Shown here piece by piece: positions 1-64,000 of a stretch of 64,000 nt of DNA (position 1 is its first letter; each line of letters begins with the position of its first letter). Source of the DNA: Marsupella aquatica (lineage: Eukaryota; Plantae; Marchantiophyta); the NCBI GenBank assembly GCA_973895155.1, contig OZ316898.1, positions 10,134,286 through 10,198,285 of the forward strand. The letters run 5' to 3'. The notes beneath the pieces were generated by a model. It saw nothing but the letters and a program-made list of their open reading frames with translations, searched no databases and was not told where the DNA came from. The position numbers were made by a program, and so were the translations under genes.

Positions 1-1614
1 GAAATTAGCACTATGAGGTAGCAAGCTACAAAATAGCATTTCCCACATTCTTAATGCATGGCATCGGAGCTCATTCCGCCTAGAAAACCAAAGCCACTAC
101 CAAAACTAACTTGCAAATGGAAGTTTGGACTAACCAGGGTGATTCAGGGCAGTTCAATGTCACTATGGCAGGTGCATTGCTGCTCGTAGCTGCAATGTAC
201 CTTAGCGCTCCCGGTCCCTCCACGGCTGCAACTTCCCAAGACCGGTCGGTCCCAGCCAGTCAGTCTTCTCTGAATCTTGGTGCGCCCACGTTGTCTCAAT
301 CCGAAGCTGTCAGGTCTCAGGCAGGAGACAAATCTCCGCTTGCCTTCGCGCCAAAAGTTGTCACTGGCCTCAAGAGCCTCTAAGGCAATGTCCGCAACGC
401 CTCAATGTCTCCAACACCTCAATGTCCTTACCATCAAGCGCTTCTCAGGGATGCCTCAATGTCCTTACCACCTCACGACTGTCAAGGTCCCAAACCAGCG
501 CAAACCACTTGCTGAACTCCTTTGTCCAAACAATTGTAAGGGGCATGCAGGTAGAACTGTCAAAAGCGCTCGCAGGAGTGGATGGCAACAATTGACTACA
601 ATCGCCTCCCAGCTTCCCTCGCAAAATGTTAACCCTAAACCCTACTCGTATGCTCCACTCATAGAAGCAAAGCACAATGTTCTGTCGCACAATGGGGCCC
701 GAACACATGGGCGCAAGTACTCGATAGTTCCCTTCACAAAAACCCAATAATCACCTGATGACCAAAGCACACTCACCCTAACCCAATACTTAGTGCAAGC
801 AGTCATGTAAGCTCGTTTCCGTTGAGGTGACCCGTTGAGCATAATAAGTACGTTTGCGCCAGAGTGTTAGGCAACACACAAAACTAAAGAGGGTTAAGGA
901 TAACTTTAAATAAATCCCTTTGGTGACAAAGTCATGGCCACTTAATTAGTTGTGGGCCCCCCTAACCCTCCCCCCCCCCTTGTGGAATTAATCTTGGATC
1001 AAAAGGCACCATCATTTACACTCAAATCAATCAAGTTGTGGACTGTTCATTGTGTCAATTAGTGCCCATGACCCTGTCAAAACAACACTAGTTGGCAATG
1101 CGGAATATATCATGGTGTGGGAGTTGTACCTAGCTAGGGTTATAGTGATGCATTAGTTCCGGTTCTGGTTAGAAACCACCCTAAGCCCTCCAGTACAGTT
1201 GTACCCTAAGTTATGAAAAGTACCCGTTACATGGATATTTATGGTGCAATGTTAGTTAAGGTTGGTGATATATACAAGGCATGTCCTTAAGCACTTAGGC
1301 CCAAAAGTAGGATGTCGCCCGGTCCTTCTTAAGTATACTCTTATCATGAACCCTTGTAAGACTTTGTCTTATACTAGTCTTTGTGTGGACCTTTAGAGTG
1401 ATTCCAAGAACAAAACCCATGATGTCCTAGAGTGTTCACCCTTCACAAAGTAGCAAGGTTACTTTTCATAGTCTTTAACTAAACCGAAAAACACTCAAAG
1501 TCTTTTATAGTCTTTAACAAAACCTTGGCAATGGGTGCAAGTCATTTAAAGTATGGAAGAAGGACTTAGTGGGCTTAGTCCTATAAGGTATGGTCTAAAT
1601 TACCCCGGTTTCTA

Positions 1615-4503
1615 CTAGTGATCTATCTTTCCTTGATTCCGATAAGGACCCACGTATATATCTCTGGTAGGTCCGTATACTCTCTCTTCAATTTCCTCTT
1701 CATTGACAAGGACTCTGGGAACTTCAGCAGCAACAACAATCTCCCCTTGGGAGCGTGGCCATTGAAAAGGGAAAATCAATGGTCTTTGATCAAGGAGCAA
1801 AGATTTATTCAATTCCCGTTGCTCTTCAAAAAACATTCTCCACCAGTTCACTTCCTCTTCTGAGAATAAAGTTTCAATTGCAAGTATTCCCTTTTGAATC
1901 TCATTTAACGAATCATCCATCTCCTTCAAAGTCATTCTTGAAGAACTAGACATATTTGGTTGAGTCCTTGTAACGTTCTTATCCCCCTTTTTGAAAAGGG
2001 GTAATCCGGGAGCACAACCCATCACCTTTTCTAGCTCCTCTTCCCTCAAAAATTTCACGCCTCCGTCAGGTTTCCAAGTTGAGTCCATGGAAAACTTCTT
2101 CCCCCATTGGGTTGGAACTTGATCTTCCAACTTGTCAAATGCAAATTTGTACTGGTGGTGGAAGGTAACATTTCGAATCCTTTCAATGACTAAAGGTGGA
2201 TCTGAGAAGGCATATTGACGGAAATCATATGTTTCCTTTAAAAGAGTGATATTTGGTTGGGGTTGATATGATTCACAAATAATATCACATAGGCTTTCGT
2301 ATGTGAATGCCTTAAACCTTGCTAGTCGTTTAGAAAATCGACTGAACATTTGATCTATTTGGTCGTGTGTGTGTCCAACCAACAAGAATCCTAGTTTGAT
2401 TTTCCGAAAAACCTTTCTTCGAATCAACATATGAAGATAGGCAAAGAGTAAATTATTTTTATTTTCTCTACTGGTATTATCAAGTTGAAGATAGAGAACA
2501 GGCGGCAAGCCACCAGGCTTTTCTTCCCATTCGTGAAACACCCTTTGCAGGATTGTGACTATCAAGTTTCCATCATTATGTAATACAGGATAATTAAGAA
2601 ACACTCTTGAAAATAGTGCACCATTGAAAACCAGGCATCCGACAACGTGCATTTGGATCAAACATGTTTCGTCCACCAATTTTGGGCGCCGCGGCCAATG
2701 AGGCAACCTTGTCTTCTTCTGATCCATCCCATCAATGACAACTCCCAAATATTTATCAGGATTTGAAAAACATTTCTTACGATGCTTCGCGAGTTTCTCA
2801 CGTTCTTTGGATTGTTGGTCTCTATGTTTTTGTAACATAATTTCCCCTCGCCCTGGAAAAACAACTTGTTAGTTTCTTAAAAAAAATAGAAATTATGTGC
2901 TAAGCCATATTCTTGAAACAAAAACTTGTCAAACTTGTAAGTACCTTACTCTTTTCGGTCTCCGAGACAGCTTTGTCCCGAATTGATTTGAACTCCTCGC
3001 AATCCGCGCAAGCACTGAATCGATTGACTGGAGGAATCTTCACATGACCAAATTCTTGAACCCAAACTTTCAAGAATTGTCGATAGGATATTTTTGATGA
3101 TTCATCAATCTTGGCATAGTTGGAGTCGTAGATCTTCCATACCTCCAGCTTTGAATAATTATCCGGTAAATGTGAAACTTCTTTATTTGGCAATGTTTCA
3201 ACGCGTGTCTCAAAAAATGACCTGAGCCAACTGACCAAGACTAATCTTTTAACAGATGGAGGGCGTCCAACTGGTTTAGAATATCCTAAGTCTTGGTTGT
3301 CTAATTTCAAAATTCTATTTAATCTATGATTGCCAACGCAAAATATAAGCTTGAAAGCTTTCCGACAAATACTCTTTTGACCAAACGTGTAAGATATAGT
3401 CTGCCTCCCTCCTTCATTTTTGTCTCGCTTTATAAGCCACTGCAAAGATAAAGACCGATCCTGAGATTTCTGCCTCAAAAATTTAGAACGCGCCTCACGA
3501 ATTTCTTTTGGAGATAGACTTAGGAGACAATGACTCTGACAACAGTACTTACTATTTGTTTTCTTGATATCCTCCTCTTTCAACTTTGTTTCACACAAAG
3601 TGGTGTTGCTCGTACGTTTGTAACGACTAGATGCCACCGGAACATCATCATCCTCCCCACTCTCCGAAGACTCGCTTTCATTCGATGATGAAATGGTCAC
3701 CAACATTTGCTTCTGAACATGCCGAGATTCCAGACCTGCAGCCTTCGGAGATGGAGGCTCTTCCTTCACTCTATGCAGCCTTGGAATACCTGGGCGTATT
3801 TCAGAAATCCCTCCATTACCGTGTAGGGACCCTTTCAATATTTTCCTAGGGTCCCTCTCCACCAGGTTGGTTTCCCTGTTTGAGTTTCCGTGACTTGATC
3901 CGCTCGCTGCCCCAACACCATGACTCCTAGGTAAAACTGAGGAACGCACATTAGAATTCCTTTCTGGAATACTTTTCAATAACACTGGTCGTCTAGTTTC
4001 ATCCCTCATCCCCCTGTGAAATGTTTCTGACGTTGGCTTACCAGAGGTTTTACTTTTTGGCATTTGCTTCAGCCACTGAACACTTTGGAGACTGCAAAAA
4101 TCTCTGTCATTTTCCCCACTTAGTGCCTTCTTTGTCTTTCCAAATCCAGTCTTCATGAATTCATGAGACCGTTTCCCAGACATCCAAATAGGCATTGAAC
4201 CTTCCAGATTACTCCCCAATTTGTCCTTTGTTGTTGACAAAGGAGATACAATTGACGTCCAGGGGGACCAATACTCTCCAAGGAGTCAGAGGAGCTCCCT
4301 GACCTCTCCTTACCACCGACCAATGATTTCTTCCCACTAATTGCAAGTCGTAAAGGACTACGTTTTAACTTGCTCATAGGGGTGGGGGGTGGCATATCTA
4401 AAATAGTAGTTATTCCAGGGATATCTGGGCCAACCACTGTGCAGGGGCCATCCGGCAATGAAACATCATCAGAATAATCATCTGATTCGTAACATGCCGC
4501 CAT
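1615..4503 (-). mobile_element. Sola-like (Sola1/DUF7869-type) DDD transposase gene, 2 exons, one frameshift near the 5' end
   Basis: Exon 1615-2852 carries the RNase H-fold motifs VIDGMDQ, LYLQLDNTSRENKN and FLLVGHTHDQID. The upstream exon carries the Cys motifs YCCQSHC, ICRKAFKLIFCV and FSACADC. A GT-AG intron at 2853-2949 joins them in frame (ETEK-R-RGEIMLQKH). ORF 4153-4503 joins ORF 2900-4240 only through a frameshift at ~4245-4285. Confidence 0.75.
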
Positions 4504-4605
4504 TGGAAAAACTAGTGCAAATTGACAAGAAACTCAGAAAATCAGTAAAATCTAACAAATCTTCTCAAAATAATGACCAAGAGTCATGAATAAACGAGCC
4601 TATTT

Positions 4606-5242
4606 GGCCTCATTCACAATTGGGTGTACCTCATAGGAACCACTTTCAGGACTCAAAAACATGTTTTTTAGTGAAAAATGACTTTTGTAACATGGAAAAA
4701 GCTTCATCATGATTTTATCTCAAGACATTCAAGTCTAATTTTTTCACAAGACTATTTTACATGGTGTAACCTACCTCACCATGTAGATAAATCAAGTTTT
4801 TAACTTTTTTAAGGGATCCTATTATTGATGGCCCTAAATAAGCCAAAATTACTGATTATTTTTGTCCTGTACATAAAGGTTTAGTGTGTGTCAATATTTG
4901 AGTTTTAAAATATAAGATTATTCTATTAGTATGCATGTCTTGGTAAAATTTCATTGTCTAAAATGCAAATTTTAGAGTCCTTTCGAGTCCTGAAATGATG
5001 TCACTCGTTGCATGACAAGTCCTTTTATCGATCTTTGAAGGACATATAAGGAAAGCTTCAAAGTCTCAAATGCTAGATAGTTTAATTAATGTTACCAACC
5101 TACAGGATGTTTATTAAGTATAGTACATCAAATTTTGCATATCATCTCATTACACCTTACAAATGATGTCCTAAAGCATAATAAACTATGGTCACTTTTG
5201 AGTGTGACGTTCCTTTTGGGTCCTCCAATTGTGAATGAGGCC
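4606..5242. mobile_element. Non-autonomous TIR element (MITE), 637 bp, Sola-type 4-bp TSD
   Basis: Perfect 18-bp TIR GGCCTCATTCACAATTGG (4606-4623 and 5225-5242), flanked by the direct repeat ATTT (4602-4605 and 5243-5246). The interior is AT-rich and non-coding. Confidence 0.85.
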
Positions 5243-5695
5243 ATTTATAGTTTTTCACAAATTGTTAGGACTTTTTAACTTCAAAAATATCAAATATTCA
5301 TGAAATTTACAAGCTTTTTCTCGTTAATACCCCAAAATATTCATGAATAATTGGCCCGAAAAACATTGATTTATCATGATTTGGGGTAAATTTTACTAAG
5401 TCGCGCCTGATCCGTGATTAGTATGTATAACCAAGGAACACGGGGCAGCCCATTCATTTTCACTCGATGTCATTTGGATTTCCTTTGTAAAAGAGTGAAA
5501 AACAATCTTGTTGTCCAATTTCGTGCCATTTTCAGCACTCATCGGCGACGTGTCACGAGTTGTCGTGGTCGCGCTTCATTCCGACCCTGTTTTAGGTGGT
5601 AATTTAGGCCCTGGGTGATTTCTTCACGTCACCCTCCCTCCGAACCCCATTTTGAATACCCTTTTGCATCACCGAGGTGTACAAGCAAAGAGAGA

Positions 5696-5760
5696 GGAGA
5701 CTCCCTTCATGAATTCATGAAGGTCGGTGCAAGAGGGAGACTCCCTTCATGAATTCATGA
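5696..5760. repeat. Duplicated palindromic motif GGAGACTCCCTTCATGAATTCATGA
   Basis: Two copies 40 bp apart. 5704-5723 (CCTTCATGAATTCATGAAGG) is a perfect 20-bp palindrome. Confidence 0.85.
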
Positions 5761-5925
5761 TAGGAGTCCTGGGGTGGCCGAGAGCGTTGTTAGATCCGTA
5801 AGGACACGGCTTTAGTAGCCATTTGTTGGCACATTCTTTGGTTCTGTGGCACTTTGTCTCGCAGGTTGGGGTTGAAGTGGACTGATTTTGTGGTATGTTC
5901 TCAGGTTTGAAGATCAGGCAAAAAC

Positions 5926-8900
5926 ATGACAATGTCGCAGGAAGAGCTGGTGGATGACATCTTTTCGCGCCATCCTTTGACGGACTTCCACAACTCATCC
6001 TGGACGATTTCCTTAGGGAAGGAAACATGGAAGAAACCTTCCTAATGCTGTGTGTATTTGAGGGGCTTCCATTAGGGGCATTAGGGTGGGTAAATTATGG
6101 CCGCATCGATGTATTTCGACGGGGCGACGAAGTTGTGAACATGTTGATCACAACGAAGGAAACATCAACTTTGATTGTCGTGGATGTGGAGAGGTTTTCC
6201 GGAACGGCTGCCACCTGCTATCTCGATGAGGACATCGATAGCATCATTGAGACTGTCAAGTCTCTTTCGAGTGAGGAACGTTACCACGACATCGCGGGAA
6301 AGATTTCTGGTTTTGTGTTCGAATTTCACGCTAGCACTTTAAAGAGTGCAATCCGAAAATCAAGAGAGATTCTCCAGAAAAGGTCGGCAGAGAAGGGGGT
6401 AAGTCGTCCACCCAAATCTGGGGCTTCCAGTGTTCCTTCTGGATCCAGGCCTAGCATTTTACCCGATGATATTTTGACCGTGGTAGCGCCTACAACCTCT
6501 CGGGAAGCAGCAGCATCTGGAGGGGGATCTCAAGTTGGCAGATCATCCTAGGGAACGGCTTTGATTGGTGGGTCGGCACAAGGTACGACTGGAACTTGCA
6601 CTTCTTCAAAGAAGCGACCTGCTATGACTCCTGAGCCTACTGAGCCCAGTGCTCCAAAGTCAAAAAAGAAGACTTTGGAGAAAATTCCAACGCATTTGGA
6701 GCAAAAGGCTCAATCAATGTCAATGGATGCACGGTATTGTACCAGGAGGAGATTCTGGGAAGATGTGGTGTTCAAGAGGAGACCGTGACCGTTGACATTG
6801 GTCAACTTTACCCTCCAGTGAGAGAGAAGGCTGTGGGCTTGCCCATTTACCAGGTCCGACACATCCAACCATATTTCTTGACCCAATTGACCTTGCGGAT
6901 GAAGACTGTAAGTGCCAGTCCACTTGCATCTCCGTTTGTCCTCTTGGTGGATCCAAAGGAGTGTGCTACTAGGCAAGACTTTGATTTTTCTGATTACCAT
7001 TATTATGTGATTGGGGGCAACCATTCAGCCTGTGCCAAAGCAGACCTTGCTCTTCAGTTCCCTAACAACAAGGCATTTCGGAGAGTGCAATCTTGGATAT
7101 TTGCTGGATTGAGTGTGCAAGAGGCAAGAAACCTGGCGTGGAGTCACAATATTGATTCTGAATTTCGACAACAGATGACGACAATCCAGAGAGTAAATTA
7201 TATTCACATGAGATTTGTGGAGAATGGATTGTCGTCCAACCAGGATTTCAAGAAAGAGTGTGCTACTGAAATCAATCTCAAGGATTGGGGTGTACGAAAG
7301 GATGCTGAAGTTCTTAATGCCAATGATAACTTATTTCAGTTGGCATTCCGACAAGATCCTGTGTGGTCATTTGTGAGGCAGATTTGTGACAAGTGGGAGA
7401 TGTGTGAGATCAAAGGTCAAAAAGGAGACAAGAGCAAGAAGAAAGTCTCTAAGTCTGGAGATGCCAAATTGCCTTATGAGGACATGAAATTAACAGAGTG
7501 GAGACACATGCAGGCCTTGGAAGATCCTGATATGATTTGCCCAGTGTTACAGAGAGTTCTTACTAAAGAACTCTCTTTACAGGAAATGGGTCACGAATTT
7601 ACTCGACACAAATTTCAGATGCAGGTGCAAAAGGCCTTCCTCACGTGTCTACACGAGGAGAGTTGGTCAGGTTGTAAAACCAAGTACCCTGAGCATTGCA
7701 CAGACAATGTGCTTAAGAATTTTGTACCTGTTTTCCAGACATGGGTAAGATTCTGTCACCTTTCTTCGAGTGATTGTTTGAATTCATTTAATATTTGGAA
7801 TCCTTGTTTCTAATTGTACGGTTCCTTTTTGTAGAAAGATACCACCTCCCGGAAAAAGAAGGGAGATGAGGAAGGCAAAGATCTCAAGTCATTCCCGGAC
7901 AAATTCAATGTGCATATTGTGCAAGCGCAAAATTGGCTATCCATGAAGACTTCTAGTCGGCAAACCCAAGAGGGGGAACTTCATCCAAATTTGTTTGAGC
8001 ATCCAGAGTTTGGTGATGTGCACTATGATATTTTTACTCATGATGCTCAGCGATTACACGAGGTGGTTCCAGGTCGGGCTTACACATTAGCTTTAGTACG
8101 TGGATATTCCCTACGGGTTTGCATTGCCTGGATGTCTTCATGAGGACACTATTGGATGGGGAACTGAGGAGATCACAAAAATGGTCCAATCGTTCAAGGT
8201 GGCTACTACTGCAAAGTTGTGGCGTATTATCATTCACCACAGCCTTGACCAATATGAGGCCATCAAGACCGTTTTGAAAGCGGAGTGTAATGGAGGGTTC
8301 ATGAATTGTGTGTGGTAAGAAATATTTGTTTTTGAAAAAAACAACTATTAGTTATTCATGATTTCATGAACCATGTTTCTAAGTTTAAATGACTCCTTGA
8401 CTTTTTGTGACTTTTCAGGGTTAAGGATAATGTGAAGAATGTTGGTGGACCAAGATTGAACAGCAACTTTGAGTGCTTTACAATTGGCTTTCACAGCCAG
8501 GATGGTAAACGGTCATTGGAGCACTTCAATTTTGACACAAATGAATCAAGGAACAATGTGGTTGTATGCGCAGCTGTGACTAAGAAGCTGAAACACAACG
8601 GGGATAACAAGGCAGTGAATGTCTATAACCACGTACATTGTTAGATTGGGAAGTGAGTCATTTTAGTCAGGTTGGAGACTGGGTTTTGGATATTTGTTCA
8701 GGATCAGGGACTGGGACAACCTCCTCCTTGGCCATGGGGAGACATTGCGTTGCCATTGAGATTGACGAGTGACAGAGCAGTGTGTTGAAAGGGAGGATTC
8801 TTAACCTTGCAGATAACATTGAAGAGGAAGACGGGCAGGGGGAGACGGATGAGGAGAGTGAGGAAGACATTCCTCGGGCCGGAGAGGATAGCGTGGTTGA

Positions 8901-8976
8901 CGATGCCACAATTGTTCCAGAATTGACGGCAGGGACTTCCGGAACCGAGGAAGGGGAAGTGGTCCCTTTGGATTAG
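5926..8976 (+). pseudogene. ParB/Srx-like domain fused to a beta-class N6-adenine/N4-cytosine DNA methyltransferase (spliced, disrupted)
   Basis: ParB-like segment at ~6790-7152 (YQVR...SPFVLLVD...YYVIGGNHSACA...EARNLAWSHN). MTase motif IV VDIPYG at 8100-8117, a WVK...FE segment, and motifs X/I PRTLLDWEVSHFSQVGDWVLDICSGSGTG...GRHCVAIEID at ~8630-8766. In-frame GT-AG introns at 7745-7834 and 8315-8418. Lesions: TAG 6549, frameshifts at ~6730, ~8097 and ~8627, and TGA 8770. The 5' start is uncertain. Confidence 0.8.
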
Positions 8977-9281
8977 ACTAGGTAAATAGAGGGACTCGTA
9001 GCATTTGAAACCACTTGGGCTTAAGTTGGGTTATATTTTGTAAAACTTTGAGTTTGACTTAAACTCTGATCAATGAGTTTGATTTTGACTACTTTTATAA
9101 AGTGCATATTTCAAGGTTTATACAATTGTGAGAATATCATATAAGATATGCTTAGATTTTGGTGGTAAAATTCTCTTGAGTCTAGTTTGGAAAATACATA
9201 CCATTTTTTGTGGTTTTTTGGTACACATTTTTGAATATCATGAAGATTTTGAAAAGAGAAATAAGGCTTTGGACTCATCCC

Positions 9282-11403
9282 TTAAGGCTTCTTGTTTGCT
9301 CTTTTTCTCATCAATTCTGGAAGAGGCAAGTCACAATGCCTCACTCTTGCTGATGGTGGGGGCTGTACAAGTTCCACATCTTGCTGTTGAGGTGTCCCTA
9401 GAGCATAGCTTGTTTGACCTCCTTCAAGTCCAATATGGGGTGTTGTGACAGTGGCTCTTCTTCTCTGTTCAGTTCTCCTGATTTGAGCCCCGTATAGGAA
9501 GCTCTGAACTAGGTCTTTCAGGTTCCATGGTCCCTTCTCTCTCAACATCATGAGGTGCTAAACTCAAAGGTCTCCTGTGCTACAATACTCTAACCTCAAC
9601 TGTATTGGTCCGCGAGCTCTGTTGCCCCTAATTTTTTCTTCTTGGCTGAATTGTTGTTTGACTTGACTGCTCCGTCCTGGCCAGTCTTCTTCCAACATCC
9701 CTTGTGGAAATGGGTGCACCAACCAGCTCTGCTTCATGCCTAAACCTAGTTCTCAAAGATGCAGATTCTAGTTCCTCTTCTTGACTCACAGGGCACTCCT
9801 CTATGTCATCCAAGATCTCCATATTATTTGTTGCATTTTCAAATTCTTGAGTTGAAAAAGATGGACATGAGAAATCAGAATCAAGGACTCCAAAACCGTG
9901 TGCAGGTTTTCTTGAGAGCCTTGAGTATATCAAGTCATCTTTTCTCTTCAACCGAGAAATGGACTGGTCCACATCTTCACCATCCCTTGCTTGGCCTTCC
10001 TTACTTGACTCATTCTGAACTACTACAATAGTGTTTCGTGCTCCCTTCTCCAGTCTTCTTCTTTCCACCCCAACTATGGGAAGCTCTGAACCAGGCCTTT
10101 GAATTGCAATCCTCTCACATCAGAAGGTGTTAAAGTAGATGGTCCCCTGAGCTCTAATTCCTTGACTTCTATCTCAGCTGTGTTGGTCCTTGAGCTTGGT
10201 TGCCCTCTGGTTTTTCTTGCTGGCACAACTCTTGCTTGAGCCGACAGCTTCCTCCTAGCCTGTATCCTTTGAGTTATATCAGCCTGTAAAATTGGTGTAC
10301 TTGAGGGTGTACTGACCTGAGTTCTCAAAGATAAAGGTTCCTCTTGTTGACTGATTGGGCACTCCTCTATATCATCCAAAATCTCCATAGTATTTGTTGC
10401 AATTTCAAGGGCATTTTCAATTTCCTGAGTTGAGAAAGATGGACATGAGAAATTAAAATCCAGGACTCCAAAACCTTGTGCATATTTGTTTTTGAGGCCC
10501 TTTAGTAAACCAAGTCCACTTTTCTCTTCAAGCCAGGGTTGGGCACGTGCAGTACGTCTAGTTCACTAACTGAATGGTATCATTAGTGGGAGGGATTGGA
10601 GGTGGAACACTACCCAATAAGATTGACATGAGTTTTTTCACAGGTGAAAGAGGAGAAATCTGGTTAGATCCAGGATCAGGTTGTGTTGCACCTGAAACTC
10701 AGTAGAAGGGTGAGTTGTACCAATTTGAGACTCACACAAATCCGACACAATTCTCAAACACTCAAAAGTTGACACTTTACTAATATCAATCCTTGGTGTG
10801 TCATCAGGCAAGGACAAGTCAGCATGTGCTGACTCCACTTCCAATGGACAGGTCCCAAGGCTATGTTGATGATCACTCGGGGGCCTCAATCCAAGGGGTG
10901 TCCCATATCACGCGCGAAGTTTTGGGGGAATAAACACCCTAAAATTTAAGTCAATAAAGTTTTTTTTAGGAATTTTTTTACCCATAATGTAATAGAATAT
11001 CCTATAAATATTCCTAGATTTGATTTAAAAAAACCCTATGATTCTTAGAATTCTCATAATTGGATTAAAATAACCCTAATATTCTTCAAATTTTTTTTAA
11101 GTATATCACTAAACCCAATAAAAAAACCCTATACTTATTCGCACGTGATGGGTAGGAAGAAAAGAAGTAAGGACCCCGGGGATGATCACTATCATCAAAT
11201 TCATCTTCATAAGGATCTTGTGATTCCTGGTGTGGGCCATCTTCATGAGAATCTTGCAATTCATGGCCTGTCCTTACATTGATAGCTTATGAACTCTTGG
11301 CTGGAGCTGCTCTTTCTCCCCTACACAAATTGTCCAAGGGCTGCGACCTTCTCTTCTTTGATCCATGTAGAGGCAATACTTGTGAACTTGAATCTTCTCT
11401 CAT
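9282..11403 (-). pseudogene. Decayed low-complexity (S/E/R-rich) coding region with an internal ~0.58-kb duplication, unknown product
   Basis: ORF pieces 9282-9551, 9628-10068, 10074-10388 and 10638-10889 share duplicated peptides (MEILDDIEECP[V/I]SQ; LVQSF). The frame continues across the insertion at 10876-11180 (EFDDSDH|QHSLG). Confidence 0.4.
10876..11180. mobile_element. Small MITE-like insertion (~305 bp) with 8-10-bp TSD
   Basis: GATGATCA(CT) is duplicated at 10868 and 11181. Imperfect termini CTCGGGGGCCT / AGGACCCCGGG, subterminal inverted repeat CCCATATCACGCGCGAA / TTCGCACGTGATGGG, and an AT-rich core. Confidence 0.7.
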
Positions 11404-12099
11404 AGCCCCTGCCAGCCAAACAACAAATATCGTAAAGATCTTAATAAAGAAACAACACAATCACAGATGCCAAGTTTTGTTCAGACTAAGACATGCCGTT
11501 GGTGATCTTGAGCTGTAGTATAGCTGTGAGAACCAGGTGTCGAACCTACAGCCAAGTCTAATGCAAGTCTAGTAGAAGATAATAAAAATAAATATTTATT
11601 TGCAGCCTTTACGTGGCCGCTGTCTTAAGTGGTCCCTTTGTATTTCATAAAATTGTAAAGCAATTCATTTGACCAATAACAACACCTACTATTCTAGATA
11701 ATTCCAACTAGAAAGATTGAAGCATGTTTGTCAGGGTAGAAAAGTTGGGCTGTCTTTTCTTAGGTGCTATTGATTGGTATATCTACTTTGATGGTGATTG
11801 GCACAATAGACTTGGGGATCCTACTCACAAATTTCAGAGAGATATATTGTTAGTTTAATTGACCACCAGTTGACAAGATATGGTCTCAGATTAGTGTGAA
11901 AGTAGAGTATATATAGAGATTCAGAGATATTTGAGGTATGAATAGAAATACATTCATCTTGTCAATTATATCTCAGATTTGGCATGTTGCTGAATAATCT
12001 ATCACAGACCAGACAAAAATCACAGGGCTTCTAGGTAGATTCCCTTCCAGGACCCTCCTATGGGGTTTAGTCCTGAACTCTACCAGGCTTTTCAATTTA

Positions 12100-12290
12100 C
12101 CACCCAGTAGGGTTGTTTGTTTGTTGTTTTCTCCTTTGTCTTTTGGTTTTATTTGCTTGGTTACTCATTGACCTCTTGGGCCTCGTTGGTCTTCTTGGGG
12201 TCTTTTGCTTCCCCCCTTTATTGGGTTTTTTTTGCCTTTGAGACCATGTCTCCCGATTTGGCGCTCCTGTCTTTTTGGTAGTGTTATATA
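12100..12290 (+). repeat. 3'-UTR fragment of the RLE-type LINE family seen at 57.3-58.2 kb
   Basis: Shares CCCC(T)TT.ATTGGGTTTT...TGTCTCC...GCGC.TCCTG..CTTT.GG.AG with the reverse complement of 57345-57430 and with 59050-59125. Confidence 0.55.
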
Positions 12291-12749
12291 TATCATGGAC
12301 ATTCCACCAATAAAAAACACATTCCTTAAGAAATATATTGGAAAAGATATGCAATGTCAGGAAATGCACTCCAAGGGTTACTTACATAGGTGAAATAACC
12401 CCGGCCAGTTCATTATCTATTAAATCTTCTATTTCAAAAAAATAATCCCCTTGTATAGTCAGGAATGTTTTACCGCAGATCTTTTGAGAAGCTAGATCAG
12501 ATCAATAATGGAAATATTTATTGGAGGTCGCTAATCAACACTTTCACTCCAACACCCTCTATTTTAATTGAGCATAAGCATCAACTCAAAATCAACAAGC
12601 ACGATGTAAGTTTTGTTATCGAATATTATGTTCCGGTGTCGTGATAATTCAATTATTCATGATGAAATAATTATCACTAAGTATATTATTTAATATATAG
12701 ATTAGGTTTATATTTTATTACAGGGTAACTAAATAGTTTGACTATTACT

Positions 12750-13110
12750 TATGTGCATGTAAGGTAAGCAACTATGCAAACCACAAGATGCATGCACAAA
12801 TTGTTTTATTTGCATACATTAGACTTTGTTTTATGTGCATGCAAGGTGAACAAATGTGCAAGCCACAAGGTGCATGCACAAATTGTTTTAGATGCATGCA
12901 AATTGTTTTAGATGCATGCAAATTGTTTTATTTGCATGCATTAGTTGTTTTATGCGCATGCAAGGTGAGCAAATGTGCAAGCCACAAAGTGCATGCATTA
13001 ATTGTTTTATGCGCATGCAAGGTGAGCAAATATGCAAGCCACAATGTGCATGCATGCACAAATTGTTTTAGGTGCATGAATTAGTTATTTTACTTGCATG
13101 CATCATTTGT
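12750..13110. repeat. Degenerate tandem repeat (ATGCATGCA / AATTGTTTTA / GCAAGGTGAGCAAATGTGCAAGCCACAA units)
   Basis: Four GCAAGCCACAA-type units and many ATGCA..AATTGTTTTA subunits are visible directly. Confidence 0.8.
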
Positions 13111-14045
13111 TTTAATTACAATAGTACTAACACACATTCTTATGTTGCATGTGTGCCACTTGGCTTTCATCCAAGCGATTGGGCGTAATTTATGCCCTCT
13201 TGGATTCAATATAAATAAAGTGATGAGGGACACTCTCTCCTCATTCCCACATTTTGATAATTTTTGCGTCAAAGCGATCATTTTTTCTTCTTTGATCTTT
13301 CTATTCTATTTTTTGCCTTATGTACATAGTGGTGAGGCATCCTTTGGCTCGGATAGCAAAAGAATGAGTGATAGACTTATAGATGGGACCTTAGGGAACA
13401 AAGTCTCTTTGGGAACTTAAGGGTTTGAGAATTCTTTGGCCCGGATAGCAAAGGAACAAGAGAGTCATTATGAAATCAAGAGAGAAAGATATACCTAATC
13501 TTCTCCTTCGTAATCCATTTTGGTTAGAGTCTATCTTTTAGACAAGCCATCCATGAGACAGTATTTAACTTTGGAGCTCAATTTGCAATTGTTGTTATGA
13601 GTTATAATGAGCCAATAGTGTACCCATTAGTGTCTTACCGAGAGGAGTGAGAGTGCATTATCTTTGTCCTTTATTGAAGTCATCGACCTAAATAGGAGTC
13701 CAGATGACATTTCTATTTCATTTTCTCTTGGAGATATTAGGATCGTATGTCGTTAAAAAATGAGTTTCCAAGATATGTTGATCCGCAAGTATGGTGAAGT
13801 AGGATTTAATAGTATATTAGTTTCACTTGAACCTTTTTTAATACCCACTATCCTTCTTATAAGAATTATCATTTTGATTTTAGTGTAGAACTTATGGGCA
13901 TGCAAGGTTGACTTTATAAGAGCCAACATGCTCTTACCAAAAATACGGTCACCCGAACACCGAAAGAGGGCTCCCCTTTGTGCATCTGTTTACGGATCCC
14001 ATGAGAGGTCCCTTCCAAATTCCTGGCAACAGAGTGTGCCACGTC

Positions 14046-14389
14046 TGTTAGATATTGCTCTAGTCTTGTGACTCTTGTGCTAACCACAGTTAGGCTAACT
14101 CGGGTTAGGACTTAGCTAATGTTAGCGGTAGTGCTGTTGTGTATATAGCCAGGGCTGATGCCAGACCCTGGTGGAACTTAGGCTCATTGTTACGGAGCTA
14201 GTTGAGAGATAGGGAGAGCTTGTGCTATGGATGCTTGGTATGGCCGGTCGGCCTAGAGTGCAGTAAAGCTCTTGTGTGTTCCCGTGGACGTAGCCTCATG
14301 TGGAGGTGAACCACGTATCTCTCTGTGTCGACTATTGTGCATTGGATGGTTCATGGGCTTGCCGTTGCGAATGTCGTCTATGCTCAATA
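14046..14389 (+). repeat. 5' LTR
   Basis: TGTTAG...TCAATA; 7 substitutions versus the 3' LTR by eye. Confidence 0.95.
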
Positions 14390-14391
14390 AG

Positions 14392-14403
14392 TGGTATCAG
14401 AGC
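14392..14403 (+). promoter_or_regulatory. Primer binding site (tRNA-iMet)
   Basis: TGGTATCAGAGC, 2 nt after the 5' LTR. Confidence 0.92.
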
Positions 14404-15894
14404 ATGCCTGGGAGGCGATGAGGTTTTTTCGTGACAGGTTTTTCCAGCGTTCATTGTCGATGGTACATTCAGAGTTTCGTCGCATGAAACTCGATTGTGT
14501 GTGGCTGAGCGGATAGGTTAGTGAGAGGGCATTCTAACGGTGGTTAGAGCTCGCTGATCGGTATCCGTGGTGCGGAGGAATTGAAGTTTGCGTTGTTCAG
14601 GGTTTATTCGTGTTCGACGGTATTTCGGGGGAGAAACCAGAGATCGTTTCTTCAACGGTGTGAGCTGTGCGGTGTGCGGGGCGTCGCATGTGATAGTTCA
14701 AGTTGAAGGTTGGAGCGTGCTGGTCGTTTTTGGTATCTAGTTTGCTGACGTTTGCCAAACGAGTGCGTCGTGACGAGTGAAGGAGGCGTTCTGGTTTTTT
14801 GACAAGCTATGGTGCTTGTTTTTCCCTGAACCGGATTACTCGTCGTGACGCTTGACTCGAAGGAAGAAATGCAAAGTGCTGAGGCTCAACGGAGAGATCG
14901 TGGCGAGACGGTCGTTTTGAGTCCGGGATTGGCACTTGACGCGGAGTGAAGGCGACGCAATAGAAGTTCTTTCTCTGGTGGAGCTTCAGACGTGCCGGTG
15001 CAATTTGGAAACATTTTCATGTCGGCGGTCATCACTTTTCTCATTGGAAACCAAAGCGGAGGCGGCTAAGGTTTGTAACACGACCTTTCTGTCATTTTGG
15101 GCACATTTTTAAGGTTAGTTTAGGGCATTTTTTGCCCCAATACGGCCCCAATACCCGACAAACCAGGTTCGCCATACGCCCCGGCACGCACACCGGCCTC
15201 CCACACCCCTTTAAGCGTGAAAACGTGCATTTTTTGCCCAAATACGGCCAAAAACGCGAAAATACGTGCGTTTTGACCCATTTAAACCCATTTTTTCACG
15301 TTTTTTGCTGTTTATATGCGATTCTGGCCGCAAATACGCGCGCGTTGCCGCAAATACGCGCGCCTTTGCCAGGGGCTATAAGACCCCTTTAGAGTGTGTT
15401 TTTCTGAATTTTTTTTTCTCTCCTCCTCATTGGTTGTGCCTCATCCCGGGCCCTGTGACCCTCCGTTTTAACCGCTCCGACTGGGGGAATGGCCCCCTGT
15501 GAGCCCTGTTGGACTGTGCAGGAATATTCCCAAAAAACAGAGAGCTGTTTTTTGGCCGTCACACAAAGATTCTGTCTGTCGCACGGTAACTTTTTTGGTT
15601 CTTTTTTGGTGAGGATGTTGCCACTGGAGTTAGCAACGCGACGCACCGATCACATCGCGATTCCGACGACAGGTTGTACTTGGTATTTCGGTTATTCTCC
15701 GAGGTGGTCAAAACAGGGGAGTTTCCCAAGGTTTTACCCACCCCGACCAAAATTTGAATAACTTTTCCGTCGAATTTTGATTTTGATTTCGGATTTCAGT
15801 ATTGGACTCCTAGCTTTGTGGGCTACGCAGCGGTGTTGAGTTTTGAGTTTTATGAGAAATTTTGAAAAAAGATATTTTTTCGTGATTGTTTCAT

Positions 15895-18800
15895 ATGAGT
15901 GACTCGGAGGATACTGGAAGAATTGGCGTCGGTGGAGCTTCAGGATCGCGACGGTCAGATGGAGAGTCTGAGGAGGAGCTGCTACCGTTTGAAGAAGAAC
16001 TAGTGACACCGGTACGATCACTGGTGCGGCGTGCAATGGAGGAAGTTGTGTTACTACCAGAGCTGTCGGTAGTAGGGAAGAAGAGAGAGATGGCTAGATT
16101 CGGAGGAGTAAAGTTTGAAGTGGAGAAGTACGATGGTCGTACTGATTACTTGCTGTGGGAGAAGCAAGTGAAGGGTGTTCTACGGGCCATGGGCTTAGCT
16201 CATCTGCTTTCATCGCGAGAGCAGTATGAGGGAGAGGAGGAGATTTCAGTGAGGCAATGGAGACAGGAGCAGGTGATTGCTGTCAATGCAGTGATGCTAT
16301 ATCTCAAGCCGCACATCATCAAGCAGCTAGATGATTATGCGGATTGCGCGTCACTGTTCAAGGCTCTAAGAGAGAAGTACTACCCGGAAGATGCGTCAGA
16401 CCGGCTGTACAAGAAGTCTCTCTTGATGAGCCTCAGGCTCAAGGAAGGGAGCAAGATGCAGGATCACCTAGATGAATTTGATAGTCTTGCGGTAGATCTG
16501 TCAAACCTGGGAAAAGGAGTTGAAGATGAGGATAAGGCCTTGCTTCTGCTAAGCTCCTTACCGCCGTCTTATCAGGGCTTGAAATAGGTTCTCTTGTACA
16601 GAGATCTGAAATCCATTTCGTATAATGAGGTGGTAAGCTCTTTACTATCTGATGATGCTCAGAAGAAGCTGGGTCAATCATAGACAGCATCTTCTTCTGG
16701 CACTGCGCTCAATGTGAATAGGGGAAGAGCAACGCGGCGCACGAATGGGCAGAACAGGTTTAGATCTACATCACGGGGGAGATCTAAATCCAGAGGAAAA
16801 TCGCAAGATAGGAAGCCTCTTGCATGTTGGAATTGTGGCAAGCTAGGCCACATGAAAAGGGATTGTCGAGTAAAGGTCCCTACTGCCTCTGCTAATGCGG
16901 CATCGAGCTCGCATGAGGTAGATTTACTCGATGATGATGACATATTGTGATGTCAAGGTTATGCTCTCAACGTAGTGTCAAATCCAGTTAGTGATGACTG
17001 GATTCTAGATAGTGCATGTACTTTTCACAGTTGCTCTAGGAGAGATTGTTTCTGTTCTTACACGATTTCCAACGGGTCAGTGTTGATGGGAAATGGAATC
17101 CCATGTCAAGTTGTTGGACTTGGATCTGTAAGATTTCAGATGTTTGATGGTGTTGTGAGAACGTTGAGGAATGTGATACATATTCCCAGCATGATGAAAA
17201 ATCTCATTTCACTTGGAGTTTTAGAAGCAAATGGCCATCAGTGGAGCTCTGCTAATGGTGTCCTTCAGGTTTCAACTAGTACTAAAGTTGTATTGAAGGG
17301 AAAGAGACATAGCAATCTATACGTTTTGGAGGGCAGTGTAGTTTGTGATGAAGCTAATGTAACCTTATCTCATGAGGAGACGGCCCGGCTGTGACACTTC
17401 CGTTTGAGCCACATGAGTGAAAAAAGTTTGGTTATTCTTCAGAAGAAAGGATTACTTTCTAATTTGCAATCTTGTAAGTTGGAATTTTGTGAGCACTGTG
17501 TGCTAGGGAAGCAGCACAGGAAACCCTTCGGAGTTGGAACTCACACCAGCAAGGAGGTACTTGAGTATGTACATAGTGATGTGTGGGGTCCAGCCCCTAC
17601 TCCCTCACATTCTGGACGGTTATACTATATCACGTTCATAGACGATTACTCAAGGTATGTGTGGATATACTTTCTACACAATAAGTCTGATGTTTTTGCC
17701 ACTTTTAAGGAGTGGAAAGCCCAAGTTAAGAATCAGACTGGTAATAAGGTGAGATATCTTCGATCGGATAACGGCGGTGAATACAGTTCCGCGGAATTTG
17801 GAACGTATTGTAAGGAGCAGGGGATTACCCGCCATCTCACAACAAGTTATACTCCTCAGCAGAATGGTGTTTCTGAGAGACTCAACCGAACACTATTGGA
17901 CCGCTCGAGGAGTATGTTGAGTCAATCATGCTTACCACATGAGTTTTGGGCTGAAGCTGTCAACACTGCAGCTTATTTGGTAAATTTTTCTCCATCCAGT
18001 TATATTGGATTCAAGATGCCATTTGAAATGAGGTACGGGAGTCCAGCAGATTACTCACATCTGAGGATTTTTGGATGTGATGCTTATGTGCTTACACCTT
18101 CCCAGCTTTGATCCAAGCTGGAGTCCAAGTCGAAGAAGTGCATTTTCCTTGGTTATCAGAAAGGTGTGAAGGGTTATAGGTTATGGGATCCAGTAAGCTG
18201 TAAGCTAATTGTCAGTAGAGATGTGTCCTTTAATGAATCCAGATCATCAAAGGAGGGGGAGAGTTCTCAGGACTCCCATACTGACAAGGGGAAATCTCCC
18301 ATCCCGGACCGGGTTGAGGGGGAGATTAGTCATGATGCAGTTCATGACAGGAGAGATGGAGAAGCTCCGGGCTTGGAGCTGGTTCCTGTGATGGAACAAG
18401 AGGAGCAGATTGTTGCTAGGGTACCTCAAATTCAACCAGCAGCAACAACAGATCAGCCTGAGTCATCTACTAGAAGAACTTCCAGTCGTTCTACTAGAGC
18501 TCCTACCAGGTATGGTCAATGGGCAGACTCATCTAAGCTAGATGATATTGACATTGCACCTGATGAAGATGATATGGCTTTGATCTTGGAAGAAGGAGAG
18601 CCTTCTTCGTATAGTGAGGCTTGTGCTTTAGAGCAGAAGCATGAGTGGAATGCAGCAATGCAAAGGGAGTTGCAATCTTTGAGTGACAACAAAACATGGG
18701 AACTGGTGGAGCTTCCAAGAGGTCAGCAAGTGGTAGACAGCAAGTGGATTTACAAGTTGAAGGATAGTCCTTCAGAGGGTGGAGACAAGATCTACAAGGC

Positions 18801-19983
18801 AAGGCTTGTTGCCAAGGGATTCACTCAAGAGAAAGGAGTGGATTACAATGAGGTCTTTTCACCGGTTGCTAAGTATTCCACAATTCGGATCTTGTGTCAG
18901 CTTGTTGTGTTTTTTGGTCTGGTGATGGATCAGATGGATGTTGTTACTGCTTTTCTCTATGGCAACTTGGAAGAGATGATCTTCATGAGACAGCCACTAG
19001 GCTTTATGAAGAAGGGCCAAGAGAACTTAGTTTGAAGATTGTTCAAGTCCTTGTATGGATTGAAGCAGTCTCCCAGACAGTGGAACAAGCGGTTTGATGA
19101 TTTCATGCTTGCTCAAGGTTTTACAAGGATGGTGTATGATCTTTGTGTGTATACGAAATCAGTCAAGAATGATGTATTTGGTTTCATCATTCTGGTTATC
19201 TATGTGGACGACATGTTGATTGTGGCTAAAGATCAATCTGAGGTTGACAGTCTCAAGGCAAAATTGAGTGTTGAATTCAGGATGAAGGATCTTGGTAAGG
19301 CCAAGAGAATCTTAGGGATGGAGATTTTTAGGAACTCTGAGACTGGACAGTTGTGCTTGAGTCAAGGCCAGTATGCGAAAGTACTTGCACGATTCAACAT
19401 GGAGAACTGTAAGCTAGTGAGTATTCCTTTAGCTTCACATTTCAAGTTATCATCGGTTTTTTCTCCTACGGATGCTGTGGAGAAAGGTCTGATGGCTAAG
19501 ATTCCTTATGAGAAGGCAGTAGGCAGTCTGATGTATTTGATGACTTGTACTAGGCCTGACTTGGCCCTAGCGATGGGCAAGGTTAGCATATTCATGTCAA
19601 ATCCAGGGAAGGTACATTGGGAAGCTATGAAGTGGATTCTCAGGTATCCGAAGGGAACAGAGGACTATGGATTACTATTTGATAACAGATCAGATAGAAC
19701 GTTAGTTGGCTATGTAGATTCTGACTATGGAGGCTGTCTGGATACAAGGAGGTCTACAACTGGGTTTGTATACACTCTTGGAGGAGGATGTATCAGTTGG
19801 AAATCTACCTTGCAGAAGTGCATATCTCAGTCTACTACAGAAGCAGAGTATGTTGCAGCAGCAGAAGCTGCAAAGGAAGCAATTTGGTTGGATAAGTTGA
19901 TCGTGGAGATGGAGTTTACCAAAGTGATTCCTTTGGAGAGTTTCTCAAGACACCGTGCTACTTTGCAGGTTTTGCAGTTGTAG
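15895..19983 (+). pseudogene. Copia gag-pol polyprotein, single frame with 6 in-frame stops and a deleted RNase H core
   Basis: Zinc knuckle CWNCGKLGHMKRDC, protease WILDSAC, integrase CEHC...HSDVWG...LRSDNGGEY...[21 protein letters not shown] and YVDDML, RNase H start GYVDSDYG. Stops at 16585, 16681, 16948, 17392, 18109 and 19033. Confidence 0.95.
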
Positions 19984-20179
19984 TGCAAGTAGAGTTATTT
20001 AGCAATGTGTGACTATTTGTATATGGATTACTCATTCCTTTTAGGCTACGGCTTAGTTCTAGTTAACCCTTAGTAAACCCTTGTGGTTTTTAGGGGGAGA
20101 CCTGGTTTGGTGATTGTCTAGAACTTCCCGCTGAGGATTCCATATGGTAGCATTTAGTCCAGTCCCCAAGACAAGAGTC

Positions 20180-20190
20180 AAGGGGGAGTT
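20180..20190 (+). promoter_or_regulatory. Polypurine tract
   Basis: AAGGGGGAG(TT) immediately before the 3' LTR. Confidence 0.9.
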
Positions 20191-20534
20191 TGTTAGATAT
20201 TGCTCTAGTCTTGTGACTCTTGTGCTAACCACAGTTAGGCTAACTCGGGTTAGGACTTAGCTAATGTTAGCGGTAGTGCTGTTGTGTATATAGCCAGGGC
20301 TGATGCCAGACCCTGGTGGAACTTAGGCTCATTGTTACGGAGCTAGTTGGGAGATAGGGAGAGCTTGTGCTGTGGATGCTTGGTATGGCCGGTCGGCCTA
20401 GAGTGCAATAAAGCTCTTGTGTGTTCCTGTGGACGTAGCCTCATGTGGAGGTGAACCACGTATCTCTCTGTGTCGACTATTGTGCGTTGGATGGTTCATG
20501 GGCTTGCCGTTGCGAATATCGTCTATGCTCAACA
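20191..20534 (+). repeat. 3' LTR
   Basis: TG...CA termini, followed by the TSD ACGTC. Confidence 0.95.
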
Positions 20535-21322
20535 ACGTCAACAACAACCGCAACAAACAAGACTCGTCAGTTTTGTAAATCAAACTTACAATTTTCATTC
20601 GTGTTTGCATCAATTTGGGTGTAAATTTTGGGGCACCATATCGTAAAGAGAAATGTAAAAATTTAGAAATACAAAGAGCAAGACGGGTAAAACTGTCACT
20701 ATGGAACCGTTTTAGTTACATATCCAATCTAAAAAATTAAATTCAAATATTTGAAAAATATTTTTTATATAATAAACAATGACTAACTAACTTGATAACT
20801 TCCTTGTTAAAGGGTAATTAACATATGGAGTCACATTTTCAGCATTTTGCAATTCAGGCAAATTGCCAACTATAGTAGGAACTTTAATTCAATGAATTGA
20901 TACAATTCATTTGATCAATTTGATCAGACATTGATCTGGTTTGATTTGGTTTCAAATGGACTTGCCACAAATTGACTATTGACTTTCTTAGTTTGAGAAT
21001 TTGGTTGCATGTAGCAAAAAGGCCTGATTTTGACAACTGCTTGTGATTATCACAGTGTCAATTTTGGCCTGCAAAGCAAAGTATTCATATGGCAGTTGAA
21101 AAAAAGTCAAATTGCTCAGGCCATGGCTGAATGGATCCACAGTGATTTTGTGATTAAATCTCATATAAACAATGAAAATTGTAAAATCTATCATAATTGT
21201 CCAACACAACATGACTACCAGTTTCCTTTCGTAATCATATTTCTATCTTTTGAAAGCTTAAGCTTTGCCCTTCTCCATTTGGTGAATAGTTGCATCAAGG
21301 TCATGAGGCTATTAACCTCTAA

Positions 21323-21844
21323 CAGCTTTTTACTAAACTACCCCCCAAACTGGTAGTTATTAAGATACTGCCCCCAAAACTAAAATATTTAGTATACTGC
21401 CCCCCAAACCGTATCCCATCACTTTTAACCCGAGTACTTGACCACTGCTGTGTTCTGATTGGCCAAAAAGTAACCATAGTCGATGACCTAAGGTCAACCT
21501 TATTGCAATATCTTCTTCGCCCGGGCCCAAGGTGCAACTGTGTTCGATCACTGTGTATGGGGTCAGAACCACTTCAGGCCGCAATCCCCAATGCGAGCGC
21601 GGCACTTTCGACCCCATACACACTGATCAAACACGGTTGCACCTTGAGCCCGGGCGAAGATGATACTGTGGTAAGGTTGGTCATCGACTATGGTTACTTT
21701 TTGGCCAATCGGAACATAGCAGTGGTCAAGTACTCGGGTTAAAAGTGATGGGATGCGGTTTGGGTGGCAGTATACTAAATATATTAGTTTTGGGGGCAGT
21801 ATCCTAATAACTACCAGTTTTGGGGGTAGTATAATAAAAAGCTG
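21323..21844. mobile_element. Foldback / Mutator-like MITE with ~240-bp inverted arms
   Basis: 21323-21563 is a near reverse complement of 21610-21844. The flanks TAACCTCTAA (21313-21322) and TAACCTCTTA (21845-21854) form a 10-bp TSD with one mismatch. Confidence 0.88.
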
Positions 21845-22544
21845 TAACCTCTTATTCAAAACTTGCCAAATTAAGACTTCAGTGAAATCTGGCGACAAAT
21901 ATTCTAAAGAGGCGTCAGCTACTAGAAAGCTTAGGGTTCCTTGTTGAGAAAAACAGATTTCTCAATTTGTCTTGAGAAAGTAGTCACTCTTCTCAACTCA
22001 AATTGAGTGCCCAGGGGACTTCAGTGGTCAAATATAGTGTCATTTAATGCCTAAATCAACTAACGGAAAATATTGTGCTTTGGGTTTATTAATTAATGTT
22101 CAAAAACTAGTGAAAATATCTCATAGATCTCTCAAGTGTTTTAATGTATGCTAGCAGAGCATTATGGACCACATTAGCCTCTCAAAACGCAAACTAAAGA
22201 CCCTTATTTTCCTGGTCATTATGAAGAAATTGCAAAATCACATTTGGATGAGATAATTAATTTCTCCTATATTTTAACTAAAATTTGTAAACTATCTCAT
22301 CAGAATAATCTGTGATACCATAGCATGTCGGACCATGATGGTCTCTCACAACTTGAGTTAAAGTTAATATTACATACATTCTTTTTACTCAAACAAGTCC
22401 TACAAAATGTAGCAAGCGTTAGGATTTATTCTTAGGTTTAGAGTTACGATTGTACCGTAGTTAAGGCTAACCTTAATCGCAGACCTGGTTAGGTTAGTCA
22501 CACTGTGCACATTTTATAATCGAACAATGTTTGCTTGGAGAGGG

Positions 22545-22761
22545 GAAACTCAGGCTCATTGTTACGGAGCTAGTTGAGAGATAGAGAAAACTTGTGCTGT
22601 GGATGCTTGGTATGGCCGGTCGATCTAGAGTGCAGTAAAACTCATATGTGTTCCCGTGCACGTAATCTCATGTGGAGGTGAACTACGTATGTCTTTATGT
22701 CGACTCTTATGCGTTGGATGATTCATAGACTTGTCGTTGCTATTATCGTCTATACTCAACA
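22545..22761 (+). repeat. Diverged partial/solo LTR related to the Copia LTR
   Basis: Aligns by eye to the 3' ~215 bp of the LTR (AGGCTCATTGTTACGGAGCTAGTTG...CGTCTATACTCAACA). Neither a PBS nor a matching TSD was found. Confidence 0.85.
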
Positions 22762-22881
22762 GCCAGGGTGTCCACAAACTAATTGTGTTCTATCCATTAT
22801 TTGGTAATAGTACAAGTCCCATAGAGAAAAGTCCCATAGAGAACCCACCTCGTACTTGAGTGGGGAAATGAGAAGCAGTGA

Positions 22882-22971
22882 AAGAGATATGTACTCAATC
22901 AGCCGCTCCTCATGCTCCCGATGACTAAGAGATATGTACTCAATCAGCCGCTCCTCATGCTCCCGATGACT
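22882..22971. repeat. Exact 45-bp tandem duplication
   Basis: AAGAGATATGTACTCAATCAGCCGCTCCTCATGCTCCCGATGACT occurs twice in tandem. Confidence 0.9.
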
Positions 22972-23204
22972 TTTGGAATGACAGCCGTGAATGCAATTTC
23001 GTGATGGTTGTAGCTCCTTTCTAGAATCCAGCACTCTTCGATTGCATATGATTCGGCTGAATTTTCTTCGTTTTGATACGATTCTGCTGGATTTTCTTCT
23101 ACTTTAGTCTCGTTCCTTTTGTTTTGGTTGTGATTATCAAATCTATTTTCTGGCTTGAAAATCAAGTTGAGAAACGGGCATGAAAGGGTTGTCAAACCTC
23201 AAAC

Positions 23205-24488
23205 CTGCGGTATGAAACTTCCACAATACCAGCCACGGGGACGGCGAGGCGCATGAAGATTGGGAACGACAAGTCGAAATGCGTTCGAGGGGGATTGCAC
23301 CATCCTCCACTGTCTGTCGGTCGGTCCCAATTCGGAGGACAGCTGTTTGTCGCAGTGATGATTATGGACTCGGTGTCTTCGTAGCACCACTTTGACCCAC
23401 GCTCGGTGTCTTGTTTGCACTTGAGCTCGAAACAGGCGCCGTAGGTCAGCCCATTGTTGAAGAGGGTATCACTGAGAGCAGCAGTGCTGATGCCATAGCC
23501 TAGATAATATATGTTTCCGTACCCGCAAGCACCACCTAAGGCAACGACAGCAAAATTCGAAGTGCTCATAATTAATTGATGTTCAGAATCATGACAATTG
23601 TTTCAGAAGCAGAACTCCCAGAGATTAGGAATTGGTACCTTTTCATATACAATTCATGTTCCATCAGCAGAATTTCTAACGCTCTGCAATTTTATGTTGC
23701 GTCAATGTCCTTGGACCTCCCTCCCCCTCTCAAGGAAACAATTAGAGAGTGAAGAGAGATATGAGAATATAGCTCTAATTAAACTTGAGTTGTGCTAATT
23801 ATTTCATAAAATCTTACACTTCACCTCGACTTTCAAGGCATTCGCTAGAGTTCAGAAAGATATGAACAGATACTTTTAGTAATGAGTTGTGCTGATGATT
23901 TCATGAAAGTTTACACTTCAGTGAGATTCTCAAGGAAATCACAAGAGAGTGGTGCTGATATGAAATTTCACATGTTTACCTTGACACTCGAGAAAGATAT
24001 GAACATATACTTCTAAAATTGAGTCGTGCTGATGATCTCATTAAATTTTGGATGATCACCTCAACGGTCCACAGCAAGAAAATGCAGATTCTGAAGTAGA
24101 TTGTGCAATTGAGCGCATTGTCTATCTGTGTTTGTGTCCTCCAAGAGATTCATCAATTAACCTCAATCACTGTAGAAATGAGCGAATGACATTTTGTTTG
24201 TTAAAAGCTGTTTTGATTAGTTCGCTAGATGAACATTATAAATATTCTGGGTTTACAAGATCGAGTACAGAGAGCAACATACATCACACAGACACAGGTA
24301 GAAGGCTGTATTCAAGTCCCTACCCATGTTCCTTCTGCATTGGGTCCTCCATAGAATGTGGCATGCGAGTCGGTCCAGTTGGTAAGAGCCCAAGCCGGAA
24401 GTGGATTATCAGCTGCAGTCGTTGCAGGGTGACAATCGATGCGCCTGATCCGAAAACCAAGCAGCAGCTCCGCAGTAATTAAACCCAT
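23205..24488 (-). pseudogene. EXPA: Alpha-expansin, probable pseudogene (exons 24324-24488 and 23205-23535)
   Basis: Motifs HATFYGG, GGACGYG, TAALS..LFNNG, TATNSCPPN and GGWCNPPRTHFDLS. The exon 1 donor is phase 0 and the exon 2 acceptor phase 1 (GGAACATGG lacks one base of T-M-G). No exon for the C-terminal domain was found. Confidence 0.8.
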
Positions 24489-26331
24489 AGCGAGTACTAC
24501 TTTGTTGAGCCCTGGTTTGAGATCGTGTATCTGCAAACGCTGCATTCTTGACCCTGTCCTATCGATCATGCGTAGATTCTAATTGCCCAGCTATTCCGTG
24601 GATCTTGTCAGACTGACGTCGAAATTCAAAACTTCACTCTCAGGCCTCAATTTGTATCATTTATGAGCGAAGAGGTTATCGGCAGACTGCTTACACTTAG
24701 AATCTGGAAAGATCTCTAAAACGAGCTGCTCGGAAATGAGAATGGGGTCCTCAAAGATTGTCTGATGAGCAGAAAATGAAAATATTTGGAACATGGCGAA
24801 GGGTTCCATACCAAAGTGCTGAACAATTGACGAGAAGTCAAAATTCGAAGAGAGGTCGAATATCAATTAGCTTGTGCAAGTGAAGGGAAGGTCTACTCCG
24901 GTTGTATGGATTAAATAATTGTTTCAACTTCATTTTCGAGTTCAGCCAAATTGACATTCCAGAAGTACCTCAAGTGGCAGTCAGAATGGATTGTCAATGG
25001 AAATCCGGCTCCGTGACCTCTCCACTAATGATACGTCCTCACATGCACTAAACTTTAAAGCTACGCTTCCTGTGATTGGACTCACCGAAAGCACTCACTA
25101 TGATAAGTCCTCACATGATTGGACTCACCGAAATCTGAAGGAGATGCGTCTGAATGCTGACATACCTTTGAGTCACTTTACAGGACCACCCGGAGGCAGA
25201 GGTCACAGAAATGCTTACAATTGAGATCGATGGTTTGGGCTGGGGGTATGCAATCTGGCTATGCTCTTTTCGGGTATCCTCAAAGGTCCACCTCCACGCA
25301 CTACTCCAGTCAGGGCTCCAGTGCTCTCAGCGTCAGTCCTGTTGCTGTTGAGTACCCTTGGGAACTTTGGTGTGAATCCGGATAAGGACGTGAACGAAGT
25401 TTCTCAAACCAATCCAATCTCATTCGTTGGACAGATTCAGCACACTCGCACTCATTCTCCGACAAGACTGAAATGTACATTTGAGCACGAGGATGACATT
25501 ACCGGACGTGCATCGGGAAGATATTGCACATTCTACTGCACATTCGGAGGTCACCCCTGTTGTGGACGTTCATTTGTTCAACAGGCAAGGTAGTCATAGA
25601 CCTCTTTGTGAGCGGGATGGAGGCAGGAAAGGAGCTTGAAGGTTGTTTTCTCAAATTGACTTGCAATTCTGGTTCACTCCCTCCGTCCCCGTCGCTTACT
25701 AAAAGACTTCCAAATCGAATTGACATAACAACTCTCAGGGGATTCGCTTGATTTTGTTTGGCATGCATGGAGGAAGAGGTGGGCTGCCTGCTTCATATGA
25801 TCCAGAGAAACTCCTTCGTAAAATGGAACTTGAATATCTTAAAGAAGAACCCAAGTCATGCGTTGTTAAATTGCAATCAAGTGGATTGAACCTCAGATGA
25901 AAGTGGCAGCTCTGTGGATTGTATATTACATTAAAGTCATCGAAGGTACCACTGCTACGGCTAAGCCGATGTCTAATCCCGAAACCATAGATTGTGAAAT
26001 TTTGAAGGGAGATCTGACTTTGGGCGTGGGCGTCTACATGCAGAGAAGCGAATTTGAGTTTCTCAACTTCCCTAACTTGGTTATCTGATAGCCGGTGGTT
26101 TAGACAATCTCATTCTTCCAAATTCTTTATCGCAAAACAATTTCATCAGATATGGAACGCCATAAATTTTTGGGAGCTACACAAAGATTAGTGTCAAAAT
26201 CCTTTTCATTCATGCTTGTGAGACTATATGAAGCCACAGGAGTGGATAAGCATTTATTTCGGCTATGACTCTGCTTGAAAGAACGAATAATGGCACCAGC
26301 TTAGCCACCCTTCTAAATGCAAATACCATTG

Positions 26332-29300
26332 TTAACATCCAAGAGGAACTTCCTTCGGCAGATGGTGGTAAAGGGTGTCCAACAATTTACTGCAAGTTAG
26401 CGGTGATGTCAATGGTCCACACATAAGATATAACACATTCCCCAAGGGCCTTGCATAGACCCCTGCGGCCTTCAGGTTTTTGATGATTTCCTTCGATGAT
26501 GTGGATGCATACCTGGTGAAGCCAAAACAGCCTTCAGAACCTCAAACCTTGAACAGGTCTAACCCAACAGAAAAGCATTTGAGGCAACTACAAATGACAA
26601 TTCACTGTAGCGGGAGGTTCAACAATCGCGTTCTTTCAGTGTTGAAGAACAAGAAACCTCAAATGATCAGAAAAACTCACTGCAAGATTAAACAAATGAA
26701 CATTTACTTACCCCGATTCTCCGGGCCTAGTTTGCAGCTCACAAGCAAAAACTGTTCCAACAGTGATGACTCTTTGAATTGTAGGGAGACAAGATATCTT
26801 ATGCACGAGCTCTGGATTCCACAGCTGTAAAACCAATTGATGGTATATGTCAGATTTTACACTAAAAATCGCATAGGAGCAGATAACTGTGAAGGTCAAA
26901 GGTGGACTAAGAAAGCCTCCCTCCGTTTCCTTTAAAGCCAGATCCTCTGTTCAAGAAGAAAACTCTATTCACGAAGAAATTTCACTACAGATCATGACTG
27001 ACGACACGTTTAAAACGAGAACGAACATCGATCTATCCCATGAGACTATCTTCTACGGGGCTCAGTGATGCTATTATTCCAAGTCTAGAAAGATCTTTCG
27101 CTATGATCCACTTTCAAATAGCCAACATTACCTCCTGGAGCCGACCATTTGGTAAGAGATTGGAGTTCTGGTGAGGATCACTGAAGTACTTCATAGATGT
27201 CACAGCTGCTGAACAACCCATTGCATGTGCCGAATAGGAGTGGCCGTGTAAAAGGGCATCTAACTGCAGGTCAACACATTTCCGACGGACATTGAGATGA
27301 AATAAGGCACCCTGGACTGGGTTAGCTTTTTCCTACGTGTAAAGAGCTGAGCATTCAAAAGACTAGCACTCCCATATGAAGGCATCATGTCTAATTAGGT
27401 TCAGGTTTACCATGCATAGGGAGGTCATGCTTACCTTGGACTTCCCCTGAAAGACGTCGAACACCTCTTCTGTTGCCAACGTAGCAGAAAGTGGAATGAT
27501 TCCCCCAGTCAAAAGCTTGGAATAGCAGGCAATATCAGGGTTGCATTTTAAAAGCTCAGCTGCAGACTGTCCATTGGAGAAACAATGTTACTACTAAATG
27601 AAACTCACGTTATGGTCTGTAGTACGGATTAGAATAAAAATAAAAATGTGAAAACTTCAAGTAACTTCGTCTAGGAGGGACACTTCTGTAAAGAACGCAC
27701 TTGAACACCAAGTCGCCAGCACCCCGAAAATACTTCATCAAATATCACAGGAATATTCTGTTGTCGACATTCGTGCACAAGAACGCGCTGAAAGAGAGGA
27801 TCTACCATCACCATCCCTCCAGCACCATGGATGACTACCACCACAAACATAGAATAATCATATCACAAGTTCTTTTAGCTTCAAGCATATGCATCGCCTT
27901 GACTGCCAAATCAAAAGATTTAGTTTGCACAAATCGGACCCTCAACTAAAAATGCATCCAGTGCAGGCTCTGCAAAATCCTCATCACATTGTAGGAAGTA
28001 TAACAGTACAAAAATAGTCAAAAAAGTGTAATGGGAAAAACAAAGGTCGTAGGCATGGAGCAAACCAGGTTCTACTAGCAAAGCACCAAGGGCAACATTC
28101 TCGGTTCTCTGGGAGAAAAAGTGTTGACGAATGTACTTCCGGTACACATCACCAAGACTTGTACGGTCTCTTGCTGAATCAAATATTTCTTCTCTTGATT
28201 GGAAATTTAAACCTACAGCTTGTCAAAAGAGAACACCCAGGTGGAAGACGTTGTGTTAAAGTTCGGACCAAATTTCATCTTCGGTACTATTTGACGACTC
28301 GGGAACTCTGAAGACCAATCTTTGGCGTGTTGCAGAGTGGTGTTAGAAACAAGCTTAAATTTCTCACTTCGAGTAAGGAGGCAATTAGAATATCATCTTA
28401 GTTACTACAACAAAGGTTGATCGGCGCTGAAAAATTCTACTTTGTAAGCAAATCACATTTTGATCTTAAATTTTTTGCACGAGAGTCATGAAATCCATCA
28501 GATAGGATCCTCTAAGATGCTGCTAGTGTCTAAGGCACTTCAAGAGCGCAGCAAACCTTGAATGTGTTCAGCGCTCCCGAAGTTTGCTGGACAGTCCAAA
28601 ATCCACTTTCCAAGCCGCAAGTAAACCGTGGGAGGATCTAGAAACGAACCTCTTCCAGAGTACCTGGAATGTGAGTTAAAACCATTCTTTGATCTCCTTC
28701 CAATGGCAAGTTACCATCATGAGGTTGATGCTCATGCAAAAAAAGGATCACCCAGGATCATTGCCCTCGAGCGTCATAAAAATGTCTCCCCAAAACTTTC
28801 CTAAATTGACCGTCTGCTGAGCTTGATGTTATAATGAGCAGAACATATTCCCAACGCAGGAACTTGAAAATAAGGAAGTTGTGAGGTTAAGAGGAGGACA
28901 AAAGTAGCGAGGGGTGTGTCAATGAAGAACTGAAAGTTGAGACTGCCTAATCTAGGACTGATTGCAAGTCAGCACTTTCTCCAACACATTTGAAGTCGTC
29001 AATCTTTTCACACGATCCACAAAGACATCACATTGAACAGTAGGAAGATAGAAAGAGATACCATGGTTGTTGGAGAGCTCCTGTATAAGATGACGGAGCT
29101 TGCGCTTCCATTGCTCCCAGAGTGTCACCATGATATGAACCATTAAGGGCCAAAACCTGCACAACAAATCCGATTGATTTTTTTCTTGCTTCTTTCCCGG
29201 CGGGCTTTTCAAAGGACTTGATCATCAAGTGTTCTTTCCGATGGCTAGGCAACCTTGCGAATCTATCTGATTTGTATGCAGCAGGATTACTAAAGATTAA

Positions 29301-32300
29301 GAAAATACCATGCAGGTGTAGTACTTAGAATCTTAATTGAGAGAGAAAATCGTACCTTGAGAGAGGGTAAAGTCTTCACAGGGGAAATAGCTCCATCAAT
29401 TTCACAAATTAGGCCGTGATCAGTGACAAACTTCCGGAACGCCATCTTCAATGCTATTTCAATGGCGGTTGAGCCATTATCCGAATAGTATACCCTCTTT
29501 GCCCAGCCTGAGAGCAATGCATGAAGTAGAGGAAATTTGATTCTATGAGTCTTATGGAATCGATTGCTAACCGCATTAAGGAATTCGATTGCTAGCCGGG
29601 ATTCGATTCGTATAAACGGCAAGATGACTAATACACGCTCGGTAACCTCACCTTTGCCCACTCCTTGGAGTAGAAGTTCAGCACAACGGAGGGCGGGTTC
29701 GTAAATGTTTTCAGGGAACATTACATGGCCATATCGTGCAGCTGCATAGCCTACTTCCCTTGCAAGAACTGGCTACAATTCGGCAGGCCATAAGTTTCCA
29801 CAGGGACATACATAACAGATAAGCATCAAATTCAATGACGCATTGCACCTAGAACCAACACCCTCCACATCGACTCACATTATAAAATCACAGCATGTAC
29901 CAATAACGAGGAGTTCACGGTCATTTTGCAAATGAGATGCGACCATCCCACGGTGAATATATATGCCGAGTCTATTATATAACAAACCTGCAAATCCGCA
30001 TCAGGTCCTTGAGTCCACCAGCTCGCACAGCCATCGTACTGTTGCACTAGTGCTTCTCCAGGTCTCTCACGAGCGTTCTGAACAAATAAAGCACAAGGAT
30101 GCCACTCATTTTGTAGCCTTCTCAACATTGAACTTCTAACAGTACAAAAGCAATTATGATCTAGCTTTGCAGAAATAACTCTGGGGTGTGACGGAAAAAT
30201 CCCCGCAGCATAGCAAAACTTGCGAAACTACAGTAAACTTAATTAACAATGTATTGACAGCAGTTTATAAACGTTCAGGACAACCAGGAGACACTCGAAC
30301 CTGACTTACTTATCACTAACCTTGTGAATAGAAAAGTTTTCTCCACACCGGGAGTCAATCACAGTGACCCCTGTTGTGGGAACCATGGAATGCTGTGTGA
30401 AGGGCCACCAGAGAATCTCCTTGGCTTTCCCAGGCATCTCTTGCAATCTTTGTAATCTTTGTTCGTGGACCTCCTCCAGAGAGTACCGAAGCTGTGAGAA
30501 CAACCCTTCAGATTGGGTGAACCAGTTCGCCAGATCTTCGTCAGGATCACTTGGTATTGGGGATAGAACATATACAGGCACCCTGCATATACCAATCAAT
30601 ATTTATCTAAGTCCATTTCTCATGTAAACTTTAGTGTGCTACAAAAAGAGCACAGCAATTCGTTATGTATCCATGTGAACTCCTGCTTCAGCTCGCTGTG
30701 TTCAATGCGGAGGAGGAGCCCCCTGCATGTAGACAGCTATTGATGCCGGTAGTAAAGAGCTTCATTTCACCACATCGCATCCCTGTTTGGTTTCTAGAAA
30801 AATCGGATTGAGATCCTCAGCTATGCGGTTCAGGAACAGCATTGTTCATCGGCCACTACAAAGGTCGATCACCTCACAATAACATCAGCAATGCCTAATT
30901 TCTAATCTGCCTCCAAACGAATACCAGCTCACGCGTGACTCTTTGTATCTAAGGTTAGCTTAAAGCAAAGAATACCTGCCCTGCAAGTATCTCATAAGGG
31001 GCTGGTCATTCCTGAGTCCAGAGTCGAGAAGAACAACTGCAGCAATGTCATAACCACGTACCCGCAAACTATCCAATGCAGAGATTGTGGTCGAGATGCC
31101 TCCCAATCGTCCATCACCGACAAGGATACCTGGCAACCTTAAGGGCCTATACTAACCAGAATCATTCATCAGAAACACACTTCATTGTGGCTCACAGCCT
31201 TTATTCCAGTCATGTGTGTAAAAATCAATAATCAAAATCCCTTTTTACATAATTTGAACATATTCCGAATTAACAAGTTGAGAGATCTCTTCGTCACTCG
31301 AGATACCTGTACAAGTCACATTGTAAAGTCCCAGAGGGTCCAGGACTGGCCACTCCACCAGCAGTCTCAACAATTGCCCATTTCCCAACCACTGCTACTC
31401 CATCACTATCACAGTTAGTCTTGACAAACGACTGTAGTGAGGCTGTCAACGTGCTCAAGACGGCGGAGTCATCGACTGTTGCTCTTTCCTTCTCTGCAGC
31501 AAGATGTGGGGAAACTGGCTCATACCATGACCACATCGTTGTACATGTCAGATGAGAGGGTAAAGGGATAGTCTCCGCTGCCAAATTCCTCGGATTCGTC
31601 GCAAGATTGTCATTTTGCACTTTGTCATGGCAATTACTGAACGAGGCAGGTCGATGACTGCCTTCTAGAATGTGTTCTTCACACGTACCTAGATACTCCA
31701 TACCGACTCCATCCTGCACAGGGCAGAAACGAGAGTAAGATTTTTGTAGACCCTGTTATACATAGATACCATGAACCCAGGCCATCCCTTGACATGTACC
31801 CATTCCGGCTGACAAACTCTAGAAACGTAGGCATACGGTTTCTCAGTTGATTCGGCTTGTCCCAGGAAAACAGCTTAAACGCAGGCGCCCAATTTGGTTA
31901 CCAGCGTTAGATTAGAGTTGGCCTAGAGGAGATTGAACATTAGAGAAGACCTCCGGAAAGGAAGCCACATCCGAATTCATCGCTCGCCGAACGGCAGCTG
32001 AAGTGTTGAAGAACTGGTTACGAACGTGGACATCACTTCGAAGCTCCTGCCGCCTGCTCTTGACAATGTCAGAAACTTGGTTGGTTACAAATCGTGCGTC
32101 TGAGTCACTCGGATAACCAGTCTGCACAGGCTTTACATACAAAACATCCCTTGCTATGCTGTCAGCTCCTTGTGCACTTGCAGTTCCCTTGGGGAGAATG
32201 GATGCTGCCAATCCAGCTGACACGAGGGTTTTACCCACGCCTGTGTTCGCTCCCCATATCATGTACGTCGGATAGGAGACATCCAAGTCCAGGGGATTCA

Positions 32301-32466
32301 CTTCAGAGTTCTGCCTCGAAGCCTTAGTCTCACCCACAGTTTTCTCTTGAATGGCACCCTGTTCAGCTTGTAGGCCAATTGCTCTACACTGAGCTCGTCT
32401 TACACTTGTCTTCAAGCTACCACAAGCAGCGAGCGACCTAAGCCCACGAGCGACAATTCGAGACAT
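26332..32466 (-). CDS. BIO3-BIO1: Bifunctional dethiobiotin synthetase / DAPA aminotransferase, mitochondrial, multi-exon
   Basis: BioD motifs WGANTGVGKT, YVKPVQTG and VETAGGVASP. BioA motifs WWPFTQH, DGCASWWTQG, YYSDNGSTAIEIALKMA, YHGDTLGAM, IFDEVFSG, SKLLTGG, HGHSYSAH and YARPLGNV. Arg/Ala-rich N-terminus. Stop TAA at 26332-26334. Confidence 0.93.
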
Positions 32467-33267
32467 TTCTCTCACTTTGCTATCTTTCAATTGCATACAC
32501 CCTATAGAAAGTTAAGGCTGTACGATGTCGCGATGTAGCGCTCCGTGAAACCCGGTGAGGGAGAGATTTTGAGGGTCTTGGATGCCGGAACACTTAGACC
32601 CAACTCGCATGTTAGAAGACCGTCCTTAATACTCCCGAGTCTGCAGGCGAAAAGCAAGGGCTGCTATCCCACAAAATCTGTCAAGCTGCTACATGTAAAA
32701 CCTGCACATTCCGTTACGTGTCCGCGCTTGTCGTTTGCCTCTGCAGATTATACAGGCCACGGCAGCCAGTTCTTGTGAGTCCCTGCAAAATGCTGCCTCC
32801 GAAACTGCGTGCGCTCCCGTTCTTCTCTGACTTTTCACATTTGCTGTTGCTCACCTCTAATCTGCTCCACCATCGCTTTGCTGAATTGCGCTACGCCTTG
32901 GGGACATCAGGAAGTTCACGATTGACAAGTTCCACTTCGATCGGAAAGTTTTTCTCTGTCCGTTTCAATTTCACAGAGGTAAGAACAGCACCATGACTGT
33001 GAACGTTGAACGTTAGTCGAAGAGTCTTATGAACAACTAGCTGGATACATCGCCTTTCCAAAATGTACACTCTATTCCGAAGACGATTCATTCTAATGAA
33101 ATCAAGGACTTCGCTCAGAAGGCAGTCTGTCTACGGTGGTCTGGCACAGTCAGTGGAAGCTTCAAAGAAGAACTTCTATTGGATTCGCGTAAGGGAAGAG
33201 AAACATACAGAGAGAGAGACTTTGCCATTAACTGGCGAAAACAAGGTAAGGCCCTGGACTGCGGACG

Positions 33268-33577
33268 ACCTCGCCAATACTTCAAATTTTCTATCAATGC
33301 TGAGCCTCCGCTAATCTCACAAACCTCCATACGAGAATGGACGAGTCCTGCCACTATCTTCCCTGATCAGATGGGAGGTTATCCCTTCCCCTGCGAGCTT
33401 CAGAAACTTTACGAGAACTCCACCTCGCCAATACCTCAAATTTTCTATCAATGCTGAGCCTCCGCTAATCTCACAAACCTCCATACGAGAATGGACGAGT
33501 CCTGCCACTATCTTCCCTGATCAGATGGGAGGTTATCCCTTCCCCTGGGAGCTTCAGAAACTTTACGAGAACTCCAC
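33268..33577. repeat. Near-exact 154-bp tandem duplication
   Basis: Units start at 33268 and 33422, with about 2 mismatches. Confidence 0.9.
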
Positions 33578-34017
33578 TGACTTCCTCATAACGACATCCG
33601 CTGACATCAATTACTACCTATCTCAAATGCCTTTTGACCTTCCTTCGCAGGTTGGAGCAGTAGTGCTCGTTGTTATCGAGCCAGGCATTTTGTTTCCATA
33701 TCATCATATTTAGTGTCTTCCTTTAAACTGCAACCTGGACACCGAGCTCGGTACATGTAACAGTGCTATCCAATTCCAGACATTCTATATAATGCATAAA
33801 ATACATGGCACAGTATTTTATGTGAATTTCAGGTCAACTGGTATTCTTTGTTCCTATAGAAAATCTCTCTTGCAGTTGTCTTTCCTCATTATCTATGCTA
33901 TTGTTTCATTTTGATTCTTTGTGTGAGTCTTTCCTTGCTCTGATTTTTTGTCCTCAATCACATGTTTCTTTTCTTTGGTGCACTATGCAGGTCTTTGCAC
34001 TTGCAACACTTTGAAAA

Positions 34018-35331
34018 ATGGTTCTGTCCAATGAGGAATGGGAAATCATTTGTTCAGCATTTCTTATGTTCCAGCAAGTGCTCTTGCAGCAGATGCACTT
34101 GTTTGGCCTTGTTGCTACCTATTTTATGGAACACAGGCCGGTGTCGGGTGAAGTGGGAAGTAGACTCTTTGCAAAGTTGTTTCTACTATTTCAGACTATT
34201 GAACTTGCATTTTCCAGGGATCATCGCCTTCAGTCTCAAAATTATATTGAGCCAAGATTGAGAGAATGGAGTGGGTGGTACCTTATGCATGTGATCGAAG
34301 ACAATCCAGTTTGCTTCAAAATTTTCTTTCGCGTGTCGCCTGCAACATTTGTGTACATTTGTGACCTGGTTCAAGGAGATCTGACTACACAACCCCCACC
34401 TGGCCTACCCAATTTGACCAACAGGACCTTGTCGGTTGAGCGACAAGTTGCCATAGCTCTGCGCCGATTTTCCAGTGGGTGTTTGTTGTTGACGCTTTCT
34501 AAGATGTTTGGGGTTTCAGTCCCATGTATTTCTGAAGTGATTTGGCGATTTGTGAAGGCATTAATTGTACATGCAAGAGGGACACATTTGAGTTGGCCAC
34601 AAGGAGAGGCCATGGCACGGGTGAAAGAAGAGTTCCGCCAATTGCAAGGATTTCCAAATCGCTGCGGTGCAATTGACACCACTCATTTTCAAGTGGAGTT
34701 ACCTCTTGGGATGAATTCCATCGATTATCGTGACTATAGGAGTGGTCAGAGCATTTCCATGCAAGCTGTTTGTGATAGTCGGCTTCAATTTTTGGATGTG
34801 TTTACAGGATGGCCTGGCAGCGTTCAAGACTCTCGTCTTCTGAGAGTGTCGGGTTTTTTTAACGATGTTGTGAGACACCACACCAAACTGTCTGACCTAG
34901 TGTTTACTGCTCCAAGTGGATTCACTAGAGGAGAGTACATTATTGGTGATGCTGGTTATCTAGTTTTTCCTTGGTTGCTTAACCCCTTTCTTGTGGCTGG
35001 AGAGCATACCCGAAAGAGTGAATTCAACTACAAGCTCAGCTCCACGAGGATGTGCGTGGAGCGTGCTTTTGGTCAATTGAAGAATAGTTGGAGATTTGTT
35101 TCTTGTAAAATCTTTAGGCCACATCCTTATTGACTATCTCATTATATTACATGTGCATGTCTTCTTCATAATATCCGTATTAATCGTGGTGATGAGTATG
35201 ATCCAGCCTGGGATTTAGATGCAGACCCTCCCTATGAACCCGGCGGTCCCCCTGCTATACATTTGAATTATCACAATGGACGTAGTTATCATATTGCAAT
35301 GATGGACCATTTGTTGCCAGAGAGAAAATGA
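34018..35331 (+). mobile_element. PIF/Harbinger (HARBI1-like, DDE_Tnp_4) transposase with a premature stop
   Basis: Motifs FFRVS..TF, QVAIALRR, CGAIDTTH, QAVCD, GWPGSVQDSR, IIGDAGY and RMCVERAFG.LK.W. TGA at 35131, then in-frame CACLLHN up to TGA at 35329-35331. Confidence 0.88.
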
Positions 35332-35559
35332 GAGCATGAACAACGAATAGGTTGTGCTACCCACAGAGATAATAGACCATGATCACAAACTTATCCACAA
35401 ATGTTTTTGGCATGTTTCAAATAAAGTTTGAAAGTGAAGTGTGCATCAAAGTATTATCACAATTTTTTTGTACTTTCATGTAAGCGTGCATTGAATACAC
35501 TTCATATCTATAGATTACTTGCTTCTATACACAAACTATGTACAGTTTCATACTCTACT

Positions 35560-36700
35560 CATAAGATCGTGAAGAACCTACAATCTTTTGCATGAATGTC
35601 TTAGTGAAACGTGCCATCTGCTCGGCTGCTGTGGTAATTGTTGTGGCCAAAACATTCACTTCCTCCTTTCAGCTTTCCACTTACGTGGAATTCAGGGGCC
35701 ACTCAATGGAACCCTCCACAAGGCAATTCACAAATGGGCACTCAGATTGAATTGGTGCCCCAACCCATAGACGCTCTGGGCTGATACATGGCTACCTTTT
35801 TGTGCTGCAAGCAAGAATTGCTACTTGTGGCACTGATCTACAGGATACCGGCAACACAACACTAGAGATTCCCAAGATTACCACCAACCGATCTGGCCAC
35901 TTGGTGCACTCGATGTGGCACTAACCAACAGGAAGATATTGTCCACTACCTATGGAGTTGCAATCAGTAACAATTGGTCTGGCGGTGGGTACATTTCGTG
36001 CTGCAGTTATGTGCTTGTTCTAGGGGGAATCTTATTCAACTGCAGCCAGCTCACATCTTCGTCGAAGAGCCCCTACCGGAACATTGGGACATCCCCTTAA
36101 AGTTGTGGCATACATTAAGAGCTATTATCTGCTGGAACTTTTGGAAGGACAGGAGTACTCACTTCATTGAACACACCCGACCCCATCGGAAATCTTGGCA
36201 TTGACTTGGAATATACCGGCGCCGAGATTGGGCCCGGATTAAAGTTCATATCCGGGCTGGAAAGATCACTTCTAGGGAGGCTCACAACGAGATGGCTTTT
36301 CACTATGGCACCTGGGCTGGCCTTTGGGAACTCCATGAGGAATCTCTACAAGTCCCACCAGTACCCCCATGACCACCATGAGTCACTCTGTAGTTCAGGT
36401 TTGGAAGCTGCACTATAGACTGATTGTTTGGAGTTTTTTGCTCCCTCGCAGATTCATTGGCAGGAACCTCGTCGGAATCTGATCATTGGCCGGTCTTTAG
36501 GAGTGTGCTGCTCCAACTATAGTTCCTAAATTACTTGTTTAGTTGCCCTTATGGGCGGGGCTTTCTCCCTGGTCCCGGCTCCACCGGTTGTTGCACTTCA
36601 ACCTTTGGTCCCTTGGGCTGGTGCCCCTTGTGGGCCCGCCATTTTGTATGTTGGCTATTTGAATGGAATTCATTTGGTTCTTTCAAAAAAACAATAATAA
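35560..36700 (+). mobile_element. 5'-truncated, degenerate L1-like LINE (ORF2 C-terminus and 3' UTR)
   Basis: zf-RVT-like WCTRCGTNQQEDIVHYLWSC at ~35900-35960 and the Trp-rich segment LWHTLRAIICWNFWKDR. Several stops and frameshifts. A-rich tail at ~36685-36700. Confidence 0.65.
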
Positions 36701-38904
36701 TTTGCATACAACCTGCATCTTTGATCAGCTCCACCAAGCTAGAATCATTCTGTTTTGCCTGTTCCCATCGAGTAGCAATTGGAACAATTGGCACTGCTGA
36801 GTTTGATCCTAATGCCAAAACTGAGTAAAGAGGACTATCCTCATTCCCACCACCTCCTTGATTGACATTGAAACAACAAATCACACGAATTTGCTTGATG
36901 GCGCTGAGGATGTTCCAGCTTTGTACCTACCAACGAGAATTGGAGACAAAGTGCATTTGCTTCCCCGACAAGTTTGGTACATTAGAGTTGTCCTTTGAAG
37001 AGCGGTGCCAAATGAAGGGGAACAACTGTGGAGGAATGATGGTGAATTTTTGCACTAGCACAGATTGATTCATGAAGCTGGGTGAGGTTGAACTCTCGGA
37101 TTGACACACATTGATCCATGAAACTGGCTGAGGTCGAGATGGAGTGTTGTGGCCAACCCACCCCTCCTCCCAACTGCTGAGCCTTTTACTCATTTTGAAT
37201 GTTCAGAATGCAAGGTGACAAAGCAAAAAACATTGCATTTAACTACTTTTAAGCAAGCTTGACAGCTAATCCACAACCGCTTGTGGTGCTTGCTGTAACT
37301 TCCCAATTTGTCTATCTGTCGGTCTATCCAACAAGCTAATTCAAACAACCTTTTGCCTTGCTTGTAACTTCCCGTACGTAACTTCCAAATGAATGTCTCT
37401 CTGCCAAGCTAATTAAAAACCATTTTTGGACCCGGAGATTACAGCACACCCAAAAGGGAGGAGGACTAGAGCAGAGCAGCCTTGGTATTCATAACTATTT
37501 TGGCTCTGGCAACTGTCCAATCAAATTTCTCCATATCAAAGCTAATATCATCTTTGGCATGGGCAAACACAATACCCAGCTGGACCACAACTTAAGTTTA
37601 AGTTTTAACTTCAAATGAACCAAAAACTTTGACACCCAAAATGATGTGCATTCATATGAAAAAATGTGCAATAAGAGTAAAAATTTACATTTACGGTAGT
37701 CTGTGCAGGTTATGATCACTCACTCATCGGAGGATGTAGCCAAACTCTTGTCTATGAGAGCATTTGTATACATTTTGGCTTTTGTTCTAACTTCTTGATT
37801 AAGGTTACTAAGTTGTAGTTGGCTTTGAGAGGCCATCCATGTTGGTTTTCAGGCCCACAACCTGAAAATGAAAATTTCCACAAGCCTTTCCACAAGCCAA
37901 TTGTCGGTTTGGATTATATATGACAGCCCTTGTATAGAGGCATCCTGCACCTGCGATTGCCAAAAAAGCCTCGATATTGTACACAACAAGCTTCTTGCTC
38001 GTCAGTCTTTAAAGTGATATAGCTAGAGTTGAAGACGATGAACATAGATGTGATTTGTTTTCATAGGCAACACACTTGTTTATTTCCAAAGCATAAAAGT
38101 GGTAGTTGGAAAATCATGTTTGAGGGTGCCCTGAAAATGTGTTGAGGATGGGGAGGGCTGATGCAAAGAATTTTCTTGGAAAAATCACTGGAAGCCGCTG
38201 CTTGTTTGGACAAGGGTGGTGGCAGCTGCTTGGTCCTTATGCTCTTAATGGATGTTATAGGTTGATTCAATTCATCCCAATTTTGTCCCTACCCCCATTG
38301 TGGCAAAGGGGGTATGGAAGATTACCCTTATATAGTGCATTTCCATTCACCCCTTTTCCCCCCCTAGTCATGTTTTTGCAATGGGTGCAATCCATCTCAA
38401 AGGTACTCTTAGATGGTGCACTTTCATGGTCTCATTTTGGGTAGCATTGAGGTAGGCCGCCTCCCTCAAGTATAGGATAATGCAGGTCTGGTTTGGGGTT
38501 ACTAGCATGTAATCTTGTGACCAGAAAGTGAAGAAAACCTGATCGATGGTAGTCGAGAAGATTTTTGGAGCTTTCTGGTTAGAGGATTACATGCTAGTAA
38601 CCCTTGCCCACACATGCATTAGTACGCAATTTCTGCCGGGAAAGAAGTTACTTCCGGCCAACAGATTATGGGAATAGCAAGGACCTCCAAAAATGTTTAA
38701 CATGCTGGTAACCTGCCTTCTTGATATAATTTATGTTGCGTAGCAACTGTTGTAGTGTCCATAAATAGTTCAATTGGCTCCCCTACCAGTGCCCAACACA
38801 GAAGTATTGTTGCCCATAAAGAAGTCAGGGTGACTCTCACCCGCCCACCTTGCACAGAGGTTTCCGACTCTCACACCTCCTTTGTTCGCTGAGTAGTTAA
38901 CATC

Positions 38905-39535
38905 TGGCTCTAATTGTGTCTCACCTCGACTACTTGCCAAAAGTGCCCCTGAGTCCCACTCCTTGTCACCCGTAAACCTCATGGCTATCAAGCAATACCC
39001 TCCCAGATTCTTGGAGAAGGTCAGGGAGTGACAACTACAAGGGCCAGGTTCAAATAATACATCCAGGTCCCATGACAAACCCACTCTATTTTGCTGATGC
39101 CTGCTAGGTAGCTTTCCCGCTCTTACCCATCTTTTGTTGTCTCAGCAGTTAATAACCACCCCTAATTAGGTCTCACCATGACTACTTGCCCCTCTTTTGT
39201 TCCCTCAGAGGGTAAGGACTACCCCTAATCATGTCTCACCTTGACTACTTGCCGAAAAGTGTCCTGGTCACCTGTAAACCTAATGGCTCTCAAAGGGTTG
39301 GGATAATTGCACATAAAAATATGACACATGGGGGTGTAAGATATTGCTCATTATTTTATTTCAAGCAATGAGTGCACACATTATATAACACATTTGATAT
39401 GTGATTACCTAAGGGGCTCTCAAACAATACCCTCCCACATTCTTGGAGAAGGTGAGGGGGCACCGGCAATGAGGGCGAGGGTCAAGGAATAGATCTAGGT
39501 CCCATGACGAACCCACTCGATTTTGCCGACGCCCT
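38905..39535. repeat. Diverged local duplication; second copy interrupted by a 120-bp insertion
   Basis: 38918-39100 resembles 39233-39532. The insert 39295-39414 is flanked by GGCTCTCAAA twice. Confidence 0.7.
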
Positions 39536-39572
39536 CCTCAAGAGCAGTCTAGGGCACAAACTCGCTAAGGTT

Positions 39573-39580
39573 TAGGGTTT
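39573..39580 (-). promoter_or_regulatory. Telo-box (AAACCCTA) upstream of a ribosome-biogenesis gene
   Basis: TAGGGTTT within GGTTTAGGGTTTA, ~440 bp before the RSL1D1 ATG. Telo-boxes are typical of plant translation and ribosome-biogenesis promoters. Confidence 0.4.
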
Positions 39581-40016
39581 ACCAAAAGCCATTTCCTGCC
39601 AAGTGCAGCAGCTGGAATCCCCAATGTCGAGGATTTCTTGCGGTTCAGCTCCAGTGCTCTCAAGCGTTCTTGTGTCGGAGTGCTTCTTCAGACGGAGACA
39701 TCTCTCGCCGAATTGGAGCGAGGGCTTAGGGTTATCTCTGCCATGCGGTGATGGTGTTTCCAGCATTCCTCTGCCTCGGAGTGTTTATGCAGGCGAAAAA
39801 ATCACCGGAGTTGGAGGGGGTTTGAAGGCTTTCTCGGTCAGGACAGAGTTTCAAGCATTCTTCGTTGCAGTGATTTTGCAGACGGAAACATCACCCGAGC
39901 TGGAGGGGATTTGAGAAGAACCCAGCGTTCTTCGGTGATTTTGCAGACGTCAAAATCTCCCGAGTTGGAGGGGATTTGAGGTATATCTCAGCCGGGCAGT
40001 GAGGAAAGGGAGGGTC

Positions 40017-40769
40017 ATGGATAAAATTGACGAGTCAAAGGTGCAGGAGGCAGTGGAGGCGCTGTTGAAGTGGAGCAACTCTCAGAAGGCGCGGGAGAAG
40101 GCCCAGCTGTTGGAGGATGAGCAGCTCTTGTATTTGGTGATCTCGTTGAAGAAGGTCCCGGATCGAGGACGGACTAATCCTTATAAGATTCCGCTCCCAC
40201 ATCCTCTGTTTCCGCTCGATGGCACTCAGGAGGTCTGTCTCTTCGTCAATGATCTGGACAGGGGGATCAAAGCAAAGGACGCCAAGGCTAAGGTCATCGA
40301 GGAGGGGATTCCAATTGCCAAGGTGATCGGTCTCTCGAAGCTCAAGACGGATTATTATCCCCACGAAGCGAAGAGAAAGCTCTGTGGCTCATATGATTTG
40401 TTTTTAGCAGATGATCGGATACTTCCTATGCTGCCAAAGCTCTTAGGAAAGGGTTTCTTCAAGAAGAAGAAACACCCCATTCCCGTCACGTTGACAAGGC
40501 AGCAATGGAAGGGGCAAATCACATCAGCCTGTAGCTCGACTTTCCTTTACATTGGCGGTGGCTCATGTAGCGTTATAAAGGTTGCTAGAGTCTCTCAGTC
40601 TGAAGAGGAAATTAGGGAGAACATTTTGGCAGTCATCAAGGGAGCAGCCGAGTCGATCCCGAAGAAGTGGAAGGGCGTACAGGCAATCTACTTGAAAACA
40701 TTAGAATCTGTGGCACTTCCCCTGTACCGAACTCTTCCGGATTTGCCTCTGAAAATTGATAAAGTTTAG
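40017..40769 (+). CDS. RSL1D1: Ribosomal L1 domain-containing protein (Utp30/Cic1-like), intronless, 250 aa
   Basis: Motifs IPLPHPL, EVCLFVND, KLKTDY..EAKRKLCGSYDLFLADDRI..LPKLLGK.F.KKKHPIPV and IYLKT..SVALPLY. Confidence 0.9.
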   Translation: MDKIDESKVQEAVEALLKWSNSQKAREKAQLLEDEQLLYLVISLKKVPDRGRTNPYKIPLPHPLFPLDGTQEVCLFVNDLDRGIKAKDAKAKVIEEGIPIAKVIGLSKLKTDYYPHEAKRKLCGSYDLFLADDRILPMLPKLLGKGFFKKKKHPIPVTLTRQQWKGQITSACSSTFLYIGGGSCSVIKVARVSQSEEEIRENILAVIKGAAESIPKKWKGVQAIYLKTLESVALPLYRTLPDLPLKIDKV

Positions 40770-42369
40770 GTTTTAAAAATTGCGACGTGCCATGAATTCT
40801 TCACGTGTCATCTTCTTGTACAATGTGATGGGTGCTACTGTGTTCATGGGGCTCTTAGTGGTTCCCTTGTTCTGGTCGTTGTCATTTTGTTGTCTGACGA
40901 TGGTGCAAACGCATCCGGATTTGAGGGAGTGGCTGTAGCACTATACAATGTGGAATTGTGGATCCTCCTTGAAGAAAACCTAAAATCCCTGGAGTCCTTG
41001 TGGCTAGGATGTCAGGGGTCTGGCGTCAATGCTTAAGCCCCGGAAACTTTATTCTGAAATTAGTGGAGGTAACTTGATGACTTCTTTGTAGCTGCCGGGA
41101 AACCTTGCAAGTGAGAAAGCTTGGGAGTCTTTAGGTGCAGCTACTAGTTCCAAATCGTTCGGAATGAGATATGACATAGATTGTGGGTAAGGTAGACCCC
41201 TGCGCACCATAGTTGATGGGAGAGGACTGCCGTCTTCTGCCTGAGAATCACTTTCAGTTCTACTGGGTGAGGGATGGCGAATTGGGGATGGTAAGTCCCG
41301 TCCCATTGATGAAAAATGCATTGGCACTTGTGGTGGAGGATGAGCGTGAGGATTGAGGATCTCTTACAGCTGAAGGTTGTTCGCACTCTGAAATTCAAGA
41401 ATCATGATCAAGGAGTCTGGTTCTTACGTAGGAAGTACAGAGGCAGGAAGTTCATGCGGTCCATACGTCCATGCCCATCATAAGCGTACCGTAGGTCAAT
41501 TGATTACTTGGAACCTCTAAATACGGGATAGCTTGGTGCTTCGAGCCGAATGAACTGTCTGCGAGTGTTCAAGGCTGAAGTCGAGTCTCGATTTCGTTGC
41601 AAGTAGGGAGAAATCCTTTGTCAGAACAAGAACCCGAAAGCCCCCACGGTTATTTTGGACGCGGAGAAACTACCGGCAATACACTTCAGGTTATGTGTAC
41701 ACCCCACCCTAAAAGACCCTCCCAAACTAGTCATTTAAAATTAGTTGCAGGGTGCACTTGGTGTCGATGAAAGGTGTCAGTCAAACTCTTGATGAATGTA
41801 AGAGGCCGCAATGTCATGACATGTGCATTAATGGTGAGTTATCATCCGAGTGATCGTGGGAATCTTCCAACAGATTGAGGATTGTGCAAGTTTACGAGCT
41901 CTTGTGTCTCCAGCAGGTAGTATCATGTCATCCGAGAAATGTGATTTCACTTGAAGACGTCATTCGAGAAATGTGATCTCACTTGAAGACACTGCCCACA
42001 GGTAAATCTTTGCTCGCACCTCAAGAGCGCGCATCTGCCTAGGCGTAAGTGAAGGAAGTTTCAAAATTCGAGATCTTCTGTAGTTATATACCATTCTCAG
42101 TTATGAAAGCAAAAAGCGATTGGACAAGGCTTTTTAAAGCACGTTGTATACGTTGCGAAATGTCTCCAAATCATATATTTACTCTTCCCAGGTGGAACAT
42201 TACCCTATTCAAACCAATCTTTTATGGTTGTATGTTTATTCCTACATAAACTGCAAAACCTGCAAACGCTTTGGCTTCATCCCTAACTCGAGAAACCAAT
42301 TTGCGCTTCTACCATTTCAAGCCAGCGACTTGTGTTCCTGTCCTATCTGTGAATGCTTGAAGCCCTTAC

Positions 42370-45300
42370 TTACCTTTTATCAAATCGCATGTATTTGAGT
42401 GCCAAGACACCCATGATGCAGAATCCAAGGATAAAACCGAAAAGGACACACATGTCTCTTGTGCGGTAGTCGTACCTCAATGACCTTGATAATGTCAGCA
42501 CTGTCCACGTAAGCAGATTATGCTGATCTTTCAACCGTACACATTTGCAATCTGGGCAGCTTGTGAGGGAAGTGGTGCATGTATTGCAAGGTGGGTTCTC
42601 TGTGTCGCAATAAAATGCGATGGAAGTGAGCGAGTTCAGAGCATACATCGTAGGGTTGCACCAGTAAAGCCATATCCAGAAGTTCGGAATTTGGTTCCTT
42701 GGAATCATAAATCCAGACGTCATATTCCTGATTGAAAATGCACATCGCAGTCAGTAATCGTCAAGAGAGAAAACGGATGAAGTGGATTATTGACGTGCAC
42801 AGATGGGCATACATTTGAGAACCGCTTCTTGCTGTTGGGTCTAATGAGTAAAACGAATATGCTGGAAAGATTCCTAATCGTCGTGCAGAACGTTAACTCG
42901 AAATTTTCATACGGGGCCCTGGCAAGTCCTTCCATTCAGAAAGAATTGTGCCAGCTACATGATTGGTTCAGCGTATCAGTAGCGAATGAAGGACATTGAT
43001 GAGCATGTGCTTACATTTTGACTAAGATTGTGAAAATAGACTTTGCAATTAGTAGCTATAATTTAAGGAGTAGCAGCAAAAGAAGGAACATGAGTGGATA
43101 TCTTTGAGCGAGTATGATGGGACCAATTCTATTGAAGTGTACCAGAAGTTTATGATGATTGGAATAACGATTGTTGCTGTCTGCAGCACACAAATAACTC
43201 AGAATCAGATTAGAATGGGGCGATCGGGTAGGCATAAGTTTTTGAATAAAACTACAAGTAACTCAAAGCGAATAGATACCCGCTGCAGTGTATTATACTG
43301 TAGACCGTGGACAATGATATTTCATATAGGATCTTGATTCAGCCTTTGAAAGACTCTTGTTTGTTTCAGGGCAATGAGGTTAAGTTGAATCTCCTTCACT
43401 CACCTCTGCATTTGGTGTCAGCATTGCAACAAAGATACCGAAGAACGTGATGCTTGCAGCATATTCGAAGAAAACGAACCAATACTGGAAGAATTCTTTT
43501 ACATTAGCAGTTGCGATGCCCGCCATAGAAAAGCAAATTGCACAGAAGAGGAGTGTCGAGATGCACAGATAAGGAATCTGACAAAAACATATGCACCCAA
43601 AGTCACAGCATATTACGTTTCTACTGAAACTCCATGCAGCCGGTTCTTTCGTCCATCATTTGATCATGTTGACATATTATCCATTTGCGCATCTTGATTA
43701 AAGGACTTTAGTGATTTGACATGCGTTGGCCAAGGCCACTTGTCACCGGCCAAGGCCACTTGTCACCAATTCTGCAAAATTTTTGTCTGGGCTTGAACAT
43801 TAGTTGGATATTTTTGAAACAGTGAGCCTTTCCAATTTGTACAAGCGTACAACTACTGTAAACGGGAAGTCTCGTGTACCTCAGCAAGGGTCCAGGATAA
43901 GTTGTAGAGAAGCAGTGAGTACATATTAGATGCTCTTTCACGATAGTAAACAGGGCGTTCTAAATTGACCTGCAGCAATCAGCACCTTCACTCAATCCCC
44001 ACAATTGTACATGCTTTTCTCCGTCTGTTTGCTACCTCTCACAGCTTATTCTCTCGTTCGGGAGCCATAAATCGTTGGGTTTTAATTTCTTAATAACGAG
44101 ACCATTCAAGGCAAACATGAATTGAGCATGCCTTCGGATTAGTAAAAGCAGGATTCAGTCACAGGCTCAGAAACCAATTTTTTTTATTGGTAATGGATAA
44201 GACTTTCCATATACACAACCCAGCTAAACTAAAGAGACAAGTTAGAAAGAAATAGTCCAGTACAGTAAATATGCATTGCTCGATCTACGCGTGTCCTGAG
44301 AATTTCAGCAAAAAAGGGAACGCACGAAGGTCTTTATCGGTCATTCAAGAGGCAAACCATCTTGTTAAACAACTACAGACCTGTGGGATCACGTTATTTG
44401 CATTTGTGATGGCAATAAAAACGATGGACAAATATATGAGACCCAGCCTTGTGGCCATTCCAGGAGTTGTGTCGTATTTGATCTGCCATTCACAAACAGG
44501 AAGAGGATGAGGCTAATCTGGCAACGATCAGTCAATTTTATCTCTTTTGAGAGAAATCCAGAGGACTGCCATCTCCAAGTCTACAATGAACCGGAGCAAA
44601 TGGCTTAAAGACAACAATCCTCCGTGGATTCCCTTTCCCACCATCGTGAAACCTGTGTATCTAAATCTGAGAACTTTCTTTATGATATAGCAAAGGCGTC
44701 CCAAGCACTAAACAAATGATTTACAATTTGAAGATCAGGTCGACCTTCAAGTTAAGCAACCATCTTATCTGAGCAGTTCAGATTTCTCGTATCCATCAAT
44801 GACTCAACCCAAGTTAGAAGGCCAAGCAGGCATGCACCTGCCAAAATGCACTTCCAAGTAGAAGAGACAGGACGATTGCCATCATCATCCTCCCAAAACT
44901 GTCACACTAAAACCGCAGATATCAGTCTGTACATAGTTCATATACAGGATGATTCCCACTACTGTTTCGTATATACAAGCAAACAAGATCCTGCATTTAT
45001 CGACAAAATGGTCGATGCAATTTGCTTATTCCTGCAAGACATCAGTTTGGAAAGTTTGCACCACTTTTGCGAAATACAAGTCAACTTACACAGAGATCTG
45101 AACAAAAATGACCTGTAAGCAATGTTTCGCCAGTAGGTCTTGTACTGCCGTGTCACAACCGTGACGAACATCAGTTGCCAAGTTGCAGCATAGCCTTTCA
45201 CTTTAGGCTGTGGTCCCAACTTACCTTTCCCAAATCTATACGTTTCCAGGATCTCTCCTGAAGAACAGAGCATGCAAATAAAACGCTCCTAGTTTAGTTA

Positions 45301-48300
45301 AATCAGAGCTTTCTTTCCTTTCATAACCGCTTTTTCAGAACTTCAAAAAGACAAAATCGTTGAAAGACGTGTGGCTTGAAGTGACAGAACTTCCACTAGT
45401 TGTCTCATATAGCGAAATCGGGGGGTTTAGGGGTTTAATTGGTTTTTGCATATTGATAGATTTTCAAAATGCTCGACAATTGGTGCAGCATGTCAGCTAG
45501 ATATGTAGAATATACGACTTCGTATTTGATGTGTGCTTTCAGCCACCATACTCACCATTAATTTGGTTGAGAGATGATTGTTGATAGTCTAAGGCAAAAT
45601 CCCGCTCTGTACTGTGTCCAATACCTGCTCCAATTAAATCCAGCATGTATGATGCTGGATTTTGATTTTCTCCGCATCCCCGCACTCCTGGAAGAGACTG
45701 AAAGTAGGCCTGCTTCCCAACTCAACACTTCAGTCACTTGGGAGTTCGCAGATGTAAGATATTGTACATTTTAGGATTTCATAAATGCCAGCTTATATAC
45801 ATATAAAACTTGCCATTGCTGATGCTTTCATGCCATAAACTCATTTAGTAATCGGCTAGAAATCCTCTGGCAAGTCAAAGCTGGTAAGTTCGTTATGCGA
45901 GTTATTCGAGGTTTGTTTAGCGGGGAGTTAATTCCGCGTTTGAACACAGTTGTGTGGTACAGCTATTCCAGTCTGGGATATGATGAGTTATGCAAGTAAG
46001 GTATGAATTTCCCTACCAGAAGATCAACTGCATCTTGCCCAATTGGCCCAAAGTAGACAATACGGCCTCCACGCTTTAGCAGCAAAAGGTAATCAAAGGC
46101 AAGAAATAAGCGGCGGCTGGGTTGGTGGATGGTGCAGATCACAGTTCGCCCTGTTGCAACAATGCTCTTTATGCTTCTCATCACAATTTGTGCTGCACGA
46201 CTATCCAGGCCACTGGTGGGCTCATCTAGAAACAGAATACTTGGATTGGCGACCTGAAAATAACAGGAGGCCGTGTAGTGATTGCATTAATGTCAGCTTC
46301 AGAAGGACACGTGTATGCCATAAGGACGGAAACAGATCTACTTTCATTTGTTACCTACTGCGGTGTTAATATCTTTGGTGTAAGTGAGAGAACCTTACAA
46401 GTTCAACACCTATTGTGAGGCGTTTTGCTTCCTCTACTGAAAGTCCACTGTCTCCAACTTTCCCAACTAGCTTGGAAGATATTACTTCCAGCTCCAGTAC
46501 ATCCGTCACCTACGATGCAGTGTGAAATAGCTGTAAGACAATACTTGGTCATTGAGGGTTGGCTCTTTGTCTGAACTCAATGCAATAATGTGACTCGAGC
46601 CAAAATATGCAAGGGCCAATAAAGTGTCCAAAACATAATCTCAAAGGCCGCTTGGGCCAATGATTATAACAGAACGGAGAAAAACACCATCCTCATCGAA
46701 AGCGTTTAAAGTGTCTAGATTTTGTGTACTCCGTCCAGTCTCTTAAAGTGCGGTGTGGCTAGATAGACTATGAAATGTGTTGGCAGTTCTATTATTCCTC
46801 TTTTAAGCTACGAGAGATTTATAAAAAACGAAGAGTACGATATATTTCGTCCAAAGTCTACAGCCAAGATTTGCTTGACAAAGGCACCCTTGCACATACC
46901 TCTTTCACAAACTGGTTCCGGTCACTGCCAGTGGGAAGTCTTAATGCGGCACTAAAGTGCAGTGATTCCTTCACAGTGATATATGGTGTGTGGATGTCAT
47001 TTTGCTCCACATATCTGAATCCGACAACAACAATAGATGCTCATCAGAAAAAGCCACTGCTGTAGCCCAGCCCATCTTGCAATGTACTGTATCAGACCAG
47101 AGAACTAATACACTGCTCTCTGCCTACCCTGATATCCTCGCGAAGGTTGCTTTCTCTTTTGGATAGCCGTTGACAAGAATTTCGCCTGTCATTCTTCCTA
47201 TGGTTTTACGGCCAGCTAGAACATCTAGAAGTGTCGTTTTCCCTGCACCACTGCTGCCCATCAGTGCTGTCAATGTGCCTGGCTTAGCATAAGCTGAAAC
47301 ACCAGCCAGTAGCAACCTTGGATCCTTCGCTCCCGGTACAATCACCTACGAAATTAAGTGGACCAGTAAGTTTTGTGCAGAAGGATATTCTTTAGGAGAT
47401 AGAAGGCACGTACAGCAAGATGCCATAAAGACCACTGAATCTTCTTCACTTGGAAAACCTGAACAGATTAAGCAAGAAGTGTTCGCGGATCAAATGCAAC
47501 AGAGCTCTTGTCAGGTATTCTGCTGTACAATACAGGCAGTCAAGAACGAGATAATTGGTCAGAGCTTACTATTCTGAGTTCTCCATGGAAAGGGAGTTCA
47601 GACCTCATACGTAAGTTGGTGAAATGATAGTATCGTCGGTACAAACTTGACAATAATATTATTGCCTTTCGCGATTTCAGCTTCACCACCGTTCCCTCTT
47701 TCCATGGTTGACAAATCATCAGCTTGGGGCCTTTTTGATACAGATTCGATGCGCATGGACTGCTGTCCTTCAAGTATGCTCTTCTTTGCAGCAAGCATCC
47801 TAGAAGCTGATGGTAGCTTCACCTGTCATATTGAACATGCACGATGGGTCACCTCCAATTTCTCTCGCGTGTTTTGAATTTCTTGATCAAATTTTGAATC
47901 TTTTGGCAAATAAAAAAACACAAGAAACGTGGATGAGAAAAACCAGGTTAGGACAACCTCTTCATGTCGCAGCTTCGACGTGGTGTAGAATGTCAGAAGG
48001 GTGAAAAAGACGTAATACAAAGAAAGTATGATAACAGGAATCCAAACACCACGCAGGAATGTTGTAGGAAATCCATACAGATCAAGGTATGCCTGCCCAA
48101 CGCGGAAGTCCATGCGTGGCAGGCAGTAAACCAGATCTGCGCTGCAAGGCTACACAAATTGAGAGGTTAGCTGGTTGATTTATGCCCCGAAAGAGGAATT
48201 CCTACGAGCTACCACGAAAGACAACTATTGTCACCGGTGAGATGAAATTTTTGATAGAAGAAATGCTCGGTACACTTGTAGAGCGTCAGCTTGTTTTCTT

Positions 48301-51300
48301 TTTATATTGCGTAACTATCTGACGATCTTGACAAGCATGTTGATGTGCTGATTTGGCTAAAAGTAGATGATCTCTTGGTCAACTATTATGGTTGACGAAC
48401 GCAATAAAATGGTTACATCCAGTAACCCAGACAGTAAGAACAGATATTCACAGAAGGCTTTGTGCATACCTGATTGTATTCGCCAGAAAGAAACTCATTG
48501 CACACGAGTGCAGTAACACCCCACTGAAGTGGACTAATGTAGTAAGCCCAGATCCACCAATGTGGAACCTTGTTTTTTGTGATCAGGAATCCAGCAAAAA
48601 GCAGAAAAATGATGATAGAAACGCCTGCAGAAGAACATAATATTTTTTCACGCAATAAATATTGAATTTTTTTATCAAGGTAGCCAAATTTAGGCTTGAT
48701 TGTTACTTCAAGGAAAGTTTCAGTTATATACCGTTGCAGAATAGGAATACTAAGGATCTTGGAATGATACTTCTTTCTCTTTCAAACAAAGACTACCCGA
48801 ATGGGGCAGTTAAAGATCTTAAATATTGTAAGCTAAGGGCATCGTTTTTCGATTCTGATTTCTTAGGATTGATGATACAATACAAGTTCCGATCTACCCA
48901 AGATGGAAGACACGACCACGTGCATGGTGTGTTAGGCTAAAGTGACAGTAAAGATTCAATCCACAGTAGTTCAGGGAGGCAAGTGACCTGCGAGACCGGT
49001 AGCACCTTCACGACTTCCACTTACAGATACTATCAAACGAACTAAGGCTGCGCCAGCAAGAGCTGATGTGAAGACAATAAACACGTACATAATAAAATGA
49101 ATCCCATGCTGCGCTGAACTGAGCCCCGTCAGCCAATATAGAAGTGGACAGTATATTAATGTCTGCAGTTCCAATTAAAAAATCAGTACCCAGAATTTCA
49201 TTAGATTGTAAGGTGGAGATCACGTATGCAGCCATCTGTTTAAACATCTCAAATTGGAGAATCTGAATACTAATATTTTTAGGAATTCCCATCAGTTGTT
49301 GGCTACAATTAATGCCATCTGTAACTGCTGCAAAGATTAAATGTTCTACAAACTCGGTAAATCGTCGAGCCTGAAACCCCTGGAGGGACAGTATATACCT
49401 CGAGAGCTGTGTATGGAATACCATTGAACGCAGATGCCAATACATATATTTGTGTGCGATAAAATCTGGCTGCGAACTGTTTTTCTACAACCTAAAGTTC
49501 AGTTCATGTTGGATTGTCAGACAACAGATAGCTTGTAAGAGTAGTGCTTAAGATGGATACATCTAGGCTGCAGAATAGTCTTTCTTAACCCTGAGCATAG
49601 AATTAGCTAAAAAATGAGTAGAATGGTCTTTTACCTGCCGAACATCTAGCTGTTGAGGAATCTGAGCGACAGTGTTCAGTGAAAGAGCCATACATGCCAG
49701 GAAAGCAAGAGACTTTTTCAAGTCCATTGATGCTTGTTCGTGAGACGGAGACACTCGGTAAAACAGTGTTCCAGTGAAAACTGCTATAATTAGAACCTGC
49801 GCATTGGGAATCAACTTATATTTAGCTTTAGAGCAAGCTTAGCTAGCTATTTTTACTTTTCGTAAATGTTTCCTTTCTAGCCAAATTTCAGTGTCCCTTG
49901 ACGATCATGCCATCAATTATTTCCCTCAAGATATTCGTTTATTCGTACCTCCAAATATGTTGCGCCACGCGATCTCTCACGTTTCGATGATATCAAATTC
50001 AAGACTTACTTATCTGTATTGACCATTCAGTCACAACTGTACGGTGCCCGCTCAAAGTATCTAAAAATGAGACCAAACGACGCTGCTGCCATGCAGGATA
50101 TTTGCAAACTTAATCTTCACAATGGCCTTCCCATCGAGGACCATGAAGTTCTATGATCAACTCTGCCTAATTGTGCTGTTTGCATTAAGATAGTAAAGTT
50201 TAATCCCTACTCAGACATCGAGATCTGCCCAGACAGATCTTACACGGGCCAAGCAGGTTTCAAAATTGGAACACTTTCGTCTACTTTGGTTAGAGAGTAA
50301 GCCAAGAATAGCCTAAATAATGTAAAGGGCATTCCCCCGAAAGGACATGAGAAAGAGCATAAGCTCACAAATACCTGCAAATTTCTGGCAATAAGAAAGC
50401 TTGTGTTTCGGATTGTTAATTTGGTCTGCCTTGCAAAAACTGTTTTTGCAGAAGCCTTCCAATCCTCTACATATTCCTTTTCGAATATATTTCGTGAATT
50501 CTTTGCCTGCTTTTCAAGACGTGCAATTATCCTTTAGAGAAAACTAGTCTGCAATACTTCAATGAAGCGAACAGAAGGCATTTGATAGTTTCCTTGATAC
50601 GTCCAGCTATGCACACCTCGAAAGCGTTTTGGTCAGCGTACACGATGCTGAGAGAAGACCCTTGCTCACAGACTCAATTGGACGGAAGGGCATAAGCACA
50701 AGATCCAAAGAATCATTACCTCAAGTAAACCACGCTCAAGCTGCAAACGAACTGTCCCTTGGATTTCAGCCACTTTGTTCACCACTTCTTCTGCAACAAA
50801 ATCACCCTCAGGGATTCCTGCTACATACTCAAGTCTGCTATTGCTGCCAAGCACTCCCGTTACAATATCTCCTGCCTTTACTTTTGTGGTCTGCTGGATG
50901 GAGGGAGTTGCTAGTGCTCCTCTTTCCTCAACTTCAAAAACTTCGACACTAACCTTGTCACCTGTATAAATCGTAGTACGCAACAAATGAAACTCCCGGA
51001 ATGATTCAGCCATCGAAACACATGTGGATTGATGGTAGGAATTGCACGATTGTTTGAGCAGTTAGGCAGCCTTCTCAAGAAAGACACTGCGGAAATTTGG
51101 CACTCAACGGGTTAGAGGATTCTTTGTTGACGACAAACGATATTGGAAAGCACTATTAACGAATTCAAGTGCATTTCTGTAATACCTTACCGAGCCTGCT
51201 GATCGCCTTATCACGAAGTTTCAAACCCAAAGGCTTCGGTGCTTCAACCCACAACTCTTGGACGTTCTGTGTGGGGATCGATCAAGGATTAATAGCTGGC

Positions 51301-54300
51301 AATTCAAGCTGGCAATTCAAGAGACGGAGCCCAGTTTAACTTGCTTAGGAAATCATAAGAGTTTTAAGTCTATCCCTGAGAACTTGTAGGGTAGTTTAGA
51401 ATTGAGTGACAATGCAGAGAGGTAGTGGGATGTCTCGGTATCGTTAGGACTCGAAGGTGCTTTGAAATATCTCTTTAAATTGAAAAGATAGTGTTCGGGC
51501 AGACGGATAGGGAACAAAGAGAAGCTGAAGACAGTGTGCTGCACACGATATATTCCAATGAGCAGAATTATGCAATTGTGCCTCAACAAATTTATGAAAT
51601 AATCAGTCCACGTCACAACACCTGACATGGTGGTTGAGGAAGCAAATATAATGAGCTTAATTCTGTAGTTTCATTCTTGCCATTTCACAGAAACAAGTTA
51701 CAGAGACCTCACGGGCAAAAATATCACCTTGGTGCTGTTAACTATCCTTAGCACGTCCCTGTGTAGATCAGAATCCAGATATGCCTCAACAAATCCATCA
51801 GTAGTCAAAGGGGTATACCCAGACTGCAGAAATTGCAAACCATCTGGTGTGGTTACCTCCTGCAAGAAATCAGCTACATCCACATGTTTGGGTTTCACAT
51901 ATCTGCACACAAACTCAAAGCATGTCACTAGTGCCCAACTTTTGATGCGCAGATTTGGACTGCGGACTTTGAAATACAAACTTTTAATTTTTTTTCTTCA
52001 ACATAACTTATTCGCAACGTTGCGATCTGTAGAGGTCACCTTACTTCTAGGAGGTCTTACCCAAGCTCAGCAAAATACGAGACCACATCTGTCGTTGGCC
52101 CTTGGTAGATAATGCAGCCATCATGCATAACAATGAGCCTACAAATTCCGTTAAATTTTTTTGTCAGGTCCAAAATGTACATAACCAGTAACGCTTCAAA
52201 GTAAGTTAGTTTTCAGTTTACGGTCTGTGCTTCTCCTACTCCTTAAAGCATCTACGCAAGCCTGGTGTACTGGTGTATACCGATCAAATAGGTCGAAAAC
52301 CTCAGGCGAAGGCTGCAAGAGTGACAGGAGGACGGTATTTTGTCTTAGCCTTGAAATAATCTTCAATGCTTGGACTATATCAAATGTGGCAGAACTGTCA
52401 AGTCCAGTACTAATCTCATCCAGTAGGAAAACACCATACGTTCCTGCAAGGAATAAAAGTCCCCTTTAAATAACAACAAGACGAGGCCACTTAAATTTTG
52501 TCTTTCCATTCCTGGCGTTGACTATGAATTTTGGATACCACCATGGATTGAATTCGTGGAGCTTTACAATCCAACTTTTACTGATTCTGGGCGCAACGAA
52601 CCAATAGCTTTTACTGTGAAAAGTACCAACAATCATCTCTGCTGTGGTTACACGATGTCGTTCGCCACCACTGATTCCACGAACAGTTGCACTGCCAACA
52701 TTAGAATCAGCGACCGACCGCAGCCCTAGCAGGTGTAATGTTAACTCGAGCGGCAAGTCTGTACCTCCAAGCTCGTCCACCATCTGCGAGAGACTTAAGT
52801 TCAGAGCTGTTACGACAGAAATTGTTGTTGAAAAAACATTCGACAGATTTTGTAGCTTGAGAAAAATAAATGCCACGTGAATAGCCGAATTCTTAGTGCC
52901 GCACCTTCGTAATCTCAGCACCCTTCTTGGATTCTTGAGGAAACAAGCTCGCACACTTGTATGCAAATTCGACAGTCTCGCGAACTGTAAGCGAGGGAAG
53001 ATGCCTGTCAGTCTGTCCAATGAAAGCAGCAACACGCCTCGGTTGTATCTCATCAAGGCCCTTCCCGTTGTACGTCACTTTACCACTGAGGAAAGTCGTC
53101 TTATTCAAGAAAAGCCTGCCTCCGATTGCCTTGTGCAAACTGCTCTTTCCTGACATAATGTAAGTACAAGACAAGTCGAATGCTCATATAAGGCACATCG
53201 AATAATCATGCTGTGTTCTCCTTGATCTCTTGACAAATTATGGAAGAGTCCGACGATCGACCCGCCTATAAGAACAATTTTTGAGTTATATTGCCTTGGC
53301 TCAAAAGAAAACTCAGTTGCAGAGAAAGAGACCTCACAGTGCCTAGACGCCTTATCACTTGAAGCAGAAATACACATCGAAAAGGAGAGAAACCGATGCC
53401 ACATCACGGCTATGTTTGAGGATAGACTACCACACAAAATAATAGAACCTTGGGCTCTGATTACTCTATTTGACATTCTAGCTGAGGGAGAGCTGAAATG
53501 AGTGTGAAGCAGGACAATTTCTTGTAACCTGTAAGGCACATTCTCTAAAGGGAATCTAGCTGTCCACCTTACCACATCCAGGAGGGCCACAGACCAGCGT
53601 CAACGTTCCTGGCATTAGATATCCAGTACAGTCTTGGAGGATTGAAAACTTCGTTGGTGTCTGCTTTGCAGCCAAGCAGGGCATGAAGCATCGCAGGACC
53701 GTAGAGCCTACTGTCTCATATCCTTCTTGTGCTGGTAGCAGCATTGTGTGGTACGAGATGTCTTTAAACTTTACGACCTGCAGGGTGCGCCGATATTAGC
53801 GGCAAGGACAGGAGGGGCTTTCGTGTATGACATGCATGTCAAAGACCAGCTACAGTTCAAATCAGAGTCCTTCGTGACAACGAGTTGTGACTTACTTTCG
53901 ATGGAGCTCGGTCACTTTTGGGCCGGACCATTCAGTGTACGGACGAGTAACGAATTTGGAGGCAGTTAGATATCAAGCAAGGTAAAATCATTCTATTGCT
54001 CTAGAAGTTTCAAAAGCCCCAGAAAATTCGAAGCGCAACAGAACCCCGGATTGAACCTATCGAAACCATTCGTTTCTCTTAGAGTTTGAAACGCCTCAAA
54101 AAGAATTATAGTGAAATTTGAGACGATAAGTAACAGATTACTCCGAATCGAATCTATCAGATAGACGACTCAAACTCTTCATTACGCTTTTACCTGAGGC
54201 GGCAGTGGTGGCAGGAATTTATTCAATTTGAGAAGAAACTGCAGTAGGCCATCCTTCAGAAGCTTGTCTATGCCCGTGTCCGCAGTTTTCACTGCTTCCA

Positions 54301-55672
54301 CTAATGCCCGAGGCAATTCCACGTGCTTAACTGCCTATCAAATCGGCAATGAAACAGGATGAAATCACCCTCTCAGTCGTTAGAAGCCGACAACAGTTCA
54401 ATTTACTGCCCTGATGGACACAACGAGAAGTGAACAGTGGTACTAAGATTGGAGTGAGTGCCGGAATGAGGGCAGGGACTTGGGTTGAACTCCAGGACTT
54501 CGAATTGACAACCCAAGTCCCTGCCCTCATGCTCAACTTCCCTCTACAGTGGAATTACGTCATGTGCCTAGCGCAGAGGAGGAAGCTTTAACATAGCCCA
54601 AACATTGCCTGAGAATTGGGCCATTTGCAACTGAAGTTTCGCATCCCATTTTCGTCGCAACTGAAAAATGAGAAAATACAATTAAGCAGTTCATATCGGT
54701 TCTACGATGTGTTGATCTTTTCCCTCTCATTGTTGATTAGGAGCTACAAAAAGAGACAGGCTCTCTCGGTAATGCCTCGGTGGAGAACTAATTGATTCTG
54801 TCCGAATCAATGATGAACAGGTATAATCATATTTCCTGGGCTCGGCAGCATGCTGTGTTAACCCACGACACTGAGATGGGACTGGTTGAGAGTCCCCCCT
54901 CAAATGCACACAGATTCTCCCATTCCAATTTTTTGGAGAAACTTTCATAGAAGACCCTAAACCGACACACGAGCGGGGAGTTTGAATATCGAGCTGAAGC
55001 ATATCTGAAGATCCAGCTATCTACGAATGAATTTCAAAAAGCATTTCACTGCCTATCTAGCAATCCGATGCGCGTCCATGTGATACAAAAGCTTCTGGAT
55101 GAGGGGCTCCTGTACTTCATGGTCCAATAGGCAATCCTGTTAGGTAAGTGAATAATGTTTACGAAGGCATCCAGAAGCTGAGATGGAAGTTCGGTGCCTA
55201 CAGTTCAATGAGCGAGCGGGCTTTTCGTAAATTAAATAAATTGGAGAAAATGGGCGTCATATATTACCGATTCGAGAAGTCTATTTGCTTCCCTGGTGCG
55301 TCCCAAGCCTACCAACTCATTGTAGTACTGCAACACGAGGTCCACGAGCTCGTCTTTGTTTACAGTCAACAGCCTGTCTTTCATTTGAGAAACCGGGGCA
55401 TCTGGTGCGTCGTCAGGCAAAGCAGGGCTCGGGAATTGCTGAGATACAATACACTTTCCTCTAATGTCTGCAGAAGTCGCCCCCGGATGCCAGCTTCCCC
55501 TCCTTTGTGCAGTTGGCTGAGGAATTGTGGTTGCATAGCTAAGCTCTCTCGGCCGAGCATACCAGTCTTTCAAGCTTTCTATGAAGAACCGGGCTTCCTG
55601 CGGTGTGGGTGCTAATGTGAGGCTTGACTTCCTCGGCTCCGTGACAGCATCCTCTTCTGACTTGTTTGCCAT
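42370..55672 (-). CDS. Full-size ABCG (PDR-type) transporter, NBD1-TMD1-NBD2-TMD2, many exons
   Basis: NBD1 [20 protein letters not shown] and [14 protein letters not shown]2 [30 protein letters not shown] and CTIHQPS. TMD exons [10 protein letters not shown] and [13 protein letters not shown] at 55672; ends RFDKR*. Confidence 0.92.
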
Positions 55673-56782
55673 TTCTCCGACTTTGGAGTTGAATCTACGG
55701 TAATTGGAAGTAGAAACAGGTTGTTCCAATAATTACATCTCCAATCTCGTCGTTGTTTTGACTGGAGAAGAGTCACATTGAATTTTGAATCTGAGTCGTG
55801 ACAGGGCCATCGGACGACAATTAATCAGACAATACCCATTGTTTGGTTTGAGTGAAATTGATCTTCTGTTCAAAGTAATTGTTCAATAGAGCAGAGCGTC
55901 TCTCGACTGAAAAGAACGTCACTGGATGAAATGTGAGGACCGACGATTCTATTAAATGCAAACAGACTAAAGACCTATTTGCAAAACAGACGAAGTGGAT
56001 AGGTTTGTTTACACATTCATGCTTTGAGGATTACAGAGCAATGACACTTTCGAACGCGAACGCGACATTTTTCACGACTACTCAAACAACTGGCGAGGCA
56101 AACCTTCAAATGAATTAGGTGTATTATTTACGCGTTGCCGTCCATCGGACGTCCTCGAGATTTCTATTCCGAATTCCTTTTCACACCATACGCCGGAACC
56201 CTAACCTGCAGTCGTGCTTTACATTTTCGGGCAATCAAAATCTGTACTAATTTAGCATGCCTGGCTTCAAGAAGTGGTTCAATGTTGCCATAGCTTCCAC
56301 TCCAAGAACTAGGTATCCCATTATTGAGCGCCGCAGGTAGTGGGCGTAAATTGAGGACAATGTGGAAGTGCTCCTGGCTCCCTTCCGCTTCTTTTCCCCT
56401 GCCTTATTTTACCATATTCTTGCCGCAGTCAACCATTCATGATTTGGCGGATTCCATTATAGATGTAGGGAGAAAGCTCTGGATTCTTGGAATGCTGCAT
56501 TAGCTCGAAATGTATCGGATGTGTGCGTACTCTGGCGTGAACATCTCAACTTCTCTTCAGCACTTTCTGCATCATATGGAGGCACAGAAGTAGTCGAACA
56601 TGCTATCGATATGGTGCACTTCCTTGCCGGAGGAACTCACTGTTGTGCAGGTAAGTATCAACCAGACACAAGCACAATTTGATGCAAGAAGGAAAATCAA
56701 GCAAAATCCTTACAAACACAGCACATGAGCCAACCTCAAGTGAAGGTGAATCCCGGTTAAGAGCTCATAGGCAGGCGAGGTA

Positions 56783-57165
56783 CTGCAGCTTCTTTGCAAA
56801 GGGACAGGATTTCTAAAATTGCTGAAAGGTAAATCGATCGTCTGTTCTGTAGCTTCGTTGCAGAGGGACAGGATTTCTAAAAATGCAGAATGGAAAATTG
56901 ATAGTCTGTTCTGCAGCTTCATTGCAGAGGGACAAGATTTCTAAATTGCTGAATGGAAGATTGATAGTCTGCTCTGCAGCTTCTTTGCAGACGGACAAGA
57001 TTTCTAAAGTGCTGAACGGCAAATTGATCGTCTATTCTGCACCGTCTTTGCTGGGGGACAAGATTTCTACATTGCCGAATGGAAAATTGATAGTCTCTTC
57101 TGTAGCTTCTTTGCAGAGAAACAAGACGTCTAAATTGGTGAATGGGAAATAGATCGTCTGTTCAG
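56783..57165. repeat. 63-bp minisatellite, about 6 copies (21-aa period; LRR-like on the - strand)
   Basis: Unit resembles CTGCAGCTTC.TTGCAGAGGGACAAGATTTCTAAATTGCTGAATGGAAAATTGAT.GTCTGTT. Confidence 0.85.
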
Positions 57166-57334
57166 AGCAGTTGTTCTACTGAGCGTCTCAATGTTTGGTC
57201 TTGTGCTTAGGTGTCATGCTCCATCTGAGCGTCTATTTTAAAAATAAACTTTACTAAATTCACAACAATTTAAAAATAAATAAAAATATCAACATATAAA
57301 TAAAAATCTATGTTGTTGGCCACTGTATGTTACT

Positions 57335-58235
57335 ATTTTATTATAACAGACTGCCAAAGAGCAGGAGGCGCTGAACCTGGAGACAGGATCCCACACGCCA
57401 AAAAACCCAATCAAGGGAAAACAAGAAAAAAGGCCAGAAGGCCAAAGAGCAAAATCAAAAAAGACCAGGCACAAGCCCAGCCCAAGGAGAACAAAGGACA
57501 CACAACCCTAAAGACTACCCAACGGCAAAGTGAAGGGCCTGATAAAGCTCCGTTGTGAACTGCATAGGGGGGTCAAGCAATGGAATCCGACTAGATGCCC
57601 TGACTCCAACAGTCTCTCCTCTACAAAGGATAGTGAAGGCCTGTGCTCGCTGAAGTGCAATGGACACCCGCTGTCTAAAAAACGCACTGATAACAGAGAC
57701 GGGTGGATAAGGCCGCTGCTCGACATAATGAACCGCACAGGAGCGCAAGGAATGGTCAAAAGTCGGGTGCAGCGCTCCAAAGACCTCCACGGCAAACGGG
57801 TAGAAAAGGTCCTCTGGGTAACGCGTAGCATAAGCCTCCTCCTTGAGGCGAGCAGCCCTCGTGGCAGCATGACCTGGGATATGGGCAGCGGAAGCCAAAT
57901 TGGGTCTACTTGTGGGGTCAACAACAACCACATCCCCAAGGGCACGAACACCAACGCGAGAGAAAACCAAATCAGCCCGACGCCTGTCCGGAACTCCATC
58001 CCGGGGTGGTAACACATGTCGTTGCTCCATCATAACATGATACTCGAAATCACAAGCGATGGCGGCGACCACATCCCGTATGTCATCGTGTGTCGCCGTC
58101 CGCTCACTGCCATGACCACATCGTAGGATATGGATTCCCCCCCTATCCAAGGGCGCTCCACAAACGCATGTGGGTTGCCCAAGGAGGCATGGGTGGGGAA
58201 GACCAAGTCGGAGACGCATGGAAGTGGTGAAGACT
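57335..58235 (-). mobile_element. 5'-truncated RLE-type (CRE/NeSL-like) non-LTR retrotransposon
   Basis: RLRLGLP, CVCG..HILRC (CCHC knuckle), THDDIRD, RRADL, GDVVV, KEEAY, FYPFAVEVFG and QRVSIALQR mark a restriction-like endonuclease C-terminus. The 3' UTR follows the stop at 57515. Confidence 0.85.
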
Positions 58236-59009
58236 GAGAAAATTATTGAGAAAACTACTGGTACCACAGAAAAAGTAGGCGCATAGCAGAGCAATGTGTG
58301 TAGTAATTGCCAAACCCACACACAAGACCCCAAAGGCAGGACACCCAATAAAAAAAGGGGAGATATATATATTTCTTCTTCCATCTTTTTAAATGGACCA
58401 ATGTTTGACTAGAAGCTTCCATAAATCACACAATGCCAATAGACTATTTTCAAATGTTGGTTTAGGCTTAATACTCCACTAGGTTTTCCATTTGTGCACC
58501 TTTATATCTCACTACTACTAGGTCCCTAGGCTTCAAGTCTCTTGACTGTAATTTCATAGTTGATCATGTAATACTCATGACTATGATATATGTCAAATGA
58601 TAATTATATATAGTTTTATAATTATTTTATTTATATTAAAAATGAGCTTTACAGCCCCACCATAACATATGTGCATAGAAAGAAAGATGTGTATAGAAAA
58701 ATATGCTTATTAAAATGAGACATGCATGATGGTTTTTTCATTTCATTAGCCTTCCAAAAATGTGAATAAATGATATATTTTGATGACATTTTTATTGTCC
58801 TCCTCGCTATTCATGTTCAAAGAAAAATTAATCAAGACACATCTTTATACAAGACTTTGGTATTGAAAGTTACTATGTCTTATAGAATACAGTGAAGCAA
58901 TGTAGGTACTGGCCTAAATACCCTATCCAAAGGTGCACATGAGGTTCCAGAGTCTCTAGACAAATTTCTATTGCATTACATCAGTTCATTTGCCATAGTG
59001 TGGGACTCT

Positions 59010-59160
59010 CAGGCTTTTGGCTAGTAAGTCTTCCAGGGTTTGCCCTTTGTTCTCTCCCCTTGATTGGGTTTTCTGCTTTTGGGATCTTGTCTCCAAGTTT
59101 GGTCCTTTTTGTGCTTTGGCAGTTTGGGATATTTACATTCATGATCATGATCATGATCAT
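59010..59160 (+). repeat. RLE-LINE 3'-UTR fragment followed by a (CATGAT)n tract
   Basis: CCCCTTGATTGGGTTTT...TGGGATCTTGTCTCCA...CTTTGGCAGT matches the reverse complement of 57349-57418. (CATGAT)3 lies at 59140-59160. Confidence 0.65.
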
Positions 59161-60891
59161 TTCATTATGCACTTCAATCTAGTCTTACTTAATCAACACC
59201 TCCCATATAAAAGCCCCATTCCCTAACTCACTACTACTACTCAATCTTGTTTTGTGGTGAATAGTAACTCACTACAAAGGTGGAGCCCAAATCCATTCCC
59301 AGTGAAAACTGAACCTATGCAATTTATAATGAGAGCTACTACTTAACAACAGCTCTTATATGTGCAGTTGTGATTTAAAATGAAAACTAGTATGTGGGTC
59401 CAGCTCAATTCTTTTTTGGGTGTATCGTGCATGCAATAGAGTGTTGTGTATGGGCTAGATCACATTGTCAAAGTGCATTCAAAGAAGTGTTCTATATATG
59501 TAGGCTAGATCAGATTGCCAAAGTGCATTGAAAGGAGCGTTATAAATCTGTCGTTTTAAATTCGCGTGCATAAAATTTAATTTTGGTAAGAATGACATCT
59601 AAAGCTCATCTATAATAATAAGAGGATGCCACAAGAAAAACGATGGCTTGGATTGAATCACTAGTTGTAAATATCTATGATATTATCTTGGGCAACTTAG
59701 TTTGAAGATTCAATTTGTTAATACATGCTAATAAAACAAAATTTTCATCAATGTCCTAATGATTATGGCAAGTGGAAACAAAGACAAAAACCATAAGTGT
59801 AGAATCATCATAGGTGTTGGAGAGAGAGGTCATATAGACCAACTTTCATGGGACTATGAACACTTGTTTTCTTGCATGATGTGGATTATGTAATCAATTG
59901 TACTTTATGATGTTATTTTGTCTTATTATTAAATGTAGCTTTCTCCATTATGTAGAGATTATAACTAACAAACTGAACAAAAATAGGTTGGATAGGAGAA
60001 TTAGTGATGTTGTGTTCAATATTTAGGGACTAATTTGTTGTGCTGGTGGAGGCTGATTGGAGGTTGAACTCATGACTCTTTTGGTGTGCCTAGGGTGATC
60101 ATAGTGGGGTTTAATAGCATACTTCAGGCTACTGTAGGTGGGAGTATGGTTTACAGGAGACATTCAAGATGCGTACATCAAGTGGTAGAGTAATTTTTGT
60201 ATGGCTCTCATCATGTGACCCAGGTAGGTTTGTAGCATTGCATGTTTTGTTTAATAATTACAGTTTGTATGGATTTTATTAGTTGTGAAGTGGCCCAATG
60301 TCCTTTCAATTCAATGGTTGAGCCCCCCTCTTCACCCTTTCTTGAGATGAACATTTTACTCTTGGTTGCTAGACAAATTTGGGAGAGTTTATGAATCAAT
60401 TTTATAATCAATAGCAAGCTCAACTTTTTGACAACACTTGAAATACAGGTTTGCCTTCTTTCTCTTCTCTCCTTATGGTCCAGAAGTGTGATTGCTAATG
60501 TATTTTCTGATAAAAACATTTCAAACATTTGTTCAATTCCAAGATGTCACCGTAGTCCATTGATTTGTGATAATTATTTCTAGATAAAAGAAAGTGAAAA
60601 GTTCTAATTTGCAACATCTGATATTCAGATTTAAACTTAGTGAACTGTTTGACCTGGAAATTGGAGTTTCATATTTTACTTGTAAATACTTTTTCAAATC
60701 TTGACAACTGAAAGATGTAAATATTGATATTCTATCTAAGGAACTTTGCTACAAAGAAAGGCATAAGAAGACTTTAGATTGAGAGTTATTTCCTTTTGAA
60801 ATTCCTTTTCCAATAGAAATAGCAAAAACAAGATCAACATTTGATACTACTCTTAACATAACATTGTCTTTACGTTAAAAATTAAGAAGAT

Positions 60892-61258
60892 CACAAGGTA
60901 AGGCATCTTGGTGCCCACATCCGGAAGGTTGGTGTACTTTTTGACCCCAATTATAGCTTTAAACTTAATAAGGTTACAAGTTAAGGCATTCTGGTGCACA
61001 CATTCGCAAGGGTCGGTGTACTGTTTGACCCCAATTGTAACTTTAAAATTAATAAGGTTACAAGTTAAGGCATTATGGTGCACACATCCGCAAGGGTCGG
61101 TGTACTGTTTGACCCCAATTGTAACTTTAAAACTAATAAGGTTACAAGTTAAGGCATTATGGTGCACACATCCGCAAGGGTCGGTGTACTGTTTGACCCC
61201 AATTGTAACTTTGAAATTGATAAGGTTATGAATTAAGATATTAAGGTGCACACATCCT
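60892..61258. repeat. 84-bp tandem repeat, about 4 copies
   Basis: Unit GGTGTACTGTTTGACCCCAATTGTAACTTTAAAATTAATAAGGTTACAAGTTAAGGCATTATGGTGCACACATCCGCAAGGGTC. Confidence 0.92.
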
Positions 61259-62179
61259 TAAGTAGGCTTAGCGTAACTGAGATTGGGTTATGACAAAATT
61301 GTCATATCAATATATATTTAACTCACAATTTGGAGCTAAGTTTGAGCTCCAACTTTAATACTAGATTCCCCCAACTTTTCTCTATCCCGTAGAGAATGTT
61401 CAGCCCATTTGGTTGAGTAGAACAAAAATGAATTTGTTTTAGAGATCCATGTTTATTTTGGCTTCAACTTAGTTGACCCACATTACTGGCCCATATTTAA
61501 TAATTACTCTTTTCCAGTTTTGAGTGACAACTATCATAGATTTGACATGCATTATACTTCTCACACACATTACTATTCTTGCACGTGCTTCCATTCTCAC
61601 ACACATGACAATTTTTACATAAGCAACTTTATTGTGCATCAACCCACCTTGCACAACTCTCATCATTGATCAACAAACATCAATGGTTAAGACTAGCTTG
61701 TCATCTTATTTTATTACCCAAAGTACTATCCAAGTTTTTGTTTAAATTTGGCATCAAAGAATGTGTATCATTCTTGCAAATGAACCCAACATTTTCTTCA
61801 CAGTTGCCACACGAGTGTCTTGAATGGTCACACGAGTGATACAACATGTTGCGCAATCTCCACCATTGATAAGTAAAATCCAACGGATAAGAATGAATAG
61901 ATGACGTGGAATTTTCTCTGAATTTATAAATTTGCAAGAGTCTCTAATTGGACCCGTAAAAATGAAAATATAATTTAGATAGGTATAATATATGAACAAG
62001 TATATAACTTACAAACATAATCCCCCAGGCCAGGGCCTTACATTTTTCTGTGCCCTCAGGCAAGGAGTTGGGTCCCAGATATAGGCCAGAGTTGACACCG
62101 AGGAAGGGCCTTACTTTACACAGAAGTAAGTTGGGACAATAATGGTGTAAGGTTGTAAGTATGTAATGAAAGACCACAC

Positions 62180-62980
62180 ATCATGGTTAGAGATGACTGT
62201 GGTTGCCGCAACATGTTGTGGATGACACAGGACAGTGACTGAGACGGGAGTAGTGTAGACCTTTATCTTTGCCTTTGCATTCTTGTCCATGGGCTTCACC
62301 TGACCATGGGTGCCCCAGATGTTCTGTAATAATACAGAGGTCCTGTCTGACACAGAAGAAGGGCCTTGTCTCCACAGCACTCTTTGGTGACACTAATGGT
62401 GTAAGATTGTAAGGACACAATGAACAACCACACTATGATTAGAGACTACCGTGGTTACCGCAACTTGTTTTGCATGAAGGTAGACTCACCACCGTGGTTA
62501 GAGATGACTGTGGTTACCGCAACTTGTTTTGCATGAAGGTAGACTCACCACCGTGGTTAGAGATGACTGTGGTTACCGCAACATGTTTTGCACAAGGCAG
62601 GGTAGACTCACCGCCGTTGTTAGTGATGACTCTGGTTACCGCAACCTGTTTTGCACAAGGCAGGGGGGACTCGCCACCGTGGTTAGAGACAACTGTGGTT
62701 ATCACAACATGTTTTGCACAAGGCAAGGTAGACTCACCACCGTAGTTAGAGACCCTGTGCTTACTGCAACTTGTTTTGCATGAGGCAGGGTAGAAGCACC
62801 ACCGTGGTTAGAGAAAACTGTGTTTTGCACACAAGACAGGGTAGAGTCAAAACCGTGGTTAGAGACGCCTGTGCTTACCGCAACTTGTTTTGGACGAGGC
62901 AGAGTAGAGTCACCACCGTGGTTAGAGACGACTATGGTTACCGCAACGTGTTTTGCACGACGCGGGGCAGAGTCACCGAG
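62180..62980. repeat. ~58-63-bp minisatellite, about 10 copies
   Basis: Unit resembles GGTTAGAGATGACTGTGGTTACCGCAACTTGTTTTGCA...GGTAGACTCACCACCGT. Confidence 0.92.
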
Positions 62981-64000
62981 ACGGAGACCACAGTAGTGTT
63001 GACCGTTATCTTGCCGTCGCGTTCTTGTCGCCCATCGGCGGCATTGGACCATCGTGAACCTCGTGGAAGTGTGGGTCTCACTGCTGCGCACTCACTGACC
63101 TTTCCTCCTTTCTCCAATTAATTCAGCTCTTCTTTGCTTTGGAAGCAACCGATTCGCTCGAGCTCTTCTCCTGTTCGTCACGGAGCTCTCTGGACGACTG
63201 GACCCCATTTCCGTTTCTTCTGTTTCTCATATTTTGACCCCGTCTGCCTTTTCTTGCGAAAAAGTGTTCTCGTTTTGGAATTCGGATTCTTCGTCACGGA
63301 TCCGACAGCAATCAGAGCAGTGGGCGTGGAGACGGGACTCGTGTGGAGTCGCGGCGTCTTTTTGCCTTGAAACTTCCAATTGAAGAATTCCAGGATCGGC
63401 AGCGTCTTCGCTACTTTACAGGTGGATCGATGTTGGAGCTCCACCGGCCCATCGATCGCGGAACACGAAGACGATCCATCCAGTTGCGCGTTCTGTAAAA
63501 AAGGGGCAGAAGTTTGCTTTAGAACCGGTAAGATACTGGTGTTACACTCTTTCTCCTGCGCCTCCTGTCACTCTTCTGTGATGAGTTTTTGTTCTCGGCG
63601 GAGGACCGGACGAGTAGGTATCATGACGAATTTGATTGGATTGTAGTTGTGGTTGATCTGGTCGCCAGTCTGGTGCAGCCCATGAGTGCCCAGAGTCCTC
63701 CTGCTCATGCTGCAATACGTTAAAATCCGGGAGATTATCATTTCTACGACTTTGTCCTGCGCCTCTTCTAATTAAATATCTTCTTGCTGTCCATCAGTAC
63801 TCAGTAGGAAGTTTTCGTACTCTTGGAGGTAGGAACGACGACGCGACCTGTGCGGACGGATCGATTGCATTTAGTAAGGTTGATCTGTTCGTGCATCACA
63901 CTATTGCACTTCTTTGTCCTGCACCTCTTCTAGTTAACTCTCTCCGCAGTTTTCGTACTCAGCGGGTGAACGAAGGACGGAGGGACGAAGCGGACGTCGC

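Follow-up and report, generated by a model that had tools for sequence, protein, structure and literature searches.

The question raised by this locus is whether two divergently oriented genes, one for a transposase and one combining ParB-like and DNA methyltransferase domains, belong to a single mobile element, and what a methyltransferase carried in this way would do for it. In the 64-kb stretch of DNA analysed here (the window), the segment from 1621 to about 9334 is read, with a probability of roughly 60%, as a dead copy, truncated at its left end, from an autonomous liverwort family of Sola1-type DNA transposons, for which a bind-and-mark mechanism is proposed. The full-length liverwort element is about 8.8-9.5 kb long, with inverted repeats at its borders. 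The window copy is inert: its accessory gene is frame-broken at four points and its transposase gene at one, a MITE sits in the promoter and a CACTA element has inserted.

The transposase gene, on the minus strand (4503-1621, two exons), encodes a DDD enzyme of Sola1 type (Pfam DUF7869), and the accessory gene, on the plus strand (5926-8976, three exons), encodes ParB-like and beta-class amino-methyltransferase domains. Feature limits are collected in Table 1. The original prediction had described spliced genes diverging from a spacer of about 1.4 kb (about 0.8 kb without the MITE), with Sola-like DDD motifs in one, ParB-like plus beta-class methyltransferase motifs in the other and disabling lesions in both. 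This description was borne out. The spacer measures 1,422 bp, or about 0.78 kb without the MITE, and frame breaks were mapped in both genes; the transposase combines a DUF7869 match with three catalytic motifs as in the published Sola1-1_Ec32, and in the accessory gene motif IV precedes motif I and the ParB part finds a ParB-type fold match.

Table 1. Features of the Sola1-type copy and of its left neighbour (window coordinates).
Feature	Position	Strand	Description
Neighbouring CACTA terminus	1603..1620	-	CACTAGTAGAAACCGGGG; single exact match in 64 kb; outside the Sola1 element
Transposase exon 2	1621..2852	-	DDD catalytic core: VIDGMDQ, LDNTSRENKNN, VGHTHDQIDQMFS
Transposase intron	2853..2949	-	GTAAGG...CAG (GT..AG), phase 1
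Transposase exon 1	2950..4503	-	N-terminal, Cys-rich; frame shifted near 4153-4240; family palindrome 4153-4166
Divergent intergenic (promoter) region	4504..5925	.	1,422 bp; palindromes 5704-5723 and 5747-5760
MITE within spacer	4606..5242	.	637 bp; perfect 18-19-nt TIR GGCCTCATTCACAATTGG; 4-bp TSD ATTT at 4602-4605 / 5243-5246 (read from sequence)
Accessory exon 1	5926..7744	+	Beta-rich domain at the N-terminus, then disordered linker and ParB-like domain (YYVIGGNHSACAK); private losses of one base after 6036 and 6732
Accessory intron 1	7745..7834	+	TGG/GTAAGA...TAG/AAAGA, phase 0, conserved
Accessory exon 2	7835..8314	+	Methyltransferase N-terminal half, motif IV (VDIPYG); private 4-base insertion at ~8096
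Accessory intron 2	8315..8418	+	One-substitution palindrome copy 8356-8369 (TCATGATTTCATGA)
Accessory exon 3	8419..8976	+	YQKP-type motif (broken in window), motif I (DICSGSGTG), acidic tail; private 4-base loss after 8626, plus in-frame stop
3' subterminal region and probable right terminus	8977..9334	+	Terminal motif TTTCTCATCAATTCTGG at 9304-9320

Assignment of the transposase to Sola1 combines Pfam with a comparison of motifs by eye. The ORF at 1615-2838(-) matches DUF7869 with an E-value of 1.9e-50, and the three catalytic blocks of the window gene were judged by eye to match MMDGANQ, VDNTVAENKNN and VGHTHIQIDQIFS of the published Sola1-1_Ec32. Pfam returned no match for exon 1 nor for the C-terminal 181 residues. 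Exon 2 is 63% identical to the transposase of the related contig L005, and the intron is found at the same position, with differing length, across five lineages. In the window, transposase homology stops at the CACTA terminus and the gene is cut at 1620/1621: exon 2 is broken off after about residue 412, and some 150 residues of the C-terminus are found nowhere in the window. Both the transposase C-terminus and the left end of the Sola1 element were lost because of the CACTA insertion.

In the accessory gene, the passage from motif IV (DIPYG, exon 2) to motif I (CSGSGTG, exon 3) follows the beta-class order, and this circular permutation is found in all lineages, with [AV]D[VI]PYG in exon 2 and YQKP followed by DLCSGSGTG in exon 3. 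The methylase motifs D-[I/V]-P-Y-G and C-S-G-S-G-T-G are retained throughout, the sole exception to the G being an R after Y in L004, from Calypogeia fissa. Compared with the canonical (D/N/S)-P-P-(Y/F/W), motif IV keeps D and Y and has V or I in place of the first P in every lineage, and motif I reads D-L-C where D-P-F is expected. All searches and fold predictions used single exons, and the methyltransferase domain is split over exons 2 and 3. Exon 3 of the L005 homologue matches PF01555 (E 5.2e-10, 40.1 bits, Pfam cutoff 26.7), beta-class methylases in the PDB and 105 records of phage methylases; exon 2 searched against phages gave no match. In L005 and L007 the exon ORFs are uninterrupted, and the motifs are retained across lineages despite saturated synonymous sites. 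Because synonymous sites are saturated in most pairs, dN/dS could be computed for only a few: for 3 of 10 pairs of methylase exon 3 and 2 of 6 of methylase exon 2, where it was 0.12-0.4, and for 2 of 6 pairs of the ParB exon, where it was 0.49-0.66. The methyltransferase is slightly more likely than not to be catalytically active. Since motif IV begins with D, the product of the enzyme would more likely be N6-methyladenine than N4-methylcytosine.

The ParB-like part was recognised by its predicted fold. Foldseek comparison of the L005 ParB exon gave Noc, ParB, KorB, PadC, Spo0J and sulfiredoxin as top matches (probability 1.0, E 1e-4 to 1e-3, target TM about 0.43) for a model with a mean pLDDT of only 63.7, and a ParB-like N-terminal fold followed by a helix-turn-helix domain was recovered with moderate confidence. 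Pfam found no ParB (ParBc) domain in this exon, and PDB sequence and profile searches with the ParB part gave no match. The GERR arginine box associated with CTP binding is absent, and an invariant V-I-G-G-N-H-S is found instead. Fungal clusters from the ESM Atlas offered DUF3723 as a candidate for the ParB part, which Pfam did not confirm.

Each family has its own TCATG-N4-CATGA palindrome at fixed positions. In the window's family it is TCATGAATTCATGA, while at the same positions the palindromes of relatives have AATT, CCGG, CTAG, ATAT or other centres. The 64-kb window has four exact TCATG-N4-CATGA sites, every one of them within the element, with about 0.06 expected in 64 kb (by arithmetic, not by shuffling). 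Across the families, sites occur in the promoter region, in exon 1 of the transposase gene and, as an array, beyond that gene; intron 2 of the accessory gene holds a palindrome in every lineage examined, and the transposase intron holds one in L005 and L020.

From these elements a most likely mechanism can be proposed. The ParB-like domain would recognise the family's palindromes, as ParB recognises parS, and in doing so would deliver the methyltransferase fused to it to the DNA of the element itself, where the enzyme would set its mark. The mark could adjust the activity of the divergent promoter or of the transposition reaction, or protect the element against silencing by the host. The complete model, with the own palindrome bound and the DNA methylated, is put forward tentatively, at somewhat short of even odds. 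A more specific version is doubtful: that liverwort Sola1 lineages each have a private address-and-mark system, in which the ParB-like domain would read only its own palindrome and the enzyme would write N6-methyladenine on family copies. If it were true, each transposon lineage would gain a self-recognised epigenetic state controlling promoter or transposition, within a land-plant genome otherwise governed by 5mC.

The strongest competing explanation, itself rather unlikely, accepts the same two-gene unit and takes the methyltransferase domain as a pseudo-enzyme, the protein being only a sequence-specific DNA-binding accessory factor that leaves no methyl mark. CACTA TnpA binds subterminal repeats, and by analogy such a factor might gather the palindromes and so help the transposition complex to assemble, or it might control the divergent promoter. 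The replacement of the first proline of motif IV by V/I in every lineage agrees with a pseudo-enzyme, as do the promoter, intron and subterminal positions of the palindromes, which are typical of regulatory or transpososome sites. On the other hand, lineages whose synonymous sites are saturated have all kept the catalytic D and Y in motif IV, together with the QKP motif and the G-x-G-x-G loop that binds SAM. A pure DNA binder would not need catalytic and SAM motifs, and their retention therefore argues against it. Exon 3 also scores above Pfam's own threshold for PF01555.

The reading of the segment as a remnant of one element also depends on the two genes travelling together. The head-to-head pair was found in six other contexts from several divergent lineages, with the same orientation and spacing and down to 37% transposase identity. 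They are the metagenome/Logan contigs L005 and L007, where the exon ORFs of the pair are uninterrupted, a second Logan place of the L007 family (known from the gene list alone), the long-read contig L020 (a decayed copy), L003 from C. fissa and L023 from Riccia sorocarpa, whose transposase identity is only 37%. L012 extends L007. The identity matrices of transposase and accessory gene run in parallel across lineages. A protein-pattern scan of metagenome_contigs gave seven loci, every one too short or too decayed for pairing to be scored.

Regarding the borders, L020 has imperfect TIRs of about 60 nt at 1310-1369 and 10736-10791, the two outermost bases of which do not match. This copy, the only one with both ends and decayed, has no matching 4-mer in its flanks that could be read as a 4-bp target-site duplication. 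The ends of the L005 contig form a perfect 20-nt inverted repeat homologous to the L020 terminus; this end sequence of L005 does not occur in the window. The window's terminal motif is homologous, by motif search, to the ends of L020 and of L002, L009 and L010. These last three are identical as far as ...GGCCTAGTGTT and continue into three different flanks. An exact-pattern scan of metagenome_contigs with the terminus of the L002 family gave 0 matches, the JGI contigs that bear it being evidently outside that collection. The right end in the window is placed at about 9334, within roughly 15 bases, and summed contig depth drops 10-30-fold from bin 9152-9348 to bin 9349-9545. Pfam gave no match for the flanking ORFs at 9285-10388. 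Contigs of high depth, about 98.5% identical to the window over a stretch that excludes the transposase, are free of the window's four frame breaks in the accessory gene.

That the transposase and ParB-methyltransferase genes form one mobile unit of Sola1 type, as originally predicted, is thus very probable in view of the head-to-head recurrence, the TIR-bounded L020 and L005 and the multiple copies with differing flanks. The outer TIRs, which the prediction had reported as not identified, were not found as a pair in the window in this analysis either, because the CACTA cut at 1620 took the left end. This missing pair, together with the C. fissa accessory gene of L004, which has no transposase within 9 kb upstream, would fit chance neighbours drawn from different elements or from an element and a host gene. 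Such an accident is very improbable against the repetition of orientation and spacing in the six contexts listed above (with transposase identity as low as 37%), the L020 TIRs that enclose exactly these two genes, and a palindrome common to the introns of both genes and their shared spacer. Equally improbable is a domesticated host ParB-methyltransferase gene with an intruding transposase beside it, which the introns and apparent selective conservation might suggest: the accessory gene lies within a repeat 10-30 times deeper than its flank in the source species (four runs), the terminus that lies behind it is followed by three different flanks, the window copy and others are decayed, and nearly all of its homologues are on short contigs that look like repeats.

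Judging from sequence divergence, the partnership between Sola1 and the ParB-methylase is old in land plants, being common to lineages of Riccia and Calypogeia whose transposase identity is 37%. This speaks for the accessory gene being important to the element. Transposons with their own DNA-modifying enzyme and an address sequence would write epigenetic marks outside host control. Functional 6mA in land plants is disputed. The liverwort elements offer a testable case, with copies whose exon ORFs are uninterrupted, retained catalytic motifs and defined palindromes at which native long reads can show methylation directly.

Several known systems share parts of this arrangement. In IS10/Tn10 and Tn5, Dam adenine methylation in the transposase promoter and at the ends couples transposition to replication. 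These serve as a working analogy for a self-encoded amino-methylase, although there the methylase belongs to the host and is not carried by the element. The CTP-dependent clamps ParB, Noc and KorB resemble the liverwort protein in fold, as predicted for its N-terminal and helix-turn-helix part, and in having cognate-looking palindromes clustered in the same DNA molecule; they differ in the GERR box, replaced here by GGNHS, which is closer to the GGCHR of sulfiredoxin, and in that the liverwort gene sits in a eukaryotic nuclear transposon. With the bacterial and phage enzymes of PF01555 (M.RsrI, CcrM, M.MboIIA, TTHA0409), it shares the order of motif IV before motif I, a QKP before motif I and the G-S-G-T loop, whereas D-[I/V]-P-Y, two spliceosomal introns and the fused ParB-like and beta-rich N-terminal domains set it apart; the two phage matches inspected are stand-alone methylases of about 100-250 residues.

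Among eukaryotic transposons, the CACTA-related Plavaka of the red alga Bostrychia carries the accessory genes PAG2 and PAG3, and its ParB-like protein adjoins tandem inverted-repeat arrays and is proposed to bind and modify its own element (bioRxiv 10.1101/2025.02.11.637652). It is similar in having a transposon-borne ParB-like protein and an N6-adenine methylase domain on the element, but its ParB domain forms one protein with a 2OG-dependent oxygenase, its methylase sits apart on a SET-domain protein and the transposase is of another superfamily (bioRxiv 10.1101/2025.02.11.637652). The literature search gave nothing relevant on DUF7869, nor on the combination of ParB, methyltransferase and transposon in liverworts.

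The closest relative is Sola1-1_Ec32 of Ectocarpus, in which an opposite-strand gene encodes ParB-like and N4C/N6A DNA methyltransferase domains (Genome Biol 2025, PMC12477816). The original prediction took Sola elements to be described as transposase-only, a premise that this 2025 report contradicts. Its authors propose that the accessory protein, of 1,104 residues, binds and epigenetically modifies its own transposon, which is 21.5 kb long with 282-bp TIRs and AACCG..CGGTT termini (PMC12477816). The liverwort elements have the same three transposase catalytic motifs and likewise a ParB-methyltransferase gene opposite to the transposase and inside the element, whereas their length is 8.8-9.5 kb, their TIRs are roughly 30-60 nt and the end on the methylase side is ...GTGTT; the accessory proteins were compared by description only. 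The family palindromes, at fixed positions, are a main liverwort feature, the word 'palindrome' being absent from PMC12477816. The pairing of Sola1 with a ParB-methylase, reported once in a brown alga (PMC12477816), is shown here to extend to land plants.

With high confidence, the two genes form one unit, as had been proposed. The head-to-head pair recurs in six other contexts, listed in the table together with the features of the window copy. In the decayed copy L020, imperfect inverted repeats of about 60 nt (1310-1369 and 10736-10791) surround just the two genes. The two ends of the L005 contig form a perfect inverted repeat of 20 nt that is homologous to the terminal region of L020. Three contigs from different samples (L002, L009 and L010) are identical through the methylase gene to ...TTTTGGCCTAGTGTT and diverge completely after it, the pattern that one element inserted at several sites would give. 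The sole exception to the pairing is L004 (C. fissa), where a complete accessory gene has no transposase within 9 kb upstream. This locus may be a deletion derivative.

Coordinates of the element in the window, of loci with the gene pair and of palindromes in relatives
Feature	Position	Strand	Description
Transposase gene	4503-1621	minus	two exons; mapping of relative L005 and Pfam
Transposase intron	2949-2853	minus	GTAAG...CAG; position kept, length variable in five lineages
MITE	4606-5242 (4602-5246 with TSD)		637 bp, in divergent promoter; 18-19-nt perfect TIR GGCCTCATTCACAATTGG
Accessory gene	5926-8976	plus	three exons; introns 7745-7834 and 8315-8418
Sequence CACTAGTAGAAACCGGGG	1603-1620	minus	single occurrence in window; adjoins end of transposase homology
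Terminal motif TTTCTCATC-N-ATT-N-TGG	9304-9320		common to relatives; motif search
Pair, L005			8.8-kb Logan contig; no interruption in any exon ORF
Pair, L007			7.7-kb JGI contig; exon ORFs uninterrupted
Pair, second Logan place, L007 family			gene list only; upstream, cut 329-aa minus-strand ORF
Pair, L020			14-kb long-read contig; gene pair decayed
Pair, L003			Calypogeia fissa; both genes truncated
Pair, L023			Riccia sorocarpa; only 37% transposase identity to L005
Palindrome GGACTCATGAATTCATGAGTCC			L007; promoter
Palindrome TCATGCCGGCATGA	L012 3925-4290 (array)		L007 and L012; intron 2, and array behind transposase gene (30-bp period, seven or more copies)
Palindrome CCTTCATGCTAGCATGAAGG			L013; upstream of gene and intron 2
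Palindrome CCTTCATGATATCATGAAGG			L014 and L020; promoter and intron 2
Palindrome CTTCATACATGTATGAAG			L001; upstream of gene and intron 2
Palindrome, TTCAAGCCGGCTTGAA-type			L005; promoter

Two spliced genes, both disabled, had been described as diverging from a spacer of about 1.4 kb. The spacer measures 1,422 bp and holds the MITE, the transposase carries a frameshift near 4153-4240 and is short of about 150 residues at its C-terminus, and the accessory gene shows four changes of frame; the description was therefore accurate. The MITE duplication is read as ATTT; Sola elements likewise give 4-bp duplications. High-depth contigs of the source species, about 98.5% identical to the window, span the accessory-gene half of the element. 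Compared over 6000-9348, they differ from the window by an extra C after 6036, an extra G after 6732, the absence of four bases at 8096 and an extra CAGA after 8626. The four frame lesions are missing from them and are thus private to the window copy, in a family that is many-copied.

The right end of the element lies near 9334, since the terminal motif is found shortly before it and the summed contig depth of four source-species runs drops 10- to 30-fold from bin 9152-9348 to bin 9349-9545. At the other side, transposase homology ends at 1621, and a CACTA element is read as inserted into the 3' part of the gene. Because of this interruption, the remaining left part of the Sola1 element would lie outside the window, beyond the far CACTA end. 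Contigs of three runs (X1, X2 and X4) pass over 235 bases of the 3' subterminal region (8981-9217); therefore, either some family copies are without this piece or the window copy gained it. In the low-depth DNA that borders the element, two adjacent minus-strand ORFs (9628-10388) share a repeated block, N/MEILDDIEECP-V/I-SQ..., with no Pfam match. Further on, 10728-11318 is an extremely high-copy repeat, probably a very abundant short element. In each of the four runs its summed contig depth exceeds that of the adjoining flank 50- to several hundred-fold, and many loose ends fall at 10876.

All searches and folds were run on single exons, one by one. The ORF at 1615-2838 matched Pfam DUF7869 (E 1.9e-50), and the intact relative L005 aligned at 4515-4366 and 3619-2915 (exon 1) and at 2847-1618 (exon 2). 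The transposase had been called Sola-like, and its catalytic blocks VIDGMDQ, LDNTSRENKNN and VGHTHDQIDQMFS correspond, in a comparison by eye, to MMDGANQ, VDNTVAENKNN and VGHTHIQIDQIFS of the curated Sola1-1_Ec32 transposase (supplement of PMC12477816), with a similar Cys-rich N-terminal layout in both. The catalytic exon has abundant relatives in Riccia, and further ones are found in Chara, a fern, corals, a sponge, echinoderms and lancelets. Intact transposases end in a domain of about 150 residues (...MFWVAKVERILLLDENSIPRTISVLWYN...; L005 7687-8146, residues about 414-565), the part lost from the window copy through the CACTA insertion. It had no Pfam match and is possibly a chromatin reader of the small beta-barrel type. 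In L006, HSP90 fragments on the opposite strand (5056-6089) directly follow a Sola1 transposase gene that shares 50% identity with the one in the window, and are either a captured host fragment or flank.

Both accessory-gene introns have canonical ends and conserved phase. Exon 3 of the intact relative L005 passed the Pfam threshold for N6_N4_Mtase (5.2e-10) and matched the beta-class enzymes TTHA0409, CcrM, M.MboIIA and M.RsrI in PDB, as well as methylases in 105 phage records. In an alignment of seven lineages, exon 2 keeps [AV]-D-[VI]-P-Y-G, and exon 3 keeps Y-Q-K-P and, after it, D-L-C-S-G-S-G-T-G. Judged from this order, motif IV precedes motif I, which is the beta-class permutation. Methyltransferase activity is plausible yet not assured, because in all the lineages V or I stands in place of the first proline in DPPY, the canonical form. 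In motif IV, D or N as the first residue usually marks adenine enzymes and S marks N4-cytosine enzymes; by this rule, adenine is the likelier predicted target.

The ParB-like part had no match in Pfam or PDB sequence searches. An AlphaFold model of L005 exon 1 (11-sequence alignment, mean pLDDT 63.7) gave Noc, ParB, KorB, PadC, Spo0J and sulfiredoxin as best structural matches, with probability 1.0 and E of 1e-4 to 1e-3. Where ParB has G-E-R-R, an invariant V-I-G-G-N-H-S is found, and canonical CTP binding is therefore doubtful. Assignment to fungal DUF3723, suggested by ESM Atlas clusters, was not confirmed by Pfam. The N-terminal 150 residues are conserved (WTV-LG...GRID), and residues 20-170 (L005 1606-3591) are confidently modelled (pLDDT 80-89) as a beta-rich domain with three helices after it, which could be placed in no family.

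All four exact TCATG-N4-CATGA palindromes of the 64-kb window (4153, 5707, 5747 and 8356) fall inside the element, against a chance expectation, by arithmetic and not by shuffling, of about 0.06 in 64 kb. In relatives, the arms are unchanged and the centres or flanks are different. Intron 2 of the accessory gene holds a copy in every lineage examined, C. fissa included, and the transposase intron does so in L005 and L020. Such an arrangement would be expected of a ParB-like domain that recognises putative sites in its own element, and we infer that the protein may bind the palindrome of its own family and methylate. L012, which overlaps L007 (99.7% identity) and carries this family past the transposase stop, has at least seven copies of GGACTCATGCCGGCATGAGTCC directly behind that stop (3925-4290), with centre CCGG versus AATT in the promoter of the same element, so one family can hold two variants. 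The distant Sola1 element of Riccia sorocarpa (L023) has a 34-nt perfect palindrome, CCATGAGTTTCATGGACGTCCATGAAACTCATGG, at 6399-6432, with TCATG arms and a 6-nt centre, immediately downstream of the ParB-like match (7528-6470, minus). Beyond the Sola1 end in L020, another palindrome, GTTTCACGCGC-CAAG-GCGCGTGAAAC, forms arrays (12222-13921) that adjoin an ORF of 370 aa weakly marked as DUF8039 and may belong to a second, unrelated palindrome-bearing element; the arms of this palindrome resemble bacterial parS half-sites.

Between lineages, exon ORFs are uninterrupted and motifs kept despite saturation at synonymous sites. The few pairs with a computable dN/dS gave 0.12-0.4 in the methylase exons and 0.49-0.66 in the ParB exon. 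Identity matrices of the transposase and the ParB part run parallel in the four lineages having both, a number too small to test co-phylogeny properly, with L007 most distant and window-L020 closest in each.

It is well supported that the window copy is a real but dead, truncated member of a liverwort Sola1 transposon family, and equally that the accessory ParB-like methyltransferase gene and the private palindromes are long-conserved element parts. No paper describing elements of this sort in a liverwort or any other land plant came up in a literature search. The view that Sola elements carry only a transposase no longer holds: Sola1-1_Ec32 of Ectocarpus (21.5 kb, 4-bp TSDs) encodes, opposite the transposase strand, a 1,104-residue protein with ParB-like and N4C/N6A methyltransferase domains (PMC12477816, Genome Biology, September 2025). 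Plavaka elements of Bostrychia have ParB-like accessory proteins beside inverted-repeat arrays (bioRxiv 10.1101/2025.02.11.637652). The kind of element was thus already described in algae in 2025, and the window copy is a liverwort member of it.
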